From: a virus
Lineage: Duplodnaviria; Heunggongvirae; Uroviricota; Caudoviricetes
DNA length: 64,000 bases
Virus record (IMG/VR): IMGVR_UViG_2974574300_000001
Coordinates: 1-64,000 of that record
Reading direction: 5' to 3' (one strand)
Position numbers and translations under genes: made by a program. Shown piece after piece: positions 1 to 64,000 of the stretch. How positions within the stretch are numbered: the stretch's first letter is position 1; every line of letters starts with the position of its first letter. Below the pieces are notes generated by a model that ran no database searches, was not told the origin of the DNA, and saw nothing but the letters and a program-made list of their open reading frames with translations.

Positions 1-118
1 AAATACTTAGAAGATAACTTAAAAGGTTCCTCTAAAAAGGCTATTTAAACAGATATCTTTCTGGATATCTATCTTTTATCTTAAAAGCCTTTTAAGAGGT
101 CTTATAAGAGGTATACCA

Positions 119-490
119 ATGAAAAACAGAACAAACAAAGGCCAGTTTAAAAAAGGCCAGTCTGGAAACCCATCTGGAAGACCAAAAGGCTCTCGTAACA
201 AAAGCTCACTCGTAAAAGCTCAACTGACCATTGATAATTCTGCTGAGTTTGCTGCAAAGTTGTTTGAAGCGATTGTTACAAGGGACGCTGCTAAGCTTGC
301 AGAGTTCGGGTTAAACACAGACGACGTAACCATCAAGAGCATGATTGAGGTCGGTAAAACTATCATGACTCACTCAGCAGGTGAGATGAAAGCCATTGCA
401 GCAGACACTAAGAAGACTCCTGATAACGGTGGTCAGTCTCAGACAGATAGCAAACCAACGTTCTCTGCTGTTGCAACCCTCAAAAAATAA
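119..490 (+). CDS. hypothetical protein with Gly/Lys/Arg-rich N-terminus
   Basis: ORF with AAGAGG RBS upstream of ATG; N-terminal KGQFKKGQSGNPSGRPKGSRNK basic low-complexity segment typical of small phage proteins. Confidence 0.6.
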   Translation: MKNRTNKGQFKKGQSGNPSGRPKGSRNKSSLVKAQLTIDNSAEFAAKLFEAIVTRDAAKLAEFGLNTDDVTIKSMIEVGKTIMTHSAGEMKAIAADTKKTPDNGGQSQTDSKPTFSAVATLKK

Positions 491-572
491 TTTTAAAAGA
501 TGTTGACAGACTCTATAAAGTTACTCTAAAGTCTGTCACATCAACAAACAAAATGAGAGAAGAGAGTAAAAT

Positions 573-1988
573 ATGAGCGAATTATTTAAACATGCGCACC
601 TTCATGCAGGTCGAACTGAAAATGGTGCTGTAAACCATACTTCATCAATGTCTGCTCTTGTAGACTTTTACAAAGCTGCTGGTTCGAGTCGTAGCAATGT
701 AGAAATCTTACCAGACCTGTTCTACAAAGCTTTGCGTGAGGATGTTGATGTTGCAGTTCGTATTTTACTGCATATGCGAGATGTACGAGAAGGTATGGGT
801 GAGCGTAAAGCCTTCAGAACTGTTTTGCTTCAAGCAATTGAAGATAAAGTTTTAGAACCTACACAGGTTCTTCGCATTATGGATAAGATTGCAGAACTTG
901 GTCGTTTTGATGACTTCAAAATCTTCGTAGGTACTCGTTTCGAGACAGATGCCTTCAAACATTTAGAAGCAGCATTACTAGACCCTGCAACAGCAGGTTT
1001 GGCAGCTAAGTGGTTACCACGAGTCAAACCACGTCATAAGCAGTTTGTAAAACGTTTCTGTAAGTTTGCCAACTTGAGTGAGAAAGATTATCGCACACTG
1101 TTGTCTGCGCTCTCTGATACAGTTGAGCAAAAAATCTCTGCTAATGAGTTTGGTAAGATTGACTACAGTAAGATTCCTTCACTTGCTGCTGCACGTTACC
1201 AAAAACTGTTTAACCGCAAAGATGGAGAACGCTACAAAGCTTACATCGAGTCCTTATCAAAGGGTGAGACTAAGATTAATGCTGGTGCTGTTTACCCATA
1301 CGATGTGATTAAGTCTGTTAAGTATGGTAATGCAGATGTTGCTAATGAGCAGTGGAAAGCACTACCAAACTGGATGGCAGAGGGTGAAAACATCTTATGT
1401 ATGACTGATGTTTCAAGCTCAATGTCTTGGGTGAATTTTGGTTCAATCACTGCTCTTGATATTGGCGTATCACTTGCCTTGTATGTAGCAGAACGCAATA
1501 CAGGTTGCTTTAAGGATGAGTTGATGGTTTATTCAACAAACCCTCACTTCATTGAACTGAGTGGTGATTTACGAAACCGTCATCGTCAGGTGATGCGACA
1601 CGTTGAATATGGCTCAACTAACTTACAAGCAGCTTTTGAACGCATTCTTGAGATAGGTAAGAGAAACAACTTGACTCAGAAAGATATGCCAAGTAAGCTT
1701 ATCATCTTCTCCGATATGGAGTTCAATCAGGTTGATGGAGCTAACGGTCGTACAAACTTTGAAGCAATTCAGAGTAAGTACAAGAAAGCTGGATACGAAA
1801 TGCCACAACTGGTATTCTGGTACTTAGCAAACCGTAATGGTACTTGCGAAGTATCTGTTAAGGATAACGGTGTAGCAATGGTATCTGGTTTCTCTCCAGC
1901 CACTTTAAAAGCTCTGCTTGGTGGTGAGAAGTTTGACCCAATCAGCGTAATGCTCAAAGCAGTAATGATTGACCGTTATATCTGGTAA
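573..1988 (+). CDS. vWA-domain protein with MIDAS motif (Ro60/TROVE-like or DUF2828-like candidate)
   Basis: 471 aa ORF; helical N-terminal half then DVSSSM (DxSxS MIDAS) and downstream acidic IIFSDMEF strand typical of von Willebrand A fold. Confidence 0.6.
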   Translation: MSELFKHAHLHAGRTENGAVNHTSSMSALVDFYKAAGSSRSNVEILPDLFYKALREDVDVAVRILLHMRDVREGMGERKAFRTVLLQAIEDKVLEPTQVLRIMDKIAELGRFDDFKIFVGTRFETDAFKHLEAALLDPATAGLAAKWLPRVKPRHKQFVKRFCKFANLSEKDYRTLLSALSDTVEQKISANEFGKIDYSKIPSLAAARYQKLFNRKDGERYKAYIESLSKGETKINAGAVYPYDVIKSVKYGNADVANEQWKALPNWMAEGENILCMTDVSSSMSWVNFGSITALDIGVSLALYVAERNTGCFKDELMVYSTNPHFIELSGDLRNRHRQVMRHVEYGSTNLQAAFERILEIGKRNNLTQKDMPSKLIIFSDMEFNQVDGANGRTNFEAIQSKYKKAGYEMPQLVFWYLANRNGTCEVSVKDNGVAMVSGFSPATLKALLGGEKFDPISVMLKAVMIDRYIW

Positions 1989-2006
1989 AAAGTTTTAAAA
2001 AGGGTA

Positions 2007-2035
2007 TTGACAATGTGTTTGATACCCTTTAATAT
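2007..2035 (+). promoter_or_regulatory. sigma70-like promoter (TTGACA-17-TAATAT) overlapped by GGGTAT/ATACCC inverted repeat
   Basis: TTGACA at 2007-2012, 17 nt spacer, TAATAT at 2030-2035, immediately upstream of tRNA array. Confidence 0.6.
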
Positions 2036-2097
2036 GTTCTACATAGAAACGAAACGAGAGCTTTTCTAAGATACTGAAAAATATTTTAAAAAAGTTC

Positions 2098-2127
2098 TTG
2101 ACAATCACTAAAAAATAATGTTAAAGT
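2098..2127 (+). promoter_or_regulatory. possible sigma70-like promoter (TTGACA-17-TTAAAG)
   Basis: TTGACA at 2098-2103; weaker -10 element. Confidence 0.35.
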
Positions 2128-2153
2128 GGTTACATAGAGTTTGAAAAGTTTAT

Positions 2154-2230
2154 CTCTGTTTAGCTCAGCTTGGTAGAGCGTTCCGTTTGGGGCGGTAAGG
2201 CCGGAGGTTCAAGTCCTCCAACAGAGACCA
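2154..2230 (+). tRNA. tRNA-Pro (anticodon TGG)
   Basis: 7 bp acceptor CTCTGTT/AACAGAG, D-arm GCTC..GAGC, anticodon loop TTTGGGG, T-arm GGAGG-TTCAAGT-CCTCC, encoded CCA. Confidence 0.75.
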
Positions 2231-2237
2231 AATTAAT

Positions 2238-2315
2238 GTTCCAGTAGACAAAATGGTATAGTCACCACTCTTTCAAAGTGGATATTTGAGGGTTCAAATC
2301 CCTTCTGGAACGCCA
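2238..2315 (+). tRNA. tRNA-Glu (anticodon TTC)
   Basis: acceptor GTTCCAG/CTGGAAC, anticodon stem CCACT/AGTGG loop CTTTCAA, T-arm GAGGG-TTCAAAT-CCCTT, CCA. Confidence 0.7.
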
Positions 2316-2406
2316 GTTTTGACAGAAGACCAATTACAGCAAACTTAATCTTATTCATCTGAAGGTAAATCGGACAAAGAAGAGATTTGGTCTGGTCATT
2401 AAGAAT

Positions 2407-2483
2407 TGCGGGTATAGAGAAAGGGCGTCTCACATGTCTCATTAGCATGGTATCGGCAGGTTCGACTCCTGCACCCGCCTCCA
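2407..2483 (+). tRNA. tRNA-Met (anticodon CAT)
   Basis: anticodon stem CATGT/GCATG loop CTCATTA, T-arm GCAGG-TTCGACT-CCTGC, acceptor with 1:72 mismatch, CCA. Confidence 0.6.
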
Positions 2484-2566
2484 AATTTACAGAAGACCGT
2501 TTACAGCAATATTTATTAAATTTTTAGCGGAAAAATTGAAAGATACGGTCTGGTAATACTAAACAT

Positions 2567-2643
2567 GGTTAGGAAGCACATAAGGTATGTGCGGTCGCCT
2601 GTTAAGCGAATGGCACAGGGTTCGAATCCCTGACTAACCGCCA
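2567..2643 (+). tRNA. tRNA-Asn (anticodon GTT)
   Basis: acceptor GGTTAGG/ACTAACC, D-stem GCAC/GTGC, anticodon loop CTGTTAA, T-arm CAGGG-TTCGAAT-CCCTG, CCA. Confidence 0.7.
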
Positions 2644-2712
2644 AATTTAGGAGAGAAGCGATTGCTCACCGATTTGTAAGGTGCAAGTCCTTAGCCTGAA
2701 TAGAAATTAAAT

Positions 2713-2800
2713 GTGTCGTTATCCCGTAGATGGTAGCGGTGGGGACTGTAAATCCCTTGTCATTGAGACTCGGTAGGTTCGACTCCTACACGGCACACCA
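2713..2800 (+). tRNA. tRNA-Tyr (anticodon GTA), long variable arm
   Basis: acceptor GTGTCGT/ACGGCAC, anticodon stem GGGGA/TCCCT loop CTGTAAA, long variable arm, T-arm GTAGG-TTCGACT-CCTAC, CCA. Confidence 0.7.
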
Positions 2801-2805
2801 ATAAA

Positions 2806-2882
2806 GGTTATGTAGTTTAATTTGGTTAAAATACTCCCTGTCACGGGAGATGATGAGGGTTCAAATCCCTTCGTAACCGCCA
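2806..2882 (+). tRNA. tRNA-Asp (anticodon GTC)
   Basis: acceptor GGTTATG/CGTAACC, canonical Asp anticodon loop CTGTCAC (weak stem), T-arm GAGGG-TTCAAAT-CCCTT, CCA. Confidence 0.6.
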
Positions 2883-3310
2883 ATTTTGAGAGGGCTATTT
2901 AGCCCCTCCCTTAAAGAGTTCTTACGAGTATTCTTTAAAGGAGCAGAAGACCAAATTCAGCAAGTTACTTAAAATTTCAAGCCAATTTAATTTTGAAAAA
3001 TTTAAAACTTGGTCTGGCTCAACAAATTTACAGAAGACCATTTACAGCAAAACTTAAACAATCTATTTCTCGGTAAAGAAAAGGAGAAGGTTCGATTCCT
3101 TCACTCGGCAGGTGTCGAGTTGGTGTAATGGTAGCACTTAAGATGATAAACAACGGTCTGGTAATTATCTTTGTAGATAAGTTATTAAGCTTACCTGTGA
3201 GTATGCGACCACAAAGGGTGAAAGGGTAAATTCTAGATTTAAACCCAAAAAGGCACATCGCTACAGACCTTAAGCAAGTCTGGGTAGCTTATCTACAAAG
3301 ATAATTTAAT

Positions 3311-3386
3311 GGAAGTGTAGCAGAATGGTGATGCGGCAGACTTTTAATCTGACAGGCGATGGGTTCGAATCCCTCCACTTCTACCA
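3311..3386 (+). tRNA. tRNA-Lys (anticodon TTT)
   Basis: acceptor GGAAGTG/CACTTCT, anticodon loop CTTTTAA, T-loop TTCGAAT, CCA. Confidence 0.65.
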
Positions 3387-3390
3387 ATAT

Positions 3391-3467
3391 GGTTCAGTCG
3401 CAGATAAGGTAATGCAAGGGTCTCATAAGCCCTATGAATGTGGGTTCGATTCCCATCTGAACCTCCA
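3391..3467 (+). tRNA. tRNA-Met or tRNA-Ile2 (anticodon CAT)
   Basis: acceptor GGTTCAG/CTGAACC, anticodon stem AGGGT/GCCCT loop CTCATAA, T-arm GTGGG-TTCGATT-CCCAT, CCA. Confidence 0.7.
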
Positions 3468-3469
3468 AT

Positions 3470-3544
3470 TGTGGGTTAGCATAAATGGTAATGCAAACGG
3501 CTGATAACCGTTAGAAGAGGGTTCGATACCCTCACCTACAACCA
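3470..3544 (+). tRNA. tRNA-Ile (anticodon GAT)
   Basis: acceptor TGTGGGT/ACCTACA, anticodon stem AACGG/CCGTT loop CTGATAA, T-arm GAGGG-TTCGATA-CCCTC, CCA. Confidence 0.7.
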
Positions 3545-3559
3545 ATTTCAATAAAGTTG

Positions 3560-3588
3560 TTGACATTGAGATGTGACTACTTTATAGT
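3560..3588 (+). promoter_or_regulatory. sigma70-like promoter (TTGACA-17-TATAGT) inside tRNA array
   Basis: TTGACA 3560-3565, 17 nt spacer, TATAGT 3583-3588. Confidence 0.6.
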
Positions 3589-3880
3589 AACTAAAATACT
3601 TCAGAATATGTATAATTCAAACACCAATACATGAGCGTTAGACGTAACACAATGTGGGGAAATTTGTTGTACATATTCTGAATAGTTTTCGTTGCGTAGC
3701 GTCTATTTTGCAAATTTAAAATAAATGCAAACGACAATGTTTTTCTGGCAGTAGCTTGATAGGCTAAACACCAGTGAGGTCTTCCAATCCCTCATCAAAG
3801 AATTTGGCGTACTAGCCACGGTATGATTAATAAGGTGGGCATCTTTAAGGGCTTTCTAAGAGAGTCTTTAAAGATAATTA

Positions 3881-3962
3881 CGGGGCGTATCTCAGCGGTC
3901 TTCTAAACCGCCGTTAACCGAGTAAGTGGAGTATGCGGGTTCGAGTCCTGCCGCCTCGACCA
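3881..3962 (+). tRNA. non-canonical tRNA-like gene (anticodon-like hairpin with TCT, no clear D-arm)
   Basis: acceptor CGGGGCG/CGCCTCG, T-arm GCGGG-TTCGAGT-CCTGC, CCA; only a 5 bp/7 nt hairpin GCGGT-CTTCTAA-ACCGC placed where the D-arm should be, followed by 23 nt extra region. Confidence 0.45.
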
Positions 3963-4104
3963 ATTAGTTAGCAGATTACTTAGACGACCTAAGCGGGTCT
4001 TCCTGTAGGGAGGTGGTCTGTATCTCATGTTTTCCAGAACATGTAAATAATCTGAGAAGGGGCTTTACAGTGTTGAGATAATACGGTAAGCTTCGAATTA
4101 TAGT

Positions 4105-4187
4105 ATGGGACGATGTTAAGACTCTAAGGCATGAGCAACGGCTTCCAACACCGTTTCAAAGGGGTTCAACTCCTCCGTCCCATGCCA
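4105..4187 (+). tRNA. non-canonical tRNA-like gene (aberrant D region; anticodon uncertain, possibly CCA)
   Basis: perfect 7 bp acceptor ATGGGAC/GTCCCAT, T-loop TTCAACT, CCA; 26 nt between acceptor and candidate anticodon hairpin ACGGC-TTCCAAC-ACCGT. Confidence 0.45.
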
Positions 4188-4200
4188 AAGTCTTATTAGG

Positions 4201-4288
4201 GGTAGGTAGCGGCTAATGGTAGCCAAACTGTCTTGAAAACAGTTGCCACTGTAGAGATACGGTGAGGGTTCGACTCCTTTACTTACCG
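4201..4288 (+). tRNA. tRNA-Ser (anticodon TGA), type II
   Basis: acceptor GGTAGGT/ACTTACC, 3 bp D-stem, anticodon stem ACTGT/ACAGT loop CTTGAAA, long variable arm, T-loop TTCGACT; CCA not fully encoded. Confidence 0.7.
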
Positions 4289-4545
4289 CCTAATAAGATT
4301 TAAAGCCAAGCTTCATTCGGATGTTGCTTTGGTATCCCTCGTGTATTGTCGTACACACTGATAAAACACCTAGTAGGTGTCACGGAGAAGAGATAATATC
4401 AAGCTCTCCAAAGGTTCTAGTCACCGGATTAAACAAGACTATGCAAAGACCTTTTTAGGTCTTTTTAGAGGGCTTCTAAGGTTATTACAGCTTGTTGTGG
4501 AACCTTGTTGCTTAGGTTCTTAGAAGTTCTCTAAAAAGATTTAAT

Positions 4546-4623
4546 GGGAGATTGACGGTAATTGGTAAACCTACCTCGCTTAGAACGAGGTGTTTGAGGG
4601 TTCGAATCCCTTGTCTCCTACCA
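4546..4623 (+). tRNA. tRNA with anticodon TAG (Leu by anticodon) but short variable arm
   Basis: acceptor GGGAGAT/GTCTCCT, anticodon stem CCTCG/CGAGG loop CTTAGAA, 5 nt variable loop, T-arm GAGGG-TTCGAAT-CCCTT, CCA. Confidence 0.6.
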
Positions 4624-4630
4624 AATTAAT

Positions 4631-4706
4631 GCAGGTGTAGCAAAATGGTTATGCGGCTGACTCTTAATCAGTAAGACGATGGGTTCAATTCCCTCCACCT
4701 GTACCA
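4631..4706 (+). tRNA. tRNA-Lys (anticodon CTT)
   Basis: acceptor GCAGGTG/CACCTGT, anticodon loop CTCTTAA, T-loop TTCAATT, CCA; paralog of 3311-3386. Confidence 0.6.
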
Positions 4707-4712
4707 AACATT

Positions 4713-4788
4713 GGGGATGTAGTTTACATGGTTAAAACATAAGTTTTGCAAACTTGGGAACTGAGTTCAATTCTCAGTGACTCCACCA
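4713..4788 (+). tRNA. tRNA-Ala (anticodon TGC)
   Basis: G3:U70 in acceptor, anticodon stem TAAGT/ACTTG loop TTTGCAA, T-arm CTGAG-TTCAATT-CTCAG, CCA. Confidence 0.6.
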
Positions 4789-4794
4789 ATTAGT

Positions 4795-4869
4795 GCATCC
4801 ATAGTTTAAACGGGAAAATTACAGTCTTCCAAACTGAGGTTGAGGGTTCGATTCCCTCTGGATGCTCCA
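4795..4869 (+). tRNA. tRNA-Trp (anticodon CCA)
   Basis: acceptor GCATCCA/TGGATGC, anticodon loop CTTCCAA, T-arm GAGGG-TTCGATT-CCCTC, CCA. Confidence 0.7.
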
Positions 4870-4875
4870 AACAAT

Positions 4876-4952
4876 GCTGCTTTCGTATAATTGGCTATTA
4901 CACATCCCTTGTAAGGATGGAAATGCAGGTTCGAGTCCTGTGAGCAGCACCA
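4876..4952 (+). tRNA. tRNA-Thr (anticodon TGT)
   Basis: acceptor GCTGCTT/GAGCAGC, anticodon stem CATCC/GGATG loop CTTGTAA, T-arm GCAGG-TTCGAGT-CCTGT, CCA. Confidence 0.7.
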
Positions 4953-5047
4953 ATTCAGAGGTCAAGTGAAAGACCGCTGGTGTCAACTGAAGACCGTAAC
5001 AAATTCCACGGAGTTGAGTTAGCGGCACAACTTCAGACCTCTTTCAC

Positions 5048-5122
5048 ACTCGCTTAGTTTATATGGTAAAACATCACCCTTACAAGATGAAGAAAAAGGT
5101 TCAAGTCCTTTAGTGAGTACCA
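5048..5122 (+). tRNA. tRNA-Val (anticodon TAC)
   Basis: acceptor ACTCGCT/AGTGAGT, D-stem GTTT/AAAC, anticodon loop CTTACAA, T-arm AAAGG-TTCAAGT-CCTTT, CCA. Confidence 0.65.
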
Positions 5123-5123
5123 T

Positions 5124-5202
5124 GTTCCAGTATCCCAATTGGCAGAGAGGCCAGACTTAAAATCTGTGTTATGTATCGGTTCGAATCCGATATGGAGTAC
5201 CA
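5124..5202 (+). tRNA. tRNA with anticodon TAA (Leu by anticodon), short variable arm
   Basis: acceptor GTTCCAG/ATGGAGT (6 of 7 pairs), anticodon stem CCAGA/TCTGT loop CTTAAAA, T-arm ATCGG-TTCGAAT-CCGAT, CCA. Confidence 0.5.
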
Positions 5203-5207
5203 ATTTT

Positions 5208-5283
5208 AGCGGTATAGCATAACTGGCAATGCAGCAGTCTCTGAAGCTGTCCTATTAAGGTTCAAATCCTTATGCCGCTGCCA
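5208..5283 (+). tRNA. tRNA-Gln (anticodon CTG)
   Basis: acceptor AGCGGTA/TGCCGCT, anticodon loop CTCTGAA, T-arm TAAGG-TTCAAAT-CCTTA, CCA. Confidence 0.6.
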
Positions 5284-5314
5284 CTTCTAAGGGTTCTTAC
5301 GAGAGTCCTTAAAT

Positions 5315-5390
5315 GTGGCCTTATCATAAACGGTAATGACCCATGCTGTGAACATGGTCTATACGGGTTCAAATCCCGTAGGTCACCCCA
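5315..5390 (+). tRNA. tRNA-His (anticodon GTG)
   Basis: acceptor GTGGCCT/AGGTCAC, discriminator C, anticodon stem CCATG/CATGG loop CTGTGAA, T-arm ACGGG-TTCAAAT-CCCGT, CCA. Confidence 0.7.
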
Positions 5391-5396
5391 ATTTAT

Positions 5397-5472
5397 AGTC
5401 CAAGTAGCTTATATGGTTAAAGCGCGTGTCTGAAAAACATGAGAAGAGGGTTCAAATCCCACTGGACTACCA
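5397..5472 (+). tRNA. tRNA-Phe (anticodon GAA)
   Basis: D-stem GCTT/AAGC, anticodon stem CGTGT/ACATG loop CTGAAAA, T-loop TTCAAAT, CCA. Confidence 0.65.
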
Positions 5473-5489
5473 ATTTTCAAAGGTGCTTA

Positions 5490-6224
5490 ATGAAAGAGAT
5501 GACAGGACAAGGTAAGGAGATTTTTAATCTCTTAAAAACCGGTAAAGGGTTTTCTAACCCACTTATTACTGGTGCAGTAGTTCTCGGTGGAACCGTAGCT
5601 GCCTCTACATCACTTGTAAGCTCTATTAGCTCTGTAACAGACCCTACAATGAAGGAGAAGCTTGTTGCTGCTGGACTCACAACAGTCCTTCTAAACAGCT
5701 TTACAACAAGCCTGACAAGCACTACAGCAACTACTAAGACCCTAACAGACTATGGTCAAAAGTCTATTGATGAGTTTTCATCACGTATGCAGGTAGCAAA
5801 GGGGTATTCCAATGTTATGGGTGCAGCAGGAGAACAAGTTGGTTGTACACCATTTAGTGGTATTATGGGTGTTGCTACAGAGTATGGTCAGCAAGCTATT
5901 GACACGATTAACAGCACACTAGACAGTGTTAACGGTGTGTTAAGTGACTTACAAGACGCTATTGATAAGGGTCTTGATACTGTTTCTGATTTAGCTAACC
6001 AAGCTGTTAGCAAGATTAATGAAGGTATCTCAAAGATTACAGCTTATGCAGATGAAGTTGTGCAGATGATTGAAGAAGAAGCTGCCCTTATTGCAGAGTA
6101 CCTTAAAACGAATATCAATGGGTTCTTAGCAGGTATCTTACCAGACTGGTTTGATGATGCTTGGAAAACTGGTGTAATCGACACTATTGCAACACCAGAA
6201 ATGAAGAACGCATTACAGAAATAA
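5490..6224 (+). CDS. hypothetical protein (Ser/Thr-rich N-terminal half)
   Basis: ORF track 5439-6224 trimmed to first ATG after tRNA-Phe; AGGTG RBS. Confidence 0.5.
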   Translation: MKEMTGQGKEIFNLLKTGKGFSNPLITGAVVLGGTVAASTSLVSSISSVTDPTMKEKLVAAGLTTVLLNSFTTSLTSTTATTKTLTDYGQKSIDEFSSRMQVAKGYSNVMGAAGEQVGCTPFSGIMGVATEYGQQAIDTINSTLDSVNGVLSDLQDAIDKGLDTVSDLANQAVSKINEGISKITAYADEVVQMIEEEAALIAEYLKTNINGFLAGILPDWFDDAWKTGVIDTIATPEMKNALQK

Positions 6225-6225
6225 T

Positions 6226-6318
6226 GGAAGATTAACCCTAAAAGGTAAGGGAGCAGTTTGCTAAACTGCCAGTAGCTGAGAAATCGGTGTACCAGTTCAA
6301 GTCTGGTATCTTCCTCCA
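6226..6318 (+). tRNA. tRNA-Ser (anticodon GCT), type II
   Basis: perfect acceptor GGAAGAT/ATCTTCC, 3 bp D-stem CCC/GGG, anticodon stem GCAGT/ACTGC loop TTGCTAA, long variable arm, T-arm ACCAG-TTCAAGT-CTGGT, CCA. Confidence 0.75.
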
Positions 6319-6322
6319 ATCT

Positions 6323-6398
6323 GAATCCGTGACAGAAATGGATATGTGCCTGTCTGCAAAACAGGTTTATAAGGGTTCAAGTCCCTTCGGATTCTCCA
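6323..6398 (+). tRNA. tRNA-Cys (anticodon GCA)
   Basis: acceptor GAATCCG/CGGATTC, anticodon stem CCTGT/ACAGG loop CTGCAAA, T-arm AAGGG-TTCAAGT-CCCTT, CCA. Confidence 0.75.
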
Positions 6399-6435
6399 AG
6401 TTATTTTACTCTCTCTCAATTAAAATAATAATAAT

Positions 6436-6495
6436 GCCCTGCTATAAGTATTCTTCCTTTCGCTACCGAAGAGTATTTTTAGACAGGGCTTTTTT
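6436..6495 (+). terminator. long hairpin followed by T6 (possible terminator after tRNA array)
   Basis: GCCCTG ... CAGGGC closing stem with nested AGTATTCTTC/GAAGAGTATT stem, then TTTTTT. Confidence 0.4.
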
Positions 6496-6560
6496 ACAGA
6501 GTTATACTTTATAGGAAGACTTATACAGTATGTCTCTGACGTACATTGTGGTTTCTCCTT

Positions 6561-6586
6561 GACGGTCTCTGTGCCGTCTTTTTTAA
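6561..6586 (+). terminator. rho-independent terminator
   Basis: GACGG-TCTCTGTG-CCGTC hairpin followed by TTTTTT. Confidence 0.65.
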
Positions 6587-6620
6587 GGGGAAACAAGATT
6601 TATTATTTGGAGAAAACATA

Positions 6621-6821
6621 ATGAGCGAGAACGTTTATAAAGAACTTTATGAAGCTAACAAGAAGTTAGAGTTTATGCAGAATACTATCATGGCAATTGC
6701 AGACAGATTATCTGTAGCAACAGGCATTGATATTAAAGAAGCATCTATGGATGCACTTCTTGATGCTGTTGATGCAAAGTTCGAAGTTAAGAAAGAAGAG
6801 ACTGCGACAGACTCTGAATAA
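6621..6821 (+). CDS. small hypothetical protein upstream of terminase
   Basis: 67 codon ORF with GGAG RBS; position directly before large terminase. Confidence 0.45.
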   Translation: MSENVYKELYEANKKLEFMQNTIMAIADRLSVATGIDIKEASMDALLDAVDAKFEVKKEETATDSE

Positions 6822-6842
6822 TTCTATTTGCGGAGGCGCTTA

Positions 6843-8444
6843 ATGGACTTAAATGCTGTTAAGCAGAAGCGAGTGGAAGATGTTAGGAAAGTCCTAGCTG
6901 GAGAGTTGGGGCTTTCTGATGAAGTAAAAGAAATTATCAAATCATTCGGTAAAGACCCCTCTAAATTCCTTCCAACTCAAATTCTGACTTTATTAAGATA
7001 CACACCAGACCAAGTTCGCCTTATCTTTAAATTGATGACTGATAAGAACTATGTAGCCCCTCAGCCGGGTTCTCAAGAGGTCTTTTTAAACACTAATGCT
7101 GACTTGGTTCTCTATGGTGGTGCTGCTGGTGCTGGTAAGACTGCTGCATTGTTAATGGACTCTTTAAGATTTATTGAAGACCCTAACTATAATGCTGTGT
7201 ATTTCCGTCGAAACACAACACAGTTACAAGGTGGTTTATGGCCTGCTGCAAAGAAACTATTTGGTAAGTTTGGTGGGATTCCTCACGAGCAGAAAATGAC
7301 TATCACATTCCCTTCTGGGGCGACTATCAAGTTTACCTATCTAGAACTTGAAAAGCACGCTGAAGGTCATCAGGGTATTGAATACTCAGCTATTTACTTT
7401 GACGAAGGTACACACTTCTCTGCTTCACAGATTTCATACCTACAAACCCGTCTACGTTCTGGTGCTGAAGGTGATTCATACATGAAGATTTCCATGAACC
7501 CAGACAGAGACCACTTTATTTATGATTGGGTAGAGCCATTCTTAGATGAAGGAGGTTATCCAGACCCTGAAAAGTGTGGTCGTATTCGTTGGTATGTAAT
7601 GAATGATGGTGTGATGGTTTCTGATTGGGAGAGAGACAAGATTCTTGAAATGTTCCCTCTTGAGATTCCTCAAACATACACCTTTATCTCTGGTACGATT
7701 GATGATAACCCAATCCTTGACTTCTTAGAACCAAAGTATCGCGGTAAGCTTGAAAACAACACCCCTGTAAACGTTGCAAGACTTCGTTTCGGTAACTGGA
7801 AGGCTCGTGCAGAAGGTTCAAACTATTGGCAAAGACAATGGTGTGAGATTGTTGATTCACTTCCAGAAGATGTATTCGATGTTAGAGCATGGGACTTAGC
7901 AGCAACTTTACCATCTGAGATTAACCCTAATCCAGACTGGACAGCGGGTGTTAAGATGGGTAAATCTAAAAAAGACGGTTGCTATTATATCATTGATGTA
8001 GTAAGATTTAGAGATAGACCCTCTGGAGTCGAAACACAAATTAATTTGACTGCTGAAAGTGACGGTAAGCGAACTGGTATTTTTATCCCTCAAGACCCAG
8101 GCGCTGCTGGTAAATCCTACGCAACATCCCTCATCAGGAAACTTGCCGAGAAAGGCTATCGTGCAAGAGCTAAACCAACAAATAAAGATAAAGTTACCCG
8201 ATTTGCGGGGTTTTCTTCTGCTTCTGAAGCTGGACTTGTAAAAGTTTTGAGAGGTAGTTGGAATGAAGCTTACTTTCAAGAACTTGAAGGCTTTTGTGGT
8301 GATGGTAAAACTAAAGATGACCAAGTGGATGCTACCAGTGATGCTTTCAACAGTCTTAACGAAGTTAAATTATTCAAGCCACCATCAATGGGTGCTCACA
8401 CAGACTTAGTGAGAGGAAATCCATATGAGGGGCTTAGACGTTGA
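6843..8444 (+). CDS. terminase large subunit
   Basis: Walker A-like VLYGGAAGAGKTAAL near N-terminus, acidic nuclease-type motifs in C-terminal half; GGAGG RBS before ATG 6843. Confidence 0.85.
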   Translation: MDLNAVKQKRVEDVRKVLAGELGLSDEVKEIIKSFGKDPSKFLPTQILTLLRYTPDQVRLIFKLMTDKNYVAPQPGSQEVFLNTNADLVLYGGAAGAGKTAALLMDSLRFIEDPNYNAVYFRRNTTQLQGGLWPAAKKLFGKFGGIPHEQKMTITFPSGATIKFTYLELEKHAEGHQGIEYSAIYFDEGTHFSASQISYLQTRLRSGAEGDSYMKISMNPDRDHFIYDWVEPFLDEGGYPDPEKCGRIRWYVMNDGVMVSDWERDKILEMFPLEIPQTYTFISGTIDDNPILDFLEPKYRGKLENNTPVNVARLRFGNWKARAEGSNYWQRQWCEIVDSLPEDVFDVRAWDLAATLPSEINPNPDWTAGVKMGKSKKDGCYYIIDVVRFRDRPSGVETQINLTAESDGKRTGIFIPQDPGAAGKSYATSLIRKLAEKGYRARAKPTNKDKVTRFAGFSSASEAGLVKVLRGSWNEAYFQELEGFCGDGKTKDDQVDATSDAFNSLNEVKLFKPPSMGAHTDLVRGNPYEGLRR

Positions 8445-8460
8445 TAGCTAGGTGAGAAGA

Positions 8461-9927
8461 ATGGCAGATATTACAGAAACACAAGAAAGCTTACCACCAT
8501 TTAGAATGGGTGAAGTAGGTTCTTTGGGTCTGAAGGTTAAGAATGGAAGAATCTATGAAGAACCTCGTCAGGCACTAAGGTTCCCTGAAAGTATTAAAAC
8601 TTTCCAATTAATGATGCGTGACCCTGCTGTAGCAGCATCTGTAAATATTATTAAGATGTTTGTCAGAAAAGTCAACTGGAGATTCGTACCTCCAAAGGGA
8701 AAAGAGCAAGACCCTAAAATGCTTGAAAGAGCAGACTTCTTTAATTCTTTAATGGATGACATGGAGCATGATTGGGCAGATTTTATTAATTCTGTAATGT
8801 CATTCTGCACTTATGGGTTCTGTGTTAACGAAAAAGTTTATAAGAAGCGTCAGGGTAAGAAAGGGAAGTACCAATCAAAATTTGATGATGGTTTAATCGG
8901 ATGGGCTAAATTGCCAATCAGAAACCAGTCAACGCTTGATAAGTGGTACTTTGACGAAGACTTTAGAAAAGTTACTGGTGTTAGACAGAATCTGAGAAAT
9001 GTTTCACATATTGCTGGAGCAATTAATCTCGGAGAAAGACCACTAACAAGAAAACTTCCACGAGCTAAATTCATGCTGTTTAAGTATGACGATGAATATG
9101 GAAACCCAGAAGGTCGTTCACCATTACTTAATGCTTATGTACCGTGGAAGTATAAAGTTCAGATTGAAGAATATGAAGCTGTTGGTGTTTCAAGAGACTT
9201 GGTGGGTATGCCAAAGATTGGTTTACCACCAGATTATCTGGATGAAAATGCAGAACCTGAAAAGAAAGCTTTCGTACAATACTGCAAAACTGTTGTCAAT
9301 GACATGATTGCTAATGACAGAGCAGGTTTAATCTGGCCTAGATATATTGACCCAGACACTAAAGAGGATATTTTTGAGTTCTCATTAGTCTCTAGACAGG
9401 GTGCTAAAGCATACGATACAGGTTCTATTATTGATAGATATTCCAAGCAGATTATGATGGCATTTATGTCAGATGTTCTTGCTATGGGTCAGTCAAAATA
9501 CGGTTCATTCTCTCTTGCAGATTCTAAGACAAGCTTACTAGCGATGTCGGTAGATATTCTGCTGAAGCAAATTAAGAACGTAATTAACCGTGATTTAGTT
9601 GCACAGACTTATGCTCTTAATATGTGGGATGATGAAGAACATGTACAAATCACATATGATGATATCGAAACTCCAGACCTTGAAGCAATTGGTTCTTATA
9701 TTCAGAAGACTGTTGCAGTAGGTGCTTTGGAAGTTGACAAAGAGCTATCTAACAAGCTTAGAGAGCATATTGGTCTTCCTCCTGCTGATGAGTCTCAGCC
9801 AGTATCTGAAAAGCTTTCTCCAAATAGCCAAAGCCGTTCAGGAGATGGCTATAAGACTGCTGGAGAAGGTACTGCAAAGACACCTTCAGCGAAAGACCCA
9901 AGCACAGCAAATAAGGCAAATAAATAA
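8461..9927 (+). CDS. portal protein (putative)
   Basis: about 490 aa ORF immediately after large terminase, acidic/Ser-rich C-terminus; assignment by gene order. Confidence 0.55.
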   Translation: MADITETQESLPPFRMGEVGSLGLKVKNGRIYEEPRQALRFPESIKTFQLMMRDPAVAASVNIIKMFVRKVNWRFVPPKGKEQDPKMLERADFFNSLMDDMEHDWADFINSVMSFCTYGFCVNEKVYKKRQGKKGKYQSKFDDGLIGWAKLPIRNQSTLDKWYFDEDFRKVTGVRQNLRNVSHIAGAINLGERPLTRKLPRAKFMLFKYDDEYGNPEGRSPLLNAYVPWKYKVQIEEYEAVGVSRDLVGMPKIGLPPDYLDENAEPEKKAFVQYCKTVVNDMIANDRAGLIWPRYIDPDTKEDIFEFSLVSRQGAKAYDTGSIIDRYSKQIMMAFMSDVLAMGQSKYGSFSLADSKTSLLAMSVDILLKQIKNVINRDLVAQTYALNMWDDEEHVQITYDDIETPDLEAIGSYIQKTVAVGALEVDKELSNKLREHIGLPPADESQPVSEKLSPNSQSRSGDGYKTAGEGTAKTPSAKDPSTANKANK

Positions 9928-10427
9928 TGGCTGAAGTTATCTCTATTTCAAATGCTACACGAGTGCATTCGTATAGAGGTGTTCTTATTATCACTGACAA
10001 ATTATCTGTAGAGGCTGGCTCAAGGGTCAGCCTTTCAGGTTATGTAAGTGATGGTGGAACCTCTGACGTTTTCACTATTTGCAGGTTACTTGATGCACCA
10101 ATGAGTGGAAAACCGTTTATTTCAGGAAATTGTAGTGAAATTGTTAAAATTCCATTTGACAGTTCATGCCTTTTGGGTGTAAAGTTATATAACTGCGAGA
10201 ATAAACGTATCAATGTTAATAGCATTGAAGCCGCTTTCATTACCCTCGACACTGCATTTCAATCTCCAATGACAGTTAATAAAGAAACAAACAGACTTGA
10301 ATACATTTTTTCACAAAATGATTACAAAGTACTTGTCAAAGGCAAAGTATATGATATGATTGTAAATGTGGTAGATGAATCTGGTAACCATTCAACAGTC
10401 CTTAAACAAAAAGTAAGGTTTAATTAA
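9927..10427 (+). CDS. hypothetical head-associated protein
   Basis: ORF in head module, start overlaps portal stop. Confidence 0.45.
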   Translation: MAEVISISNATRVHSYRGVLIITDKLSVEAGSRVSLSGYVSDGGTSDVFTICRLLDAPMSGKPFISGNCSEIVKIPFDSSCLLGVKLYNCENKRINVNSIEAAFITLDTAFQSPMTVNKETNRLEYIFSQNDYKVLVKGKVYDMIVNVVDESGNHSTVLKQKVRFN

Positions 10428-10759
10428 TGGGAACATTAACTATTGATGGTAAGAACAAAATCCTCGCCACGCTAACCCCAACGACTATTATTTTACACAA
10501 TGTAGACCCAACGGCAGACCCTACAGCAAATAAGGTTACTCAGCCAGTGGCTATTTATTTTTCTGAACCGGATAATGGCTTAATTGCCTCAGAAGACACA
10601 GTTAACATTACTGTTCCAGCTTCTGCAACGGTCTCACACTATAGCTTGTGGGATGCTAACGATAAATGCGTGGCAACTGGTGCTCTTAGCAAACCTCAAT
10701 TCTTTGCTGAAGAAGGTATCTATGTTATCTCTTCAGTCTCTGTAGATTTAAACAAATAG
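10427..10759 (+). CDS. hypothetical protein
   Basis: ORF with start overlapping upstream stop. Confidence 0.45.
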   Translation: MGTLTIDGKNKILATLTPTTIILHNVDPTADPTANKVTQPVAIYFSEPDNGLIASEDTVNITVPASATVSHYSLWDANDKCVATGALSKPQFFAEEGIYVISSVSVDLNK

Positions 10760-10770
10760 GGTGAGTAAAA

Positions 10771-12117
10771 ATGAGTTCGAATATCTTCAGACTTGCTGAT
10801 AGATTATTCAACCAACCTTTACTAGCCACTGAATCATTAGCTCACTCAGCAGCAACTTATGTGAATAACAGATTGCTGGGTGATGTCCAAGCAGCAGTAA
10901 ACTTTGATAAACCCAAAGGTGAAGCAAGAAGTCTTTTAAAAGTAAAAGATGACATTGCTATTATCCCTATTATGGGTGGTTTAACCCATCGTATGACATT
11001 CATTGATGCAATGTGTACAGGTGGATTAAGCTCTTATGAGGGTTTACGTAGAGGCTTTGACGAAGCTTTAGCAGATGAGTCAATTAAGACTATTGTTCTG
11101 CACATCGATTCTGGTGGTGGTGAAGCTTCAGGTTGCTTTGAATTAGCACGTCACATTATGGCTTCAAGAGGCCAAAAGAAAATTATTGCTTATGTAGATG
11201 AGTTCGCTTGTTCCGCTGCATACGCTCTTGCATCTTCTGCTGAAGAAATTATTGCATCACCAGATGCAGATGTTGGTTCTATTGGTGTAATTATGGTTCA
11301 TCAGGAATTAACTAAAGCATTTGAAAAGAATGGCGTAACAATTAACGTCATCAAAGCTGGTGAGTTTAAAGGTATGGGTTCACCATTCCAAGCACTTTCA
11401 GAAGAAAGCAAAGAAAGACTTCAAAAGAGAATTAATGATACCTACGCAACCTTTACAGGTTTTGTAGCTGAATCTCGTAATCTCTCTGAAGAAGCTGTAA
11501 AGAATACTGAGGCGAATGTTTATTCTGCTCAGGAAGCTCTTGAACTTGGTTTAATTAACTCAATCATGTCTCAAGATGATTTCTTAAATTACTTACAAGG
11601 TTCTGAAGAGGCTCCTGTAAGTTTAAACGTTAACAATTCAGGTGAAGAAATGACTGAACAAGAAAAGCAAGAACTAGAAGCTTTGCGTCTTCAGGTTGCT
11701 CAAATGAAAGCTAAAGAACAGGAAGCTGCTTTGTCAGATTTGACTAATAAGATTTCTGCTTCTGCTGAAGCTTTTGGATTTGATGCAAAAGAAGCTGCAA
11801 CGACTATTTTAGGTGCTGGTCTTGATAACCCTCTGAGTGTTCTGTTTATGAATGCTATGGAAGGTGCTAACCAGAAACTTAATGAAACTATCGCGTCCCA
11901 TGCTTCTGCAATGGAAGAAAAAGAATCAGAAATTACCAAGCTGAAAGAAACTGCTGGTGCTGTTCTTGAACATTCCAATGCTATGGAAGAAGTGGGTAAT
12001 GACGGCGAAGCTGATTTGGTTGAAGAAGAAAAAGAACCAGCTAAGAATGCTTCCGAAGACACCGCTGAACAACGCAAACTGGCTCTCCAGAATGCTCTAA
12101 AATCTCTTATCAAATAA
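10771..12117 (+). CDS. prohead protease (S49/SppA-like) fused to scaffold-like coiled-coil domain
   Basis: IDSGGGEASG and CSAAYALASSAEEIIASPDADVGSIGV resemble S49 serine peptidase core; C-terminal Ala/Glu/Lys-rich helical region. Confidence 0.7.
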   Translation: MSSNIFRLADRLFNQPLLATESLAHSAATYVNNRLLGDVQAAVNFDKPKGEARSLLKVKDDIAIIPIMGGLTHRMTFIDAMCTGGLSSYEGLRRGFDEALADESIKTIVLHIDSGGGEASGCFELARHIMASRGQKKIIAYVDEFACSAAYALASSAEEIIASPDADVGSIGVIMVHQELTKAFEKNGVTINVIKAGEFKGMGSPFQALSEESKERLQKRINDTYATFTGFVAESRNLSEEAVKNTEANVYSAQEALELGLINSIMSQDDFLNYLQGSEEAPVSLNVNNSGEEMTEQEKQELEALRLQVAQMKAKEQEAALSDLTNKISASAEAFGFDAKEAATTILGAGLDNPLSVLFMNAMEGANQKLNETIASHASAMEEKESEITKLKETAGAVLEHSNAMEEVGNDGEADLVEEEKEPAKNASEDTAEQRKLALQNALKSLIK

Positions 12118-12128
12118 GGAACACAATA

Positions 12129-12506
12129 ATGGCATATCAAGGTTTTACTAAGTTAGGTAACAGAGAACCTCTGAATGATATCATTCTTTGGGAACAGGTT
12201 ACCCCAACAGGTCACTCTCGCAAAGAGTACACTCCGGTTGCTTCAACAGAATACCGTGTAGGTGAAGTTCTGAAAGCAGATGGTACTAAGGTTACAGCAG
12301 GGCAAGAAGCTCAGGCTGATTCAGTATGTATCGTTAACTTTTATGCAGACCTGCAACTGTCTTATCATGGTCAGTTGAAAGTTGTTGGTATCCACCGTGA
12401 TGCAGAACTGAAAGACATGCTGACTCTTGAATCAAGCGTTGATGCTGATGCAGTCAAGGCAGCTCTAGCCGCTAAAGGTATTGATTTCGTACCAACTGGC
12501 CTGTAA
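12129..12506 (+). CDS. hypothetical head protein (possible decoration protein)
   Basis: 125 aa ORF between protease and capsid genes, AAGGA RBS. Confidence 0.45.
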   Translation: MAYQGFTKLGNREPLNDIILWEQVTPTGHSRKEYTPVASTEYRVGEVLKADGTKVTAGQEAQADSVCIVNFYADLQLSYHGQLKVVGIHRDAELKDMLTLESSVDADAVKAALAAKGIDFVPTGL

Positions 12507-12539
12507 TAACAATAATAAGACATTCTGGAGAATTTTACA

Positions 12540-13616
12540 ATGTTGACTAATTCTGAAAAAAGCAGATTTTTCCTTGCTGACCTGACTGGTGAAGTCCAGT
12601 CTATCCCAAATACTTATGGGTATATTTCCAACTTAGGTCTGTTCCGTTCAGCACCAATCACCCAAACTACTTTCCTTATGGACTTGACTGATTGGGATGT
12701 TAGCTTGCTTGATGCGGTAGACCGTGATAGCCGTAAAGCAGAGACTAGCGCACCTGAGCGTGTTCGTCAAATCAGCTTCCCAATGATGTATTTCAAAGAA
12801 GTTGAAAGCATTACTCCTGATGAGATTCAGGGTGTACGTCAGCCAGGCACTGCAAACGAACTGACTACTGAAGCTGTAGTACGTGCTAAGAAGCTGATGA
12901 AGATTCGTACCAAGTTCGATATTACTCGTGAGTTCCTGTTTATGCAAGCTCTGAAGGGTAAAGTTGTCGATGCTCGTGGTACTCTGTACGCTGACCTGTA
13001 CAAGCAGTTCGACGTTGAGAAGAAGACTGTTTACTTCGACCTTGACAATCCTAATGCTGACATCGACGCTTCTATCGAAGAACTGCGTATGCACATGGAA
13101 GACGAAGCTAAGACTGGCACTGTAATCAACGGTGAAGAAATTCACGTAGTTGTTGACCGTGTATTCTTCAGCAAACTGGTTAAGCATCCTAAGATTCGTG
13201 ACGCTTATCTTGCACAGCAGACTCCACTGGCTTGGCAACAGATTACTGGTTCTCTGAGAACTGGTGGTACTGACGGCGTTCAGGCTCATATGAACACCTT
13301 CTACTACGGTGGTGTTAAGTTTGTCCAGTACAACGGTAAGTTCAAAGACAAGCGTGGTAAGGTTCACACTCTGGTGAGCATTGATAGTGTAGCAGCAACT
13401 GTTGGTGTTGGTCATGCCTTCCCTAACGTATCTATGCTGGGTGAAGCTAACAACATCTTCGAAGTGGCATATGGCCCATGTCCTAAGATGGGTTACGCAA
13501 ATACACTTGGTCAGGAACTGTACGTATTCGAATACGAAAAGACCGTGACGAAGGTATTGACTTCGAAGCTCACTCTTACATGCTGCCATACTGCACTCGT
13601 CCTCAGTTGCTGGTAG
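12540..13616 (+). CDS. major capsid protein (putative)
   Basis: 358 aa ORF after protease/scaffold, strong RBS, high codon-usage regularity; assignment by position. Confidence 0.6.
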   Translation: MLTNSEKSRFFLADLTGEVQSIPNTYGYISNLGLFRSAPITQTTFLMDLTDWDVSLLDAVDRDSRKAETSAPERVRQISFPMMYFKEVESITPDEIQGVRQPGTANELTTEAVVRAKKLMKIRTKFDITREFLFMQALKGKVVDARGTLYADLYKQFDVEKKTVYFDLDNPNADIDASIEELRMHMEDEAKTGTVINGEEIHVVVDRVFFSKLVKHPKIRDAYLAQQTPLAWQQITGSLRTGGTDGVQAHMNTFYYGGVKFVQYNGKFKDKRGKVHTLVSIDSVAATVGVGHAFPNVSMLGEANNIFEVAYGPCPKMGYANTLGQELYVFEYEKTVTKVLTSKLTLTCCHTALVLSCW

Positions 13617-13661
13617 ATGTTCGCGCTGACGCTAAAGGTAGCTAATAAACTTAGGAGGGTT

Positions 13662-14114
13662 ATGAATGTGTTATACAGCGACCCAGCCAATAACCCTCTT
13701 GATAGAGTAAGAATCCTCTGCACAGACACTAATAATGATGAAATTCTTATTGAGCAGTCTGTGCTAGAGTGGTTCTATCTAGAATCTGGAAAGGATGAAA
13801 AGAAAGCAGCCATCAAAGCTCTTAAATATTTACTCTTTCAAGTAGCCAAGATGGGAGATGAGAAGGTTGGTGGTGTTTATTTACGTAACTCTTCCAGATT
13901 CAAGTCTCTGAAAGCTGTTTATGACGACCTTGTTAAAAGCTCTGTTTCAGGACTACCCTATGCAGGTGGTATTAATCAGTGTGATATTGACATGCGTCGT
14001 CAGAATCCTTGCTCTGTCAAGAAATACACAGAATATGGTGATGCTGCCAGATACGAAGGCAGAGATTACTGCAACCGTGTTAATGGCGTATTTATTATCG
14101 AGCGAGATGAATAA
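13662..14114 (+). CDS. hypothetical protein (head-tail region)
   Basis: ORF trimmed to ATG with AGGAGG RBS. Confidence 0.45.
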   Translation: MNVLYSDPANNPLDRVRILCTDTNNDEILIEQSVLEWFYLESGKDEKKAAIKALKYLLFQVAKMGDEKVGGVYLRNSSRFKSLKAVYDDLVKSSVSGLPYAGGINQCDIDMRRQNPCSVKKYTEYGDAARYEGRDYCNRVNGVFIIERDE

Positions 14115-14596
14115 TGGTTAAAAGGGTTATTCACCCCGCTAGAGCAAAATTAGTCGGGGCTATGAAGAACTTGCAAACGGCTAATGCTCAAGTTGGGTAT
14201 TTTCAAGAACAAGGTCAACATAGCTCTGGTTTTTCTTATCCTGCTTTAATGTATTTACAAGAAGTTATTGGTGTTCCTTCAGCTTCTGGTAAAGTATATC
14301 GTAGGTTGTTTGAAATCACTATGATGCTAAACAAACAGGCCTTGTTAGAGCAGACTAAGAAGAATCTATATAAGCAACTTAGCAGTCTCAACACAGACCC
14401 TTCAAATACCTTAGAAGCATTTGCAAAGAATGCTCAAAAGGCAATTAAAAGGGGCTTTGGTAATTCTGCTATCCTCCCTCCTAACGCACCTTCCACAGTC
14501 AAGAAAAAAGGCTTTAATGCACCTCTTGTTGAGACAGGTGACTTAAGAGATAACCTTGCTTATAAAATTTCTACTAAGAAGGGTATTAAGAAATGA
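14114..14596 (+). CDS. hypothetical protein (head-tail connector region)
   Basis: ORF, translationally coupled. Confidence 0.45.
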   Translation: MVKRVIHPARAKLVGAMKNLQTANAQVGYFQEQGQHSSGFSYPALMYLQEVIGVPSASGKVYRRLFEITMMLNKQALLEQTKKNLYKQLSSLNTDPSNTLEAFAKNAQKAIKRGFGNSAILPPNAPSTVKKKGFNAPLVETGDLRDNLAYKISTKKGIKK

Positions 14597-14994
14597 GACT
14601 CTTAAACAGACACAGCTTTGTAGTAAAGCGTAAAGTCTCTGAAGACGGTTATTACAATGATGATGGTGATTGGGTAGCTTCACAAGATATTGTAGAGGTT
14701 AACTGTAAAGGTAATATCCAGCCATATATCAAAGGTTCTGTAAAGAATGGTACACAGATTGCTTTACCGGAAGGTATCAGACTTACCGATACAAGAATCC
14801 TGTATACTACATATAAACTTAGAACTTCAGATGATGTAGAGTGGAATGAGTCTGATATTGTTATGATTGATGGTCATGAGTATGAAGTATTTATGACTAT
14901 GGATTGGTCACAGCAATTAGCCCATACGTCCCATTATGAATATATCATTATTAGAAGGGATAAAATGAATGCAGTTAGAAACAGCAGAACTTGA
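14593..14994 (+). CDS. hypothetical protein (head-tail connector region)
   Basis: ORF overlapping upstream stop. Confidence 0.45.
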   Translation: MRLLNRHSFVVKRKVSEDGYYNDDGDWVASQDIVEVNCKGNIQPYIKGSVKNGTQIALPEGIRLTDTRILYTTYKLRTSDDVEWNESDIVMIDGHEYEVFMTMDWSQQLAHTSHYEYIIIRRDKMNAVRNSRT

Positions 14995-15568
14995 AAAAGG
15001 TCTAGTTAGAACCTTAGTGGATGTTATTGGTCACAGACTGGCTCGTGATAAAAATAATAGACCGAATGTAATTAGAGCTTACCCTTCTGATAACTCAAAT
15101 GACAAAGGTTTAAAACCTGACCAGCCATTTATTACCGTATACTGTCAAGATGCTGCAACACCTTATGGTTGGGTTCTTGATAAGTTTGTTGAGGATGATG
15201 TAGTTTGCTACAGAATTGCTTTTCAGATTCCAGTATTAATTACGGTGAATGGTAAAGGTGCTCACAGTATTATGCTTGAGCTTAAACAACGATTAGAGAT
15301 GAGTTCAGTCAGAGATTTAATCCTTGAAGAGACAGGAGCTACAGTACTAGACACTGGAGCTATCCCGAATGACTATACTTATCTCAATACAGATTTCGAA
15401 AATTCTGCGCCTCTTGTTGTAACTCTTGTAAAAAACTCAGTCCTGAAGGATGAACGTGGAAGTATTATTGAGCGTGTCATTGTTGATGGTGAGTTGGTTT
15501 ATGAAGAAGGACAAGAGCCACCAGAATATACTATCCATCTAGATGTAGACTCCAAAGGGGTAAAATAA
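14969..15568 (+). CDS. hypothetical protein (tail completion candidate)
   Basis: ORF preceding sheath-like gene. Confidence 0.4.
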   Translation: MQLETAELEKGLVRTLVDVIGHRLARDKNNRPNVIRAYPSDNSNDKGLKPDQPFITVYCQDAATPYGWVLDKFVEDDVVCYRIAFQIPVLITVNGKGAHSIMLELKQRLEMSSVRDLILEETGATVLDTGAIPNDYTYLNTDFENSAPLVVTLVKNSVLKDERGSIIERVIVDGELVYEEGQEPPEYTIHLDVDSKGVK

Positions 15569-16921
15569 ATGTGGAATCCAATTGTTAATGTAGATATTAC
15601 ATTGAACACCGCAGGAACTACAAGAGAAGGTTTTGGTTTGCCACTATTCTTAGCTTCAACAGATAACTTTGAAGAAAGAGTGCGTGGTTACACTTCCTTA
15701 ACTGAAGTTGCTGAAGATTTCGATGAAAATACTGCTGCATATAAAGCTGCTAAACAACTTTGGAGTCAGACTCCTAAAGTAACTCAGCTTTATATCGGTA
15801 GACGCGCTATGCAGTACACTGTATCAATTCCTGATGCCGTTACCGAAAGTACAGACTACTCAATTACTGTAGCTGCTGGCGGTGGAATTTCTCAACCATA
15901 CCAGTACACAGCACAAAGTTCAGACACTGCTGAGGTAGTGTTACAACAGTTTAAAACACAGATTGAAGCTGACCCAACAATCAAAGATAAGGTTTCTGTG
16001 AATGTAACTGGTAGCAATGGCTCTGCCACAATGATTATTACCAAAGCTGGTGATAATGACTTTGTGAAAGTAACAACCACAGCACAGACTGTATATATTG
16101 CAAGTACAACTGCCGATACAGCAGCAACTGCTCTGGCAGCCATTGAAGCTTATTCTACTGACTGGTATTTCATTGCAGCAGAAGACAGAACTCAACAGTT
16201 TGTCTTAGCAATGGCTTCTGAGATTCAGGCTCGCAAGAAAATCTTCTTTACAGCTAACTCCGATGTAACAGCCCTGCAAGGTACAGAATTAGCCAGTGCA
16301 AATGATGTTCCAGCACAGCTTGCTAAGAATATGTACACTCGTACAGTTTGCTTGTGGCATCACGCAGCAGCAGAAGATTACCCAGAGATGGCATACATTG
16401 CTTATGGTGCTCCATATGATGCAGGTTCAATTGCTTGGGGTAATACTCAGCTAACTGGTGTAGCAGCTTCTCTACAACCATCTAATCAGAGACCTCTGAC
16501 AAGTATTCAGAAGTCTGCTTTAGATGTACGTCACTGTAACTTTATTGACCTTGATGGTGGTGTTCCAGTGGTTCGTAGAGGGATTACTTCTGGTGGGGAA
16601 TGGATTGATATCGTCCGTGGTGTTGACTGGTTAGAATCAGACCTGAAAACTTCTCTGAGAGACTTGCTAATTAACCAGAAGGGTGGTAAGATTACTTATG
16701 ATGATACTGGTATTACCCGTATTCGTCAAGTCATTGAAACCTCTCTGCAAAGAGCAGTCAACAGAAACTTCCTGTCATCTTACACAGTTAATGTTCCTAA
16801 AGCCTCTCAAGTTGCTTTAGCAGACAAGAAAGCTCGTATCCTGAAAGATGTTACCTTCGCAGGTATCTTAGCAGGGGCTATCTTGGATGTTGACTTGAAA
16901 GGTACAGTGGCTTACGAATAA
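15569..16921 (+). CDS. tail sheath or major tail protein (putative)
   Basis: 450 aa ORF followed by 148 aa tube-like gene, chaperone pair and tape measure. Confidence 0.5.
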   Translation: MWNPIVNVDITLNTAGTTREGFGLPLFLASTDNFEERVRGYTSLTEVAEDFDENTAAYKAAKQLWSQTPKVTQLYIGRRAMQYTVSIPDAVTESTDYSITVAAGGGISQPYQYTAQSSDTAEVVLQQFKTQIEADPTIKDKVSVNVTGSNGSATMIITKAGDNDFVKVTTTAQTVYIASTTADTAATALAAIEAYSTDWYFIAAEDRTQQFVLAMASEIQARKKIFFTANSDVTALQGTELASANDVPAQLAKNMYTRTVCLWHHAAAEDYPEMAYIAYGAPYDAGSIAWGNTQLTGVAASLQPSNQRPLTSIQKSALDVRHCNFIDLDGGVPVVRRGITSGGEWIDIVRGVDWLESDLKTSLRDLLINQKGGKITYDDTGITRIRQVIETSLQRAVNRNFLSSYTVNVPKASQVALADKKARILKDVTFAGILAGAILDVDLKGTVAYE

Positions 16922-16936
16922 TAGAGGTAAATTGGA

Positions 16937-17383
16937 ATGGCTATGTATCAGCAATATTCCCCTAAAGACGTTGTATGTAGCTGGAATGGTATTGCCATTG
17001 AAGGCTTTGCCCCAGACTCATTCTTGCGTCTACAGAGAACATCACCACTTGTGACACCAGTTGTTGGTGCAGGTGGTCAGGTTGCTCTGACAAGAAATGC
17101 AGACAAGACAGGTACTATTGAGATTGAGCTAATGCAGACTTCTCTCTCTAACCAGATGCTTTCTGCAATTCAAGCTAAACAAGACAATATGGAACTTGAA
17201 GTAGATATCTCTTCTAACTTCGTAATCTACGACCCATCAGGCTCTGTTCTGGCAACTGGTATTAATGCTTGGTTGCAGGAGTTGCCACAGATTGAACTTG
17301 GTCGTGACCAGAACTCTAAAACTTGGATTTTTGGTTGTGAGAAGCTAGACTATACTTCTACAATTCCAGCGTCAAGTGTTTAA
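16937..17383 (+). CDS. tail tube protein (putative)
   Basis: 148 aa ORF after sheath candidate, followed by terminator. Confidence 0.5.
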   Translation: MAMYQQYSPKDVVCSWNGIAIEGFAPDSFLRLQRTSPLVTPVVGAGGQVALTRNADKTGTIEIELMQTSLSNQMLSAIQAKQDNMELEVDISSNFVIYDPSGSVLATGINAWLQELPQIELGRDQNSKTWIFGCEKLDYTSTIPASSV

Positions 17384-17395
17384 TAAATCCTATAA

Positions 17396-17428
17396 GGGGG
17401 AGACTTTAAAAGGTCTTCCCCTTTTTTG
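17396..17428 (+). terminator. rho-independent terminator
   Basis: GGGGGAGAC-TTTAAAAG-GTCTTCCCC hairpin followed by TTTTTTG. Confidence 0.7.
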
Positions 17429-17456
17429 TTTCTTTTAAAAGTATTAAGGAATCACA

Positions 17457-17855
17457 ATGAAAACAGAATTTAGAGTAATTAATGGTAAGAAAGTAAATAT
17501 CGTTCTGCTTGGGGCAAGAGATGGTATTAAGATGTCTATGAAGTTGGGTAAAATTGTTGTCCCAACCTTTGCACAGATGCTATCAAGTCTGACTGACAAG
17601 GGTAAGAAAGAAGCTCCGATGGTTCCATTTAAAGAACTTGTTGAAGCTTGTTTTGACAGAATTGAAGAGATTAACCTTGAAGAGATGGCAACCCTGTTAT
17701 TTCAAGGGGCAACTGTTGATGACTTCCCACTTAATATTGATACGTACTTCCAAGCAAACTATGGTGAGTTCATTGATTACTTAGCATTTGCGCTGGAGGC
17801 AAACTTCGGAAGTTTTTTCGAAGCAAGCATTTTCAAAAGCCTAACTTCTCAGTAA
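17457..17855 (+). CDS. tail assembly chaperone (gpG-like)
   Basis: 132 aa acidic ORF directly upstream of tape measure; TTTTTTC slippery heptamer near 3' end. Confidence 0.55.
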   Translation: MKTEFRVINGKKVNIVLLGARDGIKMSMKLGKIVVPTFAQMLSSLTDKGKKEAPMVPFKELVEACFDRIEEINLEEMATLLFQGATVDDFPLNIDTYFQANYGEFIDYLAFALEANFGSFFEASIFKSLTSQ

Positions 17856-17857
17856 AC

Positions 17858-18096
17858 ATGGGTAATACTCTACAGACACCACTGACTGATGCTGCTGTAG
17901 AGGCAACCTATGAAGAAGCAGACGAGATGAAATTTGTGCTTGCTATTTATGGTATGGAAGGGTGTAAAGAAACACTTGACCAACTCTTTGCTATGACATT
18001 CTCTGATTTATTATCATTGAGACAATTTCTTGAAATTCAGAGGTCGTATAAAGAGGAAATTGCTTACAACGAACTTAGAAGAGCAGGAAAAATGTA

Positions 18097-18097
<1 letters not shown>
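17858..18097 (+). CDS. tail assembly chaperone T-frame segment (-1 frame, open from 17777)
   Basis: frame is -1 relative to 17457-17855 and overlaps it. Confidence 0.5.
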
Positions 18098-26113
<8,016 letters not shown>

Positions 26114-26115
26114 TA

Positions 26116-27282
26116 ATGGCAGTAGGTGAAATTCAAATTAGTGCCTTGCCTCAAGCAGCCTTACCAATTGACCTTAGTGATATCTTCCATCTTAAGCAGG
26201 GTATTGAGGATAAGAGATGTACTCTTGAGCAATTACTTGCTCCACACTCAAGCCTAAGAAATAACCCTCACGGTGTTACTAAAACACAAATTGGTTTAGA
26301 TAATGTTATCAATGCTCTTCAGTTAGTTGCTGCAAATAACTTATCAGATGTTGCTAATGTCACTGAGGCAAGAGCAAATCTACAGATTATGTCTTCAGAA
26401 GAGGTTAATAGTCTTGTTCAACAGCATATTAATGATAAAAGTAACCCACACAATACAACTAAGGCACAGATTGGTTTGAGCAATGTCCAGAACTGGACAA
26501 CATCTAATCTTTATAATGAAGATGCAGATAAGTACGCTACAGCAAGAGCAGTAAATAACTTGTACAAGGCTGTTCAGGCTTCTTATCCAGTAGGTACTAT
26601 CCATCTCTCTATGAATCCTGCAAACCCTTCTACATATTTAATTTGTGGGGGTACTTGGGAGTTAGTTTCAAGAGGAAGAGCACTTGTAGGTTATGATAGT
26701 GATTCTAGGCCAGTTGGTAGTAACTTTGGCTCAAGTAGTGTTAGCTTATCTAGTAACAACCTACCATCACATAGCCATTCAATCTACCTAACTGGTGGTG
26801 GACACACTCATGGTGCTGCTATTACTATTGATGGCTTTGATTACGGCAATAAGAGCACAAACAGTTTCGATTATGGAACAAAGACCACTAATAGCACTGG
26901 TGCTCACACCCACTCAGTGAGTGGTTCAACAAATACCACAGGTAATCACACACATACTGTAGGTGGTCGTTATGGTGGTGACTCTATCGGTGGTAAACCG
27001 CGTGTTCAGGTATCTGGTACAGAACAGGTTTCCAGTGTAGCTGGTGACCACTCACACACTATTAGCGGTTCAACAAATACCACAGGCAATCACCAACACA
27101 CTGTTGCAATTGGTGCTCACACGCATACTGTTGCAATTGGTGCTCATACCCATAAAGGCACAGTAACTTTGCAGTCATCTGAGCATACTCACTCAGGTAC
27201 TACAGGTACTACAGGTGCTGGTCAAGCATTCAGCGTTGAACAACCATCCTTTGTGGTTTATGTATGGCAAAGAACCGCTTAA
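26116..27282 (+). CDS. tail fiber protein with C-terminal HxH repeat tip domain
   Basis: repeats GAHTHSVSG, GNHTHTVGG, GDHSHTISG, GNHQHTV, GAHTHTV; shares near-identical nucleotide blocks with 28741-29676. Confidence 0.7.
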   Translation: MAVGEIQISALPQAALPIDLSDIFHLKQGIEDKRCTLEQLLAPHSSLRNNPHGVTKTQIGLDNVINALQLVAANNLSDVANVTEARANLQIMSSEEVNSLVQQHINDKSNPHNTTKAQIGLSNVQNWTTSNLYNEDADKYATARAVNNLYKAVQASYPVGTIHLSMNPANPSTYLICGGTWELVSRGRALVGYDSDSRPVGSNFGSSSVSLSSNNLPSHSHSIYLTGGGHTHGAAITIDGFDYGNKSTNSFDYGTKTTNSTGAHTHSVSGSTNTTGNHTHTVGGRYGGDSIGGKPRVQVSGTEQVSSVAGDHSHTISGSTNTTGNHQHTVAIGAHTHTVAIGAHTHKGTVTLQSSEHTHSGTTGTTGAGQAFSVEQPSFVVYVWQRTA

Positions 27283-27295
27283 AAATTCTTTTACA

Positions 27296-27318
27296 GGGGG
27301 CTGTACAGCCCTCTTTCT
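27296..27318 (+). terminator. possible terminator hairpin after fiber gene
   Basis: GGGGGCTG-TACAG-CCCTC hairpin followed by T-rich TCTTTCT. Confidence 0.35.
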
Positions 27319-27332
27319 AGAGGACAAAAATA

Positions 27333-28694
27333 ATGGCAGATTACAAATTGAGTGAATTAAACTCAATCGATACAATCCGTTCAGACGACCTTCTTCATGT
27401 CAGGGTTAAAAAGAGACCTGAAATGCTGGGTGATGAAGACCGTCGAATGACCTATCAAGACTTCTTAGCATCTTTTAAGCTTGAAAGATTTGTTCAGATT
27501 GCTGGTAGTACTATGACTGGTGACTTAGGGATTGTTAAGTTACTTTATGGTGGTAAGGCAGTCTTTGACCCTACAGGCTCTTCCGAGATTACTATGGGGG
27601 ATGTTTTAAAGACTTTTAAAATTAATGCAAATGGTCTTAAACTAACTATTGCAGATGCTTCAAGGTCTGCAACTGTTTATCATACTCTTAATAAGCCAAG
27701 TCCTAATGAGCTTGGGATGAGAACTAATGAAGAGAATGATGCAAGATATGCAAGGCTTGCTGTCACAAACACATTCTCTGGGACTCAGAACATTCAAGGT
27801 GATGTTAACTTACTTCGCCTTAGAAACCAAAATGCAAATAATGCACAATATATTGAAGGTGTAGACCTAGATGGCTCGGCTAGATGGTTGGTTGGTATTA
27901 GTAAAAATGGTTCTGATGCAGTGCAGTTGTACAATAATAAATATGACTCAGCTTTGACTATTGCAAGTAATATCTCTGTTAATAAGTCTTTAGCAATCAC
28001 TGGTCAAGTCCAACCTTCGGATTTCTCTAACTTAGATGCTAGATACTTTACTCAGACAGTTGCTAATCAGAGATTTGCACAGTTAGCTGGGAATAACACT
28101 TTTACAGGTGCTAATACTTTCACTAACCTTGTTGTTAAGAAGAATGCTAATGCTATTACTTTGCAGAATACTGATGCAGGTACAGCACTTTATATTCTCG
28201 GTAAGAGGTCTGATGGAACAAATAAATGGTATGTTGGTACAGATTCTGATGAGACACGTCTGAACATTTATAACTACCTTACAGGTTCACAGGTTTCACT
28301 AGGGACTACTATTGGTATTAATAAAACCGTGCAAATCAATGGTCAAGTTCAGCCATCTGATTGGACTAACATTGACTCTAGATATATTCCGGCAGCAACA
28401 TTAAGTACAATTGCAAGAACTAATGCACAAAATACTTTTAATGGTGCGCAAACAGTTGTTAGTGATGGCGAAGGTTTAGTTATTAAAAACTCTACTCAGA
28501 ATAGGCCATTGTATATTCGTGGTAAGGACGCTGCCAATGTATCAAGATGGTGGTTAGGTGTTGGTGACCCAAATTCTACTGATGTAGCCTTAAACAACAG
28601 CTTCTCTGGCACTCAGTTAATTTTAGGTAACTCATCTGCAAGTATCAATAAGACATTAACCCTAGCAGCAGATTCAACCTTCAGATTTCTCTAA
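27333..28694 (+). CDS. tail fiber protein (shaft) with repeated QPSDxxNxDxRY linker motifs
   Basis: 453 aa; internal repeats INKSLAITGQVQPSDFSNLDARY and INKTVQINGQVQPSDWTNIDSRY; third copy is split between frames at the 3' end. Confidence 0.65.
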   Translation: MADYKLSELNSIDTIRSDDLLHVRVKKRPEMLGDEDRRMTYQDFLASFKLERFVQIAGSTMTGDLGIVKLLYGGKAVFDPTGSSEITMGDVLKTFKINANGLKLTIADASRSATVYHTLNKPSPNELGMRTNEENDARYARLAVTNTFSGTQNIQGDVNLLRLRNQNANNAQYIEGVDLDGSARWLVGISKNGSDAVQLYNNKYDSALTIASNISVNKSLAITGQVQPSDFSNLDARYFTQTVANQRFAQLAGNNTFTGANTFTNLVVKKNANAITLQNTDAGTALYILGKRSDGTNKWYVGTDSDETRLNIYNYLTGSQVSLGTTIGINKTVQINGQVQPSDWTNIDSRYIPAATLSTIARTNAQNTFNGAQTVVSDGEGLVIKNSTQNRPLYIRGKDAANVSRWWLGVGDPNSTDVALNNSFSGTQLILGNSSASINKTLTLAADSTFRFL

Positions 28695-28740
28695 CTTAGA
28701 TGCTAGATATTACACGCAATCTACCGCAAACTCTAGGTAT

Positions 28741-29676
28741 ATGCTTGCTTATTCTTCTGGCACTGGTACAGAGGTAGGTGATAGTGATGGCATTGCTTGG
28801 AATGCTAAAACTGGTCTGTATAATGTTACAGGTTATAGTGGAGGCTCAACACAGCTTGTTTTCCAAATGTATCAGGGTGCAAGCTCTACTCCCTCTGCTC
28901 AATTAAAATTCAACTACAGGAATGGGGGTTTTTGGTATAGGTCATCAAGGGATGGTTTTGGTTTTGAAGAGGACTTCACACAAATTTATACAGAGAAGTA
29001 TAAACCAACTCCTTCAGCTATTGGTGCATACACTAAAGCAGAGACTGACCAGAAGATTGCAGAAGCGATTAGTGACTCTACAGACCTTAATAAAATCTAT
29101 CCAGTAGGTATTGTAACGTGGTTTAACAGTAATGTTAACCCTAATACCGCACTTCCTGGATTAACTTGGACGTACCTGAACAATGGTGTAGGTAGGACAA
29201 TCAGGGTTGCAGCAGCTAATGGTTCAGATGTTGCTACAACTGGAGGCTCAGATTCTGTTACGTTAGCAGTTGGAAACTTACCTTCACACACTCATAGTTT
29301 CTCTGCGACAACCTCTAGCTTTGACTACGGTACTAAAACCACTAACACTACTGGTGCTCACACCCACTCAGTGAGTGGTTCTACTAACAACACTGGTGCT
29401 CATACACATACAGTTGGTGGTCGTTATGGTGGTGACTCTATCGGTGGTAAACATCGTGTTCAGGTCTCAGGGACTGAACAGGTATCTAGCTATGATGGTG
29501 CTCACTCTCACACTGTATCTGGTACTGCTGCCTCTAACGGAAACCATGCTCACACAGTTGGTATTGGTGCTCACAGTCATACAGTTAGTGGTAACACTGG
29601 TGGTACAGGTTCTGGTTCAGCATTTAGTGTAACTAACCAGTTCTATAAGCTGATGGCTTGGGTAAGAACTGCTTAA
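28741..29676 (+). CDS. tail fiber distal tip with HxH repeats (probably continuous with 27333-28694)
   Basis: C-terminal GAHTHSVSG/GAHTHTVGG/GAHSHTVSG/GNHAHTV/GAHSHTV repeats; frame open from 28666 encoding QQIQPSDFSNLDARYY upstream of the ATG. Confidence 0.65.
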   Translation: MLAYSSGTGTEVGDSDGIAWNAKTGLYNVTGYSGGSTQLVFQMYQGASSTPSAQLKFNYRNGGFWYRSSRDGFGFEEDFTQIYTEKYKPTPSAIGAYTKAETDQKIAEAISDSTDLNKIYPVGIVTWFNSNVNPNTALPGLTWTYLNNGVGRTIRVAAANGSDVATTGGSDSVTLAVGNLPSHTHSFSATTSSFDYGTKTTNTTGAHTHSVSGSTNNTGAHTHTVGGRYGGDSIGGKHRVQVSGTEQVSSYDGAHSHTVSGTAASNGNHAHTVGIGAHSHTVSGNTGGTGSGSAFSVTNQFYKLMAWVRTA

Positions 29677-29755
29677 TCCCTTATTGACTGATTGTTAAGA
29701 TGGTGTTAATATTCTTTATGGGTATTCTCACCATCTTGGCTGATGAGGTGATTAA

Positions 29756-29950
29756 ATGCCTACAATCCTAGCAATTCTCCTAAAAAATCTAGGTAGCTTC
29801 TTCTGGAAACTCATTTTATCCCTTCTAAGTGAATACATGATTGAGAAAGTGTTCTTTAAGCTTGCAAGATACCTTGCGGGTAAGACAGACACACCTATTG
29901 ATGATGAGTTCGTAGATAACTTAGAAAAAGCTTTTAAGGGGGAGAAATAA
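29756..29950 (+). CDS. small hydrophobic protein (possible membrane protein)
   Basis: 64 aa ORF with hydrophobic N-terminal helix. Confidence 0.4.
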   Translation: MPTILAILLKNLGSFFWKLILSLLSEYMIEKVFFKLARYLAGKTDTPIDDEFVDNLEKAFKGEK

Positions 29951-30316
29951 ATGAAGTGGCTAGAGGAAGCTTTTAAAAATAATATTGGTGCAATTGTTGT
30001 TGGTATTTTTAGTGTTATTGGGATGTATACCACGATGCAAGTTTCAAGTGGTAAGCAAGAAGTGTCTGTCACAACAAAGTTACAGCAGCTAGATAATTAT
30101 TCCAGAAGTAACTATTCAGCTATTCGTGATTTACAGTCTGACATGAGACTGATTCAGCTAGGGATGGAGAACCAGAAAGTTCAGTTAGAGAATGTTAAGG
30201 GTGAAAACGCAAAACTTACCAAAACCCTTGATAAATTCTCTGACAGTGTAAATAATCTGGCTCAATCAGTATCAGCCCTCCAAGCTATTACTGAGAAGAA
30301 CACAAAAGAACACTGA
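29951..30316 (+). CDS. membrane-anchored coiled-coil protein (possible holin/spanin-like)
   Basis: N-terminal TM helix IGAIVVGIFSVIGMYTT followed by coiled-coil rich sequence; located after tail fibers. Confidence 0.4.
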   Translation: MKWLEEAFKNNIGAIVVGIFSVIGMYTTMQVSSGKQEVSVTTKLQQLDNYSRSNYSAIRDLQSDMRLIQLGMENQKVQLENVKGENAKLTKTLDKFSDSVNNLAQSVSALQAITEKNTKEH

Positions 30317-30329
30317 AAATAAAATTTTA

Positions 30330-30360
30330 AGGCTCCTTTTTACGGGAGCCTTTTTGTTTT
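30330..30360. terminator. bidirectional rho-independent terminator between convergent modules
   Basis: AGGCTCC-loop-GGAGCCT hairpin with T-run on plus strand and A/T-run on minus. Confidence 0.65.
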
Positions 30361-31258
30361 ACTTACCTACTGACAAAGGTGCTTCAATCTTCCCTGCGTG
30401 TTTGTAGTTGTTAATACCACCAATAAAATCACTCGCAGTAAGGTGTTTTAGGTCACTTAGCGTGTTAAGTGGTAGACCAATCTCAAAAGTTGGTGCATGG
30501 AACTCTTCATTATTCATCAATTCATAAACCTGCTTCATATGGTTCTGATAAATCTGAGTATCCCCAAAGACACCTATCAAGTATCGTGGAGTGTACCCAG
30601 TCATCTTGCAAAGTACTTCCAGAATAAAACCATAAGATGCAATGTTAAACGGAAGTCCTAAAAAGGTGTCTACAGAACGTTGATACCATTGTAAGTCAAC
30701 TTCACCCTCGTTAGTGATATAAATCTGAAACAGAACATGACAAGGTGCTAAAGCCATCGAGTTGGATGCAATATCTGCTGCATTCCAAGCATTAACAAGC
30801 ATGTAGCGGTCTGTGATATCACCTTTCATCTTCGTTACTAAGGTCTCTAACTGGTCTACAACACAACCATTATGACCTTCAAAGTTTCTCCACTGAACCC
30901 CGTAGATTCTCCCACCTGCATCTTCTAACCAATCTTGTTCAGAAGAATAATTAGAGCTTAACCAGCGTTTAAAATCATCTGACCAGATAGTCCAGCGTTC
31001 TCCATCATTTTCACCCCAAGTACGGTAACGGAGTTCACCAAGTTTATTCTCACCGTTCAGGAACCATAAAGCTTCCCCAATAACTTGCCGTGTAAACACC
31101 TGTTTAGATGTTAAGAGTGGGAAACCAGTACGCATATCAAAACGAAATTGTGGTGGAGCGAATGCAGAGATAACATCTCCAGTTCGTGTAGTACGCAGTT
31201 CACCAACGGATAAAACATGGTTCAGGATATTTTTGTAACTTGAATCTGCTTGTGACAT
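30359..31258 (-). CDS. thyA: thymidylate synthase
   Basis: conserved ThyA active-site region PCHVLFQIY and YQRSVDTFLGLPFNIASY. Confidence 0.9.
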   Translation of the reverse strand: MSQADSSYKNILNHVLSVGELRTTRTGDVISAFAPPQFRFDMRTGFPLLTSKQVFTRQVIGEALWFLNGENKLGELRYRTWGENDGERWTIWSDDFKRWLSSNYSSEQDWLEDAGGRIYGVQWRNFEGHNGCVVDQLETLVTKMKGDITDRYMLVNAWNAADIASNSMALAPCHVLFQIYITNEGEVDLQWYQRSVDTFLGLPFNIASYGFILEVLCKMTGYTPRYLIGVFGDTQIYQNHMKQVYELMNNEEFHAPTFEIGLPLNTLSDLKHLTASDFIGGINNYKHAGKIEAPLSVGK

Positions 31259-31259
31259 A

Positions 31260-31805
31260 TCAAAAGTGTCCTTTTACTTGTGGAACATAGATTTCAAAGG
31301 TTGCTTTACCATCATCTGAAGGTCTTGACTGTACCTTTGCAAACACACGGCTATCATACAGTTTATCGAAGAAGTTTTCAAAAGGTAAATACACAGTGGC
31401 CTCTTCAGTAACTTTATGGAAAACTGTATGGAAAACTACACCAGCATACGGTAAAGCATCGACAAGAACACCTGCACCACCAATTACAAAGACATCTTCA
31501 TCAATAGAGCTATCAAGATACTTCAAAAATGCTCCAAAGGACTCTTTGCTGGCCTTAGCATACATTACATCATCTTTGTCAAAGTCTATACCTAAATATG
31601 GTACAGAATTTGTTAAGATGAGGTTTGTACGTTCTGGTAAAGGTTTACTACCCAGAGTCTTAAAAGTCTCATTACCCATCACTACTAAATTATCTTTAGT
31701 GAGTCTCTTAAACTCTTGCATATCCTGTTTATGTCGAGGCCACGGCATACCAGTTGGAGTACCAAACTCTCCATTTTCACCACTTGCAAAGATTAATTTA
31801 ATCAT
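31260..31805 (-). CDS. folA: dihydrofolate reductase
   Basis: N-terminal DHFR motif IFASGENGEFGTPTGMPW and NLVVMGNETFKTLG..PLPERTNLILT; adjacent to thyA. Confidence 0.85.
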   Translation of the reverse strand: MIKLIFASGENGEFGTPTGMPWPRHKQDMQEFKRLTKDNLVVMGNETFKTLGSKPLPERTNLILTNSVPYLGIDFDKDDVMYAKASKESFGAFLKYLDSSIDEDVFVIGGAGVLVDALPYAGVVFHTVFHKVTEEATVYLPFENFFDKLYDSRVFAKVQSRPSDDGKATFEIYVPQVKGHF

Positions 31806-32062
31806 TTTGTAAACCCTTTCTTAATGAACCAGTTGATAACATTCTTCACAGCTTTATTGCTATGGTAGATTAAGTGCGGTGTGGGTTGGTATGAACCATA
31901 AGCCCAGAAAGCAATGATTTCATTACATCCTGTACACCTTGTACTCTCTTCAGCAATATGACCGTTGGCTATTTCACTTACCTCACCTTGTAAGTCTGTA
32001 CACCCACAATGTGGACATCGGATAGGTGTTCCGTCAGACTCACAGCAGTGTTCAATTTTCAT
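31802..32062 (-). CDS. zinc-ribbon protein
   Basis: CPHCGC...CTGC cysteine pairs. Confidence 0.45.
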   Translation of the reverse strand: MKIEHCCESDGTPIRCPHCGCTDLQGEVSEIANGHIAEESTRCTGCNEIIAFWAYGSYQPTPHLIYHSNKAVKNVINWFIKKGFTK

Positions 32063-32578
32063 TTACTTAACCTCAAAAACTGGCTCAAGAACCAATATAA
32101 AGTCTACACAGTCATCTTCTTCATCCAGAATACCATCAAAGTTCTTAGGAACGAAGTCGAAGAGGCTCATAACAAAACAGTCAGAAGTGACCCTGATAGT
32201 TCCTCCCATGTTCTCTACAGTTAACACTGTACGACTTTCTTTTACCTCCCTCAGAAGATTACTCACAAAGTCATCTAAGAAATACTTCATTAGTGACTTG
32301 AAACCTTTAGGGTAATCTGTACCAGAGTATGTTTCAATCTGCGGTACAAGCTTAACATTTATACTAGTCTTTGTTAAGAATGTGCTAGAGAACATGCTAT
32401 CAGGTAACTTACAAACAGTCTTTCCAGTACCTTCATGCTCAATCTCAACAAAACCAGCTTCATCGCCACATGTAACTATTTTAAAAGATGCTTCATTCTC
32501 ATACTGTGAAGCCATAAACTTTTTAAGCATCACTTTAAGGAAATCTGCATGAGCATCTTGTAAGTAGATATCAATCAT
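32063..32578 (-). CDS. hypothetical protein
   Basis: ORF in operon. Confidence 0.45.
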   Translation of the reverse strand: MIDIYLQDAHADFLKVMLKKFMASQYENEASFKIVTCGDEAGFVEIEHEGTGKTVCKLPDSMFSSTFLTKTSINVKLVPQIETYSGTDYPKGFKSLMKYFLDDFVSNLLREVKESRTVLTVENMGGTIRVTSDCFVMSLFDFVPKNFDGILDEEDDCVDFILVLEPVFEVK

Positions 32579-32591
32579 AGTTAATCACCTA

Positions 32592-32951
32592 TTATGGGAA
32601 CAAGCACTTAATGTCATCGTTTTTGAAAACAAAACTTGTGTAGTTGTGACCGTCAACATCCAGCCAAACAGCCTGAACATCTACACCATCAAGATTCTGG
32701 TAAAGCTCTTTGATGAAGTGGTCTTTTACAATCTGACTGCTAGTTGTTTCCAGCTTAATGTTCGAGATTGCTGAACCTACAGCCATATAACCCATGACAC
32801 GTTTCTTCTCAGTATGCTTAATCTTACCATCTTTGTAAGCCATAATGAGATTGGAAAGAATCTTTACACCATAATACTTTTCAAGGTGAGTAGGTACACC
32901 ATAAAAGCCTAATGCGAAGTTTTCAGAGTGGATAATGTTTTCACGTTTCAT
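32592..32951 (-). CDS. hypothetical protein
   Basis: ORF in operon. Confidence 0.45.
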   Translation of the reverse strand: MKRENIIHSENFALGFYGVPTHLEKYYGVKILSNLIMAYKDGKIKHTEKKRVMGYMAVGSAISNIKLETTSSQIVKDHFIKELYQNLDGVDVQAVWLDVDGHNYTSFVFKNDDIKCLFP

Positions 32952-32952
32952 A

Positions 32953-33282
32953 TTAGTCTGCCAACCTTAAATTGAAATTAACACCAAATTTTTCACATAC
33001 TTCCAACATATACTCAAGGGAAACATTACCAGTGAGGTGGATTATGTTGGATACACGAGCCTGAGAGATACCGCAAATTTTAGCAACTTGTTCTTGAGAA
33101 AGACCTCTGGATTTAATCTCTCTCTTAAAACGATGTGCAACGAAGTCTCTCATTTCGTCTACATCCATTGGACAAATATAACTCTCCATTTCAGCCTCTC
33201 TATCAGCCTCCCAATCATCTTGTGGGGCATAAGGGTCAAAAACATCATTCATCTTTCTTCTTCCGTTTGCGTGAAGTGTCAA
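32953..33282 (-). CDS. helix-turn-helix DNA-binding protein (XRE-like)
   Basis: RGLSQEQVAKICGISQARVSNI HTH motif. Confidence 0.55.
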   Translation of the reverse strand: MTLHANGRRKMNDVFDPYAPQDDWEADREAEMESYICPMDVDEMRDFVAHRFKREIKSRGLSQEQVAKICGISQARVSNIIHLTGNVSLEYMLEVCEKFGVNFNLRLAD

Positions 33283-33457
33283 TCAATGAATCTATGTTTG
33301 TAGCCCTAACCTTTTCACGTTCATCGTTAAGATAATCATCAAGAACCTTTTCAATCTGTGAATCATCTTGACAGATAACTGTAAAGACTGTAAAGCCGTC
33401 TGTATCATCAATTATCTTACCATAACCGCTTCTGGGATGTAACTTTTTAAGAGCCAT
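33245..33457 (-). CDS. hypothetical protein
   Basis: 70 aa ORF overlapping neighbours. Confidence 0.3.
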   Translation of the reverse strand: MALKKLHPRSGYGKIIDDTDGFTVFTVICQDDSQIEKVLDDYLNDEREKVRATNIDSLIDTSRKRKKKDE

Positions 33458-33458
33458 A

Positions 33459-33842
33459 TCAAATACCTGTGCAGCTTCTGTTTTCTAAGAAATACTCAAC
33501 ACCATACATAGCTTTTTGCATCAAATCTTCTTTAAACTGGATACGATGGTTGCGCATAGCCTGTACATCAATATCATCATGGTGCTTCTCTTTAATATTT
33601 GCAGATTGCAGGAAATACTCTCCAAGAACGCGATACTGATAGTCAGTTACCTTATCAGTCATCTCTGTTAAAGACTCTTCAGAGATTGGTTTCAGTAGCT
33701 CACCATTAGCTAGAGCAAGACCTTTAACAATCTGGCAAGTGTCTTCTGGAACACCTGATAAGTCCACATTTGGAAGTTCTGTTGCATTGACTGGTAAATT
33801 CATTGCCATAACCATTGCAGCAGCTAATAAAATCTTTTTCAT
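33459..33842 (-). CDS. secreted protein with signal peptide
   Basis: N-terminal MKKILLAAAMVMAMNLPVNA signal peptide-like sequence. Confidence 0.5.
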   Translation of the reverse strand: MKKILLAAAMVMAMNLPVNATELPNVDLSGVPEDTCQIVKGLALANGELLKPISEESLTEMTDKVTDYQYRVLGEYFLQSANIKEKHHDDIDVQAMRNHRIQFKEDLMQKAMYGVEYFLENRSCTGI

Positions 33843-34124
33843 AATGACCTCAAAGTTATATTAAATTTTGTATTACATTGAGTATAAAAATAAGCTATAA
33901 CACCTGACTTGTCAACAGATTTTATAGCTTATTTGGCAGATTTTTTATAAGGCTACTGCCATCCTTCCATACCAGACTACGCCATGCCAGACCAGACTTC
34001 ACATCACCTTACCGTGCAATACATCGCTTAAAACCCTCTTAGAAGACTCTTAAGTGATGCTGGTGAGTACCCGTTGGTTCATGCTGCTCAGTATACTCAC
34101 CAAATTTTCTATGTCAACAACTTT

Positions 34125-35231
34125 TTATTCGTAATCTCGAATAACTAGCCCAACAGGGAACTGTAAAGACCCCTTACGAGTCATCTTCTGGAACTGAACC
34201 GTCAAAGGTTTCCCGATAAACTCTTCAGGATGCTCAGCAAGATACTGTTTCTTCTCATGAGTAGTTTTCCATGAGACATCTACAAAGACGTTAGGAAGAG
34301 TCTCTACAACGAACTTGCCATGACCACGTTTATCGGTCTTTACACCAGTCACTTTAAACTCTTCAGTGTGCATCTTCTTGTGCTTAATCAAGAAGTAGGA
34401 ACGGTGACCACACTCGTAGAAAGATTCTTCAGAGATTGAGCGGTACATTGCACCTTCAAACTTAGCTTCAACCCACTTATCATGAGCTTCATCAAACTCT
34501 TCCCAAGAATTTACACGACGAGACTTAACAGGAACAACTTTACAGCCGTCTCTAAAGTCATTCAATGGTGAAGTCTCAATAATATCTCTACGCTCAGGCC
34601 ACGTCTTAGTACTGTCACAGATATCATACCAGTAAAACTTGAGTAGATGTCGGTCAGGATTGTCTTCATTTTTAATCATGGAGACAATATCTTCTAAGTC
34701 CAACCCATGAGCATAGATTTCACCATCAAATTCATCAACATCTTTATGGAGCCTCAACATTGCCATAATGTCAGGTATTAGCTCAGTAGGAATTTTATAA
34801 ATAGTGTTCTCACGAGAATATGCTGTAAATACACTGCCAATACTTAAGTGTCTTGAAATTCTACAACGGACACCATCAAGTTTTGGTTGAGCATCAGCAG
34901 GGAACTTCAGATACTTTGCATGGCTAACCTTTGCAGCATCATGAGCAAGCTGTACACCTACCTTCTCAGTATTCTGTGCAGACTCTTTTGTGTAAGCGTA
35001 ACCTTTACGGTCTACTTGTTTCTTGTACTTAGCAGAAACTTCAAAGAGAGCTTGCTGTTCAGCGTTACGCTCATTCTTTTTACCGATGTTCTTAGGCTCT
35101 GCTGTGTACTCTTCAAACATCATCTTGCCATTTTCTTTACCGTAGGTTGTAATAACTTTGTCACCTACAGCAACACATGACCAGACGTTAAAAGAGCCGT
35201 CTTTATTTTGTTTGTATAGGATTGTCATTTT
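34125..35231 (-). CDS. ATP-dependent DNA ligase
   Basis: adenylation motif KLDGVR (KxDG); size typical of T7-type ligases. Confidence 0.8.
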   Translation of the reverse strand, partial: KMTILYKQNKDGSFNVWSCVAVGDKVITTYGKENGKMMFEEYTAEPKNIGKKNERNAEQQALFEVSAKYKKQVDRKGYAYTKESAQNTEKVGVQLAHDAAKVSHAKYLKFPADAQPKLDGVRCRISRHLSIGSVFTAYSRENTIYKIPTELIPDIMAMLRLHKDVDEFDGEIYAHGLDLEDIVSMIKNEDNPDRHLLKFYWYDICDSTKTWPERRDIIETSPLNDFRDGCKVVPVKSRRVNSWEEFDEAHDKWVEAKFEGAMYRSISEESFYECGHRSYFLIKHKKMHTEEFKVTGVKTDKRGHGKFVVETLPNVFVDVSWKTTHEKKQYLAEHPEEFIGKPLTVQFQKMTRKGSLQFPVGLVIRDYE

Positions 35232-35421
35232 ATTCCTCTGAGTGATACCAAGTATTGCAAGCATTACATGCGTAAAGCTCTAAGTCATTTTTATCTGGTT
35301 TGTGGAAACAGTTGGCTCCGCAGTGGCAACGAAATGGCTTTCCACCAACTGTCAGGATGAAGGACTGAACCTTTCCATCAGGAGTTCGTACAGCATTTTT
35401 ATGCTTATCTTCTTTGTTCAT
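35230..35421 (-). CDS. small zinc-ribbon protein
   Basis: CHCGANC...CNACNTW cysteine motifs. Confidence 0.4.
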   Translation of the reverse strand: MNKEDKHKNAVRTPDGKVQSFILTVGGKPFRCHCGANCFHKPDKNDLELYACNACNTWYHSEE

Positions 35422-35624
35422 TTTCTCTTACCACCAATCTCTACGTCGATAACTTGAACATCGCCAGCAACATCAAACTTATGAATGATGCTTTCAACAG
35501 TGTAAGTCCAACCATCAATGCGAACCAGCTCACCTTCTCGTGGAACTATTGGATTACGTTGAGCTACGGTTGTAGTGGAGTGAACAGCATCATAACAGTA
35601 GATATAGTTTACTAGGACTTCCAT
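35418..35624 (-). CDS. hypothetical protein
   Basis: ORF trimmed to ATG with GAGGT RBS to avoid overlap with lipoprotein gene. Confidence 0.35.
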   Translation of the reverse strand: MEVLVNYIYCYDAVHSTTTVAQRNPIVPREGELVRIDGWTYTVESIIHKFDVAGDVQVIDVEIGGKRK

Positions 35625-35634
35625 CGTGAAAACC

Positions 35635-35892
35635 TCACTCAATAACCGTAGTATGTGATTCCCCATTTTTGCCATAGCTGTAAGATGTTGTTGTTTGAGA
35701 GTTTGGGCATCTGACAACAACAATATCTCTGCTTATAGCATCACCATGTAACTTGTATACTCTGCAATCTTGCATCTCTGGTGGGAGGCTGTAAGAAGCA
35801 TTTTTATCTTCATAAGAAGGGTTGCAGCCAGATAGAAAAATTACTCCAAGTGCAACCATTGCTTTCACACAACTCTTAACCTTATTGTTCAC
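35635..35892 (-). CDS. small lipoprotein
   Basis: signal peptide with lipobox LSGC. Confidence 0.5.
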   Translation of the reverse strand: MNNKVKSCVKAMVALGVIFLSGCNPSYEDKNASYSLPPEMQDCRVYKLHGDAISRDIVVVRCPNSQTTTSYSYGKNGESHTTVIE

Positions 35893-36024
35893 GATAGTCT
35901 ACCTCTCTGTATGTTTTTAAATAGTGAGTGATGAGTTCTGGTAATTCACTACGTTTAACGTTTGAACGAAGAAGTGTCCAGTCAAAACCTTTACCAACCC
36001 TTCCCCAGAGACTGTACATTTTCT

Positions 36025-36258
36025 TCATAGCAACTCCAGAATATCAATACGTTCACCTTTGAGTACTCCAGTACGGTCTCTTGCAATCTTACCATCAACA
36101 ATAAGAATGTGCGCAGACTTTAAAGCCTCACGATTAAAACCTTTTACGAACTTACTAGGCATCACTACAATGTACATCTCCTGAATCAACTCTGGAGTAT
36201 AGCAATTGTCATGAAGTTGCTGAATAACGTCTGCAAGTGTCATTTTTGATGTCTCCAA
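36025..36258 (-). CDS. hypothetical protein
   Basis: ORF. Confidence 0.4.
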   Translation of the reverse strand: METSKMTLADVIQQLHDNCYTPELIQEMYIVVMPSKFVKGFNREALKSAHILIVDGKIARDRTGVLKGERIDILELL

Positions 36259-36449
36259 TACTCAATGTCAATAAGTTCTTGTGCAATGCTTTTCAGATTA
36301 CCTTTCAAGAAAACCTTCTCAGAACCTGAAAGAGATGAATTGTCAATTAACCTGTTCATCCTCTCAAACAACTTCTGCTTACGGTTCTTGATAGTTTCCT
36401 TTGAAGCACCTTTCATCATTGCTGCATGGGTTCTTCCACGGTGGCTCAT
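36240..36449 (-). CDS. hypothetical protein
   Basis: ORF. Confidence 0.4.
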   Translation of the reverse strand: MSHRGRTHAAMMKGASKETIKNRKQKLFERMNRLIDNSSLSGSEKVFLKGNLKSIAQELIDIEYWRHQK

Positions 36450-36500
36450 AAGCCCTCCTATATAAGATACAGTATAAGGTACTCTTCCCTGAGCACCTTG

Positions 36501-37016
36501 TCAACTTAGTTTTGCAAACTCTCCGTGGAGTTTAATAGCAGCTTCACAGTAAGCTTTATGGGCTTCTTCTTCCGTTGTGTATGTTCCTATATGTATAGTC
36601 TTGCCATTATGGTTAATCTGGGCTATCCACTTACCAGACTTGCTTCTACTTGTACCTTTTAAGTTTTTTGATGTTCTGGGTTGTCTCCTATTAGACATGT
36701 TCTGCTCTTTTGTGGCCTCTCTTAGATTGTCCCAAGCGTTATTCAAACCATCTCCATCTTTGTGGTCAATGTGTTTATCAGGCCACTTACCTGTCATCCA
36801 GAACCAAGCAATTCGGTGATTACCTGTCCTGTATCCTAAAATCTGTGTGTGCATATACACACCAGACCTTGTGCGCTTAATTGCTCCGGCTTGGCTTCCA
36901 ATGACCACCCTACTACTATGTGGAGGTCTCCCAATCCATGTTAAGACCCCTGTTTCGGGGTCATAATCTAACCAAGACTTTAACTGTTCATGTGTGAATC
37001 CACAATCTCTCATCAA
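36501..37016 (-). CDS. HNH homing endonuclease with AP2-like DNA-binding domain
   Basis: HIDHKDGDGLNNAWDNLREAT HNH motif and C-terminal GKWIAQI...GTYTTEEEAHKAY AP2-like domain; paralogs at 47411 and 60835. Confidence 0.75.
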   Translation of the reverse strand: MMRDCGFTHEQLKSWLDYDPETGVLTWIGRPPHSSRVVIGSQAGAIKRTRSGVYMHTQILGYRTGNHRIAWFWMTGKWPDKHIDHKDGDGLNNAWDNLREATKEQNMSNRRQPRTSKNLKGTSRSKSGKWIAQINHNGKTIHIGTYTTEEEAHKAYCEAAIKLHGEFAKLS

Positions 37017-37567
37017 TGTACCTCATACCAGCTCTTACCAACTTTACCAGTACCAGTTACAAGCGTTTCCTCCTTAAGACCTAAGTTTCTTGATGCCTGA
37101 CCATACATCCAGTCAATTACTGCTTTAACATCCTGTGTCATCTCTTCTGGGCACTCCCAACTATTCTCGTCGTGGTATGCTAAAAGCAATCTAGCACCAA
37201 TAGCTGGTTTTCGACCATTCAGCTTTGTAAGACCCTCTTCACAAGCCCTTCTACAAGCAAGGTTGATAGCTTCATTCTGAACCTGACTTTCCGAACCCAT
37301 GAGCAAGTAATTTAAAAGTTTGTGCGGAGATTTACACCACAACCATGCACCTGCTACCTTTACAAAACCACCCTTAGAGATTGCAGCAGTCTTACCAAAC
37401 ACCTCTTCAAGAGCCTTCTTAGTGGCTTTGAAGTCTGCTTCCAAATTATCTATCAACTTTTTAATCTTAGGAAGGCGTACAAAGTAAGTTTGCTTAGTTA
37501 AAGCACCCTCTTCAGTAGTTGCAGCTTTAATCGTCTTAGCAAACTTCTCGTCACCTGCCCCAAACAA
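37013..37567 (-). CDS. DNA polymerase (family A, T7-like), 3' exon
   Basis: begins with FGAGDEK continuing motif B; contains motif C LLAYHDE. Confidence 0.8.
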   Translation of the reverse strand: MFGAGDEKFAKTIKAATTEEGALTKQTYFVRLPKIKKLIDNLEADFKATKKALEEVFGKTAAISKGGFVKVAGAWLWCKSPHKLLNYLLMGSESQVQNEAINLACRRACEEGLTKLNGRKPAIGARLLLAYHDENSWECPEEMTQDVKAVIDWMYGQASRNLGLKEETLVTGTGKVGKSWYEVH

Positions 37568-37569
37568 TA

Positions 37570-38370
37570 CATCTGGTCAATACACTCGCAAGGTGTACCA
37601 GTTCTCTTATGAACTTCTCCGCATTTCTACGGAGTGTCGGACTATATCACGTAGCAGTGCTGCTACCGTTGCGCTTGGGATGGTCATTAGCTTACCACCC
37701 TACTCTACTCAGTTCATACGTTAAGTATGCTTTTCGATAGTCTCTGAACGTTTCTCTGTTAGGAATCTCTATAATCATGTTATTTACTCAGGTAGTCAAT
37801 TGCCCTTTGCATATTATCAACGCTATCTGCAAGCAACCCCAAAGCTCTATTGCAATTGTGGCACAACATACCTCTTACTTTTCCGGTTTTGTGGTCATGG
37901 TCAACGACAAGTTTAGCCTTATGCCGTGAGCTATTCATGATAAAACCTTCACCGCCACAAATTTGACATTTGTAATCACAGTTACGAAGTAGGGTTTCAA
38001 CCTCTTCTCTTTCTAAACCATATGTTCTCAGGTAGTAATTCTTAACTCTACCTTTCTCTCCGCAATGCGAAGAACAATAAACTTGCCTTGCTGTTCTAGG
38101 CATGAACACCTTCTCACAGCTAGGACATTTCTTAGTAAGAACCCTATGTTCTGCTCTTCTGTCAAATTTTAATACGCAACTTCTGCACCGTTTTTGATTG
38201 TATTGGTATGGTTTAAACTCTGCACCACACTCAGTACACAATCTCTCTTTGTAACCTGCCATTGTCTCTCTCCTTTGTTTTAGGAGTCCTAACAGAGACT
38301 TCGCTGCTGATTACCATGTCTTTACAGACTTAGGCTTCCAGCAATTCACAACGTTTTACATGCGCCACTG
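37570..38370 (-). mobile_element. group I intron (putative) in DNA polymerase gene
   Basis: about 800 nt separating polymerase motif B halves (IYA.. | ..FGAGDEK); boundaries compatible with exon ending in U and intron ending in G; carries HNH ORF. Confidence 0.6.
37780..38262 (-). CDS. intron-encoded HNH endonuclease (endonuclease VII-like with zinc ribbon)
   Basis: DHDHKTGKVRGMLCHNCNRALG HNH/EndoVII signature plus CxxC pairs. Confidence 0.75.
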   Translation of the reverse strand: MAGYKERLCTECGAEFKPYQYNQKRCRSCVLKFDRRAEHRVLTKKCPSCEKVFMPRTARQVYCSSHCGEKGRVKNYYLRTYGLEREEVETLLRNCDYKCQICGGEGFIMNSSRHKAKLVVDHDHKTGKVRGMLCHNCNRALGLLADSVDNMQRAIDYLSK

Positions 38371-40513
38371 ACGCATAAATACCATTCTTGGCTTTCTTAC
38401 GACCCTTACTAATTTCTTGAAGAAGGTTTGTATCCTGAGTAGCTCGACAAGTCAAGATATCTTCCTCTTTATTAAGGCTGAAGTAGATACTATTTAAAGT
38501 ATGTGCATCAGTTCCTGAGTACACCACGTACAAGTCATTTTCCGAATCATAATGCAAATACTTGTCAATCTCTGGGTTTAGATACTGGTCAAAATGTTTA
38601 CAATAGTATCTACCATCCTCTTGTTTGACAAACTCAACCTCTTCTTTACCCTCTGTCACTGCTTTGGTGAACTCTTTATCACCCATAAAGTTACACAGCA
38701 GTACAAGTTGCGCGCTATTCATATCTGCTGAAACAATATTAGTCCCTTCTTCACAAGTCCACACCTCCCGCATAGGTGCTCCATAGACAGCAGCACCAGA
38801 TGGTACGTTTACAATACCATATTGTGTCATACGCCCAGTTGAAGTACCAAACACCATTGCACCAGCACTAAGGCGACCATCAGGACGAATCTGGTTCAAC
38901 CAACCTTTTTCATCATCCTTTGAGTTCTCAATAGTTCTGCGTCTGTGCATCAAAGTATAGTATTTAGCAATCTTCTGTCCAAGCTCACCTTCAATCGTAT
39001 CATAAGATGATTCAGTAAGTTTTGGCGAAGTACGGATTAAGCAAGGCTCAAGCAAATCTGTGTACTTCTTCACAGACCAGTTATGCTCAATGTACTGGAC
39101 ACCTTCATGTTCAACATAACTCAAACCACACCGCTCAACCATTTCCTGCCACTTAGGATGTTTTGTAATCATCTTTTTATTGTCTTTGAAACGACAAACT
39201 TTGACAGGACGACCATCTGAGTCTTTCTTGTAGTTCCAGTCATCTGGAATCCAACCAACTGATTTCAAGTAGTCTTTAACAACTGCTACCTGAGTCATAC
39301 GAGAAACTTCGAACTCAATTGGTGTATATGGTGCATCAATCAAACCTGTGTAGCGACTTGACTCAAGTTCAAAGTGGTTAACGACGTGGCTGTTATAGTA
39401 CTTCACAGTTTTGACTGTTTTTACTGGTTTCCAGTCTTTGCATTTCTTACCAATCTTTGCGTTCAACTCATTGCAAATTGCACGAGCATCCTTCATTGCT
39501 ACAAAGCCTTCCTTGTACTCTTCACCAGTTACAGTGTTGGTTGGTGTATAGCAATTTCTCTTTTCAATGTTAAAAATCTTTGTAGTTGGCTTACCAAATG
39601 GCTTGATTTCATAAGTTTGCATCTCACCGTTACGTACCTGCTGACGATACTTTGTTTTAGGGTACTTGGTAATTCTCTTCAGTCCATCTGCATGACCAAA
39701 TGTTTCAACATACTCATTCCAAGCTTTTGCAAACTCTTCTCCAGTGACTTTACCTTTGGTCTTAATAGTTGGAGGAAGATGTGGTTCAACCTCTGAAGCA
39801 AGCTCATTAGTCAACTTGTCAAGTTCCTTCACATGGAACTCCATAAGCTCTTTATCAGCTTTCCAACCATTGATAGCTTGTTGACTCATCCAGAAAGATG
39901 TTTCTTTAGCTCGCATGTAGGTTTCATAAGTGTCTATGCCACACTTCTTAAGCTTGAGATACTCATTATCAAGTGCCCGTTTAGTTTTGGCGTTAATACG
40001 GATATCTTCTACAACACGAGTGAAGATTTCTGCATTCCACACACCCCAATGCTCAATCTCTGGTTTACGAACACCAACACGAGCACCCCATGCAGCCAAA
40101 CCATGAGCACCTTTATAACCCTTTGGAGTTGGTCTATCCATCCACTGAACACGAGACTGGATAAGAGAATCCTGAAAGAAATTACTCCACGGCTTACATT
40201 TTGGATTATCAAAGTTCCATAAATCCGGTGCAATGTGATTGAAGACCCACCAGTCATAACCGAGGCCGTTATGGATACAAAGTCGTTTTGCCTTTAACGC
40301 AAACTCAACACCTTCACGTAAACCACCCTTAATGTACTTAGTGTACTTGTGACCGAGGATAGGCTCATCTGTAAAGACCCATACAGGTGGCTCTTCATCG
40401 TCAGATTTATAGTCTGCAAAGGCCATTACGTGAACTTTAGTGAACTCAAGGAGTAAACCATCAGTTTCTGTATCACCAACCAAATGTAAGTTTTTAAAAT
40501 CTACGTTTTCCAT
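38330..40513 (-). CDS. DNA polymerase (family A, T7-like), 5' exon with 3'-5' exonuclease domain
   Basis: exo motif GDTETDG, HNGLGYDW, and motif B start RKKAKNGIYA at the ORF end; reading frame continues into intron to stop at 38330. Confidence 0.85.
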   Translation of the reverse strand: MENVDFKNLHLVGDTETDGLLLEFTKVHVMAFADYKSDDEEPPVWVFTDEPILGHKYTKYIKGGLREGVEFALKAKRLCIHNGLGYDWWVFNHIAPDLWNFDNPKCKPWSNFFQDSLIQSRVQWMDRPTPKGYKGAHGLAAWGARVGVRKPEIEHWGVWNAEIFTRVVEDIRINAKTKRALDNEYLKLKKCGIDTYETYMRAKETSFWMSQQAINGWKADKELMEFHVKELDKLTNELASEVEPHLPPTIKTKGKVTGEEFAKAWNEYVETFGHADGLKRITKYPKTKYRQQVRNGEMQTYEIKPFGKPTTKIFNIEKRNCYTPTNTVTGEEYKEGFVAMKDARAICNELNAKIGKKCKDWKPVKTVKTVKYYNSHVVNHFELESSRYTGLIDAPYTPIEFEVSRMTQVAVVKDYLKSVGWIPDDWNYKKDSDGRPVKVCRFKDNKKMITKHPKWQEMVERCGLSYVEHEGVQYIEHNWSVKKYTDLLEPCLIRTSPKLTESSYDTIEGELGQKIAKYYTLMHRRRTIENSKDDEKGWLNQIRPDGRLSAGAMVFGTSTGRMTQYGIVNVPSGAAVYGAPMREVWTCEEGTNIVSADMNSAQLVLLCNFMGDKEFTKAVTEGKEEVEFVKQEDGRYYCKHFDQYLNPEIDKYLHYDSENDLYVVYSGTDAHTLNSIYFSLNKEEDILTCRATQDTNLLQEISKGRKKAKNGIYASVAHVKRCELLEA

Positions 40514-40709
40514 TTTTACTCCCTCTAAAATCATTAACCCCATACATTACTGCAAAAAATTATAAAAAGCAAGTTGACAATACACTTGACAAGGTGTTAA
40601 TCTTTGCGAAGTGGGTTTTTACTTAAAAGGTTACTTAACAGTTTAACTATACAGATACTTTAAAACTCTTAAAAGATTATTTAATAGCTTTTAAAAAGCT
40701 TTAAAGTAT

Positions 40710-40726
40710 AACGTATAGAATACGTT
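40710..40726. promoter_or_regulatory. palindromic operator-like site in divergent intergenic region
   Basis: AACGTAT-AGA-ATACGTT inverted repeat between divergent replication operons. Confidence 0.4.
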
Positions 40727-40769
40727 AAGATAAAAGATTAAACTTAATAGTTACTTAAAAGAGGCTTAC

Positions 40770-41192
40770 ATGCAGAAAATGTTTGTTCACCCAGACATAG
40801 CTGACTTTGTTAGAGCTTTGCAGAAGTTGGAAGAACTTGACATTGCTGCTCAACGGGAATATGCTCACCATCACAGGAGAATGGTTGATATACAACATGA
40901 AATAGAGTTGTCTGAAAACTATGAAGATGACTTAAAATGCTCTGTATTTGAGCATATGAAAGATGTTGCTACAGCGAGACGTAAAGCTAAAGACACAGTT
41001 GCTTTACTAGATTCTCTTAAAAAGAGGTTGCAAAGTGGTACAGACCTGTGTAATCTAGCGTCACTGATTAACGATGTTGAAACTTCTTGGGATAGGCACT
41101 ATTATCCACGTTCTGAAAAGACACTTGACTTTTCTTCATCCGAAAACTTAAAATGTTCTAGAAAGAAACTTAACCAACTGAGAGAGAAATAA
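40770..41192 (+). CDS. hypothetical protein
   Basis: ORF. Confidence 0.45.
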   Translation: MQKMFVHPDIADFVRALQKLEELDIAAQREYAHHHRRMVDIQHEIELSENYEDDLKCSVFEHMKDVATARRKAKDTVALLDSLKKRLQSGTDLCNLASLINDVETSWDRHYYPRSEKTLDFSSSENLKCSRKKLNQLREK

Positions 41193-41193
41193 T

Positions 41194-41994
41194 ATGAATA
41201 TCGATGTAGAAAAGATGCTTGAAGAAAAAGGTATTGACGAAGCGTTCTTAATCAATGCTGTAGAAAGCATGGCTATGATTCTTCGTGGTAACAACTACAC
41301 AGAACAGTTTATGCCTGCAAGCTATAACTTGCCTGAAGACAAGTCTGATAACGGTGCTTTTGCAGAACAGGTTAACATGATGTTGACAGACACTACACTT
41401 GCTCTAGCATCTATTGCTGTTGGTGTTGATGCACTTGCTGAGTTTATTTTTTATGAAATGCAAAAGAATGACTATATCAGGATGTCAGACGAAGATAAGG
41501 AACTGTTACTGACTAAGGATACTGATTTCCTTATTGACATGCTTATCTCATCAACAAGTGTTGTTATGGCTGCGCTTGAGAAGCGTATGGAAGAAAAGCT
41601 GTCACGATATGAAAAGCTTGATTGGGGCGTAGAAGAATTAAGCCCACGAATCAAAGAGATTATCCAGCAAACTAAAAAGTCTTTGGAAGAAGCTGTTGAA
41701 AATGACTCTGTAGCTGATATAGAGCCACTTCAGGTGAAAGTTGCGCTAATGATTCCAGCTATCTCTACGATGATGAATATCGTTGCACTAATCCAACTTT
41801 CACAGATGATGGGTATGAGTATTGAGTTCATTGAGGAGATGACTGGTGGTGTTAGTATGCAAGCAATCAATGATGTTTTGGTGAATATTGGTGCTTCAAT
41901 CATTGAAGAGAAACTACGCATTAACTTCGGTGATGATTTTGTGAAGCAACTCTCAGCTATGGCTGAAAAAGAGTCTGCTGAGCAACTGCACTAA
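41194..41994 (+). CDS. hypothetical protein
   Basis: ORF. Confidence 0.45.
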   Translation: MNIDVEKMLEEKGIDEAFLINAVESMAMILRGNNYTEQFMPASYNLPEDKSDNGAFAEQVNMMLTDTTLALASIAVGVDALAEFIFYEMQKNDYIRMSDEDKELLLTKDTDFLIDMLISSTSVVMAALEKRMEEKLSRYEKLDWGVEELSPRIKEIIQQTKKSLEEAVENDSVADIEPLQVKVALMIPAISTMMNIVALIQLSQMMGMSIEFIEEMTGGVSMQAINDVLVNIGASIIEEKLRINFGDDFVKQLSAMAEKESAEQLH

Positions 41995-42011
41995 GCCTTT
42001 ATAAATCTTAC

Positions 42012-42037
42012 AAGCCTCCTTAGTTGGGGGCTTTTTA
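42012..42037 (+). terminator. rho-independent terminator
   Basis: AAGCCTCC-TTAGTT-GGGGGCTT hairpin followed by TTTTT. Confidence 0.55.
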
Positions 42038-42055
42038 GTAATTAATGGAGATAAA

Positions 42056-42799
42056 ATGAGTAAAATCATCGCATTTACTGGAAAGGCACGTTCTGGAAAA
42101 GACACCTCGTGCTCTATTGTGAAGAACATCTTAGAGGATGAGTACGGCTACAATGTTGCAGTAATGGCCTATGCAGACAACCTTAAGCTATCTGCATCAA
42201 AGATATTTGACCTGACTTGGAATGACCTGTATGGTGAAACTAAAGAGACTCCACAGGTTTTTGACTTATCATATCCTGAACTGATGTCAAAAGTTACGGA
42301 AGCTATGGAGTTCACCTTCAGAGATGAACGTTACCATATGGACTTCAAGCTTATGTCAGAGTTAACCGGACGATTGATTATGGAGCTTAAGAAGGTCGCT
42401 AAACCAACTCTATTGACACGTCTGGGATTTAGCAAGAAGTATAAATTCTCATCAAGACAAATTCAACAGATTTGGGGTACTGAAGTTATCCGTAAAGTTA
42501 TGGGTGACAAATTCTGGGCTAAAGACCTTGAAAAAAGAATGGTTAGATTCTATGAAATGTGCTCACTTAGAAATCAATATGGTTTTGTCTTAATCAGTGA
42601 TTTAAGATTTGACTCTGAAGCTGAATGGCTGAGTAGATTTGCACACCAAACTATTGAAGTAAAAAGAGACAATGTGGACAAAGTTTCATCACATGTTTCA
42701 GAAAATGGGATTTCTACAAAATATGAGCGTGACATTATTCATAATAATGGTACTCTTGCAGACCTTGAGAACAAGCTAAGAGCCATCATTAAAGTTTAA
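42056..42799 (+). CDS. deoxynucleoside monophosphate kinase (T4 gp1-like)
   Basis: N-terminal P-loop IAFTGKARSGKDT resembling T4 dNMP kinase. Confidence 0.65.
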   Translation: MSKIIAFTGKARSGKDTSCSIVKNILEDEYGYNVAVMAYADNLKLSASKIFDLTWNDLYGETKETPQVFDLSYPELMSKVTEAMEFTFRDERYHMDFKLMSELTGRLIMELKKVAKPTLLTRLGFSKKYKFSSRQIQQIWGTEVIRKVMGDKFWAKDLEKRMVRFYEMCSLRNQYGFVLISDLRFDSEAEWLSRFAHQTIEVKRDNVDKVSSHVSENGISTKYERDIIHNNGTLADLENKLRAIIKV

Positions 42800-42807
42800 A
42801 AGAGAGA

Positions 42808-43008
42808 ATGAAGATGAGAGTAAAAGACAATTTTAAAGTTATTGACCACCGTTTAGTGGAACTCTCATCTCTTTCCAATGAGGTAATGATTGAACGTCTT
42901 AAGAGAGTTGAATCACGAAGGAAAGAGATTGCAGATGAAATTCATGAACTGGACAAGATTGAAAATGGATTGAAGGCAGAACTACAACGAAGAGGTGCTA
43001 ATGTCTAA
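42808..43008 (+). CDS. hypothetical protein
   Basis: ORF. Confidence 0.4.
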   Translation: MKMRVKDNFKVIDHRLVELSSLSNEVMIERLKRVESRRKEIADEIHELDKIENGLKAELQRRGANV

Positions 43009-44986
43009 AGGTCGTAAATTGAAAGAGGCTGGTCAGTTTATTGGTCATTGTGCATGTCCACGTTGTGGTTCATCAGATGCTGGTTCAATCTACCATCATG
43101 ACGATGATTCTTATTCGATGACTTGCTTTAGCTGTAACAAAGGTTTCCCAGAGTGGGATTTTGATAAAGGACAAATCGTGAGCACTTATTCTACTGGTTC
43201 AGACAATAAAAACCGTACTTTCCGTGGAATGGATTTAGAAGATGTAAAAGAAAACCTTGAAGCAATGGACTTGAAAGACAGGAAGATTCCTGCAAAAGTT
43301 CTTGAGCGTTTGGGTATCAAAGTTGACATTGACAGTGACGGTGAAATTGACGCACATTTCTACCCAACTTACAAACGCAATGAAGATGGCAAGCTAGAGC
43401 ACGTTGGTTACCGTGTACGTCATCGTTATCCAGAAGACCATCCAAAAGAACACCTACGAGGTAAGCTAAAAGACTTTTCAGGTGGTGTTGGAGACATTAA
43501 AGGTGAACTGGCAATGTTCGGTTCATGGATTGCTCCAGAAGGTGGTAACCGTCTATTCATCTGGGAAGGTGAGATGGAATGTGCGACAGCAATCTATATG
43601 ACTTCTCTTGCGATTAAGGACAAGTCTCGTCGTAAAAATTACTGTCACGTATCTGTTCCATCAGGTGCAAACATCAAGTCTATCAAAGATAACTATCAGT
43701 ACATTACATCATTTGATGAAATCTACTTGTGCTTTGATAACGATGAAGCAGGTGCTAAAGCTACCAAAGAGGCTGCTGGCATTCTCCCTATCGAGAAGGT
43801 TCGTTTATTCCAGTATCCAGAGGGTGTAAAAGACCTTAACGAATGGTGGACAAAGTTCTATAAAGAGAAAGATACAGTTCTGGAAGGATTTAAGCAGCGT
43901 ATCTACAATGCACCCCGTTACTGCCCTGCTGGTATCAAGAACTTCGCAGATGGTTTTGAGGCAATGAAGAACCGTGGTCAGATTCCATTGATTCCTTTCC
44001 CAGAATCATTCGGAGATTTGAACAGACTGACTTATGGTGGTTATGGGCTAGGTGAGATTACAACTCTGGCAGCACCATCTTCAGTGGGTAAATCAGCATA
44101 CACTCGTGAAATGATTTACACAGCTTGGAAAGATACCGATTACAATATTGGTGTAATTCCTGTAGAGGATACCTATGAAGAGTTGATGGAGATGCTCTGT
44201 GCAATCCACCTGAGCAAGCAGATTTCTGAGATTCCTTATGACGAACGTGATTGGGATGAATTGAAGGAAGCACACGCAGAACTATCTAAAGGTCGTCGTA
44301 TCCACATCGTAGACCATCAAGGGGCAATTGACCAAGATAACTTGCTGGAGTTTGTTGACTATCTTGTTAATAGCCTTGATTGTAAGATTATTATTCTTGA
44401 CCCTATTACGTTGGCTCTGTCACGTTCAGATACGGATGAAGAGGAAGTTTTGTCTGAGCTATTGCGCCGTTGCAAACGCTACCAGTATGCACAGGTGAAC
44501 GTCTGCCACGTTCGTAAAAGTGCAGGTGGTCAGAAGGCTAACTCTGAAGGTGGAGATATCTCTGAAGAGGATATTAAAGGTTCTGGTGCGTATTTCCAGA
44601 TTTCTATGAACAACATTCTGTTAATGCGTAACAAGGTTGACCCAGACCCTGTTAAGAAAAACCTGACAAAAATCAAGTTAACTAAATGTCGTCGTCACGG
44701 TAAGTCAACGGGTATTGCTGGTCATACTTGGTACAATCCAGATACAGGACGCCTCATCAAAGCATCTGGTTGCGGAGTTGACATTGATGGTGCAGCAGAG
44801 AATATTCGCCAACAGTTTGGTATTGGCGAAGCTGAAGACCATTACGATGACTCTTTGCCACATTATGAGGATGAAGTGTTTGACCGTGAGACTGGTGAAG
44901 TCTATACTGAAGAGCAGCGTCAAAGCTCAACGATTCCACCTGTATTAAGTGAGGATGCAGATGACTGCCCATTCGAAACTGAGTGA
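43001..44986 (+). CDS. DNA primase-helicase (T7 gp4-like)
   Basis: N-terminal zinc-binding CPRCGSSD...CFSCNKGF, primase core, Walker A PSSVGKSAYT in helicase domain. Confidence 0.8.
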   Translation: MSKGRKLKEAGQFIGHCACPRCGSSDAGSIYHHDDDSYSMTCFSCNKGFPEWDFDKGQIVSTYSTGSDNKNRTFRGMDLEDVKENLEAMDLKDRKIPAKVLERLGIKVDIDSDGEIDAHFYPTYKRNEDGKLEHVGYRVRHRYPEDHPKEHLRGKLKDFSGGVGDIKGELAMFGSWIAPEGGNRLFIWEGEMECATAIYMTSLAIKDKSRRKNYCHVSVPSGANIKSIKDNYQYITSFDEIYLCFDNDEAGAKATKEAAGILPIEKVRLFQYPEGVKDLNEWWTKFYKEKDTVLEGFKQRIYNAPRYCPAGIKNFADGFEAMKNRGQIPLIPFPESFGDLNRLTYGGYGLGEITTLAAPSSVGKSAYTREMIYTAWKDTDYNIGVIPVEDTYEELMEMLCAIHLSKQISEIPYDERDWDELKEAHAELSKGRRIHIVDHQGAIDQDNLLEFVDYLVNSLDCKIIILDPITLALSRSDTDEEEVLSELLRRCKRYQYAQVNVCHVRKSAGGQKANSEGGDISEEDIKGSGAYFQISMNNILLMRNKVDPDPVKKNLTKIKLTKCRRHGKSTGIAGHTWYNPDTGRLIKASGCGVDIDGAAENIRQQFGIGEAEDHYDDSLPHYEDEVFDRETGEVYTEEQRQSSTIPPVLSEDADDCPFETE

Positions 44987-45242
44987 TAGTTATAAAAGAG
45001 AGGGGTTCACACCCTTCTTTGAAGAAAAAAGTTTAAATAAATTTCAGGAAGAGTGTTTGACAAAGATTGATAGGTTCTATAGAATGCTCCTTATGAAATG
45101 CGATGGGGAAGTTGAGATAAAAGAAGATTTCCACCAAAGCATAATTACAGTCATCATTGCGCTGCCTCAGCATAATATTAGTTGGCTGTTTATAATTAAA
45201 GAAAATGTGTTTGAATATCAAGTATATCGGAGAATATCATGA
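44949..45242 (+). CDS. hypothetical protein
   Basis: ORF overlapping helicase 3' end; start uncertain. Confidence 0.3.
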   Translation: MRMQMTAHSKLSDSYKREGFTPFFEEKSLNKFQEECLTKIDRFYRMLLMKCDGEVEIKEDFHQSIITVIIALPQHNISWLFIIKENVFEYQVYRRIS

Positions 45243-45388
45243 AACACTCTAAAGCATTTGAAAAAGTTTTTGGGGATTCCTTAAAAGCCACTGCTGGAAA
45301 ACCAGCAAAATACTATGAAGAAAAACGTGTAAGAACTGGAAAAACTGCACGTAAAGCAGCTTCTAAAGATAAGCACAACTTCCAGTAA
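45239..45388 (+). CDS. small basic protein
   Basis: 49 codon ORF with GGAGA RBS, ATGA overlap with upstream stop. Confidence 0.3.
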   Translation: MKHSKAFEKVFGDSLKATAGKPAKYYEEKRVRTGKTARKAASKDKHNFQ

Positions 45389-45395
45389 TTAGTAT

Positions 45396-45424
45396 TTGAC
45401 AATAGAGTATCAACAAATTAGAAT
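45396..45424 (+). promoter_or_regulatory. sigma70-like promoter (TTGACA-17-TAGAAT)
   Basis: TTGACA 45396-45401, 17 nt spacer, TAGAAT 45419-45424, upstream of SSB-like gene. Confidence 0.6.
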
Positions 45425-45460
45425 TGGTACTCTTCATAAATTGAGATAGAGGTTTAAATA

Positions 45461-46324
45461 ATGTCTAAAGTTGTTAAAATGAAAGCTCCGGTAGAGAAGT
45501 ACAACGGTACTGAACGTCAAACTCTGCGTTACCTGCTGAAAGATGTCTGGTTTTATTACCTGAACACTTCACCACGTCCGGGAAAAGGTAAGTCTATTGA
45601 TAAGAAATTCCCAGGAAAAGACTGTAACTACAGCGTATCAATTCTGGCAGAAGACGGTAACAAACTGTTTAAAGAGTTTACTAAGTCTAAGAAAAATCCA
45701 GAAGGCTGGGATAAAGTTACTACTGAAGCAGTTGATGCAGATGACTTCGAAGAGAAGTTTGGTTGTAAACCACCTTTTGAAGCAGACACTTACTACATCT
45801 TGAAAGTAAGTCGTGCAGCAGCTTATAAAGATGGTGCTGTATGGACAGCTAAACAGTCATTCCCTGTTATGCTTATTGAAGAAGTAAATGGTAAGCGTGT
45901 AGCTGTTAAACAGCCGATGAAGAAAATCAAAGCTCAAGCATCTGATAAACATGAAGATGACAAGAACTATGATGTAATTCATCCAGATATTGCAGTTGGT
46001 AACGGTTCTTTTGGTAGTGTGATTCTTTCTACTCACTTCTACACTTTTGAGAACAATGTTCTGACAAAACCTATTCAGGAACAGTTTATCATTGATACTC
46101 TTGTACCTTACACTGGTGGTAACGGTGCTAATGGTGAACCTGAACTTGATGAAGATGAACTGGCTATGCTTGGTCTTGATGGTGTTGAAGATAACGGTGA
46201 AATCACTGAAGAAGACGCAACAGACCATAAACCTTCGAATGCTTCTGATGATGGCGATGGCGATGACGAAGACTTGCCAGACCCAGATGACGAAGAAGAT
46301 GAAGACTTCGATACAGAAGACTAA
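45461..46324 (+). CDS. single-stranded DNA-binding protein (gp2.5-like, putative)
   Basis: highly acidic C-terminal tail DDGDGDDEDLPDPDDEEDEDFDTED; located in replication module. Confidence 0.5.
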   Translation: MSKVVKMKAPVEKYNGTERQTLRYLLKDVWFYYLNTSPRPGKGKSIDKKFPGKDCNYSVSILAEDGNKLFKEFTKSKKNPEGWDKVTTEAVDADDFEEKFGCKPPFEADTYYILKVSRAAAYKDGAVWTAKQSFPVMLIEEVNGKRVAVKQPMKKIKAQASDKHEDDKNYDVIHPDIAVGNGSFGSVILSTHFYTFENNVLTKPIQEQFIIDTLVPYTGGNGANGEPELDEDELAMLGLDGVEDNGEITEEDATDHKPSNASDDGDGDDEDLPDPDDEEDEDFDTED

Positions 46325-46342
46325 TCTCTAAAAGTTACTTTA

Positions 46343-46371
46343 AAGCCCTGTACTTAGTATGGGGCTTTTTC
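46343..46371 (+). terminator. possible rho-independent terminator
   Basis: AAGCCC ... GGGCTT hairpin followed by TTTTT. Confidence 0.45.
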
Positions 46372-46386
46372 ATATGGAGAGCCATA

Positions 46387-47433
46387 ATGGAGAAGTACAC
46401 ATTAACAAAACTTCCCGATTCAGTTACACATGTTTTTATTGACTCTGACAGCATTGCCTATAAAGGTGCTTGTGTAGTTGAGAAAGCAAAATATAAATAC
46501 GTCAATAAACTCACAGCAGAAGAATCTGAACCATTTGACAATGCGAAAGATGCTGCAAGATGGTTAGCAGACCAGAGAATCCTTGTGGAAGAACTTGGCC
46601 TGACATTTGATGAAGATGAATGGGAAAGACAGACTTGGAAAGAAGCTAAGAGTGAGAAAGAAGCTATCATGGCGACTCAACAGGTGCTTCAGGAATGGCT
46701 TAAGGTTGTTGGGAAAGAGAGAACTTGGGTAGGTTATTTAACAGAGAAAGGTGTGCATAAACATAAAGACATTAAAGGTCTTGAGCACCAATATCAAGGT
46801 AACCGCAAAGATGCTGTCACACCAACACACTTAGTTGCTTGTCGTGAGTATCTTCTGTCAAGACCAGAGTTCAAATTGATTCTTGATGGATTTGAAGCTG
46901 ACTCTATCGTTATTGCTAAAGCTGAAAAAATGGGAAAAAAGGCTGCCTTAATGAGTATTGATAAAGACCTTCGCCAAGCTGAAGGGACTTACTGCATTGA
47001 TATGACCTATGAAAAGTCACCTTTGATTTTCATTGCTGACAACAACGTAGGTGAAATTTGGGATTGCCCAATAAAATCTACACCAAAAGCTAAGAAGACA
47101 GTCGGGGTAGGTTTTAAATTTCTTTGCTATCAAGCCGTGGCTGGTGATAATGCGGATAATTATTTTGGCTTAAAGGGTGTTGGCAAGGTTACTATAATGA
47201 AAGCCCTTGAAGGTAAAACCACCTACAAAGAGTGTCTTGATGCAATTTATGAGCTTTATGCTAAGAAAGAGTCATATACTTATGTCTCGTGGGATGGTCA
47301 AACAATTACCAGAACACCTTTAGAGTTAATGCAACAACACTTTTTCTTAGCTTATCAGGAAAGAAATAAGAAAGACGATTTCACTTTTGATAAGTATGGA
47401 TGGACACCAAATGTTAACCCAACAAACTCTTAA
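46387..47433 (+). CDS. 5'-3' exonuclease / flap endonuclease
   Basis: PIN-like acidic residues (FIDSDSIAY, IDKD) and H3TH motif GDNADNYFGLKGVGKVT. Confidence 0.7.
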   Translation: MEKYTLTKLPDSVTHVFIDSDSIAYKGACVVEKAKYKYVNKLTAEESEPFDNAKDAARWLADQRILVEELGLTFDEDEWERQTWKEAKSEKEAIMATQQVLQEWLKVVGKERTWVGYLTEKGVHKHKDIKGLEHQYQGNRKDAVTPTHLVACREYLLSRPEFKLILDGFEADSIVIAKAEKMGKKAALMSIDKDLRQAEGTYCIDMTYEKSPLIFIADNNVGEIWDCPIKSTPKAKKTVGVGFKFLCYQAVAGDNADNYFGLKGVGKVTIMKALEGKTTYKECLDAIYELYAKKESYTYVSWDGQTITRTPLELMQQHFFLAYQERNKKDDFTFDKYGWTPNVNPTNS

Positions 47434-47910
47434 AGAATACCTACACTATGACCCGAAACAGGGGTCTTTACTTGGTTAGTTGATAGAAAAGGTAAGGCCA
47501 AAGCTGGCTCAGTAGCAGGTTTTAAACACCATAGCGGTTATATCTATATAAAACTCTTCGGAAAAAGATATGCAGCACACAGGCTGGCATTCTTGTATAT
47601 GAAAGGATACCTCCCAAAATTTGTTGACCACAAGAATTGTATCAGATACGACAACTGGTTCGACAATTTGAGAGAGTGTAGCAGGTCAGACAACAACTGT
47701 AATGCAGTCAAAAGAAGAGATAATAAGTCTGGTGTGAAGGGTGTATATTACCACAAGCAAAGAGGTAGATGGGCTGCACAAGTTAAGCATAATAAAGTTT
47801 GCTACCATCTAGGTCTATTTGACTCTGTTGCTGAGGCTGAAGAAGTTGTCAAAAAGAAAAGAGAAGAACTTCATAGAGAGTTTACAAATCACGGAGAAGC
47901 TCATGAATGA
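47411..47910 (+). pseudogene. HNH-AP2 homing endonuclease gene disrupted by frameshift
   Basis: frame A MLTQQTLKEYLHYD then frame B PETGVFTWLVDRKGK...VDHKNCIRYDNWFDNLRE...GVKGVYY; junction at C-run GACCCG near 47450. Confidence 0.55.
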
Positions 47911-48407
47911 TTAAAGTTAAAGGTTTTGGGAGTTGTCCAACTTATGGACATTGGATTTCACTATGTGGTGAAGTTGACCCAGCAAAGCACTTTGGTTTTG
48001 TCTACCTAGTGTACTGCAAAAAGACTGGACAGTACTATTTGGGTAAAAAACAGCTTAACAGTGTGACCAAAAGAAAAGTTGCTGGTAAGACTCGGAAGAA
48101 GATAGTCACTAAGGAAAGTGATTGGATGACTTATGAGACTTCTTCTGAGTATATCAAAAAAGATATTGAAAGTTTTGGAAAAGAATTTTTTGACTTTTAC
48201 ATTATCCAAACCTACTACACAAAAGGTGGTCTAGTTTATGGTGAAGCAAACCTTCAACATAAGTTCGATGTAATGACAAAAAGGATTGACTCGAAGCTCA
48301 GACTCTTCTACAATGCCAATATTGCAGCAATTAAGTTTATTACCAAAGAAACTTATGAAGATGCTGAAAAAAGAATCCATAAGGTAATGAAAGTAAATTG
48401 TGCTTGA
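47907..48407 (+). CDS. GIY-YIG endonuclease-like protein
   Basis: FGFVYLVYCKKTGQYYLGKK resembles GIY-(10)-YIG motif. Confidence 0.45.
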   Translation: MIKVKGFGSCPTYGHWISLCGEVDPAKHFGFVYLVYCKKTGQYYLGKKQLNSVTKRKVAGKTRKKIVTKESDWMTYETSSEYIKKDIESFGKEFFDFYIIQTYYTKGGLVYGEANLQHKFDVMTKRIDSKLRLFYNANIAAIKFITKETYEDAEKRIHKVMKVNCA

Positions 48408-48428
48408 TAACTATTAAGAGAGAATAAA

Positions 48429-48677
48429 ATGTTTAACAAAAGTAAAGCTGTAAGTCATGTAGCAAAAGTTGACAGCAAGATTGAAGAACTTGAGCGCATC
48501 CTTGCAAATGCTAGAGAGTCAATAATTAAAGAAGTTGAAGCTGTTGAATCTCAAATGCAGCATCTAATGCTTAAACGTCAAGAGCTACGTGAGCATCTAG
48601 AATATATTGAAACACGAGAGCTAAAGGTTAACAAATATTTTAAGGAGTCCGAATGTTTAACTCAAGAGAATCAGTAA
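48429..48677 (+). CDS. hypothetical protein
   Basis: ORF. Confidence 0.4.
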   Translation: MFNKSKAVSHVAKVDSKIEELERILANARESIIKEVEAVESQMQHLMLKRQELREHLEYIETRELKVNKYFKESECLTQENQ

Positions 48678-49408
48678 AAAACTGGAACCTTCGTTGTGGA
48701 AACACTCAAAAGCAACCTTACAGTGATGAGTATTGGGAATCTTTAAAATCTCAATCTCTGTGTATGCTTGAAGAAGCAAAAGAACTTGTAAAAGCAATTG
48801 AAGAGGAAGACCCCATTGAGACACTGGATGCTCAGGCAGATTTACAATATGTTCTTGACGGCTTGATTTACCTGTCACAACATGACCATAACGGTGCTAT
48901 GAAAGCTGTTTGTCATAATAATGACCTGAAGTACACAGATGATTATGAAGAAGCTTTAAAACGTCTTGCAGACATTGAAAAGCGTACTGGTCAAGAGTGT
49001 ATTATCAGAATGTCAGTAGTTGATGGTAAAGAGTGGTATGCGATTGTTCGTGCAGCCGATGGGAAGATTATGAAGCAATCAAATCTCCCTAAAGTACAGC
49101 TTGGTGAATACATTGTAGAGCTTGAAAGCCAAGAACTTTTTGTGGTAGTATCTGAGACATGCGTTATCTGCAAAGGTATTGTAGGTAGCTTAAAGGATTT
49201 GGGTGTAGATGGTTTTGTAGAAGTTAATCCAATTACCTCTAAAGCAGATAAAGATTTCTGTAAAGAGAACGGACTATGGATTGCAGATATTGTCTACTAT
49301 GATGGTGAGCAGTTCCATGTAACCTCATACCCGAAACTGAATTATGATGCTAATAACCTGAAGTGCTGGTTAAAAGGGGTTGGTTATAATGGATTCACAG
49401 AACATTAA
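48653..49408 (+). CDS. hypothetical protein (possible MazG-like pyrophosphohydrolase)
   Basis: N-terminal region with EEAKELVKAIEEED and downstream acidic helices. Confidence 0.35.
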   Translation: MFNSRESVKNWNLRCGNTQKQPYSDEYWESLKSQSLCMLEEAKELVKAIEEEDPIETLDAQADLQYVLDGLIYLSQHDHNGAMKAVCHNNDLKYTDDYEEALKRLADIEKRTGQECIIRMSVVDGKEWYAIVRAADGKIMKQSNLPKVQLGEYIVELESQELFVVVSETCVICKGIVGSLKDLGVDGFVEVNPITSKADKDFCKENGLWIADIVYYDGEQFHVTSYPKLNYDANNLKCWLKGVGYNGFTEH

Positions 49409-49712
49409 TAAAGAGGGTGTGGCTCAGAAGAGCCACTTCTCAAACTACAATATTTCTATGACGGTGTTTATGAATGACCCGTTACTAGAAAAATATAGTG
49501 AGACTCCAGATACACTTCTGGACAATGAACAAGTTTTAAAAGCAGTCCTGTACAAATACGGGATTGATATTGAGAAAGAGTATTCCTTTGAAATCTGCCA
49601 ACACAGGAATACTTTCGGTAAAGTTGTGATGGCTCCACTCTTTATGGGTGTAGAAAGGACTGACTATGGTTGGTTGTATCTAAAAAGAAACTTGGAGAAA
49701 TACCGTGTCTAA
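49389..49712 (+). CDS. hypothetical protein
   Basis: ORF trimmed to ATG. Confidence 0.35.
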   Translation: MDSQNINKEGVAQKSHFSNYNISMTVFMNDPLLEKYSETPDTLLDNEQVLKAVLYKYGIDIEKEYSFEICQHRNTFGKVVMAPLFMGVERTDYGWLYLKRNLEKYRV

Positions 49713-50043
49713 AGCAAAAAAGCTATCTTATGATGACATTATCTCAGGTGCTAAATTAGGTGTTGATAGTATCGGACAAGATGTTAAGCACGGGGACACA
49801 GTTATGTACTGTGATGACCGAAGAGGCAGAAGTGCAATCTTGTTTGGAAGAATTGTTTGCAAGATGCGAGGTAATTACGTTGTTGCAGACATGGATGTGA
49901 ACGTTACACAAAAACTTGAAACACTTATGGATGATAATACACCATCATGGTTCTCCCTGAATTGTATGCACACTTCTTCAGTCACAAGAGTAAGTGATAA
50001 GTTTTACGATATGTGGCAGAATGAGCAAATTTTCAAGATTTAA
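49705..50043 (+). CDS. hypothetical protein
   Basis: ORF. Confidence 0.4.
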   Translation: MSKAKKLSYDDIISGAKLGVDSIGQDVKHGDTVMYCDDRRGRSAILFGRIVCKMRGNYVVADMDVNVTQKLETLMDDNTPSWFSLNCMHTSSVTRVSDKFYDMWQNEQIFKI

Positions 50044-50047
50044 ACTA

Positions 50048-50072
50048 GGGAGCCTCTTCGGAGGCTCTTTTC
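50048..50072 (+). terminator. rho-independent terminator
   Basis: GAGCCTC-TTCG-GAGGCTC hairpin followed by TTTT. Confidence 0.65.
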
Positions 50073-50089
50073 ATCTGTAGGATTCGAAA

Positions 50090-52324
50090 ATGATTAAGAC
50101 AATTAAAAAATCAAACGGTACAGTAGTAAGCTTTGACCCAGAAAGACTGAATAAGTGGGCATCATGGGCAGATAAGCGTGGAATTATCTGGTCAGAAGTC
50201 ACTATGGAAGCCATGAAACGTGTCTATGAGGGTTGCACTACAAAAGAGATGCACCAAGCCATGATTGATGTTTGTGTTGATAAACAAACTCAAGAGTACT
50301 CAGATATGGCTGGACGGCTGCTTTTGGGTATTATCTACAAAGAAGCCTTTGGAGGCTTTACTAAGGTTCCTACGCTGGTTACCTTCGTTAAAAATATGGA
50401 GAGAGCAGGACTTTGGGAGAAGATGGATTATTCACAGGAAGAGCTTGAATACCTGCAAGGTTACATCGTACACTCAAAAGATATCTCTTACGGTTATGCA
50501 GTCTTGAAACAGTTCAGAGACAAGTATGGTATCCGTGATATTAAAACGGGAAGACTTTTTGAGTCACCACAATTTATGTTTATGGGTATGGCTATGAAAG
50601 CCTTTGAGAAGCAACCAAAGCACCGTAGACTGCAAGATGTTATCAAGCTGTACACTTACCTATCTGACCTGAAGATTAACGCTCCTACGCCTTATTTAAA
50701 TGGTTTAAGAGCAACTAAATCAGGTTATGCGTCATGCTGTTTGATTAAGGCAAATGATACTGCTGAGTCTCTCGGTATTGCTGCAAAGGTTGCTTATGAT
50801 ATGACCACAAAGCAAGCTGGTATTGGGATGCTGATGGAGACTCGCACTATTGGTGATGGTATCCGTCAAAATACGATTGAGCACATGGGTAAGCTACCTT
50901 ATTACAAGCTTGTACGTTCATCTGTAGAGGCAAACAAACAGAAGAGTCGTGGTGGTTCAGCTAATAACTTCTACACTGCTCTAGACCCGCAGATTGAAGA
51001 TTTACTGCGTTTGAAGCACCCTACAACGGTTCCTTCTAAACGTATTAATGAGATGGACTACTCATTCGGCACAAACGATTATTTCTGGCAGTGTGTTCAG
51101 TATGATACAGATTGGTTGCTATTCTCTTACAAAGATGCACCAAAACTCTATGACATGTTCTACACAGCATCTGCTGATGAGTTTGCTATGGCAGTTGGTC
51201 ACGCAGTACATTCAGGAGTTAAGCACAGACGAGTAAAGGCTCGTGAAATTGCTAAGCTGTTTATTCAACAGCGTTATGCTACAGGTCGTGTGTATCCATT
51301 CTTCACAAATAATGCGAACACACATACACCATTTAAAGAACCATTGAAGATGTCAAATCTTTGTATGGAAATTGTGTTGCCAGTGTATGGTTTTGAGAAA
51401 GAGACAGACCTTTACAGAGACGATGCTGTGAAAGAGGATGGTGAGGTGGCTCTTTGCTTCCTAGCTAGTTTGGTTGCAGGGAGAATTTCAGAAGATGAAT
51501 ACGCTGACGTTGCTTATTATGCTCTTGCAATGGTTGACTCCGTTATTGACCTTATGGATTATCCGTATCCGTCGATGCGTAACCATGTTCAGAAGCGTCG
51601 TTCTGTTGGGATTGGCCTTACAAATGTGGCTCATTACCTTGCGAAGAACTACGTGAACTACTCTTCACGAGCAGGTAAAACAAAACTTCATGAACTGGCA
51701 GAGATGCACTCTTACTATCTGCATGAAGCCTCTCTGAGACTTGCTAAAGAGCGTGGCGTTCCAGAGTACATGAAGTTCACTAAGTATCCTGAAGGCTGGG
51801 TTCCTCCAAAGACAGCTAACAAGAAGATTGATGAAAAGCATGATGCAAAACTACGATATGATTGGGATGACTTAGCACAACGTATCAAAGAAAATGGTGG
51901 AATCCGAAACTCTGTATTAGAAGCTTACATGCCTAATGAGAGTTCTTCACTAGCAACTAATACGACAAATGGCTTGTACCCAATTCGTGACTTTATTTTA
52001 ACTAAAAAATCTGCAACTGGTAACGTACTATTTATTGTTCCAGATTATGAAGAGTTGAAGTATGTCTATGAGATTGCTTGGGATATTGACACCTTTGATA
52101 TGATTGATTGTTATGCAATTGTTCAAAAGTTCACTGGTCAAGCTATCTCTTCAGACTTCTATGTTGACTATGCAAAGTCTAAGAAGGTATCATTGGCTCA
52201 AGCTTTGAAGTACATGATTTATGCCAACTCGGTAGGTATGAAAACCATGTACTACCTTAACAGTCGCATTGGTGTAGGTAAATCTGCACTGCAAGATGCT
52301 TATTGCGAGGGTTGCGGTGTTTAG
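50090..52324 (+). CDS. nrdA: ribonucleotide reductase class I large subunit
   Basis: 744 aa, active-site region SNLCMEIVLP and catalytic cysteines. Confidence 0.85.
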   Translation: MIKTIKKSNGTVVSFDPERLNKWASWADKRGIIWSEVTMEAMKRVYEGCTTKEMHQAMIDVCVDKQTQEYSDMAGRLLLGIIYKEAFGGFTKVPTLVTFVKNMERAGLWEKMDYSQEELEYLQGYIVHSKDISYGYAVLKQFRDKYGIRDIKTGRLFESPQFMFMGMAMKAFEKQPKHRRLQDVIKLYTYLSDLKINAPTPYLNGLRATKSGYASCCLIKANDTAESLGIAAKVAYDMTTKQAGIGMLMETRTIGDGIRQNTIEHMGKLPYYKLVRSSVEANKQKSRGGSANNFYTALDPQIEDLLRLKHPTTVPSKRINEMDYSFGTNDYFWQCVQYDTDWLLFSYKDAPKLYDMFYTASADEFAMAVGHAVHSGVKHRRVKAREIAKLFIQQRYATGRVYPFFTNNANTHTPFKEPLKMSNLCMEIVLPVYGFEKETDLYRDDAVKEDGEVALCFLASLVAGRISEDEYADVAYYALAMVDSVIDLMDYPYPSMRNHVQKRRSVGIGLTNVAHYLAKNYVNYSSRAGKTKLHELAEMHSYYLHEASLRLAKERGVPEYMKFTKYPEGWVPPKTANKKIDEKHDAKLRYDWDDLAQRIKENGGIRNSVLEAYMPNESSSLATNTTNGLYPIRDFILTKKSATGNVLFIVPDYEELKYVYEIAWDIDTFDMIDCYAIVQKFTGQAISSDFYVDYAKSKKVSLAQALKYMIYANSVGMKTMYYLNSRIGVGKSALQDAYCEGCGV

Positions 52325-52379
52325 TTTTAACAACTATGAGGGTCGTAAAAGACCCTCTAAAAATAACTTTGGAGAGACC

Positions 52380-52637
52380 ATGAAAGATTTAATAGAAAAA
52401 CATGAGCGACCAATATACTTGCTCCACAAGCCTCGGAAAACGATGTACTATGTGGGTAGCACAGACATGATGATAAAGCAAAATGATGACTCATGGGTTG
52501 CTGGTATCTCTTACATCTCTACAGCAGATGGTAAAATTTATGCAAGACCTTATGAGATGTTTAACAAAGAAAATTGGGAAGTTTTAGACAGAAAACAAGC
52601 CTTAGAAATGATAAAGAAAGGAGAAATCACACTATGA
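52380..52637 (+). CDS. hypothetical protein
   Basis: ORF between nrdA and nrdB. Confidence 0.4.
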   Translation: MKDLIEKHERPIYLLHKPRKTMYYVGSTDMMIKQNDDSWVAGISYISTADGKIYARPYEMFNKENWEVLDRKQALEMIKKGEITL

Positions 52638-53707
52638 TTAACCAGCACCCAATCTTTTTAGGTGGTGAGAGAAAAACTTTTGACTCACTTAATAAACACT
52701 ACCCAAAAATCTTTGAGCTTTATAAACAACAAAAAGCACAAGATTGGTCAGAAGATGAGTTCCCTTTTGAACAATCACGTCTTGATTTTGAGAGTGTCCC
52801 AGCATCAATGTCAGGTGTAATGCTTGAGATTCTTAAGTGGCAATGGGAAGCAGACACTCAAGTTGCTAAGAGCTTGGCATTTGCCTTTGCACCCTTTATC
52901 TCTGATGACATCTATGCAACTGCAATTATGAAGCAGTCTGAGATTGAAAACCTACATGCTCTTACTTACTCAGAGATTGTAAGACAATGTATTAAAAACC
53001 CTGAAACAATCTTAGATGAGATTAACCAGAATGTTGCTGTGCAAGACCGATTAAAAACTGTGAATCGTGTTCTTGAAGAATTACTGGATGAAGGGATAAA
53101 CTACCGACTGAGTTATGTCCGTGATTCACTTCTGGACAAAGACCCTTTACACTTCCATAAAGTTATTCTGAAAGGTCTGTTTGCAGTGACTGCACTTGAA
53201 GGTATATCTTTTATGGCATCCTTTGCATGTACCTTTGCACTTGATGCTCAAGATAAATTTCAGGGTATTGCTCAAGCTGTCCAGAAAATTATGCTTGATG
53301 AAATCCTTCACACTAAAATTGATATTGAAGTTTTAAAAGAAACTTTAAGAGATGATGAGTGGCAGAAAGCTTTTCAACAAATTCTTCCAGAGATTAAAGT
53401 AATCTTAGATGAAGTAGTTGAAAGTGAAGAAAAATGGTCGTATTATATCTTCTCCGAAGGACGTGCTGTAGTAGGCTTAAATACAAAGCTTCTTCATGAG
53501 TGGGTTTACTATAATGCTGCCCCACTGTATGATATGTTTGGCATTCAAAGAGATTTTGTAGCTCCTAAAGAACCACCTTTGAAGTATATGATTAAGAAGA
53601 TGGAAATTGATAAAGAGCAGAATGCTAATCAGGAGCAACAGAACGGTGCGTACCTATTGAATACTGTTGTAGATGATTTGAATAGTGGATTTTTAGAGGT
53701 TCCTTAA
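52634..53707 (+). CDS. nrdB: ribonucleotide reductase class I small subunit
   Basis: di-iron ligand-like E/H motifs, position after nrdA. Confidence 0.8.
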   Translation: MINQHPIFLGGERKTFDSLNKHYPKIFELYKQQKAQDWSEDEFPFEQSRLDFESVPASMSGVMLEILKWQWEADTQVAKSLAFAFAPFISDDIYATAIMKQSEIENLHALTYSEIVRQCIKNPETILDEINQNVAVQDRLKTVNRVLEELLDEGINYRLSYVRDSLLDKDPLHFHKVILKGLFAVTALEGISFMASFACTFALDAQDKFQGIAQAVQKIMLDEILHTKIDIEVLKETLRDDEWQKAFQQILPEIKVILDEVVESEEKWSYYIFSEGRAVVGLNTKLLHEWVYYNAAPLYDMFGIQRDFVAPKEPPLKYMIKKMEIDKEQNANQEQQNGAYLLNTVVDDLNSGFLEVP

Positions 53708-53949
53708 TGACTTATGTAATTTACTCCAAAACTGGATGCCCTCAGTGCGAGACCGCAAAGAATTTTGCAAAAGCTCGTGGTATTGACCATGTTGTGAGAA
53801 TGTTAGGGCAGGATTATGAGCTATCAGAACTAATGGATATTGCACAGATGCCAGTTCGTCAGATGCCATTCATCATGAAAACTGATGGACAAAACCTAAA
53901 ACCTGTTGGGACGCTACAGAATTTTATGGCAGAGGTGAATAATGCTTAA
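53707..53949 (+). CDS. glutaredoxin / NrdH-like redoxin
   Basis: CPQC active site at N-terminus. Confidence 0.65.
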   Translation: MTYVIYSKTGCPQCETAKNFAKARGIDHVVRMLGQDYELSELMDIAQMPVRQMPFIMKTDGQNLKPVGTLQNFMAEVNNA

Positions 53950-54148
53950 ACGCCTTTGGGAAGGTTTGGTTGTTGATGCACCAGCTATTGTGATTGGTAT
54001 GCTTATTGTTAACCTATTTACTGACTTTGAACAAGGTTCATTGTTTGGAGCCATGTTACTATGGGTTATCTTTGAAATATTAGAGATACAGTTAGGTATC
54101 ACTGAAAACCTAAGAGAACTCTTTGCGAAGTTTTCTAAAAAGATTTAA
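53942..54148 (+). CDS. small membrane protein
   Basis: hydrophobic 68 aa ORF. Confidence 0.4.
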   Translation: MLKRLWEGLVVDAPAIVIGMLIVNLFTDFEQGSLFGAMLLWVIFEILEIQLGITENLRELFAKFSKKI

Positions 54149-54155
54149 AATGAAA

Positions 54156-54178
54156 GGGTCTCTTCGGAGACCTTTTTA
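54156..54178 (+). terminator. rho-independent terminator
   Basis: GGGTCTC-TTCG-GAGACC hairpin followed by TTTTT. Confidence 0.65.
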
Positions 54179-54196
54179 GCATGTAAAGGGGCAATA

Positions 54197-55393
54197 ATGA
54201 ACAAAGTACAGATTATTAAAAAGAATGGCTCACTCGAAGAACCTGATATCAAAAAAGTTTTAGCAGCAGTCACAAAGTCAGCTAACAGAGTTGGTTATAA
54301 AGAGCTTCCACCAGATGTTACTCAAGCTCTTGAGTCAGCATTTATGAGGATTCTGGTAAAGTCCACTAAGCAGAATAATTTACTCATTTCAGTAAATGAT
54401 ATTCACAGTATTGTTGAGGGTGCTTTGGCAGAAGTCAATCACGAGATTTATGAGTCTTACTCAACATATAGAAATTACCGTAAAGAAGTTGCTCAGAATT
54501 GGGATGAACTCTACCAGAAGACCAAAGATACACTCTTCTTAGGTGACCGAGAAAACGCTAATTTTGACAGCAGTTTAATTTCTACAAAAGGTTCAATTAT
54601 TCGTGGTTATCTGACTAAAGAAATCTTTAAACAGTACCATTTAACACCAGAGGAACTTGAAGCCATTGAAAAAGGGTTTATCTATATCCATGATTTAAGA
54701 GACCTAATTTTTGGTGGTATCAACTGTTGCCTGTTTGACATTGGTAAAGTCCTGAAAGGTGGCTTTGAAATGTCTGGCATTGAATATTGTGAACCGAAGT
54801 CTGTACTGTCAGCCTTACAGGTTATTGGTGACGTAGTTCTTTCAGCAACTGCACAGCAATTTGGTGGCTTTACTTTAGCAGAGATTGATAAGGTACTTGT
54901 GCCGTATGCTAAGAAGTCTCTACGCTATCATGCTGAGAAAGCAACAGCTTATGGTATTCCTAAAGAACATTACCACAACTATGTCATGGAGCAGCTACAG
55001 ATTGAATTAACTCAAGGTTTTCAGTCTCTTGAAATGAAACTAAATACTGTACCTTGTAGCCGTGGTGATTTTGCATTCACAACTTTGACATTCGGGTTGC
55101 TTGACTCAGATATGTCTAATGAAGATAACCGACTGCAATACATGATTGCGAGCACTCTCCTAGATGTTCGTATGAATGGACAAGGTAAGAGCAAGAAGCC
55201 TGTTGTATTCCCTAAATTGGTTTATATTTATGACCAGAAGAGACACAATGAGAATATCTGTCAAGGCCACCTGTACAGTAAAGCTATTGAGTGTTGCTCT
55301 AAAGCTATGTATCCAGATTTCTTAAGTGTATCTGGACATGGTGCTGTAGCAGAGGCTTTTGAGCGTTCTGGCAAGGTAATTTCCCCGATGGGT
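54197..55393 (+). CDS. nrdD: anaerobic ribonucleotide reductase (class III), 5' exon
   Basis: ORF ends ...VISPMG then stop inside intron; downstream exon continues CRAFLSPY. Confidence 0.8.
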
Positions 55394-56135
55394 TAACAGG
55401 CTCTATAGCTCATCTAAAACGTGCCTAAACAGGGAAACTCTACAGATGTAGACAATCCTGTGCTAAATGATGTACGATGTAAGAAACTATACAACATAGG
55501 AGTCTTACATGCCAAACTATCACGTCACTGAAGATGGAAAAGTCTTTAGGGAAAATGGTGTAGAGCTTACGCAGTGGAAATCCAACACTGGGTATATGAA
55601 AGTGAGGTTTTACGGTAAGAAGAATCGTGACATGTATGTCCACAGGTTAGTTGCTGAGAAATATGTACCTAACCCAAATAATCTTCCAATTGTAAAACAT
55701 AAGGACGATAACAAACTAAATAACCACGCATCTAACTTAGAATGGGGTACTCATTCTGAGAATGCTAAAGAAGGTTATGAGAACGGATGCTACAAGTTCC
55801 ACAAGCGTTCATATGCCGTGAAAGCCACACACAAAGTGACAAAGGAAGTTATTGTTGCTAAGTCAATACGAGAGTTATCCAATATACTTGGACACAATCG
55901 CAAGACCATCTCTTCAATATTGAAGGGTGTAAAAGAGCATAATAACTTCGAATATGAGTTTGAATACATCTAAATGCCGAACGACTAACCGTGATGAATG
56001 TAGCGGTGTAGGGTCAAGCGACTCGAAATGGTACGCTACTTAGAAATAAGTAGAAGATATAGTCTGGACTTACTGGCGACAGTAAGCAGCTTGAATAAAG
56101 CGGGGTAAGCTTAGCGAACTTACCTGAACAACAAG
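55394..56135 (+). mobile_element. group I intron in nrdD
   Basis: exon ends with T, intron ends with G, in-frame join PMG|CRAFL; 5' core CTAAACAGGGAAACTCTACAGATGTAGACAATCCTGTGCTAAAT is, as best I recall, close to the T4 td intron core. Confidence 0.7.
55509..55973 (+). CDS. intron-encoded HNH homing endonuclease
   Basis: HKDDNKLNNHASNLEWGTHSEN HNH motif; located inside nrdD intron. Confidence 0.7.
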   Translation: MPNYHVTEDGKVFRENGVELTQWKSNTGYMKVRFYGKKNRDMYVHRLVAEKYVPNPNNLPIVKHKDDNKLNNHASNLEWGTHSENAKEGYENGCYKFHKRSYAVKATHKVTKEVIVAKSIRELSNILGHNRKTISSILKGVKEHNNFEYEFEYI

Positions 56136-57083
56136 TGTAGAGCATTTTTATCACCATACCATAACGAATATGGTGAAGAGTTTTATGTAGGTCGTGCTAA
56201 CATTGGTGCTGTATCTTTGAACTTACCAATGATTTACCAGTATTCTAAAGAGAATGGCTTAGATTTCTGGAAAGAGCTTGATAAGTACCTAGAAATGATT
56301 CGCAGCTTCCACAAGAAACGTTACGAAATGATTGCTAATATGCCAGCAAGTTCTAACCCTCTTGCATTCACACAAGGTGGTCTGTACAAAGGGAATAAGA
56401 AACCTACTGACAAGGTTGGCTGGGATATCGTGAAGTCCTTCACAGCTTCTTTTGGGGTTACTGCGCTTGATGAGCTAGATGTTCTTGCTGAAGGTAAACG
56501 ACTTCATGAAGTTGGAAGCTGTAGTTTTGCATATGATGTTCTGGAATATATCAACATGAAGACTGAAGAGTTTAAAAATGAAGATGGCTTCTTATATGCA
56601 GTCTATGGCACTCCAGCAGAATCACTTTGTGGAACTCAGCTAAAACAGTTCAGAGATATGTTTGGCGTTATCAAAGGCGTTTCTGACAAGGAATACTTTA
56701 CAAACAGCTTCCATATGAATGTTGCAGCCGACATTACACCATTTGAGAAGCAGGACTTAGAAGAACCCTTCTTCCATATCTGTAGAGGCGGCAGAATCCA
56801 GTATGTAAGAGTGGCTAATCCAGAAAACTTACCAGCACTTAAGAGTTGTATTACAAGAGGGATGTTGAAAGGTTTCTATCAGGGACTTAACTTTGACTTA
56901 GCAATCTGTGAGCATTGTGGCAACAGACCAAAGGCTGATGTTGAAGAATGTGAGGTTTGTCATTCACACGATATCTCTGTGATTAACAGGGTGTGCGGGT
57001 ACTTGTCATTCACAAAAATTAAAGGTCAGTCTCGAATGAATGACGCTAAGATGGCAGAAATTAAGGATAGGGTTTCTATGTAG
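56136..57083 (+). CDS. nrdD: anaerobic ribonucleotide reductase (class III), 3' exon
   Basis: C-terminal zinc ribbon CEHCG..CEVC and glycyl-radical motif RVCGYLS. Confidence 0.8.
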   Translation, partial: CRAFLSPYHNEYGEEFYVGRANIGAVSLNLPMIYQYSKENGLDFWKELDKYLEMIRSFHKKRYEMIANMPASSNPLAFTQGGLYKGNKKPTDKVGWDIVKSFTASFGVTALDELDVLAEGKRLHEVGSCSFAYDVLEYINMKTEEFKNEDGFLYAVYGTPAESLCGTQLKQFRDMFGVIKGVSDKEYFTNSFHMNVAADITPFEKQDLEEPFFHICRGGRIQYVRVANPENLPALKSCITRGMLKGFYQGLNFDLAICEHCGNRPKADVEECEVCHSHDISVINRVCGYLSFTKIKGQSRMNDAKMAEIKDRVSM

Positions 57084-57090
57084 AATACAA

Positions 57091-57648
57091 ATGAATTACG
57101 AACTAATATATAATGCAATTATTAAGAAGGCACATTCTGAAAGGGGTGTGCCTCTTACATACTACAAATGTCAAGGTAAGGGTTATGAAAGACACCATAT
57201 CATACCAGTGTGTCTAGGTGGCGATAAAATTAGTGGAGATAATATTGCTTTACTTACACCTAGAGAGCATTATGTAGCTCATAAATTACTGGTTAAGATG
57301 TATCCAAACAATCATAAGTTATGGTTTGCATGGAACAGGTTAGCTCATGATGGCCTAGATAGGAAAATATCATCCAGAGACTATGAAAAGGTAAGGGCTT
57401 TGAACTCGAAAGCTTCATCCATTGTGAATAAAGGTAGGGTTTTCACTGAAGAACATCGAAGACGATTAGGAGAATCTCAAATAGGTAATACAAAATCAAA
57501 AGGTTGTAAAAGGTCTATAGAAACAAGGAAGAGGATGTCAGAAGCCGGAAAAAAGCCAAAGAAAAAGAAAACTTGCCATCATTGTGGTATGACTGGTGGT
57601 GCTGGTAACATGACTCGATATCATTTTGACAATTGTAAGAAAAAATAA
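57091..57648 (+). CDS. HNH endonuclease with NUMOD3-like repeats
   Basis: ERHHIIPVCLGGDKISGDNIALLTPREHYVAH HNH motif; C-terminal basic repeats and CHHCG zinc finger. Confidence 0.55.
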   Translation: MNYELIYNAIIKKAHSERGVPLTYYKCQGKGYERHHIIPVCLGGDKISGDNIALLTPREHYVAHKLLVKMYPNNHKLWFAWNRLAHDGLDRKISSRDYEKVRALNSKASSIVNKGRVFTEEHRRRLGESQIGNTKSKGCKRSIETRKRMSEAGKKPKKKKTCHHCGMTGGAGNMTRYHFDNCKKK

Positions 57649-57722
57649 CCTTATGTAAAACTTGACAAGGCGGTGTAGGTCTTGATAGGCTTACATCACC
57701 TTTTTATTGGTGAGGTAACTAT

Positions 57723-58208
57723 ATGAATTACATGGAGATTAGACCATTTGACACAGCTAATGGTGAAGGGGTTCGTGTAAGCCTCTTCGTAGCTGGTTGT
57801 AAGCATCACTGTGAAGGCTGCTTTAACAGGGAGTCTTGGAAGTTTAATGCTGGTAAAGAGTTTACTTATGCAAACCTTTACGGGATTCTAAGACTTTTGG
57901 AAGATGATTCTTTAAGTGGATTATCTATTCTTGGTGGAGAACCACTAGATGACCGTAACGTTGAAGAGGTCACAAAGATTTGCCAGAAGGTAAAGTCTAT
58001 CTACCCAGAAAAATCTATCTGGCTCTGGACAGGTTTTCAGTTACACGAAAAAATTCACCTAGATGTGATGAAATATGTTGACGTGGTGATTGATGGTAAG
58101 TATGATTCATCTAAACCAACAGTTAAACCATATCGTGGTTCTGATAACCAAAACCTCTGGAGAAAAGAGTATGGGTGGCAAGGTGATTGTCAGTGGAGAG
58201 CCGAGTAA
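57723..58208 (+). CDS. nrdG: anaerobic ribonucleotide reductase activating protein
   Basis: radical SAM cluster motif CKHHCEGC near N-terminus; adjacent to nrdD. Confidence 0.8.
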   Translation: MNYMEIRPFDTANGEGVRVSLFVAGCKHHCEGCFNRESWKFNAGKEFTYANLYGILRLLEDDSLSGLSILGGEPLDDRNVEEVTKICQKVKSIYPEKSIWLWTGFQLHEKIHLDVMKYVDVVIDGKYDSSKPTVKPYRGSDNQNLWRKEYGWQGDCQWRAE

Positions 58209-58548
58209 GTCTCGTCGTAGAGTAGGTTACGGAAAAGGTGAGATAATGGTTCTTTCTTTTAACAGTGCTTTATTAGGTACTTACAAAGTTAAGACCGAAC
58301 TCCTTGATGAGTGGAGAAAGTATACAAACTCACTTTTCGGTAATGTTGGAATGGAAGCCTTAGCAGAGATTGAGAAGGCTGGAACATTTGAAGTTGTCGG
58401 TAAAGGTAACTACACAATGTTCTACAAAACAAATTTAAACGTTGGTGACAGTATTGTTGGTGTCACTGAAGAAGAACTTAAAACATTTTGTGAAAAGATT
58501 GAGAGAGATACGAAATGGGACTCTGGAACAGTTTTAAATCAAAAGTAA
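58171..58548 (+). CDS. hypothetical protein
   Basis: ORF trimmed to ATG with GGAGA RBS. Confidence 0.4.
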   Translation: MGGKVIVSGEPSKSRRRVGYGKGEIMVLSFNSALLGTYKVKTELLDEWRKYTNSLFGNVGMEALAEIEKAGTFEVVGKGNYTMFYKTNLNVGDSIVGVTEEELKTFCEKIERDTKWDSGTVLNQK

Positions 58549-58772
58549 AAGCAGCACTAGCTTCATTAGGTATGCTCACTGGTGTTGATGTGACTCATCT
58601 TATGCAGAACTTTAAGATGGATGAGAAGCTGGCTAATGAGATTATGAAAAGTATCTATGTAGGCCGTGGTAAAGGTGGTAAGAAACAAGCCCATCGTCCG
58701 TCTGGTGCAGCAGCTATTAAACGAGCAGCTAAGAAAGCTCGTAACCGTAAACGTAATAAGAAGGCTAAATAA
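58515..58772 (+). CDS. small basic protein
   Basis: Lys/Arg-rich C-terminus. Confidence 0.4.
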   Translation: MGLWNSFKSKVKAALASLGMLTGVDVTHLMQNFKMDEKLANEIMKSIYVGRGKGGKKQAHRPSGAAAIKRAAKKARNRKRNKKAK

Positions 58773-58774
58773 TC

Positions 58775-59095
58775 ATGAGCAAAATCTATAACACTCGCAA
58801 ATTACAGATTTTCGTACTGTGCCAGTTTATGGCTAAAGAATATAACTTCTACTATTGTGGTACAGGTTTTATTAGTGATGATGATGGTTCATATCTACCA
58901 TTTAAAGAAGCTGTGAAGCTCTTTAATGAAGAGAAAAACTCTAAGAAAGATATTGAAAAGGTTAAGCTAACCTACAGCAAGAAAGATAAGAAGATTATCT
59001 GCCTAGATAACTTTGTAAAAGTTACTGGAGAAGCAAAAGAGTTTATGGATGAGAGTGAGATTTCATTCACAAGCATCTTGAAAGTAGCTCAGTAA
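58775..59095 (+). CDS. hypothetical protein
   Basis: ORF. Confidence 0.4.
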   Translation: MSKIYNTRKLQIFVLCQFMAKEYNFYYCGTGFISDDDGSYLPFKEAVKLFNEEKNSKKDIEKVKLTYSKKDKKIICLDNFVKVTGEAKEFMDESEISFTSILKVAQ

Positions 59096-59107
59096 ACAGA
59101 TACTATA

Positions 59108-59137
59108 AGGGAACTGTAAAGGTTCCCTTTTTATTTT
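59108..59137 (+). terminator. rho-independent terminator
   Basis: AGGGAAC-loop-GTTCCCT hairpin followed by TTTTTATTTT. Confidence 0.6.
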
Positions 59138-59146
59138 GGAGATAAA

Positions 59147-59662
59147 ATGTATCTGTCAAACCTGAAACGTTCGGCTGCAATGTCAGTCCTAAGACTCAGC
59201 TTTGAGGAACGTCAAGAGTTCATTGACTCCCACCAATACGACCCTTCTAACTCGAATCACATGGTTCTTTGGAATCGTGATAACTTCCGTGAAAGAGCAC
59301 TTGTCCGTTATTACCCACACTACACAATAGATAACCTGTATGAATGGTGTGTTGTGAAGAACACTATTGCAACACTGAACAATCTTTGCAGGTATACAGG
59401 TAAGCAAGCATTTACATTAGGCCACCACAAACCTGTTACAAAGGGTGGTGAGCATCACTGTGCAAACTGGTTTATCCAGACTAAGCTCGATAACCAGAAG
59501 CAAGGAGATAACCTTCTAAGCACACCTAAGATGACCTATGAAGAGCAAGAGAAATATATCAAAAATAATATGCCAGATGTGCTTGACAACAACTATACAG
59601 ATTTGGCAATATCTCTCCTGTTGAAGTTCGAGACAGTTTATAGGGCAACTTATAATGGCTAA
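59147..59662 (+). CDS. HNH nuclease-like protein
   Basis: LGHHKPVTKGGEHHCANW...N..K motif resembling HNH. Confidence 0.4.
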   Translation: MYLSNLKRSAAMSVLRLSFEERQEFIDSHQYDPSNSNHMVLWNRDNFRERALVRYYPHYTIDNLYEWCVVKNTIATLNNLCRYTGKQAFTLGHHKPVTKGGEHHCANWFIQTKLDNQKQGDNLLSTPKMTYEEQEKYIKNNMPDVLDNNYTDLAISLLLKFETVYRATYNG

Positions 59663-59933
59663 AGAGAAGTGGAAGATTTTACCATTAGTCAGTGAAGGTG
59701 GTAATGGTTGTGAAATGTACATGATACGTGGTCATGTTCCAGAACCAATTGCACTTGAGATGGTAAACAACTTTACAGATGGCTCTTACAAAGACTTAGG
59801 GGAGCCAACTATAAAGCAGCAATGGGTAAAGCCTGTACCAGACAGCACAGGTAACTGTAGTGTACTTTATCACGTTGTAGACCCTGCAAAATGCAAATCT
59901 GCAATGGCAGTAACAAACGTAACTTTTGATTGA
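59655..59933 (+). CDS. hypothetical protein
   Basis: ORF. Confidence 0.4.
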   Translation: MAKEKWKILPLVSEGGNGCEMYMIRGHVPEPIALEMVNNFTDGSYKDLGEPTIKQQWVKPVPDSTGNCSVLYHVVDPAKCKSAMAVTNVTFD

Positions 59934-59944
59934 GAGAGAAAACT

Positions 59945-60826
59945 ATGAAAACATCTATCCGTGTTACAGTTCATTCACCAACTAAAGGGACTCATGAAGA
60001 AGAGTTTAACATCGTCCAATTTCCTTCTGGTGAGATTGGTGGACATTTTTCACCAGAGTTTGTTGATTTTACTGCTTATGCTGCATCATCCATCAACAAC
60101 GTGATTATGATTGTAAAGGGTTATGACAAAGACACATTATTTGCTGTGGCACTTGCTAAAGAGGCAATTGATGATTTAGTACCTCATAAGTTTGCTATGA
60201 AGACTGCTATCTTTTACTATTTGCCAAATGCACGTTACGACCGTCACATGTTTAAAGGCGATGCAGCAGCTTTGAAAGTGTTTGCACAACAGGTTAATGC
60301 AATGGGTTTTGATGCAGTCTGTGCAGTTGACCCTCATAGTTACGTTCCAGATAACCTTTTCAACTGCTTCCAGAGTATTCCTCAAAAGGAGATTGCAGTC
60401 CACTATGCAAATGACCCTCTGATTGATTACTTAGTAGCCCCAGATGCAGGTGCTTCTAAGAAGATTGCAGAGACTGCTAAAGAGGTGGATAAACCATATA
60501 TCACAATGTCTAAAGTACGCAACCTTAAGACTGGTGAAATAACTGGTATGCGAATCCTTGATGATGTTGATTTGACAGATAAAACTGTCATGATTCTTGA
60601 TGATATTTGTGATGGTGGTCGAACCTTCGTAGAAGCAGCGAAACATCTTCGTGAAGCAGGTGCAAAACGTGTGGAACTTTATGTAACACATGGTATCTTC
60701 TCTAAAGATGTTGAAAACCTTCTTGACAATGGTATCGACCATATTTACACTACAAACTCTTTAGGCGAAGCTAAAGACCGTGGCTTAACACATTACAGTC
60801 AAGTTACTGTAGCAAACCTTGATTAG
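59945..60826 (+). CDS. prs: ribose-phosphate pyrophosphokinase (PRPP synthetase)
   Basis: PRTase motif VMILDDICDGGRT, VDPHS and APDAGASKK regions resembling Prs. Confidence 0.7.
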   Translation: MKTSIRVTVHSPTKGTHEEEFNIVQFPSGEIGGHFSPEFVDFTAYAASSINNVIMIVKGYDKDTLFAVALAKEAIDDLVPHKFAMKTAIFYYLPNARYDRHMFKGDAAALKVFAQQVNAMGFDAVCAVDPHSYVPDNLFNCFQSIPQKEIAVHYANDPLIDYLVAPDAGASKKIAETAKEVDKPYITMSKVRNLKTGEITGMRILDDVDLTDKTVMILDDICDGGRTFVEAAKHLREAGAKRVELYVTHGIFSKDVENLLDNGIDHIYTTNSLGEAKDRGLTHYSQVTVANLD

Positions 60827-60834
60827 GTAACAGT

Positions 60835-61326
60835 ATGAATAAGGGTTATTTTGAAAGATACCTAATATATGAACCAGATACAGGTTTATTAATTTGGAGA
60901 GTAACCCTTTGCAGTACCGCTATTGCTGGTAATGTGGCTGGCACAAGGTCTAAGAAGGGTTATATCCAAGTCCAGATAAATAAGAAGAGGTACTATGCAC
61001 ATAATATTGCATGGATTATGTCTGGAGGTGAGATACCAAGTGGATATGAGATAGACCACATAGACCTTGATAAATCTAATAATAAGTTGGAGAATTTAAG
61101 ACTTAGCACAAAGTCACAAAATCAGAGGAATAGGGGTATATACAAGAATAATAAAACTGGTGTGAAGGGTGTAAGTTTTTGTAAACAAACAGGTCTTTAC
61201 AAAGCAAGAGTCATGCTTTACCATAAAGAATACTTTTGTGGAAGATTTAAAACGGTAGAAGAAGCAAAAGAAGCTGTAATTAAAAAGCGAATAGAACTTC
61301 ATGGTGAGTTTGCAAGACATAACTAA
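60835..61326 (+). CDS. HNH-AP2 homing endonuclease
   Basis: EIDHIDLDKSNNKLENLR HNH motif and C-terminal AP2-like GVKGV...EEAKEAV...LHGEFA. Confidence 0.75.
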   Translation: MNKGYFERYLIYEPDTGLLIWRVTLCSTAIAGNVAGTRSKKGYIQVQINKKRYYAHNIAWIMSGGEIPSGYEIDHIDLDKSNNKLENLRLSTKSQNQRNRGIYKNNKTGVKGVSFCKQTGLYKARVMLYHKEYFCGRFKTVEEAKEAVIKKRIELHGEFARHN

Positions 61327-61340
61327 GAGAGAGATAAAAT

Positions 61341-63122
61341 ATGAGTAAGTCACTTTACGCAGTACCAGCAGGTCTTAATGCAGATGCTTACAAGGCATCA
61401 CATATATATCAGTATCCAGATGCTACGCAATATCTTATGTTGAACCTGACACCACGTAGTGATAAATGGTTTAACAGTCCTTTAGCAATTGACGGTGTAG
61501 TGGCTTTTGGTATTCAACGTTTTGTTAAAGATTACTTGATAGACCACTGGAACGCCACTTTCTTTGAACGTGATAAAAAAGAAGCAATTGATGAAATCTT
61601 AGAAGTCATGAATGGTGTTCTGGGTAAAGATGCTATCGGTCGAGAGCATTGGGAAGCACTTCACGACTTAGGTTATCTACCAGTTGAAGTATACGCTGTA
61701 GAAGAAGGCACAGTTGTCCCTATGCGTGTTCCAATGATTGTCTTCCAGAACACTGTTTCAGGTTTCCATTGGGTAGCAGGTTATCTGGAAGATGCTTTCT
61801 CTGCTGAGATTTGGAAGGCTTGCACCATTGCGACTATCGCATTGCACTACAAACGTATCTGTAAGAAGTGGGCTGACCTTACTTGCGACAACGACTTACA
61901 TTTACCTTATCAGTGCCATGACTTTGCTATGCGTGGTATGTCCGGCTTTACTGATGACGCATTTAATGCTGTAGGTCACTTAACCAGCTTTAAAGGGACT
62001 GATAGCTTCCCTGCTGTATACACAGCTAAACGTATCTATGGACAGTCTTGCCCAATCTCTGATATTGGCAGTTCTGTACCAGCCACTGAACACTCTGTGA
62101 TGTGTGCAAACATTGCTTGGGAAGGTGGTAACGAGTTGGTTGAAGAAGAAAGACGATTTAAAGGTGAGTTGCAAACCTTCCGTCGTTTCTTAACAGAAAC
62201 TTACCCAACTGGTATTGCAAGTATTGTTTCAGATACTTATAACTTCTGGAGAACTGTGTCAGAAATCTTACCAGCACTTCGTAAAGAAATTATGGAACGT
62301 GATGGTAAGCTGGTAATTCGCCCTGACTCTGGAGACCCTGTACATATTGTCACAGGTTATAAAGCAATCCACTTAGAGTGTGCTAAAAAGGCTTACTACG
62401 AGCACCTAAGCAAGCTAGAGGCAAGTGATACAATGCTGAACTCTGTCCTGAACATGAAGCTTGAAAACATTAGTTACGGTATTGCTGGATGGCTACTGTC
62501 AGAAGGCTACGAGATGGTTGTTGACAGAGAAGACTTTGGAGTTGCTGATACAGTGATGTTGAAAAATGCTTATATGGTTGGTTCTGCAAACGTTGTAACA
62601 CGTCCTGTAGCTGAAATTGATGGAGCTATTAAGACACTGTACAACATCTTTGGGGGAACTATTAACTCTAAAGGATTTAAGGTACTTGATGAGCACATCG
62701 GCCTTATCTATGGTGACTCTATCACGCTGGAACGTGCAAACGAAATCCTGAAGCGTCTGTATGAAATGGGTTTTGCAAGCTCTAACGTAGTGTTTGGTGT
62801 AGGCTCTTACACTTACCAGTACATGACTCGTGACACCTTTGCATTTGCTGTCAAAGCAACTCTTGCAAGCATTGGTGGTAAAGAGATTATGCTTGCAAAA
62901 GACCCTAAAACAGATAGTGGTGTTAAGAAGTCTGCCTTTGGTGGTGTAGCACCCATGTGGGATGGTGATAAGCTGAAAGCTGTAGATGGCTATGGATTCC
63001 GGAGTTTTGCAGATGTACTTGACCACCCAGCTTGTGCTTTACGTTTAGTCTTTAGCGACTCTGAGCAGTTCGGTTATACAACTCTTGGTGATATTCGAAA
63101 CAATATTGACAAGCAGCTTTAA
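61341..63122 (+). CDS. nadV: nicotinamide phosphoribosyltransferase
   Basis: conserved Nampt blocks DAYKASHIYQYP, HDFAMRGMS, FKGTDS, VPATEHS, VSDTYNFW, VIRPDSGDP. Confidence 0.85.
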   Translation: MSKSLYAVPAGLNADAYKASHIYQYPDATQYLMLNLTPRSDKWFNSPLAIDGVVAFGIQRFVKDYLIDHWNATFFERDKKEAIDEILEVMNGVLGKDAIGREHWEALHDLGYLPVEVYAVEEGTVVPMRVPMIVFQNTVSGFHWVAGYLEDAFSAEIWKACTIATIALHYKRICKKWADLTCDNDLHLPYQCHDFAMRGMSGFTDDAFNAVGHLTSFKGTDSFPAVYTAKRIYGQSCPISDIGSSVPATEHSVMCANIAWEGGNELVEEERRFKGELQTFRRFLTETYPTGIASIVSDTYNFWRTVSEILPALRKEIMERDGKLVIRPDSGDPVHIVTGYKAIHLECAKKAYYEHLSKLEASDTMLNSVLNMKLENISYGIAGWLLSEGYEMVVDREDFGVADTVMLKNAYMVGSANVVTRPVAEIDGAIKTLYNIFGGTINSKGFKVLDEHIGLIYGDSITLERANEILKRLYEMGFASSNVVFGVGSYTYQYMTRDTFAFAVKATLASIGGKEIMLAKDPKTDSGVKKSAFGGVAPMWDGDKLKAVDGYGFRSFADVLDHPACALRLVFSDSEQFGYTTLGDIRNNIDKQL

Positions 63123-63136
63123 AAGTATATGATAAG

Positions 63137-63160
63137 AGGCTCCTACGGGAGCCTTTTTAA
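63137..63160 (+). terminator. rho-independent terminator
   Basis: AGGCTCC-TACG-GGAGCCT hairpin followed by TTTTT. Confidence 0.65.
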
Positions 63161-63175
63161 TTTCTGGAGAAAGAC

Positions 63176-63511
63176 ATGAAAATCAAAGAGATGAATATTA
63201 ACGTTGTCTTGGAAGAACGCTGGGAAAACATTAAGAAACCTGAAGATGGTAAAAAGTTTCTTAACAAAATTTTAGTAGCAGCTAAAGAAGAACTGACGGG
63301 TAAGGTTGCAGCAGCAATCACAATAAAGGTTTGTGTAAAAGGTCTTCCACAACATCACCAATTTGCACTTGACGAGTTTAAAGAAAGCTTCTACAATCCA
63401 AACAAACAGATGCTTGAAAGTAACTTTGCAGTGTCTACAAGTATCGTCCATGACAGAAGCTTTATCCTTTACAAAAACATGAGAGGTGAGTCATGCAAGC
63501 ATATTGGATAG
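63176..63511 (+). CDS. hypothetical protein
   Basis: ORF. Confidence 0.4.
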   Translation: MKIKEMNINVVLEERWENIKKPEDGKKFLNKILVAAKEELTGKVAAAITIKVCVKGLPQHHQFALDEFKESFYNPNKQMLESNFAVSTSIVHDRSFILYKNMRGESCKHIG

Positions 63512-63669
63512 AAATTTTACTGTCACTTGGTAGTGTAGCAGTATTTGTTTACCTTCTTTGCAAGTACTATGCAGAGCACAAGAAGTGTGACTACTGCAAC
63601 GGAGAAGGGTATACAAGAGCAGGTTGTTGCCCTATGTGTGGCGGTTCTGGTAAAATGTTTAATAAGTGA
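63493..63669 (+). CDS. small membrane-anchored zinc-ribbon protein
   Basis: 58 codon ORF, hydrophobic helix then CDYCNGEG...CCPMCGG. Confidence 0.3.
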   Translation: MQAYWIEILLSLGSVAVFVYLLCKYYAEHKKCDYCNGEGYTRAGCCPMCGGSGKMFNK

Positions 63670-63697
63670 TTTAACAGTAAACTAAGAGGAAAGTATT

Positions 63698-64000
63698 ATG
63701 CGCATGGTAAACGACCACGCAGAAGTGATTAAGAGTTCAACTTCTTTAGAGACGTCTCAAGCACAGATTACAATGACACCTGAAATGTTCAGCCTTCTGA
63801 GTTCTGGTGTATACACATTCAAAGAAAGGGCAGTGATTCGTGAGCTGTCATGTAATGCAGTAGATGCTCAGAAAGAAGCTGGAAAAGAGAACATCCCATT
63901 CCATGTGCATTTACCTACTCGATTTGAGCCTTACTTTGAAGTCCGTGACTTTGGAACTGGTTTAACCCATGACAAAGTAATGAGTTTGTACCTGAACTAC
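63698..64000 (+). CDS. partial ORF, GHKL ATPase-like N-terminus (possibly rIIA-like), truncated by window end
   Basis: RBS AAGAGGAAAG before ATG; IRELSCNAVDA resembles GHKL N-box. Confidence 0.3.
   Translation, partial: MRMVNDHAEVIKSSTSLETSQAQITMTPEMFSLLSSGVYTFKERAVIRELSCNAVDAQKEAGKENIPFHVHLPTRFEPYFEVRDFGTGLTHDKVMSLYLNY

What the first reader, a model, noticed from the sequence alone, without database searches (positions are those of the whole stretch)
3881..4187. Two adjacent non-canonical tRNA-like genes lacking a normal D-arm
Both 3881-3962 and 4105-4187 have a solid 7 bp acceptor stem, a proper T-arm and encoded CCA, but the region where the D-arm should be cannot be folded into a D stem-loop. 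3881 has an anticodon-like hairpin (loop CTTCTAA) displaced toward the 5' end plus a 23 nt extra region. 4105 has 26 nt between acceptor and candidate anticodon arm. They may be unusual functional tRNAs (Arg and Gly are otherwise missing from the array), decoys for anticodon nucleases, or tRNA-like regulatory RNAs.
Basis: seen in the sequence. Interest (0 to 1): 0.65.

Follow-up and report, generated by a model that had tools for sequence, protein, structure and literature searches.

The report
Rewired arginine and tryptophan phage tRNAs
Two unannotated genes in this Felix O1-like phage's tRNA cluster look like working tRNAs for arginine and tryptophan; the arginine one belongs to a widespread phage family whose core is wired in a different strand order from every textbook tRNA, so standard tRNA finders miss it.

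Summary
Both 3881-3962 (E1) and 4105-4187 (E2) are conserved, structured, tRNA-like genes that ARAGORN misses. The window is a Felixounavirus. Its 22 standard tRNAs cover every amino acid except Arg and Trp.

E1 carries anticodon UCU (Arg). It belongs to a family of at least 76 distinct sequences found in unrelated phage lineages and in metagenomes. All helices covary. A 3-bp helix (nt 11-13 with 40-42) encloses the anticodon arm and is followed by a D-loop-like segment (UAAKUGGAGUAU, including the ArgRS determinant A20). I read this as a strand-swapped D arm. The architecture occurs almost only with Arg anticodons (UCU, CCU, ACG). In sister phages the same slot holds a canonical tRNA-Arg(UCU). 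AGA is the phage's commonest Arg codon.

E2 is specific to Ounavirinae. It is a tRNA-Trp(CCA), not Gly, with its helices in the normal order. It has an invariant 7-nt insertion before a 3-bp D stem and a possible 8/4 acceptor/T arrangement.

I found no published description. Nothing here has been tested experimentally.

The parts
3881..3962 (+). E1: non-canonical tRNA-Arg(UCU) gene, 82 nt including the encoded CCA
   Evidence: Sequence. Own covariance model R1 scores 103 bits and gives a single hit in the window. Rfam tRNA scores 31.7 bits with the D arm deleted. 261 phage records hold it.
3881..3887 (+). E1 acceptor stem, 5' strand (pairs with 3952-3958)
   Evidence: 6 of 7 pairs have compensatory changes across 29 sequences.
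3888..3890 (+). E1 invariant U8-A9-U10 connector
   Evidence: Invariant in alignment A1.
3891..3893 (+). E1 CUC: first strand of the long-range 3-bp helix (D-stem equivalent). It pairs with 3920-3922 and encloses the anticodon arm.
   Evidence: With both strands left free in the search pattern, 76 distinct true members give CUC/GAG 68, CAC/GUG 5, CGC/GCG 3 and no mismatch. Mutual information of 12:41 equals the full column entropy. CCC/GGG occurs in two L091 copies.
3895..3911 (+). E1 anticodon arm GCGGU-CUUCUAA-ACCGC; anticodon UCU at 3902-3904
   Evidence: All 5 stem pairs covary. Loop variants in the family keep U33, C35, U36 and A37.
3912..3919 (+). E1 linker CGUUAACC (consensus CGUUAAYC) between the anticodon stem and the second helix strand
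   Evidence: Nearly invariant in the main subfamily. It is replaced by 3-5 nt (UCA, AGUC, AAAA) in short-linker relatives.
3920..3922 (+). E1 GAG: second strand of the long-range helix
   Evidence: Same evidence as for 3891-3893.
3923..3934 (+). E1 D-loop-like segment UAAGUGGAGUAU (G18-G19 at 3928-3929, A20 at 3930, terminal A-U before the T stem)
   Evidence: GGA and the terminal AU are invariant. The assignment to D-loop positions is inference.
3935..3951 (+). E1 T arm GCGGG-UUCGAGU-CCUGC
   Evidence: 3 of 5 pairs have compensatory changes.
3952..3962 (+). E1 acceptor 3' strand (3952-3958), discriminator A (3959), CCA (3960-3962)
   Evidence: Discriminator in the family: G 50, A 21, other 2. 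CCA is encoded in 55 of 73.
4105..4187 (+). E2: non-canonical tRNA-Trp(CCA) gene, 83 nt including the encoded CCA
   Evidence: Sequence. 234 phage records hold it, all in the Felix O1 group and related Ounavirinae. Covariation is shown.
4105..4112 (+). E2 acceptor 5' strand: 7 bp with 4177-4183, or 8 bp if G4112 pairs with C4176
   Evidence: Pairs 1:72 and 2:71 covary. G8 and C65 are invariant, so 8/4 versus 7/5 cannot be decided.
4112..4121 (+). E2 invariant connector GAUGUUAAGA (a canonical tRNA has 2 nt here)
   Evidence: Invariant in all 12 distinct sequences, including the Yersinia and Pectobacterium phages.
4122..4135 (+). E2 D arm CUC-UAAGGCAU-GAG
   Evidence: The middle pair is U-A in 7 and A-U in 5 sequences. 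One pair shows C-G to U.G.
4137..4155 (+). E2 anticodon arm AACGG-CUUCCAACA-CCGUU; anticodon CCA at 4145-4147. The 9-nt loop is equivalent to a C.A-closed 7-nt loop UUCCAAC.
   Evidence: 4 of 5 stem pairs covary. The loop CUCCAAA of other alleles is identical to that of E. coli tRNA-Trp.
4160..4176 (+). E2 T arm (A)GGGG-UUCAACU-CCUC(C)
   Evidence: One pair changes G-C to U-A. A49.C65 is always a mismatch in the 7/5 reading.
4177..4187 (+). E2 acceptor 3' strand, discriminator G (4184), CCA (4185-4187)
   Evidence: Sequence. G73 and A1-U72 match E. coli tRNA-Trp.

Best explanation
Both elements are most likely working phage tRNAs that supply the two isotypes missing from the array.

E1 is a tRNA-Arg(UCU) with a rewired core.
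- After U8-A9-U10, the strand CUC runs, through one A, straight into the 5' strand of the anticodon stem.
- After the anticodon arm and an 8-nt linker, GAG pairs back to CUC, so this 3-bp helix encloses the anticodon arm and can stack on it as a D stem does.
- The chain then continues as a D-loop-like segment (U-A14-A15-K-U-G18-G19-A20-G-U-A21-U48) that leads directly into the T stem.
- The helices and conserved core nucleotides of an L-shaped tRNA are all present, but three strand connections differ (9->22, 43->10, 21->49). In canonical tRNA crystal structures these three pairs of residues lie next to each other.

Proposed function of E1 (inferred, not shown):
- Host enzymes would process it.
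- Host ArgRS would charge it through A20, C35, U36 and A/G73.
- It would read AGA/AGG, which the phage uses heavily and the host reads poorly.

E2 is a tRNA-Trp(CCA).
- Its four helices are in the normal order.
- It has an invariant 7-nt insertion (GUUAAGA-type) between the acceptor and D stems.
- The D stem is 3 bp.
- Either it has three A.C mismatches (10.25, 31.39, 49.65), or the acceptor/T arrangement is 8/4.
- It keeps the TrpRS determinants: the CCA anticodon, G73 and A1-U72.

Shown here: conservation, base-pair covariation, the restriction to Arg anticodons, and the same-slot exchange with a canonical gene. Inferred: the three-dimensional equivalence, charging, and use on the ribosome.
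For: Gap in the array:
- The array has 22 standard tRNAs for 18 amino acids. Only Arg and Trp are absent.

E1 helices:
- All four helices are supported: 99% paired, 153 double-change cells, 0/500 shuffles.
- With the long-range helix positions left free in the search patterns, 76 true members are all complementary with three pair types. The 8 non-complementary hits lack anticodon and T arms altogether.

Link to arginine:
- The architecture is tied to arginine. The anticodons are UCU and CCU in the main family and ACG in L091, L051 and L125.
- The single exception (UAU, L093) has U20-U21 instead of A20.
- G18-G19-A20 are invariant, and the discriminator is A or G in 71 of 73. This matches the bacterial Arg identity set of A20, C35, U/G36 and A/G73 (PMC9976931).

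Exchange with a canonical gene:
- In pinkbiff, identical flanks hold a canonical 77-nt tRNA-Arg(UCU).
- Among Felix O1-like phages, about 109 records carry the canonical cassette and about 98 carry E1.
- A canonical tRNA-Arg(UCU) is found in the same fetched locus in only a few of 133 E1 loci. Clear cases are L091 and L030; in L062 the E1-type copy is CCU, and its other UCU gene is itself atypical.

Demand for the codon:
- AGA makes up 41.7% of Arg codons in the window's ORFs.

Spread:
- E1 occurs in Ounavirinae, Demerecviridae, Asteriusvirus jumbo phages, Stephanstirmvirinae, Vequintavirinae, a Vibrio phage and many metagenomes.

Linker:
- Short-linker relatives (3-4 nt) show that the 43->10 connection can be short, as the model predicts.

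E2:
- Covariation is seen in the D, anticodon, T and acceptor helices.
- The anticodon loop CUCCAAA, GAGC-A26, A1-U72 and G73 are the same as in E. coli tRNA-Trp, whose sequence was verified.
- It is conserved across the Ounavirinae genera Felixounavirus, Mooglevirus and Suspvirus, an unclassified Ounavirinae phage of Pectobacterium, and a related Yersinia phage.
Against: - No expression, processing, charging or decoding data exist.
- In the main family only the middle pair of the 3-bp helix varies. The outer C-G pairs are invariant.
- RNAfold and RNAalifold do not predict the long-range helix. RNAalifold instead proposes a 2-bp CG/CG mini-hairpin in the linker that competes for one G.
- The single-sequence folding energy of E1 is no better than that of shuffles (z = 0.04).
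- One phage contig (L091) carries canonical tRNA-Arg(UCU) genes as well as three E1-type genes, so the two types are not strictly interchangeable.
- The three-dimensional argument rests on my knowledge of canonical tRNA geometry, not on a model.
- For E2, three non-Watson-Crick pairs and a 7-nt insertion in the core could impair function. No canonical tRNA-Trp was found at the same slot for comparison.
Confidence: 0.68

Rival explanations
1. E1 is a functional tRNA-Arg that simply lacks a D arm, like mitochondrial tRNA-Ser(AGY). On this view the 23-nt region is an unstructured or locally folded variable loop, and there is no long-range helix and no D-loop equivalent.
For: The Rfam tRNA model aligns it this way. 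RNAfold and RNAalifold fold the 23-nt region locally. D-armless tRNAs are known to work in mitochondria (PMC2797822).
Against: Positions 12 and 41 covary perfectly across 76 sequences, with U-A, A-U and G-C (plus C-G in L091) and no single-sided change. The 23-nt region is almost invariant in sequence and contains an A-A-N-N-G-G-A motif that is typical of D loops. Bacterial EF-Tu and ribosomes are not adapted to armless tRNAs.
Confidence: 0.12
2. The elements are tRNA mimics that are not used in translation. They would act as decoys or sponges for host tRNA-targeting defence nucleases or other tRNA-binding factors, or as regulatory RNAs.
For: Phage tRNAs are known to counter tRNA-cleaving defences (eLife 2023 PMC10264068; Nat Commun 2024 PMC11555353, both cited). 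The E1 anticodon loop is identical to that of E. coli tRNA-Arg(UCU). E1-type genes coexist with canonical tRNA-Arg(UCU) genes in L091. Spread across unrelated phages suggests a selectable accessory function.
Against: E1 alternates at the same slot with a bona fide tRNA-Arg(UCU) in about half of Felix O1-like phages. The window phage has no other tRNA-Arg although AGA is its top Arg codon. The same architecture carries three different Arg anticodons and keeps A20, A/G73, a 12-bp acceptor/T branch, the T loop and CCA. These features matter for charging and EF-Tu, not for an anticodon-loop decoy.
Confidence: 0.13
3. They are decaying tRNA pseudogenes or recombination scars in a tRNA array that is churned by homing endonucleases.
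For: The array contains real debris: an orphan T arm at 3086 and a tRNA-Asp with a 1-nt deletion. HNH endonuclease genes sit next to E1 in several phages.
Against: Compensatory substitutions maintain every helix in both families. E1 is conserved at 82-90% identity in unrelated phage families and in environmental contigs. The unpaired segments are nearly invariant. A pseudogene would not show this pattern.
Confidence: 0.02

Closest known systems
Canonical bacterial and phage tRNA-Arg(UCU) (E. coli argU; the allele at the same slot in Escherichia phage pinkbiff)
   Same: 7-bp acceptor stem, 5-bp T stem with a UUCGA(G/A)U loop, 5-bp anticodon stem, loop CUUCUAA identical to argU, U8-A9, a G18-G19-A20 motif, A/G73 and CCA. 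It occupies the same genomic slot.
   Different: There is no D hairpin between the acceptor and anticodon arms. The D-stem equivalent is a long-range 3-bp helix that encloses the anticodon arm, and the D-loop-like segment lies between that helix and the T stem. An extra 8-nt linker is present. The Rfam model must delete the D arm, and ARAGORN misses it in 132 of 133 loci.
D-armless mitochondrial tRNAs (mammalian mt tRNA-Ser(AGY); nematode and mite minimal tRNAs, PMC2797822)
   Same: No D hairpin in the usual place.
   Different: Those tRNAs are shortened (about 50-65 nt), have lost the D-loop/T-loop elbow contacts and need co-evolved factors. E1 is longer than a normal tRNA (82 nt), keeps D-loop-like and T-loop consensus nucleotides, and must use a bacterial translation system.
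8/4 tRNAs and allo-tRNAs of bacteria and phages (Mukai et al. 2017, PMC5389517)
   Same: E2 can be drawn with an 8-bp acceptor stem and a 4-bp T stem (12 bp in total). 8/4 tRNAs are documented in phage tRNA clusters.
   Different: The published cases are Ser and His (and Sec/Cys-like), with tRNA-Sec-like long D stems and mostly long V arms. E2 is Trp, has a 3-bp D stem, a 5-nt variable loop and a 7-nt insertion before the D stem. The 8th pair (G8-C65) is invariant, so it is untested.
E. coli tRNA-Trp (trpT)
   Same: A1-U72, G73, D-stem 3' strand plus A26 (GAGCA), an anticodon stem of similar sequence, loop CUCCAAA, a 5-nt variable loop.
   Different: The connector is GAUGUUAAG instead of U8-A9. 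E2 has A10.C25, C31.A39 and A49.C65 mismatches. It is not detected by ARAGORN or by the Rfam tRNA model.
tRNA-like domain of tmRNA and plant-virus tRNA-like structures (TYMV TLS; PMC9976931)
   Same: These are precedents for an L-shaped, aminoacylatable tRNA mimic built with non-tRNA strand connectivity. Rfam gives E1 a weak tmRNA hit through the acceptor and T arm only (22 bits).
   Different: tmRNA has no anticodon arm and carries an mRNA-like domain. A TLS is the 3' end of a genome with a pseudoknotted acceptor stem. E1 is a free-standing tRNA-sized gene with a normal acceptor stem and a complete anticodon arm.
Permuted tRNA genes of Cyanidioschyzon merolae (from my own knowledge, not tested here)
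   Same: The order of tRNA segments differs from the canonical order.
   Different: There the gene is circularly permuted and processing restores a canonical mature tRNA. In E1 the 5' and 3' acceptor ends are already terminal, and removing any contiguous segment cannot give a cloverleaf.

Membership tests
tRNA (Rfam RF00005, canonical cloverleaf) | Scores above the family gathering threshold | tested here: inconclusive
   E1 scores 31.7 bits against a gathering score of 29, but only when a 341-nt stretch is searched. In the 5-kb search only a weak tmRNA hit was reported. E2 has no RF00005 hit at E <= 10.
tRNA (Rfam RF00005, canonical cloverleaf) | D stem-loop between the acceptor stem and the anticodon arm | tested here: not met
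   E1 has 7 nt (UAUCUCA) there, and the covariance model deletes 15 D-arm positions. E2 has a 3-bp D arm, which meets this feature, but it is preceded by 9-10 nt instead of 2.
tRNA (Rfam RF00005, canonical cloverleaf) | 7-bp acceptor stem, 5-bp anticodon stem with a 7-nt loop (U33, purine 37), 5-bp T stem with a TPsiC-type loop | tested here: met
   E1 has all of these, and they covary. E2 has the acceptor stem. Its anticodon loop is 9 nt, or 7 nt closed by C.A. Its T stem is 4 bp plus A.C.
Bacterial tRNA-Arg identity (ArgRS substrates) | A20 in the D loop, C35, U36 or G36, A73 or G73 (PMC9976931) | tested here: met
   E1 family: G-G-A is invariant, C35 and U36 are invariant in the main family, ACG variants have G36, and the discriminator is A or G in 71 of 73. 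That the A after GG occupies the structural position of A20 is inference.
Bacterial tRNA-Arg identity (ArgRS substrates) | Actual arginylation by ArgRS | not testable with these tools
   This needs an in vitro charging assay or in vivo charged-tRNA sequencing.
Bacterial tRNA-Trp identity (TrpRS substrates) | Anticodon CCA and G73 (plus A1-U72 in E. coli; determinants from my own knowledge, E. coli sequence verified) | tested here: met
   In E2, CCA and G73 are invariant. Position 1:72 is A-U in 8, G.U in 2 and G-C in 2 of 12 sequences.
D-armless (mitochondrial-type) tRNA | The D arm is replaced by a short unstructured connector, with loss of the D-loop/T-loop interaction nucleotides | tested here: not met
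   E1 keeps a covarying 3-bp helix and an invariant AA..GGA segment downstream of the anticodon arm.
8/4 tRNAs / allo-tRNA (PMC5389517) | 8-bp acceptor stem plus 4-bp T stem | tested here: inconclusive
   E2's G8 and C65 can pair, and the T stem then has 4 bp. Both positions are invariant, so there is no covariation for or against this.
8/4 tRNAs / allo-tRNA (PMC5389517) | tRNA-Sec-like long D stem with a tetraloop, and a long V arm (allo-tRNA) | tested here: not met
   E2 has a 3-bp D stem with an 8-nt loop and a 5-nt variable loop.
tmRNA | tRNA-like domain plus an mRNA-like tag reading frame and pseudoknots | tested here: not met
   The weak hit (22.1 bits against a gathering score of 47) spans the whole model with everything but the acceptor and T arm deleted. 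The element is 82 nt long, and ARAGORN finds no tmRNA in the window.

The most novel reading that the evidence does not exclude
E1-type genes would be a topological isomer of tRNA. It would have the same L-shaped body and the same ArgRS, EF-Tu and ribosome interfaces, but three altered strand connections. It would have spread horizontally among unrelated phages because the rewired core makes an otherwise normal tRNA-Arg invisible or resistant to a host (or phage) factor that recognises the canonical D-arm/anticodon-arm connectivity, for example a tRNA-targeting defence nuclease. E2's invariant insertion would be a second, independent solution of the same kind for tRNA-Trp.
Probability: 0.2. 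Interest if true: 0.92.

Novelty: new variant of a known kind. Interest (0 to 1): 0.78.

Why it matters
If E1-type RNAs are charged and used by ribosomes, the cloverleaf strand order is not required for tRNA function in a bacterial translation system. A naturally rewired core would work with standard ArgRS, EF-Tu, RNase P and ribosomes. That bears on tRNA structure-function rules, tRNA evolution and the design of orthogonal tRNAs.

Practical consequences:
- ARAGORN misses these genes, and deposited records mostly leave them unannotated, mark them as 'tRNA-OTHER', or call ORFs over them.
- The tRNA repertoires of several hundred sequenced phages are therefore under-counted. These include Felix O1-like therapeutic candidates, T5-like Klebsiella phages, phi92-like phages, Vequintavirinae (the rV5 subfamily) and PBECO4-like jumbo phages.
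- Statements such as 'lacks tRNA-Arg/Trp' are wrong for them.

The natural two-allele polymorphism at one slot in Felix O1-like phages (canonical versus rewired tRNA-Arg) gives a ready-made isogenic test. It could also show whether unusual tRNA architectures are a counter-measure to tRNA-targeting immunity.

Tried and rejected
- Standard cloverleaf after coordinate shifts: ARAGORN and Rfam with permissive thresholds find none for either element.
- tmRNA or permuted tmRNA: only weak sub-threshold hits through the T arm and acceptor stem. Rejected.
- Intron-containing or gene-permuted tRNA: no contiguous deletion restores a cloverleaf, and the termini are already the acceptor ends. Rejected by inspection.
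- Gly identity for E2: rejected. The register that keeps U33 and A37 gives CCA, the loop matches E. coli tRNA-Trp, and tRNA-Gly(UCC) exists at 4795.
- ATG/CAT as the E2 D stem: not conserved in the Yersinia and Pectobacterium phage sequences. Rejected in favour of CWC/GWG.
- Tertiary covariation involving the variable linker and D-loop positions of E1 (nt 38, 46, 47): none found.
- E1 and E2 as members of one family: the E1 model R1 does not hit E2. They share only a GUUAA-NN-(stem strand)-UAA..GG motif, which may reflect origin or a shared structural solution. Unresolved.
- A shared mobile HNH cassette as the vehicle of E1 spread: the HNH genes next to E1 are homologous between the two Demerecviridae phages (51% identity) but unrelated to the Felix O1 one. 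Not supported as a single cassette.
- One loose E2 pattern scan of viral contigs returned only chance matches. A second scan had the wrong spacing and added nothing new.
- Literature: ten full-text searches and three papers read, plus Mukai 2017. None gave a description of either element. The library is incomplete, so prior description cannot be excluded.
Full report
**Context.** The window is a Felix O1-like phage (Felixounavirus). Region 3500-4600 is 99.9% identical to Salmonella phage FM4b and 95% identical to Felix O1. ARAGORN finds 22 tRNA genes between 2154 and 6398. They cover 18 amino acids, and only Arg and Trp are absent.

**Observation.** Both elements are exactly as described.
- E1 (3881-3962) reads CGGGGCG-UAUCUCA-GCGGU-CUUCUAA-ACCGC-CGUUAACCGAGUAAGUGGAGUAU-GCGGG-UUCGAGU-CCUGC-CGCCUCG-A-CCA.
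- ARAGORN does not call E1.
- In a 5-kb Rfam search only a weak tmRNA hit through the acceptor and T arm appears.
- In a 341-nt search the tRNA model reaches 31.7 bits (gathering score 29), but only by deleting the 15 D-arm positions and inserting 20 nt in the variable region.
- E2 (4105-4187) gets only a tRNA-Sec match of 16.9 bits.

**E1 is one of two alleles at the same slot.** In Escherichia phage pinkbiff the flanks are identical, but the slot holds a canonical 77-nt tRNA-Arg(UCU) that ARAGORN recognises. Using cassette plus flanks as the query, about 109 phage records carry the canonical cassette and about 98 carry E1 at 80% coverage or more. Roughly half of the Felix O1 group thus has E1 where the other half has an ordinary tRNA-Arg(UCU).

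**E1 belongs to a widespread family.** blastn finds it in 261 phage records at 82-100% identity. These come from unrelated lineages:
- Felixounavirus;
- Klebsiella phages Sugarland and Spivey and Serratia phage Kamaji (Demerecviridae);
- PBECO4-like jumbo phages (Asteriusvirus);
- phi92-like phages (Stephanstirmvirinae);
- KNP2 and W70 (Vequintavirinae);
- a Vibrio phage.

Pattern scans of IMG/VR, metagenomes and genome bins add many environmental contigs. The element lies in large tRNA arrays in some loci and stands alone in others. ARAGORN calls it in only 1 of 133 loci.

**Structure of E1.**
- On 29 distinct sequences the acceptor, anticodon and T stems are 99% paired. There are 153 cells changed on both sides, no shuffle out of 500 reaches this, and slid controls give 34-48% pairing.
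- Besides the anticodon loop, the invariant single-stranded parts are G7-UAUC-N-CA and CGUUAAYCG-N'-GUAAKYGGAGUAU.
- The two N positions covary.
- I scanned metagenomes and genomes with all three positions of both strands left free. The 76 distinct true members read CUC/GAG (68), CAC/GUG (5) and CGC/GCG (3), with no mismatch.
- The 8 non-complementary hits have no anticodon stem or T arm and are chance matches.
- Mutual information for 12:41 equals the full column entropy, and every other top-scoring pair is a predicted helix pair.
- L010 and L011 share an acceptor stem but have A-U and G-C respectively, so the changes are recurrent.
- A covariance model built from the family (R1) finds exactly one copy in the window (103 bits; ordinary tRNAs score 32 bits or less; E2 is not hit).
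- In other loci it finds further copies with CCC/GGG.

Nucleotides 11-13 therefore pair with 40-42, and this 3-bp helix encloses the anticodon arm.

**Model (inference).**
- The CNC strand is continuous with the 5' strand of the anticodon stem through one nucleotide. This is the relation of the D-stem 3' strand and residue 26 in a normal tRNA.
- The GN'G strand is followed by U-A-A-K-U-G-G-A-G-U-A-U. This reads like residues 13, A14, A15, 16, 17, G18, G19, A20, 20a, 20b, A21, and then U48 just before the T stem.
- U8 and A9 are also present.
- All conserved core nucleotides of an L-shaped tRNA are therefore there, but three connections differ (9->22, 43->10, 21->49).
- From my knowledge of canonical tRNA structures these are pairs of neighbouring residues (9 contacts 23; 45 contacts 10-25; 21 and 48/49 lie next to 8), so the fold looks geometrically feasible.
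- The model predicted that the 43->10 linker need not be long. Relatives with the same topology have linkers of 3-4 nt: UCA in L051, AGUC in L112, AAAA in L125.
- All of them keep the UAA..GGA motif and a terminal A-U before the T stem.
- The descriptor used to find some of these required complementarity, so they are not independent evidence for the helix. The reversed-sequence control gave 0 hits in 2.2 Mb.

Caveats on the model:
- Energy-based folding does not predict the 3-bp helix.
- RNAalifold proposes a competing 2-bp CG/CG hairpin in the linker.
- No 3D model was computed.

**Identity and function of E1.**
- The family's anticodon loops are CUUCUAA (62), CUUCUAC (13), UUUCUAA (3), UUUCUAC (2), UUCCUAA (2), UUCCUAC (1) and CUCCUAA (1). 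These give UCU or CCU, with U33, C35, U36 and A37 invariant.
- One marine contig (L091) has three copies, with CCU, UCU and ACG. L051 and L125 have ACG.
- All of these are arginine anticodons.
- The only other anticodon found with this topology is UAU (L093), and that copy has U-U after the GG instead of A.
- G18-G19-A20 are invariant, and the discriminator is G (50) or A (21) in 71 of 73 sequences.
- This matches the bacterial arginine identity set of A20, C35, U/G36 and A/G73 (PMC9976931).
- CCA is encoded in 55 of 73.
- In the window's ORFs AGA is the commonest Arg codon: 41.7% of Arg codons, 17.8 per 1000. From established knowledge, AGA is rare in E. coli and Salmonella.
- The phage has no other tRNA-Arg in the 64-kb window.

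Together with the same-slot exchange, this makes a decoding tRNA-Arg the most economical reading. Against strict equivalence, L091 has two canonical tRNA-Arg(UCU) genes as well.

**E2.**
- blastn finds it in 234 records. Those I examined belong to the Ounavirinae genera Felixounavirus, Mooglevirus and Suspvirus, an unclassified Ounavirinae phage of Pectobacterium, and a Yersinia phage.
- Twelve distinct sequences support four helices in the normal order: 99.6% paired, 8 pairs with changes on both sides, and slid controls of 35-53%.
- The D stem alternates between CUC/GAG and CAC/GUG.
- The anticodon stem is AACGG/CCGUU, GUAAG/CUUAC or GUAGG/CCUAC.
- The T stem alternates between GGGG/CCUC and UGGG/CCUA.
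- The 10 nt between the acceptor and D stems (GAUGUUAAGA) are invariant.
- The loop is C-YUCCAAM-M. The register that keeps U33 and A37 gives anticodon CCA.
- I compared E2 with E. coli tRNA-Trp, whose sequence I verified against 5,426 genomes. E2 shares A1-U72, G73, GAGC-A26, the loop CUCCAAA (pinkbiff and Moogle alleles) and a 5-nt variable loop.
- It differs by the 7-nt insertion and by three A.C mismatches (10.25, 31.39, 49.65).
- Alternatively G8-C65 pair, which gives an 8/4 acceptor/T branch. That form is documented in phages, but for Ser and His (PMC5389517). Both positions are invariant, so this is undecided.
- E2 is best read as the array's tRNA-Trp. Charging is inferred.

**Rivals.**
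- Pseudogenes are excluded by the compensatory changes and by conservation across families.
- A plain D-armless reading of E1 does not explain the 12:41 covariation or the invariant D-loop-like segment.
- A decoy or sponge role cannot be excluded. It could even be the selective reason for the odd architecture, because phage tRNAs are known to counter tRNA-cleaving defences (references). The retained charging determinants, the three Arg anticodons and the allelic exchange all point to a translating tRNA.

**Novelty.** Ten full-text searches and four papers gave no description of either element. Public records leave E1 unannotated, call ORFs over it, or label it 'tRNA-OTHER'. I rate it a new variant of a known kind: a tRNA with a rewired D region, and a tRNA-Trp with a core insertion. 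The caveat is that the literature library is incomplete and nothing has been tested experimentally.

Noticed in passing
window 2806-2882: The tRNA-Asp(GUC) gene has a 1-nt deletion in the C run of the anticodon stem (CTCCC versus CTCCCC in pinkbiff and Felix O1). This leaves a 4-bp stem and an 8-nt loop, and ARAGORN reports anticodon 'gtca'. It could be a sequencing error, a damaged gene or a frameshift-type tRNA.
   Followed up: partly
window 3040-3310: An orphan T arm (GAAGG-TTCGATT-CCTTC at 3086) has no matching acceptor 5' strand. It is followed directly by a tRNA-5'-half-like sequence (GGTGTCGAGTTGGTGTAATGGTAGCAC). Next comes a long inverted repeat (about 3165-3185 with 3285-3308) that encloses about 100 nt. 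No Rfam hit. This may be tRNA debris or another structured RNA.
   Followed up: partly
window 3963-4104: The 142-nt spacer between E1 and E2 folds better than shuffles (-39.9 kcal/mol, z = -2.2) and is conserved in pinkbiff. In Felix O1 an HNH endonuclease gene is inserted here.
   Followed up: partly
window 3842-3876, 4440-4545, 5283-5312: Recurrent palindromic motifs rich in CTTCTAAG / CTTAGAAG / TCTTTAAAG lie just upstream of tRNA genes, including E1. They may be processing hairpins or promoter/terminator elements of the array.
   Followed up: no
window 3912-3925 and 4115-4127: E1 and E2 share the motif GUUAA-NN-(3-nt stem strand)-UAA..GG: CGUUAACC-GAG-UAAGUGG in E1 and AUGUUAAGA-CUC-UAAGG in E2. 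GUUAA resembles the D-stem 5' strand plus A14-A15 of canonical tRNAs (GUUC-AA). Both oddities might therefore derive from partial duplication or rearrangement of a D arm, or might use the same extra structural module.
   Followed up: partly
L091 (metagenome contig Ga0255783_10000721) 1-12056: A phage-like contig has 30 tRNA genes and a permuted tmRNA in 12 kb. They include two canonical tRNA-Arg(UCU) genes and three rewired Arg tRNAs: CCU at 4102-4183, UCU at 8598-8679 and ACG at 11201-11282.
   Followed up: partly
L093 3368-3451: A gene 10 nt upstream of an E1-type tRNA-Arg has the same rewired topology (helix CGG/CCG, 11-nt linker). Its anticodon is UAU, and it has GG-U-U instead of GG-A. 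It may be a rewired tRNA-Ile(AUA).
   Followed up: no
L112 6452-7310: An E1-type gene is split inside its T loop by an insertion of about 790 nt. The 3' part of the T arm, the acceptor strand and CCA reappear near 7280-7305. The insertion contains a second, short-linker rewired tRNA-Arg(UCU) at 7097-7173.
   Followed up: partly
L004 1291-1800, L009 1284-1847, L003 1965-2357: HNH endonuclease genes start within a few nucleotides of the 3' end of E1 in Sugarland, Kamaji and Felix O1. The first two are homologous (51% identity) and the Felix O1 one is unrelated. Homing endonucleases may drive the cassette exchanges in these arrays.
   Followed up: partly
window 4105-4187: In the 7/5 reading all three non-Watson-Crick pairs of E2 are A.C (10.25, 31.39, 49.65). 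Each would become a standard pair after C-to-U or A-to-I editing. In the Yersinia and Pectobacterium phage versions 31.39 is C.C instead.
   Followed up: no
window 3590-3692: A long near-perfect hairpin (TTCAGAATATGTA...TACATATTCTGAA) lies in the 335-nt gap between tRNA-Ile and E1. The only hits are weak miRNA-family matches, which are spurious.
   Followed up: no

Follow-up and report, generated by a model that had tools for sequence, protein, structure and literature searches.

We have found that two tRNA genes in the window (the whole 64,000-nucleotide stretch of phage DNA analysed here) are very probably phage leucine tRNAs of a class-I-like lineage with short variable loops, which the leucyl-tRNA synthetase (LeuRS) of the host would charge and which would supplement codon reading. 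Members of this short-arm lineage are common in virulent enterobacterial phages, for example the Felix O1-like Ounavirinae and the T5-like Demerecviridae, and also across many contigs of uncultured viruses. The two genes, tRNA-Leu(UAG) at 4546-4623 and tRNA-Leu(UAA) at 5124-5202, both on the + strand, had been picked out by a first-pass annotation made from the letters of the DNA, which read leucine anticodons (TAG and TAA) in well-formed anticodon loops next to variable loops of only 5-7 nt. ARAGORN and Rfam agree on both genes; the anticodon loops, CUUAGAA and CUUAAAA, have 7 nt each, and the variable loops are indeed short, with 5 nt (UGUUU) and 7 nt (GUUAUGU), respectively. The same annotation took the long variable arm to be an identity element of bacterial tRNA-Leu, and held that either identity is set differently in these genes or the anticodon assignment is off. 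The leucine anticodons and short arms on which this alternative was built stand, but its premise does not: the long arm is not an identity element for LeuRS of the E. coli type (PMC9976931; PMC2377443), the genes keep host-like determinants, and the assignment of UAG and UAA to a normal 7-nt loop is common to ARAGORN, Rfam and the covariation of 104 homologues. The identity puzzle thus vanishes, because the arm is no LeuRS determinant in these hosts.

The window phage is a Felix O1-like (Felixounavirus) Salmonella phage. In a blastn search of a phage collection, positions 4200-5500 matched Salmonella phage FM4b (PP068124.1) at 100%, and Felix O1 and many other Felixounavirus genomes at ~97%. 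Both leucine genes lie in a phage tRNA gene cluster (2154-6398, + strand) in which ARAGORN finds 22 tRNAs, all on the + strand and most with an encoded CCA. Within this cluster it is the leucine tRNAs alone that are without the arm, since the neighbouring tRNA-Ser genes (90 and 93 nt) and tRNA-Tyr gene (88 nt) keep their long arms; tRNA-Ser and tRNA-Tyr retain them because their synthetases need the arm. We note that the tRNA-Asp of the window has an abnormal 6-nt anticodon loop.

The Leu(UAG) gene, 78 nt including the encoded CCA, is an intact tRNA gene that both ARAGORN and Rfam recognise. Over all 71 model positions (4547-4619) it scores 44.2 bits with the Rfam tRNA family RF00005, for which the gathering score is 29 bits, and 19 of the 20 cloverleaf pairs are formed. 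Its acceptor stem (GGGAGAU/GUCUCCU) contains G1.U72 and U7.G66 and is followed by the discriminator A73; the D loop reads (U)AAUUGGUAAA, the anticodon (4581-4583) follows U33, the variable loop (4591-4595) ends in U48, and the T loop is UUCGAAU. Refolding, which the first-pass annotation had proposed as a way of revealing a hidden long arm, gave a plain cloverleaf with no extra arm as the minimum-energy structure of 4546-4623. Neither leucine gene has the variable stem-loop of more than 10 nt that defines class II tRNAs, and neither could accommodate one because the genes are only 78-79 nt long including the encoded CCA. Compared with Felix O1, the Leu(UAG) gene differs at 3 positions, a compensatory change of one pair (C27-G43 to U27-A43) accounting for two of them, and further compensated anticodon stems are found in the Leu(UAG) genes of the phages FG1m and Wc4.

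What E. coli LeuRS reads in its tRNA has been worked out in detail. A73 is crucial, but neither the anticodon nor the long variable arm is an identity element (PMC9976931), and determinants in E. coli tRNA-Leu include, besides A73, U8-A14, A15-U48, G18-U55 and G19-C56 (PMC2377443). SELEX found A15-U48, G18G19 and A20a to be essential for leucylation, the sequence and folding of the arm being uncorrelated with it (PMC9976931), and truncated tRNA-Leu lacking the arm is still charged (PMC9976931; PMC2377443). Both window genes carry, at the level of sequence, A73, U8-A14, A15-U48, G18G19 and A20a. We infer that the host LeuRS would charge both tRNAs with leucine, because a synthetase of the E. 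coli type reads elements that both genes keep and not the arm; LeuRS can do without the arm, and this is probably why it was lost or never came under selection. Most likely, then, the identity set of these tRNAs is that of host tRNA-Leu minus a dispensable arm. The same features recur in other phages, in that 17/17 distinct short leucine tRNAs from named phages, both window genes included, have A73 and have U48 as the last nucleotide of the variable loop. Most of these 17 also have a D region laid out like that of E. coli and T4 tRNA-Leu, with a 3-bp stem, an unpaired 13.22 and a loop of the form A14 A15 U16 U17 G18 G19 N A20a N. A73 together with this D-loop motif occurs in 15/17 short leucine tRNAs, in 6/7 long-arm leucine tRNAs and in 1/151 non-leucine tRNAs from the same loci. 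We also considered the length of the 8-26 region as a leucine signature and rejected it as non-discriminating, many class I tRNAs also having 20 nt there.

To compare the bodies of these tRNAs with those of all isotypes we used 20 isotype profile HMMs trained on ~2,300 tRNAs of phages and E. coli, from which short leucine tRNAs were left out; anticodons were masked and long arms trimmed. The best profile for Leu(UAG) is that of long-arm tRNA-Leu (31.5 bits; the next, Gly, reaches 25.3), and the same profile is best for Leu(UAA), though narrowly (25.2 bits versus 24.4 for Cys). It ranks on top for 132/197 short leucine tRNAs (67%, where the chance level is 5%), and in two-fold cross-validation it wrongly draws ~3 of ~1,100 non-leucine tRNAs (~0.3%), while the cross-validated accuracy of individual isotypes ranges from 28% to 95%. 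These whole-body profiles took the place of a comparison of D arms by nearest neighbours, in which the UAG type is clearly closest to long-arm tRNA-Leu and the UAA/CAA type is ambiguous, some class I tRNAs being as close to it as long-arm tRNA-Leu. Because of the small profile margin and the ambiguous D arm, we would go no further than to suggest that the Leu(UAA) type also descended from a class II tRNA-Leu.

Short-arm leucine tRNAs are widespread. Felix O1 has three (UAG, 78 nt; CAA, 78 nt; UAA, 79 nt), and others are found in Mooglevirus Sf19, where they are annotated by tRNAscan-SE, in typing phage 1 (TP1) and in Erwinia phage FIfi106 (caa, aag and taa, at 77-78 nt). Pectobacterium phage Wc4 carries a short UAG gene of 78 nt alongside a long-arm UAA gene of 87 nt. 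A direct origin of the short genes of Felix O1 from this 87-nt Leu(UAA) can be rejected as the sequences are unrelated, which points to gene replacement and not to deletion of the arm in place. A pattern scan of IMG/VR for the short-arm leucine architecture returned at least 120 loci, and among the loci listed ARAGORN identifies 182 short leucine tRNAs (74-80 nt) that together carry all six leucine anticodons; A73 is present in 154/162 and U48 in 154/162 of the distinct short leucine tRNAs from these loci. In a sample that was not selected for leucine, for which IMG/VR was scanned for tRNA-Tyr and the neighbouring tRNAs were counted, 29 of 89 leucine tRNAs were short (60 were long), as compared with none of 89 serine tRNAs and 4 of 112 tyrosine tRNAs (108 long). 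A scan of GTDB genomes yielded 77 short leucine tRNAs in 120 loci, many of them within dense tRNA arrays.

A gapless alignment of 104 distinct short leucine tRNAs allowed us to ask which positions and pairs are maintained. U8, A14, A15, G18, G19, U33, A35, U48, U54, C56, A58 and A73 show no variation, and conservation of A20a is 90% or more; the IMG/VR pattern, by which the alignment was partly selected, itself contained AATTGG and TTCGAAT (in at least one gene of each locus of the first set), which inflates conservation at those motifs, but left U8, U48, A20a and A73 free. Under a cloverleaf model whose D stem has 3 bp and whose variable loop has 5 nt, 98.1% of cells are paired, versus 57.7% in shuffles and 33-44% with slid partners; at every one of the 20 pairs both sides change, and covariation scores 1.07 versus 0.25. 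The cloverleaf with a short variable loop is therefore real and evolutionarily maintained.

Beyond Felix O1 and its relatives, close counterparts of the window genes are found in T5-like phages (T5, BF23, Salmonella phage 5 and HildyBeyeler), which have 77-nt Leu(UAG) and Leu(UAA) genes and belong to a different family (Demerecviridae) from that of the window phage (Ounavirinae). Like the window genes, these are class-I-like leucine tRNAs with A73, U8 and an encoded CCA; their variable loop has 5 nt and ends in U48, and their D loop, AAUUGGCAUA, with G13.A22, resembles that of E. coli tRNA-Leu. Their tRNA-Leu(UAG) is 78-80% identical to that of the window, which differs by an additional nucleotide in the D loop and by C11xC24, a mismatch unless the D stem is shifted, whereas the Leu(UAA) of the window is of a second type of sequence (UA-NCCC-AAUUGGCAGAGG) unlike that of the T5-like phages. 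The curated record of Salmonella phage 5 (AJ604531) lists two 77-nt leucine tRNAs and notes that its tRNA-Leu(UUA), with the anticodon changed to CUA, is an effective amber suppressor; the inserted amino acid is not named. This note is indirect evidence that the E. coli machinery charges short-arm tRNA-Leu of the T5 family and makes use of it, and the functional evidence for that family rests on a GenBank annotation because our literature searches found no explicit description of a short-arm phage tRNA-Leu.

The class II counterparts are the E. coli and Salmonella genes leuW (UAG), leuZ (UAA), leuX (CAA) and leuQPV (CAG), together with the tRNA-Leu of T4. They have in common with the phage genes their anticodons, A73, U8-A14, A15-U48, G18G19 and A20a, as well as a 3-bp D stem with 13.22 unpaired. 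They differ in being 85-87 nt long, with a variable stem-loop of 13-15 nt in place of 5-7 nt, and in having G1-C72 where the phage genes have G1.U72; in addition, leuW has G37 where the phage Leu(UAG) has A37. A recent capture of Leu(UAG) from the host can be rejected, since blastn finds no match to it in 5,426 E. coli genomes at E values up to 10.

Enterobacterial genes use CUG for ~50% of their leucine codons and make little use of UUA or CUA. The window has a G+C content of 39.4%, and in its 54 open reading frames of at least 120 aa leucine is encoded by UUA (26.6%), CUU (29.0%), CUG (14.9%), UUG (13.0%), CUA (11.0%) and CUC (5.6%). Set beside these general host figures, UUA/UUG and CUA (CUN) are used more by the phage than by the host. 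The two tRNAs would thus be expected to supplement the decoding of UUA/UUG and of CUA (CUN), and the UAA and UAG anticodons appear to fit the usual codon-supplementation role of phage tRNAs.

The Leu(UAA) gene has a history of its own, which the first-pass annotation overlooked: 5124-5202 is a recombinant with damaged acceptor and D stems. Where Felix O1 (NC_005282.1) and most of its relatives have three leucine genes (UAG, CAA and UAA), the window has two, because a 930-bp deletion fused the CAA and UAA genes into a chimera. Base-by-base comparison with the Felix O1 genes (L001:4349-4426 and 5279-5357) shows that nucleotides 1-24 of the window gene (79 nt including the encoded CCA) are those of Leu(CAA) and nucleotides 12-79 those of Leu(UAA). 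The overlap, tRNA positions 12-24 in the D-loop region (5135-5147, + strand), is a 13-nt microhomology, CCAATTGGCAGAG, that is the only stretch identical between the two parental genes. The flanks match their respective parental contexts without a mismatch, tRNA-Val upstream and tRNA-Gln(CUG) downstream, and lost with the deletion were Arg(ACG), ORF48 and Gln(UUG), along with the 3' part of Leu(CAA) before them and the 5' part of Leu(UAA) after them. The Leu(UAA) gene of the window therefore arose by a microhomology-mediated deletion that joined two paralogues, Leu(CAA) and Leu(UAA). The resulting Val-Leu-Gln(CUG) arrangement is present in only 3/253 related genomes, which suggests that the deletion is recent and under no obvious selection. 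Another phage, IME338, has a junction identical to that of the window, while in FG1m an independent junction in the shared T-loop stretch gave rise to a CAA-bodied hybrid; because the latter junction is independent of the one in the window and IME338, recombination between paralogous tRNA-Leu genes recurs. T5 mutants with deletions in the tRNA region also exist, to judge by the title of a cited paper.

Relative to its Felix O1 parent, the chimera has two new wobbles (C2-G71 to U2.G71 and C10-G25 to U10.G25) and two new mismatches (U7-A66 to G7xA66 and U11-A24 to C11xA24). Of the 20 cloverleaf pairs 17 remain, the mismatches being 7-66, 11-24 and 27-43, the last of which was already mismatched in the parent. 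When the cloverleaf is imposed, its predicted free energy is -2.0 kcal/mol in the chimera as compared with -15.3 kcal/mol in the parent. We used this imposed-cloverleaf energy in place of minimum-energy folding for the AU-rich Leu(UAA), as even the intact parental gene of Felix O1 does not give a cloverleaf at minimum energy and the fold of a single sequence is uninformative there. The four stem changes and the weakened cloverleaf account for the RF00005 score of the chimera, 34.7 bits (5124-5199, model positions 1-71 of 71), which is the lowest in the cluster though above the gathering score of 29. The gene nevertheless has U33 and its anticodon (5158-5160) in the 7-nt anticodon loop, a variable loop at 5168-5174, and A73. 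Judging from the modelled energies, the chimeric tRNA may be partly or wholly defective.

These observations bear on whether Leu(UAA), and possibly both genes, are pseudo-tRNA relics of cluster rearrangement that are unused in translation, a reading to which we give somewhat less than an even chance. The deletion origin of the chimera, its four new stem defects with the attendant loss of predicted stability, its bottom rank against RF00005 and the rarity of the deletion among related genomes are all consistent with it, as are the abnormal anticodon loop of tRNA-Asp and the fact that the independent FG1m chimera was left unannotated as a tRNA by its depositors. Against this, most of the cloverleaf of the chimera survives, with the T arm, anticodon arm, D loop and A73 intact, and tertiary contacts or modifications could rescue its folding. 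For Leu(UAG) the reading fails, as that gene is intact, is conserved across genera with compensatory changes and has all the LeuRS determinants. It is far less probable that the genes are class I tRNAs of another isotype whose anticodons have mutated to leucine ones, so that another amino acid is inserted at UUA or CUA; we regard this as very improbable. A tRNA of this kind would have a short variable loop, the CCCAAUUGGCAGAGG-type D arm is 65-85% identical to the D arms of some Lys, His and Gln tRNAs, and the profile margin for Leu(UAA) is small. However, A35 would exclude most synthetases that read the anticodon, by the identity rules in PMC9976931, and neither gene, on our reading, has G3.U70, the alanine determinant. 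A73, A15-U48 and A20a agree with the leucine identity set, the long-arm leucine profile is on top for both genes and for short leucine tRNAs far above chance, and the presence of all six leucine anticodons among short leucine tRNAs is what would be expected if the synthetase ignores the anticodon.

A different question is whether the short arm is adaptive, in that it would allow phage tRNA-Leu to evade a factor, of the host or of a competitor, that recognises the long arm of class II tRNAs; such a factor might be a nuclease, a toxin or a modifier. This seems to us unlikely, if less so than a change of isotype. The trait is frequent and recurrent in phages, making up about a third of the leucine tRNAs in loci unselected for leucine, and the anticodon loop of Leu(UAG) differs from that of host leuW (C32, A37 and A38). 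There is also a precedent for phage tRNAs that act against defence systems, since a T5 tRNA is reported to counter PARIS (PMC11464382). Nevertheless, the data are explained by neutral loss of an arm that is dispensable, many phages retain long-arm tRNA-Leu, and in our search no bacterial defence emerged that targets class II tRNAs or tRNA-Leu specifically. Bacterial Schlafen was considered as a class-II-specific nuclease and set aside; the system studied so far cleaves Lys, Met, Ala and other tRNAs and shows no specificity for class II (PMC13056530). If the short arm were adaptive, decoding of UUA and CUA would continue when host tRNA-Leu is attacked, and roughly one-third of phage leucine tRNAs would have converged on a class-I-like shape that LeuRS still charges.

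Returning to the reading we favour, that both genes are short-arm leucine tRNAs charged by the host, we note that phage-encoded copies are exceptions to the textbook rule by which every bacterial-type tRNA-Leu is class II, and that such tRNAs fit the long-standing biochemistry in which E. coli LeuRS ignores the arm. The short-arm type was already known from T5-like phages, and GenBank entries of relatives of the window phage already annotate both features as tRNA-Leu; what goes beyond the public records is only the Leu(UAA) deletion chimera, which is probably impaired, and a rough frequency of the trait in viral contigs. That frequency (29/89) is a small but useful figure for studies of phage tRNAs and of synthetase identity. 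For annotation, a short leucine tRNA in a phage cluster should be accepted and is no reason for a flag, and tRNA genes that are recombinants of paralogues, such as 5124-5202, should be treated as possibly defective. Animal mitochondrial tRNA-Leu likewise has no long arm and is recognised via A73 and A14 (PMC9976931), but it is an unrelated lineage with a degenerate core and a dedicated mitochondrial LeuRS, whereas the short leucine tRNAs of phages have canonical D and T loops.

Both of the short-arm leucine tRNA genes in the window, Leu(UAG) at 4546-4623 and Leu(UAA) at 5124-5202, carry a G1.U72 wobble at the end of the acceptor stem (4546/4620 and 5124/5198, respectively), a feature of 46 of the 104 distinct short-arm phage leucine tRNAs in our alignment (A1), the two window genes being counted among the 46. 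The leucine tRNAs of E. coli and T4, in contrast, have G1-C72. The phage Leu(UAG) differs from its host counterpart in the anticodon loop as well; its loop (window 4579-4585) reads CUUAGAA, with C32, A37 and A38, whereas that of host leuW (in L009, our source of the host sequence) reads UUUAGGU, with G37. In tRNAs that read CUN codons it is G37 that is modified to m1G37. Judging from its sequence, the phage Leu(UAG), which has A37 at this position, would therefore lack the m1G37 modification site.

Short-arm leucine tRNAs also occur in records classified as bacterial, and we found 77 of them in 120 loci from GTDB genome and MAG contigs (L253-L372). Many lie within arrays of 5-34 tRNAs per 8 kb, and 16 are the sole tRNA of their 8-kb locus. 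The loci concerned may lie in prophages, in phage contigs assigned to the wrong bin, or in chromosomal arrays of tRNA genes. We note that the class rule is also broken in the opposite direction, by the tRNA-Asn and tRNA-Thr of T5-like phages (L002 and L004); in these tRNAs (83-86 nt and 87 nt, respectively) the variable region is long, at 13-15 nt, and according to the notes of AJ604531 both become amber suppressors when their anticodons are swapped.

The tRNA cluster of the window phage differs from that of Felix O1 in gene content. Between the boundaries 5123/5124 and 5202/5203, compared with L001:4349-5357 of Felix O1, the window phage lacks tRNA-Leu(CAA), tRNA-Arg(ACG), ORF48 and tRNA-Gln(UUG), all of which are present in most Felix O1-like genomes. 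Some of the tRNA genes of Felix O1 are, in addition, separated by HNH endonuclease ORFs that the window phage does not have. Another difference concerns the plus-strand gene at 2806-2882, which ARAGORN reports as 'tRNA-??? (gtca)'. Compared with tRNA-Asp(GUC) of Felix O1, the run preceding the anticodon is shorter by one C, so that the anticodon loop of the window tRNA-Asp has 6 nt; the missing C may reflect a genuine defect, or else a sequencing error in the homopolymer.

The plus strand also holds two tRNA-like elements that ARAGORN did not call. That at 3880-3962 resembles a T5-like tRNA-Arg(UCU) minus its D arm: its acceptor stem of 7 bp (CGGGGCG/CGCCUCG) is followed by A73-CCA, and it has an anticodon arm with CUUCUAA (UCU, Arg) as its loop, a good T arm and a 23-nt variable region, with a 7-nt linker replacing the D arm. 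Felix O1 (L001:2323-2405) and FG1m carry the element with 100% conservation, whereas other relatives, TP1 and Sf19 among them, have a normal Arg(UCU) within the same Ile-to-Ser interval. The second element, at 4107-4187, combines an acceptor stem and a T arm with an anticodon-like arm whose loop is UUCCAAC (CCA, Trp), but its D region is oversized, at ~22 nt, and its 3' end reads ...A-UGCCA. Conserved copies occur in Felix O1, IME338, TP1 (97.6%) and Pectobacterium phage Wc4 (76%), and compensatory changes in the anticodon stem of the Wc4 copy (AACGG/CCGUU versus GUAGG/CCUAC) suggest that the structure of this element is maintained.

Follow-up and report, generated by a model that had tools for sequence, protein, structure and literature searches.

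Why are two neighbouring tRNA genes in the array of a tailed phage held 95 nt apart, when most tRNA pairs of that array stand only 1-7 nt apart and have nothing comparable between them? The question arises in the stretch of DNA analysed here (the window: positions 1 to 64,000, the full 64,000 nt, of IMG/VR record IMGVR_UViG_2974574300_000001), where tRNA-Thr(tgt) and tRNA-Val(tac) enclose what a preliminary description of the letters had called a structured non-coding element, a candidate small RNA or processing structure. We compared this gap with its counterparts in related phages, examined its fold and its possible identities, and considered its relationship to a protein gene encoded upstream of the array.

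The Thr-Val gap of the tRNA array

Over the 1 kb surrounding the gap, the sequence matches Salmonella phage FM4b (Felixounavirus, PP068124) with 100% identity, and Felix O1 together with many relatives with 96-97%; the Thr-Val gap of Felix O1 likewise measures 95 nt. The gap lies in a long tRNA array, with a 471-aa ORF before the array and the terminase gene after it. ARAGORN called 22 tRNAs, none of them within the gap (Table 1). In alignments, the two flanks of the gap (4953-4956 and 5043-5047) vary among relatives, and the conserved RNA unit between them is hereafter called the element. The window holds a single copy, which our covariance model R1 (described below) matched at 4955-5044 with 119.9 bits. 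No promoter-like and no terminator-like site was found on the + strand of ~4100-5300. None of the phage records inspected annotates the element, and a few overlay it with spurious ORF calls.

Table 1. Window coordinates of the element, its helices and the neighbouring genes discussed in the text
Feature	Position	Strand	Remarks
Predicted Ro60-fold protein gene, 471 aa, DUF2828 + DUF7788	573-1988	+	Pfam; AlphaFold2 pLDDT 85.9
Likely tmRNA-like gene, promoter-like site	3560-3588		
Likely tmRNA-like gene, tag frame	3727-3762		
Likely tmRNA-like gene, tRNA-like unit	3881-3962		
tRNA-Thr(tgt)	4876-4952	+	encoded CCA; ARAGORN; Rfam tRNA 54.7 bits
Inter-tRNA gap, 95 nt	4953-5047	+	holds conserved RNA unit 4957-5042 (86 nt)
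P1 5' strand AGAGGUC, closing stem	4957-4963	+	pairs with 5036-5042
Joining segment AAGUGAAAGA	4964-4973	+	UGAA kept in Avunavirus (AAUGAAAU); alignment
P2 5' strand CCGCU	4974-4978	+	pairs with 5021-5025
Almost invariant 27-nt segment GUCAACUGAAGACCGUAACAAAUUCCA	4982-5008	+	proposed recognition surface
P5 5' strand GGAGUUG	5010-5016	+	pairs with 5028-5034
P2 3' strand AGCGG	5021-5025	+	inside loop of hairpin P5
P5 3' strand CAACUUC	5028-5034	+	one base (A5035) before P1 3' strand
P1 3' strand GACCUCU	5036-5042	+	pairs with 4957-4963
tRNA-Val(tac)	5048-5122	+	ARAGORN; Rfam tRNA 60 bits

Several other features of the array were recorded. Relative to Felix O1, FM4b is without a block comprising tRNA-Arg, ORF48, tRNA-Gln and a tRNA-Leu copy (window ~5203-5208 against L001:2626-3561), and at ~5203-5208 most other relatives have an insertion of ~740 bp relative to FM4b. 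ORF48, lost from FM4b, encodes a DUF7338 protein with a hydrophobic N-terminus. An HNH endonuclease gene stands between tRNA-Gly and tRNA-Thr of Felix O1 and is not present in FM4b. The tRNA that ARAGORN called at 2806-2882 ('tRNA-???') has an anticodon loop of 8 nt with four bases, gtca, as its anticodon; the GenBank record gives it as tRNA-Asp. Just upstream of tRNA-Leu, the 4291-4545 spacer contains a strong hairpin (window 4451-4550) that produced a spurious match to a plant microRNA precursor (MIR473, 32.7 bits, E 3e-4) and that may be another structured spacer RNA.

The element is neither a tRNA nor a member of a described RNA family

The element shares with tRNA genes its location, its strand, and a 7-bp terminal stem with a second helix nearby, loosely like an acceptor/T-arm stack. 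However, it has no cloverleaf and no T-loop, and its closing stem P1 is followed by UUUCAC, whereas the surrounding tRNAs encode CCA. Neither ARAGORN nor the Rfam tRNA model recognised it, and an Rfam search of 301 nt on the + strand at E <= 10 matched no family, tRNA included, to the element. This bears out the earlier statement that it is not a tRNA.

We also considered and rejected several other identities. Two ORFs overlap the element, one of 18 codons with a GTG start on the + strand and one of 69 aa on the - strand (4819-5028); neither is taken to be coding, because a 1-nt indel at 4978/4979 among close relatives frameshifts both. An intrinsic terminator was rejected, as 4900-5100 contains no terminator-like site and P1 is followed by only three U. 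Mimicry of the 3' end of 16S rRNA was rejected as well, the shared CGUAACAA not being significant (89 of 1000 shuffles scored as high). A search for antisense targets within the window returned only 11-mers at chance level.

The species 1 and 2 stable RNAs of phage T4 (rnaC and rnaD) are likewise non-tRNA small RNA genes that lie within a phage tRNA cluster and on the tRNA strand, and the element, too, lies within its cluster without a promoter or terminator of its own. The T4 RNAs differ in length (139 and 119 nt, against ~90 nt for the element), have no sequence or structure similarity to it, and in the case of rnaC carry a T-arm-like GGGUUCGAAUCCCGG that the element lacks. When R1 was run on the T4 cluster with filters off, the best match scored 10.1 bits (E 0.41) and lay outside both rnaC and rnaD. 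The T4 species 1 and 2 RNAs have, to our knowledge, no known function and have stood unexplained for decades. The element can be placed with the non-tRNA RNAs of phage tRNA clusters, which form a loose class, but it is homologous to none of those described.

Conservation in Ounavirinae and Avunavirus

Sensitive BLAST with 4940-5060 matched 258 phage records, 252 of which belonged to Ounavirinae and had the element in the corresponding Thr-Val gap. In Avunavirus (Vequintavirinae; phages Av-05, TH18 and 24-2-1) the element alone matched, with ~82% identity; in the two phages inspected, Av-05 and TH18, it is located after tRNA-Gly(tcc) and before two protein genes. Four divergent relatives share 87-97% identity with the window in the element and 62-100% in the tRNAs. 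Both flanking tRNAs fall below the element in three of the four relatives each, tRNA-Val with 83-85% and tRNA-Thr with 77-79%. For the 4291-4545 spacer the values are 80-86% in three relatives and 97% in the remaining one, L150, in which the element has 95%. Going by these alignments, the element is conserved as well as the neighbouring tRNAs, and its conservation starts and stops at the boundaries of P1.

The Avunavirus copy has companions from a transferred block. In Av-05, tRNA-Gly is 88% identical, and a DUF7338 protein encoded just downstream shares 79% identity with ORF48 of Felix O1; the presence of the element in Av-05 partly reflects transfer of the whole array block. Elsewhere in the Av-05 array, between tRNA-Tyr and tRNA-Gly, we observed a long hairpin CUGUACUGGC...GCCAGUACAG (L003:2271-2419), which is followed by an odd tRNA-like sequence that ends in CCCACCA and was not called by ARAGORN.

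R1 found no match in T4, KP13-16, P778-like phages, LAh_6, ValKK3 or Los1. In P778-like phages the Thr-Val gap is filled by unrelated material, and the contents of this gap in distant relatives are a 35-nt hairpin, a 42-aa ORF or a 212-nt structured RNA. The last of these (L174:12772-12983, -67 kcal/mol, in a phage whose Ro-like protein is 55% identical) has paired ends GGGAC...GUCCC followed by ACCA, and is perhaps a tRNA-like RNA carrying a large insert, or else a tRNA with an intron. No homologue of the element was found in 5,426 E. coli genomes, and the sole match in one genome each of 185,579 species was a chance 20-mer. A degenerate pattern of the core run against IMG/VR gave, beyond the known copies, chance matches only.

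Natural variants support three helices around an almost invariant segment

The gap has a minimum free energy of -30.7 kcal/mol (z = -2.96), and one of 200 dinucleotide shuffles folded as well. R1 was built from 12 Ounavirinae sequences with minimum-energy helices, and was used to align 25 copies of the element, 24 of them distinct, including new variants from a metagenome scan. Covariance-model alignments were used because MAFFT misplaced the 5' strand of Av-05.

The closing stem of the preliminary description was retained in a shorter form. Its exact complement AGAGGTC/GACCTCT forms P1 and covaries, with G-C replaced by U-A in the Avunavirus sequences and by G.U in L155; however, the stem comprises 7 bp rather than nine, since the TC at the start of the quoted strand does not pair. 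Across the P1 junction, the Suspvirus sequence is GGUCGAGUG. The internal pairing that had been proposed between CAACTGAAGACC (4984-4995) and ACTTCAGACC (5030-5039) had to be given up as part of the conserved fold. It amounts to six complementary bases (CUGAAG/CUUCAG), which are broken in 9 of 144 sequence-by-pair cells across the 24 distinct homologues, six times at one pair and three times at another, and no compensatory change was seen in these homologues. The breaks occur in Avunavirus and in CUCCAG variants, and the pairing also overlaps a better-supported helix.

Hairpin P5 is paired in all 24 distinct sequences, and four of its seven pairs vary (GC/GU, GU/GC/AU, AU/GC/GU and UA/UG). In P2, one G-C pair becomes G.U in L170 and A-U in L150. 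When P1, P2 and P5 were scored jointly, the observed covariation was reached by none of 500 shuffles. P2 and P5 cross to form a predicted pseudoknot, because the AGCGG strand of P2 sits in the P5 loop; since only 2 nt lie between their 3' strands, they may be alternative folds rather than simultaneous ones. The 27-nt segment has one variable position in the set (5005), and its sequence is the same in Felix O1-type phages and Av-05.

A different structure, a rod with inner helices UCAAC/GUUGA, CCGU/ACGG and AAGU/ACUU, is the minimum-energy prediction, and for Felix-type sequences it is predicted to be ~7 kcal/mol more stable than a nested fold in which P5 is enforced. We nevertheless rejected the rod, which is broken by natural changes at 5011, 5017 and 5033 that keep P5. 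Among the 24 distinct sequences the inner rod helices showed no covariation and were broken by several variants, and all of the rod-breaking substitutions are neutral or pair-preserving under P5. In the minimum-energy folds of Av-05 and L154 the inner rod helices are absent and the hairpin GGGGUUG/CAAC(C/U)CC, which is P5, is present. The alignment was not biased towards P5, as the structure used in fitting it was the rival rod. At one P5 position G.U is the most frequent pair; this indicates that the + strand is the functional one, because on the other strand the same pair would be a C.A mismatch.

The covariation evidence for this fold is moderate rather than overwhelming in the sequences at hand, with roughly one independent double change for each helix and no variation at most pairs. 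At that strength, natural variants support P1, P5 and P2 as the frame of the almost invariant 27-nt segment. Conserved structure in homologous arrays, which had been named as the check on the element, is present in ~250 Ounavirinae as well as in Avunavirus, and three helices show compensatory changes. The original proposal of a structured non-coding element between these two tRNAs on the + strand was upheld in this respect.

A Ro60-fold protein upstream of the array and the Y RNA question

The top eight PDB matches of the AlphaFold2 model of ORF 573-1988 were all Ro60, over the full length and with E from 4e-8 to 1e-5 (Ro60 entries matched: 9KOP, 2I91, 9NFA, 1YVR, 9NEP, 2NVO and 1YVP). The sequence profile of the ORF only grazes Ro60, with E ~0.7. 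The protein would accordingly represent a DUF2828 branch that matches Ro60 by its modelled fold only, and mycobacteriophage records use the name 'Ro-like RNA binding protein' for a DUF2828 protein of this kind. In Felixounavirus Bas63, gp130, which is encoded directly upstream of the tRNA array, has been reported to be Ro60-like and to counter the ppl defence (preprint, PMC11482910). We take gp130 to be the counterpart of ORF 573-1988 because of its position. The same preprint speculates that some of the downstream 'tRNAs' are Y RNAs, and names none.

We therefore compared the element with known Y RNAs, namely the long-hairpin S. Typhimurium YrlB and D. radiodurans Yrn2 and the Yrl1/Yrl2 RNAs of Thermus phage phiLo (PMC4201824, PMC12135203); a long-hairpin Y RNA was found in each of three bacteria studied (PMC4201824). 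At ~90 nt the element falls within the Y RNA range of 80-130 nt, and its paired ends flank unpaired conserved sequence, the covarying 7-bp P1 being followed by 10 unpaired nt on the 5' side. Its start lies 2.97 kb downstream of ORF 573-1988 on the same strand, within the ~4 kb typical of Y RNAs, and the co-transcription with tRNAs that we propose for it would resemble that of D. radiodurans Yrn2, which is co-transcribed with a tRNA (PMC4201824). On the other hand, P1 is short compared with the stems of known Y RNAs, and the element has no tRNA-clan or other Rfam match that would indicate a tRNA-like module with T and D arms of the YrlA kind. It also lacks the Ro60-binding motif, which is located on the 5' strand and reads GGUCCGA in animals and GNCGAAN0-1G or CGAA in bacteria and phage phiLo. 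At the corresponding position the element has GGUCAAGUGAAAG, Suspvirus GGUCGAGUG and Av-05 AUGUCAAUGAAAU, and GNCGAAN0-1G does not occur on the + strand of 1989-6500, which covers the whole array.

The distribution of the RNA was then set against that of the protein. Av-05 has the RNA and no DUF2828 homologue across its whole 121-kb genome; Av05_004 (451 aa), encoded beside the Av-05 array, was considered as a hidden Ro-like protein and rejected (hhalign probability 0.4%, no Pfam match). Conversely, the L171 lineage (Ro-like protein 63% identical) has the protein and a tRNA array without the Thr-element-Val block, and P778-like phages (53-56%) have the protein and a tRNA array without the RNA. 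In all, the loci with the protein and no R1 match are L171-L174, KP13-16, LAh_6, ValKK3 and Los1. In the genomes compared, the distribution of the RNA and the Ro60-fold protein dissociates both ways, and the two do not co-occur consistently as Y RNAs and Ro60 proteins would.

In Felix O1-like phages the Ro60-fold protein encoded 3 kb upstream is the partner that first comes to mind, but since each of the two is found in related phages that lack the other, we consider it unlikely that this protein is the partner of the RNA in a Y-RNA-like role. A host factor that the enterobacteria infected by both phage groups have in common is no less likely a partner. A more elaborate version, that the element is a new type of Ro60-partner RNA, is decidedly improbable: such a Y RNA analogue without CGAA or a tRNA-like module would be excised and pseudoknotted, would load the DUF2828-type protein, and would be needed for the reported ppl counter-defence of that protein.

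The DUF2828 family itself has a recurrent genomic setting. Genes of Ro60-fold DUF2828 proteins adjoin same-strand tRNA genes in several unrelated phage groups, including Ounavirinae (loci considered besides window 573-1988: L038, L176 and L178). The tRNA array of Klebsiella phage KP13-16 starts 676 nt downstream of the DUF2828 gene, four tRNAs of Campylobacter phage Los1 end 660 nt upstream of it, and a tRNA-Cys of Aeromonas phage LAh_6 lies ~900 nt upstream of it; Vibrio phage ValKK3 has a DUF2828 gene without the adjoining same-strand tRNA pattern. This adjacency suggests that the DUF2828 Ro60-fold family is functionally tied to phage tRNA transcripts.

A likely tmRNA-like gene upstream in the array

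A separate candidate RNA gene, likewise not called by ARAGORN, was noticed at 3683-3962. Its tag frame, GCA AAC GAC AAT GTT TTT CTG GCA GTA GCT TGA TAG, would encode ANDNVFLAVA followed by two stop codons, a peptide that we take to resemble the E. coli SsrA tag ANDENYALAA. The same tag peptide occurs in 39 loci; L154 and L171 carry synonymous changes (GAC to GAT, TGA to TAA), and SUSP1 replaces V by A. The tRNA-like unit lies ~120 nt downstream of the tag and has the acceptor CGGGGCG/CGCCUCG, followed by A and CCA, with a G3.U70 wobble typical of alanine acceptors.

Rfam models run on 3683-3962 gave 31.7 bits for tRNA, 22.1 bits for the tmRNA ends (E 4e-6), 15.1 bits for the tmRNA body and 24.9 bits for permuted tmRNA, all three tmRNA scores being below the family thresholds. 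Identity to relatives is 94-96% over 3683-3841 and 70-85% in the flanks. The layout, a tag followed by a complete tRNA-like unit, corresponds to neither the standard nor the known permuted tmRNA order. A genome announcement that includes Felixounavirus phages reported no tmRNAs in any of its genomes. We regard 3683-3962 as likely to be a tmRNA-like gene.

Discussion

As far as comparison of sequences can tell, the phage tRNA operon includes the element as a genuine RNA gene, conserved and structured. The reading that we favour, with a probability of roughly 0.55, is that it is released by tRNA-processing enzymes and then acts in trans through the 27-nt segment held in the P1/P5/P2 scaffold. 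A small structured RNA of ~86-90 nt would be transcribed within the polycistronic tRNA precursor; its 5' side would be freed by 3' processing of tRNA-Thr, and its 3' side by RNase P cleavage at the 5' end of tRNA-Val. The ends of the resulting stable RNA would be locked by the 7-bp P1, which P5 adjoins at a distance of one base on the 3' strand, and pairing of the P5 loop with the upstream strand to form P2 would produce the pseudoknot. The scaffold would present the 27-nt segment as a surface recognised by a partner, and the RNA could act as a binding, tethering or decoy RNA.

The best surviving alternative, which we nonetheless think improbable, is that the element works only in cis as a spacer of the precursor, preventing the tRNAs from misfolding across each other or offering RNase E or RNase III a place of entry or cleavage, and is degraded afterwards with no function of its own. 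Its exact placement between two tRNAs without its own promoter or terminator would fit such a spacer, as would its closed stem-loop architecture and the replacement of the element in distant relatives by an unrelated hairpin, ORF or larger RNA. However, a spacer needs structure and not sequence, and yet the 27 nt outside the helices are near-invariant across two phage subfamilies. For the same reason, the 'processing structure' reading offered in the preliminary description is a poor fit with an invariant segment that the supported helices leave unpaired. A spacer would also have to be reconciled with the many tRNA pairs of the array that stand 1-7 nt apart and have no such element, and with Av-05, in which the element is followed by protein genes and not by a tRNA.

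It is very unlikely that the element is functionless today and in decay, whether as a fragment of a former tRNA or other gene or as a passenger of moving tRNA-array blocks. The arrays of this family are certainly mosaic, their tRNA genes being interspersed with HNH endonuclease genes and indels; Av-05 acquired its copy together with a transferred block, and the element is missing in more distant relatives. Decay, however, is at odds with a degree of conservation like that of the tRNAs and better than that of the non-tRNA spacer in three of four relatives, and with changes within P1, P2 and P5 that preserve pairing. In addition, the tRNA models give no match to it at E <= 10, and its conservation falls off sharply at the boundaries of P1.

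Phage DNA was where several classes of small ribozyme first came to light, and the combination of a pseudoknot with highly conserved unpaired nucleotides could suggest an undescribed self-cleaving ribozyme or ligand-binding aptamer, in which the invariant segment and pseudoknot would be the active core that cuts the precursor or senses a metabolite; but with no Rfam ribozyme or riboswitch match at E <= 10, no expression platform, and a downstream context that changes from a tRNA in the Felix-type phages to an ORF in Av-05, we give this idea hardly any credence.

Release from the tRNA precursor followed by action in trans thus remains our preferred account, and the finding bears on a well-known group of phages. 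Felix O1-like phages, classical typing phages, are also among the phages that have been isolated and investigated for possible use in biocontrol, and they carry here a conserved RNA gene that no database describes. It adds a defined non-tRNA RNA to a phage tRNA operon, in a class with T4 species 1 and 2. It is also the first concrete candidate for the Y RNA guessed to accompany the Ro60-like counter-defence protein (PMC11482910), although the same distribution data argue against a simple pairing of this RNA with the Ro60-like protein. The helices and the invariant segment are now defined, and are open to direct mutational tests.

Follow-up and report, generated by a model that had tools for sequence, protein, structure and literature searches.

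[quoted passage not shown] The window analysed here comprises 64,000 nucleotides (positions 1 to 64,000 of IMG/VR record IMGVR_UViG_2974574300_000001) and by its sequence is a Felix O1-like myophage, Salmonella phage FG1m: region 16900–20400 is 100% identical to the genome of that phage (PP068123.1, Felixounavirus) and 98–99% identical to Felix O1, Mushroom, and many others, with 295 matching phage records. A frameshift at this place is already known and annotated in near-identical Felix O1-like phages and is an ordinary phage feature.

Gene order, reading frames, and the predicted fusion protein

The conserved programmed -1 frameshift of tail assembly chaperones G/GT was reportedly described by Xu, Hendrix, and Duda in 2004, and the locus shows the corresponding features: two open reading frames (ORFs) between the tube and tape measure genes in the canonical G/GT arrangement, an overlap in the -1 frame, and a conserved in-register heptamer of the form X_XXY_YYZ (Table 1). 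The product of G has a single Pfam match, PF21822 Phage_TAC_15, whose score of 71 bits exceeds the curated gathering cutoff of 22 (E = 1.7e-19) and in which residues 9–124 align to profile positions 1–124 of 127, and it also matches PHROG 1613 "tail assembly chaperone" (E = 2e-47). ORF 17858–18097 matches PHROG 4963, likewise labelled "tail assembly chaperone" (E = 2.8e-55), and a search of PDB sequences with the GT fusion did not find a solved structure of a relative (best E = 0.61). The start codon of G is preceded by a Shine-Dalgarno-like AAGGAA. That of the tape measure gene overlaps the stop codon shared by T and GT (ATGTAATG, 18092–18099, + strand) and is preceded by AGGA at 18085–18088, and the tape measure gene is probably translated in coupling with the chaperone frames. 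Further upstream, between the end of the tube gene and the start of G, sits a strong intrinsic-terminator-like hairpin (17394–17423, + strand; 13-bp stem with 6 G-C pairs, then TTTTGTTTCT) that could plausibly leave the chaperone and tape measure genes less transcribed than those of sheath and tube.

Table 1. Features of the tail chaperone locus in window coordinates
Feature	Position	Strand	Description
Sheath gene	15569–16921	+	PHROG 205; precedes the tube gene
Tail tube-type virion structural protein gene	16937–17383	+	Pfam PF11681 KPP10_Orf10 (E = 6e-7); PHROG 280
Gene G, tail assembly (tape measure) chaperone	17457–17855	+	Zero-frame product of 132 aa, 14.8 kDa
GGAGG, Shine-Dalgarno-like, candidate stimulator	17795–17799	+	13 nt upstream of the heptamer
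Putative slippery heptamer T_TTT_TTC	17813–17819	+	Zero-frame register of G, codons aGT TTT TTC (Ser-Phe-Phe)
Conserved 22 nt GAAGCAAGCATTTTCAAAAGCC	17820–17841	+	Near-invariant across Ounavirinae; encodes G tail EASIFKS and GT linker RSKHFQKP
T segment, -1 frame after the predicted slip	17819–18097	+	RSKHFQKPNFSVN, then 79 codons of the ORF called at 17858
Predicted GT fusion coding region	join(17457..17819,17819..18097)	+	Uninterrupted product of 213 aa, 24.3 kDa
Tape measure protein gene	18097–20325	+	Pfam PF20155 TMP_3 (E = 2.4e-17); PHROG 4036 (1532 bits)

The sequence-only reading had placed a canonical slippery heptamer in the zero-frame register of G and the downstream ORF in the -1 frame, open back to 17777, and the sequence bears out all of these positions. 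The heptamer begins at 17813 on the last base of a zero-frame codon of ORF 17457–17855, and the start of ORF 17858–18097 differs from that of G by 2 mod 3, which places this ORF in the -1 frame of G. This frame is open from 17777, directly after a stop codon at 17774–17776, to its own stop at 18095–18097 and overlaps G by 79 nt; the +1 frame is closed, being open only at 17845–17865. The predicted fusion consists of G residues 1–121, the basic linker RSKHFQKPNFSVN, and a 79-residue T domain. Its junction-spanning peptide includes ANFGSFFRSKHFQKPNFSVN, and the GT side reads ANFGSFFRSKHFQKPNFSVNMGNTLQTPLTD... as opposed to ANFGSFFE in G. Upstream of the methionine at 17858, the predicted -1 frame peptide is HFQKPNFSVNMGNTLQ..., with HFQKPNFSVNMGNTLQTPLTDAAVEATYEEADEMK as a tryptic peptide; the tryptic peptide of the GT junction itself would be around 56 residues long.

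Several relatives carry this product in their annotation. Mushroom (AJF40599.1 / YP_009600435.1), Moogle (YP_009145710.1), and Michonne have a joined "tape measure chaperone" coding sequence with the same genes, heptamer, and product, and fusions built by slipping at TTTTTTC equal the deposited joined proteins of Mushroom and Moogle letter for letter. The Mushroom fusion differs from that of the window in one residue (D49 in Mushroom, G49 in the window). Unlike Mushroom and Moogle, the records of FG1m (PP068123.1) and RefSeq Felix O1 list two separate coding sequences without a join; for FG1m, this explains why the protein collection has no entry for its exact 213-aa fusion. The earlier proposal that the locus matches the conserved G/GT frameshift upstream of tape measure genes stands on comparative evidence only, namely gene order and heptamer conservation, together with the identity of the fusion to the joined proteins deposited for Mushroom and Moogle. 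A frameshift is mentioned in the genome announcements of Moogle and Mijalis (PMC4319497, PMC5543628). The literature that we found on Felix O1-like phages consists of genome announcements, in which we found no explicit statement of a slippery sequence, and the searchable literature yielded no direct evidence of a GT protein in these phages.

Under the proposed mechanism, most ribosomes would finish G normally and produce the 132-aa chaperone, while a minority would slip back by one base. The slip would occur while two tRNA-Phe occupy the ribosome (17814–17819), one paired with TTT in the P site and the other with TTC in the A site, and both would move simultaneously and re-pair with TTT TTT (17813–17818). 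Decoding would resume in the -1 frame at CGA (17819–17821) and end at the T stop codon. By analogy to gpG/gpGT of lambda and gpE/gpE+E' of P2, the shared G part would coat the tape measure protein encoded directly downstream and the T part would recruit tube protein, with the frequency of slipping setting the G:GT ratio and neither protein staying in the virion. The heptamer U_UU.U_UU.C belongs to those listed as frameshift-prone in E. coli (PMC4066793). The efficiency of slipping may be low, because we found neither a conserved or unusual downstream structure nor an Rfam match.

The phage also encodes its own tRNAs in a cluster at 2154–6398, including a tRNA-Phe(GAA) (5397–5472, + strand) that reads both codons of the slip site. 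For one of its 22 tRNA genes (2806–2882, + strand), ARAGORN gives "tRNA-???" and an anticodon of four bases (gtca). The gene scores 54 bits against the Rfam tRNA model in an alignment that lacks one base in the 5' half of the anticodon arm, and a perfect 5-bp stem CUCCC/GGGAG leaves a 6-nt loop UGUCAC; this gene probably encodes a tRNA-Asp(GUC) with an atypical anticodon loop.

Conservation of the heptamer across relatives

In a single genome, the heptamer is suggestive at most, because canonical in-frame X_XXY_YYZ heptamers occur at 71 of the 17,982 codon positions in the long ORFs of the window and an overlap of this size would hold at least one of them with a probability of around 9%. In-frame T_TTT_TTC occurs only once in these ORFs, at 17813, and TTTTTTC is depleted in the window as a whole (13 copies on both strands vs. 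26.4 +/- 5.2 in shuffled sequences). The only other in-frame canonical heptamer in the window that is followed by a long -1 frame, TTTAAAT (T_TTA_AAT) at 58533–58539 (+ strand), was rejected as a second recoding site: The gene that follows starts at an ATG at 58515, upstream of that heptamer and with a Shine-Dalgarno-like GAGAGAG, so that the site is an ordinary gene overlap.

We compared 55 loci, of which 9 are annotated GenBank phage loci that span Felixounavirus, Suspvirus, Mooglevirus, Kolesnikvirus (Erwinia), and Yersinia phage P778 and 46 are IMG/VR loci that include relatives with only 26–50% identity to G. Viewed by relatedness, the set contains 39 loci of Ounavirinae and related phages (at least 6 lineages) and 16 distant metagenomic relatives in that range of 26–50% identity. 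TTTTTTC is invariant and in the same register in all 55 loci, and in all of them the -1 ORF then runs to the tape measure gene. Even relatives with 26–32% protein identity and a GC content of 57–65% keep the heptamer, which in 6 of these 7 GC-rich loci is the sole T6 run of around 3.4 kb of sequence (the seventh, L050, has two). Since AGT and TTT are disfavored in the GC-rich relatives (17% of AGY codons and 36% of phenylalanine codons, respectively), the two synonymous choices that make up the heptamer are held against the compositional trend. Across this comparison, conservation of the heptamer lies far beyond what chance would give.

The location of the shift is narrowed down further by lineages in which the -1 frame opens only 1–5 codons before the heptamer, i.e., Yersinia phage P778, SUSP2, phiEa21-4, and the metagenomic loci L046 and L050. 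Because of this upstream -1 stop codon, a shift in these lineages can occur only at or after it, and the frames as read here pin the shift to the heptamer with no other site available.

Conservation is also visible at the nucleotide level. The Erwinia phages, whose G proteins are around 40% identical, match the DNA of the window by blastn only at 17802–17842 (92.7% identity), and in a codon alignment of eight lineages the sliding-window nucleotide identity peaks at 0.91–0.94 over FGSFFRSKHFQKP. Third-position identity there is 0.92–0.95 vs. around 0.45 elsewhere, which makes the site the conservation maximum of the locus. The GT fusions of the eight lineages align colinearly through the junction, and the -1 frame peptide FFR(S/G/R)K(H/L)FQKP, which lies upstream of the T start codon, is kept across the genera of Ounavirinae. 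Conservation of the Phe-Phe dipeptide and dual coding do explain part of the nucleotide conservation at the site. On this comparative evidence, the heptamer, the register in which it is read, and the colinear fusion are all under strong purifying selection.

A scan of bacterial and archaeal genomes for relatives such as prophages found none. At 90% identity, G clusters with 132-aa proteins whose database entries are assigned to bacterial assemblies, among them Staphylococcus hyicus (MCO4330224.1, WP_252560994.1) and several entries for E. coli; given that the phage is virulent and enterobacterial, these entries look as if phage DNA had contaminated the assemblies.

Competing explanations and possible stimulators

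Three other explanations of the locus deserve attention. T might be made only as a free 79-aa protein from the ATG at 17858, e.g., by termination-reinitiation, with the heptamer being incidental. This ATG falls 2 nt past the stop codon of G; the records of FG1m, Felix O1, and many others annotate T as a coding sequence of its own, and PHROG 4963 is a 79-position profile that a separately called T matches end to end. An ATG is found at or near the T start in the window and the closest genera, and a methionine near that position is also present in SUSP2, L031, and Moogle. However, no Shine-Dalgarno sequence precedes this ATG, unlike the situation at G and at the tape measure gene, and the methionine is not conserved in position: An ATG for T is absent from the Erwinia phages and L037, and P778 offers only a TTG. 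Conservation of the -1 frame peptide upstream of the ATG also speaks against exclusive separate initiation, which moreover leaves unexplained why the synonymous T at 17813 and the choice of TTT over TTC are invariant, especially in the GC-rich relatives. We therefore consider a T protein made solely in this manner highly unlikely, though separate initiation could possibly contribute as a minor additional route beside the frameshift. The notion that the heptamer is just a chance by-product of a conserved Ser-Phe-Phe motif, with no functional recoding, can draw on the conserved Phe-Phe dipeptide and on the chance rate of heptamers in overlaps of this size given above. Yet no lineage departs from NNT followed by TTT, although other third positions have diverged almost to saturation, and a homologous -1 ORF always follows the heptamer and always ends at the tape measure gene. 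Judged by this conservation, pure chance is excluded, and we regard a by-product without function as the least credible explanation, with a probability that is close to negligible.

The GT protein could also arise by transcription if RNA polymerase slipped on the T6 run and added one U, possibly aided by a weak hairpin at 17793–17809; the protein would be identical to that made by a ribosomal slip. A terminator-pattern scan does flag this hairpin (CTGGAG/CTTCGG, 6 bp with 2 G-U pairs), which is followed by AAG and the T run. Bacterial RNA polymerase usually needs a run of around 8–9 to slip, for which six is short, and all 55 loci have precisely six T and then C, with no longer run in any of them. 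The hairpin in turn is lost in L037, P778, and the Erwinia phages and is without covariation, so that the locus has neither a run of around 8–9 or more nor a conserved hairpin abutting a shorter one. Hairpin-assisted transcriptional slippage is a known mechanism, but it acts by forward realignment of the RNA 3' end (PMC5009743), which should delete a base and thus lead into the closed +1 frame. Slippage of RNA polymerase therefore appears very improbable, marginally more so than a T protein made only by separate initiation, and a ribosomal slip at TTTTTTC is the reading that we prefer.

For this ribosomal slip, the sequence-only reading had suggested a search for a downstream stimulatory hairpin or pseudoknot, which turned up no conserved structure in either single folds or a consensus fold of eight lineages. 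The stretch of 61 nt that follows the heptamer has a predicted fold of -3.4 kcal/mol (z = +1.4), with no stem-loop or pseudoknot of the dnaX type, and the consensus fold reaches -1.2 kcal/mol without covariation. Folds of the 61 and 101 nt 3' of the heptamer in the window and three relatives gave nothing stable or conserved, and a permissive Rfam scan of 17400–18200 returned only a chance match on the opposite strand (E = 1.7). A hairpin at around 17857–17912 was rejected as a stimulator: It starts around 37 nt downstream and is not conserved (z = -1.65). The site thus appears to lack a strong RNA stimulator.

In the GC-rich metagenomic relatives, hairpins 3' of the heptamer reach predicted energies down to -32 kcal/mol, and these were rejected as well, given that most fold no better than shuffled sequences of the same composition. 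Long GC-rich hairpins are predicted 3 nt after TTTTTTC in L046 (1849–1888) and L049 (1876–1915), two IMG/VR loci with 62–63% GC. The 60-nt stretches fold at -32 and -24 kcal/mol, which is no better than composition-matched shuffles (z = -1.1 and +0.8, respectively), and the best of the GC-rich hairpins is that of L050 (z = -2.0; 5 of 200 shuffles fold as well). A structural stimulator that is missing from the Felix O1 group may be in use in the lineages of L046 and L049.

Two further elements flank the heptamer. The 22 nt directly downstream (Table 1) are not kept in relatives outside the subfamily that still keep the heptamer, and they show no stable or conserved fold. Since almost any substitution in this stretch alters one of two peptides, we attribute its conservation to the two overlapping reading frames. 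The upstream GGAGG is present in Felixounavirus, Suspvirus, Mooglevirus, and L040–L045 and is replaced by a GAA-containing sequence in L037, Yersinia phage P778, and the Erwinia phages. Shine-Dalgarno-like stimulators were sought 6–17 nt upstream of frameshift motifs by Sharma et al. (PMC4066793), and we infer that GGAGG could be a lineage-specific stimulator like that of dnaX. That the frequency of slipping is set by such signals other than a hairpin, i.e., pairing of GGAGG with 16S rRNA or action of the downstream 22 nt as an RNA or nascent-peptide element, seems rather unlikely; if true, it would amount to lineage-specific tuning of a G/GT frameshift that is usually deemed unstimulated.

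Annotation of the locus and comparison with known systems

The around 300 related records are inconsistent in their annotation of this locus. Mushroom, Moogle, and Michonne have the joined coding sequence, and most others call T separately as a protein of 75–79 aa (NC_005282.1, PP068123.1, and others) under labels such as "head closure protein" or "hypothetical"; these separate calls appear to be the basis of PHROG 4963. We suggest that FG1m, RefSeq Felix O1, and many of the around 300 records should carry the join given in Table 1 (in window coordinates). The G/GT paradigm gains nothing conceptually from this locus, and the useful output is the correction of annotations. Salmonella typing and biocontrol both make use of Felix O1-like phages, and correct models of the tail genes help anyone who engineers these phages. 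Retention of the heptamer from AT-rich enterobacterial phages to metagenomic relatives with 65% GC also makes the locus a clean case of selection on a recoding signal.

Among known recoding sites, E. coli dnaX combines a Shine-Dalgarno-like stimulator upstream of its heptamer with a downstream hairpin; the GGAGG of the window, a possible counterpart of the former, lies within the range of 6–17 nt searched by Sharma et al. Different from dnaX, the downstream hairpin is absent, the heptamer and the biological role are others, and GGAGG is missing in some of the lineages that keep the heptamer. The closer parallel among myophages is P2, in which gpE/gpE+E' is produced by slipping at TTTTTTG without a downstream structure (PMC3091744). 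In both phages, the chaperone pair is flanked by the tube and tape measure genes and the heptamer is of the type T6N, with no downstream stimulatory structure, but the last base is C here and G in P2, and the products differ in size (132 and 213 aa here vs. 91 aa for E and 142 aa for E+E'). Sequence similarity of G to the P2 chaperone was not detected, with PF21822 as the only Pfam match of G.

Phage lambda slips on G_GGA_AAG with tRNA-Gly and tRNA-Lys. In this phage, a low-level -1 slip near the end of the G gene sets the proportion of G to GT; the target of both proteins is the tape measure protein, and virions contain neither of them (PMC5009743). Unlike the phage studied here, lambda is a siphophage, and no sequence homology between the two systems is detectable; by analogy, however, the chaperone pair of the Felix O1-like phages would follow the genetic logic of gpG/gpGT of lambda and presumably serve the same function.

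Follow-up and report, generated by a model that had tools for sequence, protein, structure and literature searches.

The closest described counterparts of the fibre locus considered here are those of Bas63 (Escherichia phage JohannRWettstein, a Felixounavirus), for which cryo-EM revealed a C-terminal tip like that of T4 gp37 on both the short tail fibre (STF, gp26) and the long tail fibre (LTF, gp27) (Sci Adv 2025; PMC12609058). Bas63 virions bear both fibres, with variable occupancy of the LTF, and the tip of each is made up of a collar, a needle of six strands bearing conserved HxH motifs (seven in the STF and six in the LTF) and a head located where the chain doubles back (PMC12609058). The trimeric needle geometry has indirect support from the Bas63 cryo-EM density and AlphaFold 3 models, and the N-terminal region of the Bas63 STF was found to comprise a baseplate-binding domain and triple-helix-and-turn motifs (PMC12609058). 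In the literature the receptor of Felix O1 is LPS, with no assignment to either fibre. The presence of gp37-like HxH tips on both fibres of Felixounavirus is already known, and in this respect the core finding reported below is not new; the genes themselves share 95-98% identity with those of deposited phages.

Felix O1-like phages serve Salmonella diagnostics and biocontrol, and their host range depends on these tips. Here we describe the fibre region of a 64,000-nt stretch of viral DNA (hereafter the window). The reading that we favour, with a probability of about 0.88, is built on the homology, domain order, frameshift and mosaic pattern of conversion observed in these genomes: the window carries a Felix O1-like pair of STF and LTF genes with gp37-type tips, in which a Salmonella-type head cassette has been repeatedly homogenised and the LTF gene is frameshifted. 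What is added here is the assignment of a near-identical block common to both genes to the distal needle and the presumed receptor-contacting head; the conversion pattern and an LTF-null allele shared with another phage are modest side findings beyond the published tip architecture. No description of recurrent STF-LTF head conversion or of an LTF-null allele was found in the searchable literature, and a literature search on descriptions of the phages ST11 or PMBT20 yielded nothing useful.

Genus and Gene Order of the Fibre Locus

The window contains the fibre region of a Felixounavirus (Felix O1-like myovirus), 3.5 kb of which share 98.3% identity with Salmonella phage PMBT20; for many other Felix O1-like phages the value is 92-97%. 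Matches to these 3.5 kb were found in 234 phage records, nearly all of them Felixounavirus. Across both fibre genes, each 200 nt contains 0-3 mismatches between PMBT20 and the window, the exception being 29111-29510 (see below). The gene order is that of Felix O1 (baseplate J-like wedge, DUF2612-like wedge, a 100-aa ORF, STF, LTF and two small ORFs, the second of which is annotated 'holin' in VSe11), followed on the opposite strand by thymidylate synthase and DHFR (td/frd), again as in Felix O1, and the two adjacent fibre genes lie between the baseplate wedge genes and the small ORFs with td/frd. The STF, a full-length orthologue at 388 aa, belongs to PHROG 2097 (E = 4.7e-140) and occupies the position of Felix O1 ORF76 ('putative tail fiber protein GP37'). 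The orthologues in Felix O1, PMBT20, VSe11 and ST11 share 92-98% nucleotide identity with the window genes, and these phages have the gene order of the window and, like it, carry the same head cassette on both fibres. The likeness to Bas63 extends to the same two adjacent genes, unrelated N-terminal shafts, gp37-like tips and six HxH motifs in the LTF; differently from Bas63, for whose needle seven HxH motifs are counted, the STF of the window has nine, and its LTF gene is frameshifted.

The coordinates of the features are collected in Table 1. An NCBIfam search of the three fibre ORFs gave no match, and when the STF and truncated LTF were looked up as exact proteins, no contig with either was retrieved. 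Inside the 50-nt gap between the STF stop and the LTF start lies a perfect 14-nt palindrome, GGGCTGTACAGCCC, at 27298-27311, followed by TCTTTCT; it was not called in the terminator scan, and the sites returned by the promoter and terminator scan of 25700-30400 were not above shuffle level.

Table 1. Features of the STF and LTF genes in the window.
Feature	Position	Strand	Basis
STF gene, 388 aa; counterpart of Felix O1 ORF76 and Bas63 gp26	26116-27282	+	98% identity to PMBT20 'tail fiber' CDS
STF N-terminal baseplate-binding and shaft part	26116-26583	+	no sequence similarity to LTF shaft (BLASTP E = 0.54)
STF collar domain (gp10/gp11/gp12-like), from YPVG (aa 157)	26584-26769	+	
STF needle, outgoing strand, HxH 1-4	26770-26961	+	alignment to 2XGF
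Shared nucleotide block, copy 1	26863-27060	+	direct-repeat search, 198 nt, 82% identity to copy 2
STF head (tip) cassette GGRYGGDSIGGKPRVQVSGTEQVSSVA, presumed receptor-contacting	26962-27042	+	aligns with T4 gp37 head segment; hypervariable across genus
STF needle, returning strand, HxH 5-9 (last 27184-27192), then conserved C-terminal tail	27043-27279	+	
LTF gene, disrupted here; counterpart of Felix O1 ORF77 and Bas63 gp27	27333-29676	+	one ORF, 781 aa, in relatives
LTF N-terminal ORF, 453 aa: baseplate-binding domain and three gp37_trimer repeat domains	27333-28694	+	Pfam gp37_trimer E = 2.4e-72, 3 stretches
2-nt deletion, CTAGCA--GCAGATT vs CTAGCAGGGCAGATT in relatives	28667-28668	+	alignment with PMBT20 and VSe11
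LTF domain similar to phage Mu S fibre (Pfam gp37_C)	28759-29061	+	phmmer PDB 8JU3 E = 3.1e-22; PF12604 E = 2.1e-34
LTF collar domain	29098-29286	+	
LTF needle, outgoing strand, HxH 1-3	29287-29409	+	phmmer 2XGF E = 1.7e-12
Shared nucleotide block, copy 2	29317-29514	+	partner of 26863-27060
LTF head cassette GGRYGGDSIGGKHRVQVSGTEQVSSYD	29416-29496	+	
LTF returning needle, HxH 4-6, then C-terminal tail	29503-29580 (HxH 4-6), tail to 29673	+	

The Split LTF Gene

The LTF is encoded by one continuous ORF (777-871 aa) in 29 of the 30 relatives examined, and is annotated as a single 2,346-nt CDS in PMBT20 and VSe11; it is likewise intact in Felix O1. In the window, a gene that is orthologous to these over its whole length is represented not by one ORF of about 780 aa but by ORFs of 453 and 311 aa, since a 2-nt deletion turns GGG into G and the upstream frame ends at the stop codon 28692-28694. 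Re-insertion of GG at this site restores the 781-aa LTF ORF, and the two ORFs divide a single protein family profile between them, PHROG 4277 (780 positions) being matched over positions 1-447 by the N-terminal ORF and over 471-780 by the C-terminal one. On this corrected gene model, the ORF at 28741-29676 is the 3' third of the LTF gene and no separate gene, a mechanical ORF that the deletion has left behind. The N-terminal ORF contains repeated QPSD(F/W)(S/T)N(L/I)D(A/S)RY junctions, and the deletion site lies 8 nt upstream of the third repeat-junction copy, QPSDFSNLDARY. Programmed frameshifting at 28667 was considered and is unlikely because there is no slippery heptamer in AAGACATTAACCCTAGCAGCAGATTCAACC; note also that the GGG is present in frame in all relatives except ST11.

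The account that competes most seriously with a true frameshift is a sequencing or assembly error, in which GGG was read as G and the LTF is intact in the real phage. The deletion sits within a G run, the record of EC6 likewise has a split LTF, and the exact proteins of the window are without a record elsewhere, all of which would be compatible with such an error. However, this is the sole uncompensated indel in 9.5 kb aligned with PMBT20, and the identical allele (81/81 nt) occurs in a different deposited genome, that of Salmonella phage ST11 (MF370225.1), the only one of 50,697 phage records to share it; IMG/VR, scanned for the exact pattern, yielded no copy. The ST11 LTF carries, moreover, a second lesion, as expected for a decaying gene. 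We therefore regard the deletion as probably a real allele, while an error keeps an appreciable, if smaller, share of the probability.

Over most of 26316-28115, every 200 aligned columns hold 4-11 mismatches between ST11 and the window. The second lesion in ST11 is the loss of 181 nt from the repeat-domain shaft (equivalent to about 28128-28308 of the window); the junction shows microhomology of about 6 nt, and the ST11 LTF is annotated as three CDS pieces. The loss of the 181 nt looks like progressive LTF decay or else an assembly collapse of repeats.

Fibre Tips Resembling T4 gp37

Residues 146-359 of the STF align with residues 18-227 of the T4 gp37 tip chain (PDB 2XGF) at E = 2.5e-25, and the LTF tip matches the same structure in phmmer at E = 1.7e-12. 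The homology runs across collar, needle and head, the collar lies upstream of the needle as in T4, and HxH motifs are present on both needle strands. All seven iron-binding HxH motifs of T4 gp37 align to HxH in the STF and five align clearly in the LTF, and the SFDYGTK and GIGAHTHTV blocks are nearly identical. The window fibres differ from T4 gp37 in their unrelated shafts and in a head that is a different, shorter cassette, and the STF has two extra HxH motifs, one at each collar-proximal end; no gp38- or gp57A-type chaperone genes were identified beside the window fibres. Pfam Gp10_C (collar) is matched by both STF and LTF, and Phage_fiber (PF03335, gathering threshold 20 bits) is matched by the C-terminal LTF ORF in four stretches (47.3 bits, E = 1e-12) and by the STF at 20.5 bits, barely over the threshold. 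From this sequence homology, a gp37-like receptor-binding tip is predicted at the end of both fibres.

The nine HxH motifs of the STF (aa 219, 230, 264, 278, 312, 326, 335, 344 and 357; nt 26770-27192) compare with a mean of 1.4 and a maximum of 7 in residue shuffles, and the six of the 311-aa ORF (nt 29287-29580) with a mean of 0.27 and a maximum of 3; these controls, together with the homology, exclude chance low complexity as the origin of the HxH region. Between the C-terminal regions of the two fibres BLASTP finds 55% identity over 185 aa (E = 2e-53), while their N-terminal parts are unrelated. The initial annotation of this DNA had seen HxH repeats at both C-termini and one type of tip on two different shafts, and these observations hold. 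It had further named T4 gp37 and gp12 as bearers of such tips, of which the kinship with gp37 is borne out and that with gp12 is not: the two fibre tips gave no significant sequence match to gp12 or its receptor-binding domain, and a long multi-HxH needle is missing from the C-terminal domains of gp12, gp10 and gp11. It had also counted 28741-29676 as a fibre gene of its own, a view that gives way to that of an LTF gene split by the 2-nt deletion.

In comparison with the STF, the LTF needle has 21 aa fewer on the outgoing strand (one HxH) and 20 aa fewer on the returning strand (two HxH). These paired gaps fit a hairpin needle, because the needle length changes on both strands together. AlphaFold 2 monomer models had low confidence in needle and head (about 45-70; mean pLDDT 66-68), and Foldseek searches with these low-confidence models returned nothing significant.

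By analogy with T4 gp37, the STF and LTF tips would bind metal and be trimeric, and their receptor would be that of Felix O1-type phages. T4 gp12 (PDB 1OCY), the short tail fibre of that phage, contains a single HxH site that holds Zn rather than Fe. It might be argued from this case that the HxH ladder of the window fibres is only structural, or binds a metal other than iron, and that the 'metal-coordinating' label of T4 is not transferable. We consider this unlikely in view of the alignment of every one of the T4 gp37 motifs with an STF motif, and of the conservation of the needle HxH histidines, most of which are invariant or at least 90% conserved among 53-55 diverse homologues (12 columns in the STF-based and 11 in the LTF-based alignment).

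The LTF contains, in addition, a domain matching residues 329-427 of the phage Mu S fibre (8JU3) with its residues 477-577. In Mu this domain is near the C-terminus of the S/S' fibre (488-residue chain in 8JU3), whereas in the LTF it is internal and followed by the gp37-type tip.

Head Cassettes and Gene Conversion Between the Two Fibres

The nucleotide block shared by the two genes covers the head together with the distal part of the outgoing needle and the first HxH motif of the returning strand. Within it, the 29-mer GGTGCTCACACCCACTCAGTGAGTGGTTC has exactly two occurrences in the 64-kb window (26899-26927 and 29353-29381) and none in 100 shuffles. In a codon-window scan, STF and LTF are 80-91% identical in nucleotides inside the block; on its collar side, upstream, the value is 33-64%, and in the downstream flank it is 49-71%. 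Identity at third positions is about 0.8 in the block, against 0.1-0.7 (mostly 0.3-0.6) upstream and 0.2-0.7 downstream. The longest identical run between the window copies is 37 nt, which could be due partly to constraint (the permutation test ignores rate heterogeneity), and their head segments differ at 18 of 102 nt.

The genus was surveyed in a first comparison of 31 genomes (the window, two GenBank relatives and 28 IMG/VR loci), to which Felix O1, ST11 and seven more GenBank phages were added. Across the genomes compared, the STF genes have a conserved collar and proximal needle, and so have the LTF genes, while the head, lying between the last HxH of the outgoing strand and the first of the returning strand, is hypervariable. 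In the E. coli members compared (a set to which Bas63 was not aligned) the heads of STF and LTF are unlike each other, whereas members of the Salmonella clade, the window among them, have the same head on both fibres, GG(R/H)YGGDSIGGKxRVQVSGTEQVSS. A 111-nt query (26950-27060) covering most of the head and the flanking HxH matched 135 places in 76 phage records; Salmonella phages account for 70 of the 76, and most of these, such as Felix O1, have two copies. The head type of the window is thus found almost exclusively in members infecting Salmonella, where it is usually present on both fibres.

The block is a mosaic. Its nucleotides 1-93 sort by gene, with 17-28 differences between paralogues and 0-8 between orthologues (the exception being BPS17L1, with 3 paralogue differences), while the head segment (block nt 94-195) sorts by genome in several cases. 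In this segment the paralogues of PMBT20, UAB_Phi87, Seyj1-1 and BPS17L1 show no differences and those of Felix O1 six, and the heads of the four former phages are their own lineage-specific variants, the nearest orthologues being 1-8 differences away. The longest identical STF/LTF runs are 115 nt in PMBT20, 113 nt in UAB_Phi87 and 51 nt in Felix O1. Since four relatives have identical paralogue copies while their orthologues differ, the pattern indicates recurrent STF-LTF gene conversion of the head sub-module, as read from these alignments, and no single recent duplication. Transfer has gone in both directions, because the STF of BPS17W1 has LTF-type variants at block nt 66-87.

It could be objected that the tips are ancient paralogues whose block identity comes from purifying selection only, with no exchange between STF and LTF; SFDYGTK...GxHTHS is conserved in protein as far as T4 gp37, and the window heads have diverged to the extent given above. 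This is very unlikely, however, since it would leave unexplained the rise of third-position identity within the block relative to its flanks, the paralogues of four relatives that are identical over about 100-190 nt with lineage-specific synonymous variants absent from orthologues, and the LTF-type variants in the BPS17W1 STF.

Near-identical nucleotide blocks had already been noticed in the initial annotation, at about 26894 and 29352, close to the exact 29-mer positions, and had been ascribed to a recent duplication or exchange of a module. Exchange is well founded, given the head conversion in relatives; a single recent duplication is not, and since the heads differ at 18/102 positions, exchange in this genome does not appear to have been recent. 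The window copies are indeed among the least homogenised of the genomes compared, and the LTF head of PMBT20 has been converted to match its own STF head exactly, which that of the window has not. In the LTF collar, needle and head (29111-29510), the window and PMBT20 differ by 22-25 mismatches per 200, in a sharply bounded replacement tract. Part of this tract is due to the conversion of the PMBT20 LTF head from its own STF, and the tract as a whole shows quick turnover.

A Model of the Fibre Pair and of LTF Loss

A virion of this type would bear six STF trimers and, where the gene is intact, six LTF trimers, attached to different baseplate sites through the unrelated N-terminal domains. The needle of each tip would be a trimer of six beta strands, with every chain going out to the far end and returning, and each HxH, contributed by three chains, would hold one axial metal ion (Fe in T4) that stiffens the needle. 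The small head at the far end would contact the receptor, which for Felix O1-type phages would be the LPS core. The conserved HxH-repeat DNA that flanks the head would provide homology for recombination and probably anchors the conversion, so that heads could pass from one fibre to the other as well as from phage to phage; a phage whose two fibres share one head may be able to do without the LTF. The head can be regarded as a cassette of about 80-100 nt, flanked by HxH, swapped between fibres and tied to the host genus, and it constitutes a defined unit for host-range engineering.

Because of the deletion the predicted LTF ends after 453 codons and lacks the Mu S-like domain and the tip; therefore only the STF can display a head, unless the deletion is a sequencing error. 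If the natural frameshift is real, it would mean that the STF alone supports infection. The shared frameshift and the variable LTF occupancy in Bas63 are consistent with a tolerated LTF loss, and the LTF may be dispensable because, as we propose, both fibre sets would be directed at one LPS-core receptor. In the PhageMaP paper, which deals with the essentiality of Bas63 genes, a term search turned up nothing on the fibre genes. Tentatively, and at rather less than even odds, we suggest a causal chain in which conversion keeps the Salmonella heads alike on STF and LTF, both would then use the same LPS-core receptor, the LTF would become dispensable, and an LTF-null allele would circulate, as seen in the window and ST11. 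That the severed 28741-29676 piece is instead an independent, functional second short fibre gene is extremely improbable despite its ATG start, its 311-codon open frame and the annotation of the same piece as a separate CDS in ST11, given the single LTF ORF of the relatives, the PHROG 4277 profile divided between the two ORFs, a reading frame that is open 5' of ATG 28741 and carries on the repeat-junction motif QPSDFSNLDARYY, and the want of a baseplate-binding domain in a 311-aa product.

Other Tip Types and a Further HxH Protein

The LTFs of two E. coli Felixounavirus loci in IMG/VR (UViG_2706795709 and UViG_2706796285) are 84-88% identical in amino acids to T4 gp37 in the distal needle and head (101 residues), the T4-like head being EAWNGTG.GG.KMSSYA.SYR.GGSNTNA. 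This implies, as far as sequence likeness can tell, an exchange of cassettes between T4-like and Felix O1-like phages. In the wV8/EC6/HY02 group (six loci) the LTF has just four HxH motifs, and its distal region (RGTMEI.G.FG.FRSD...) is longer and of another kind; in BPS17W1 the distal region is much shorter. By their predicted layout, other kinds of tip are here mounted on one common collar and C-terminal frame.

Upstream of the fibre genes, a 207-aa central spike protein (22440-23063), which had no match at E <= 0.001 in a PHROG search, ends in NEHTHHYYW with an HxH at 23001-23009 (aa 188-190). The two histidines, H188 and H190, have the same residue numbers in the window and in Bas63, whose puncturing apparatus has an iron-binding motif modelled there.
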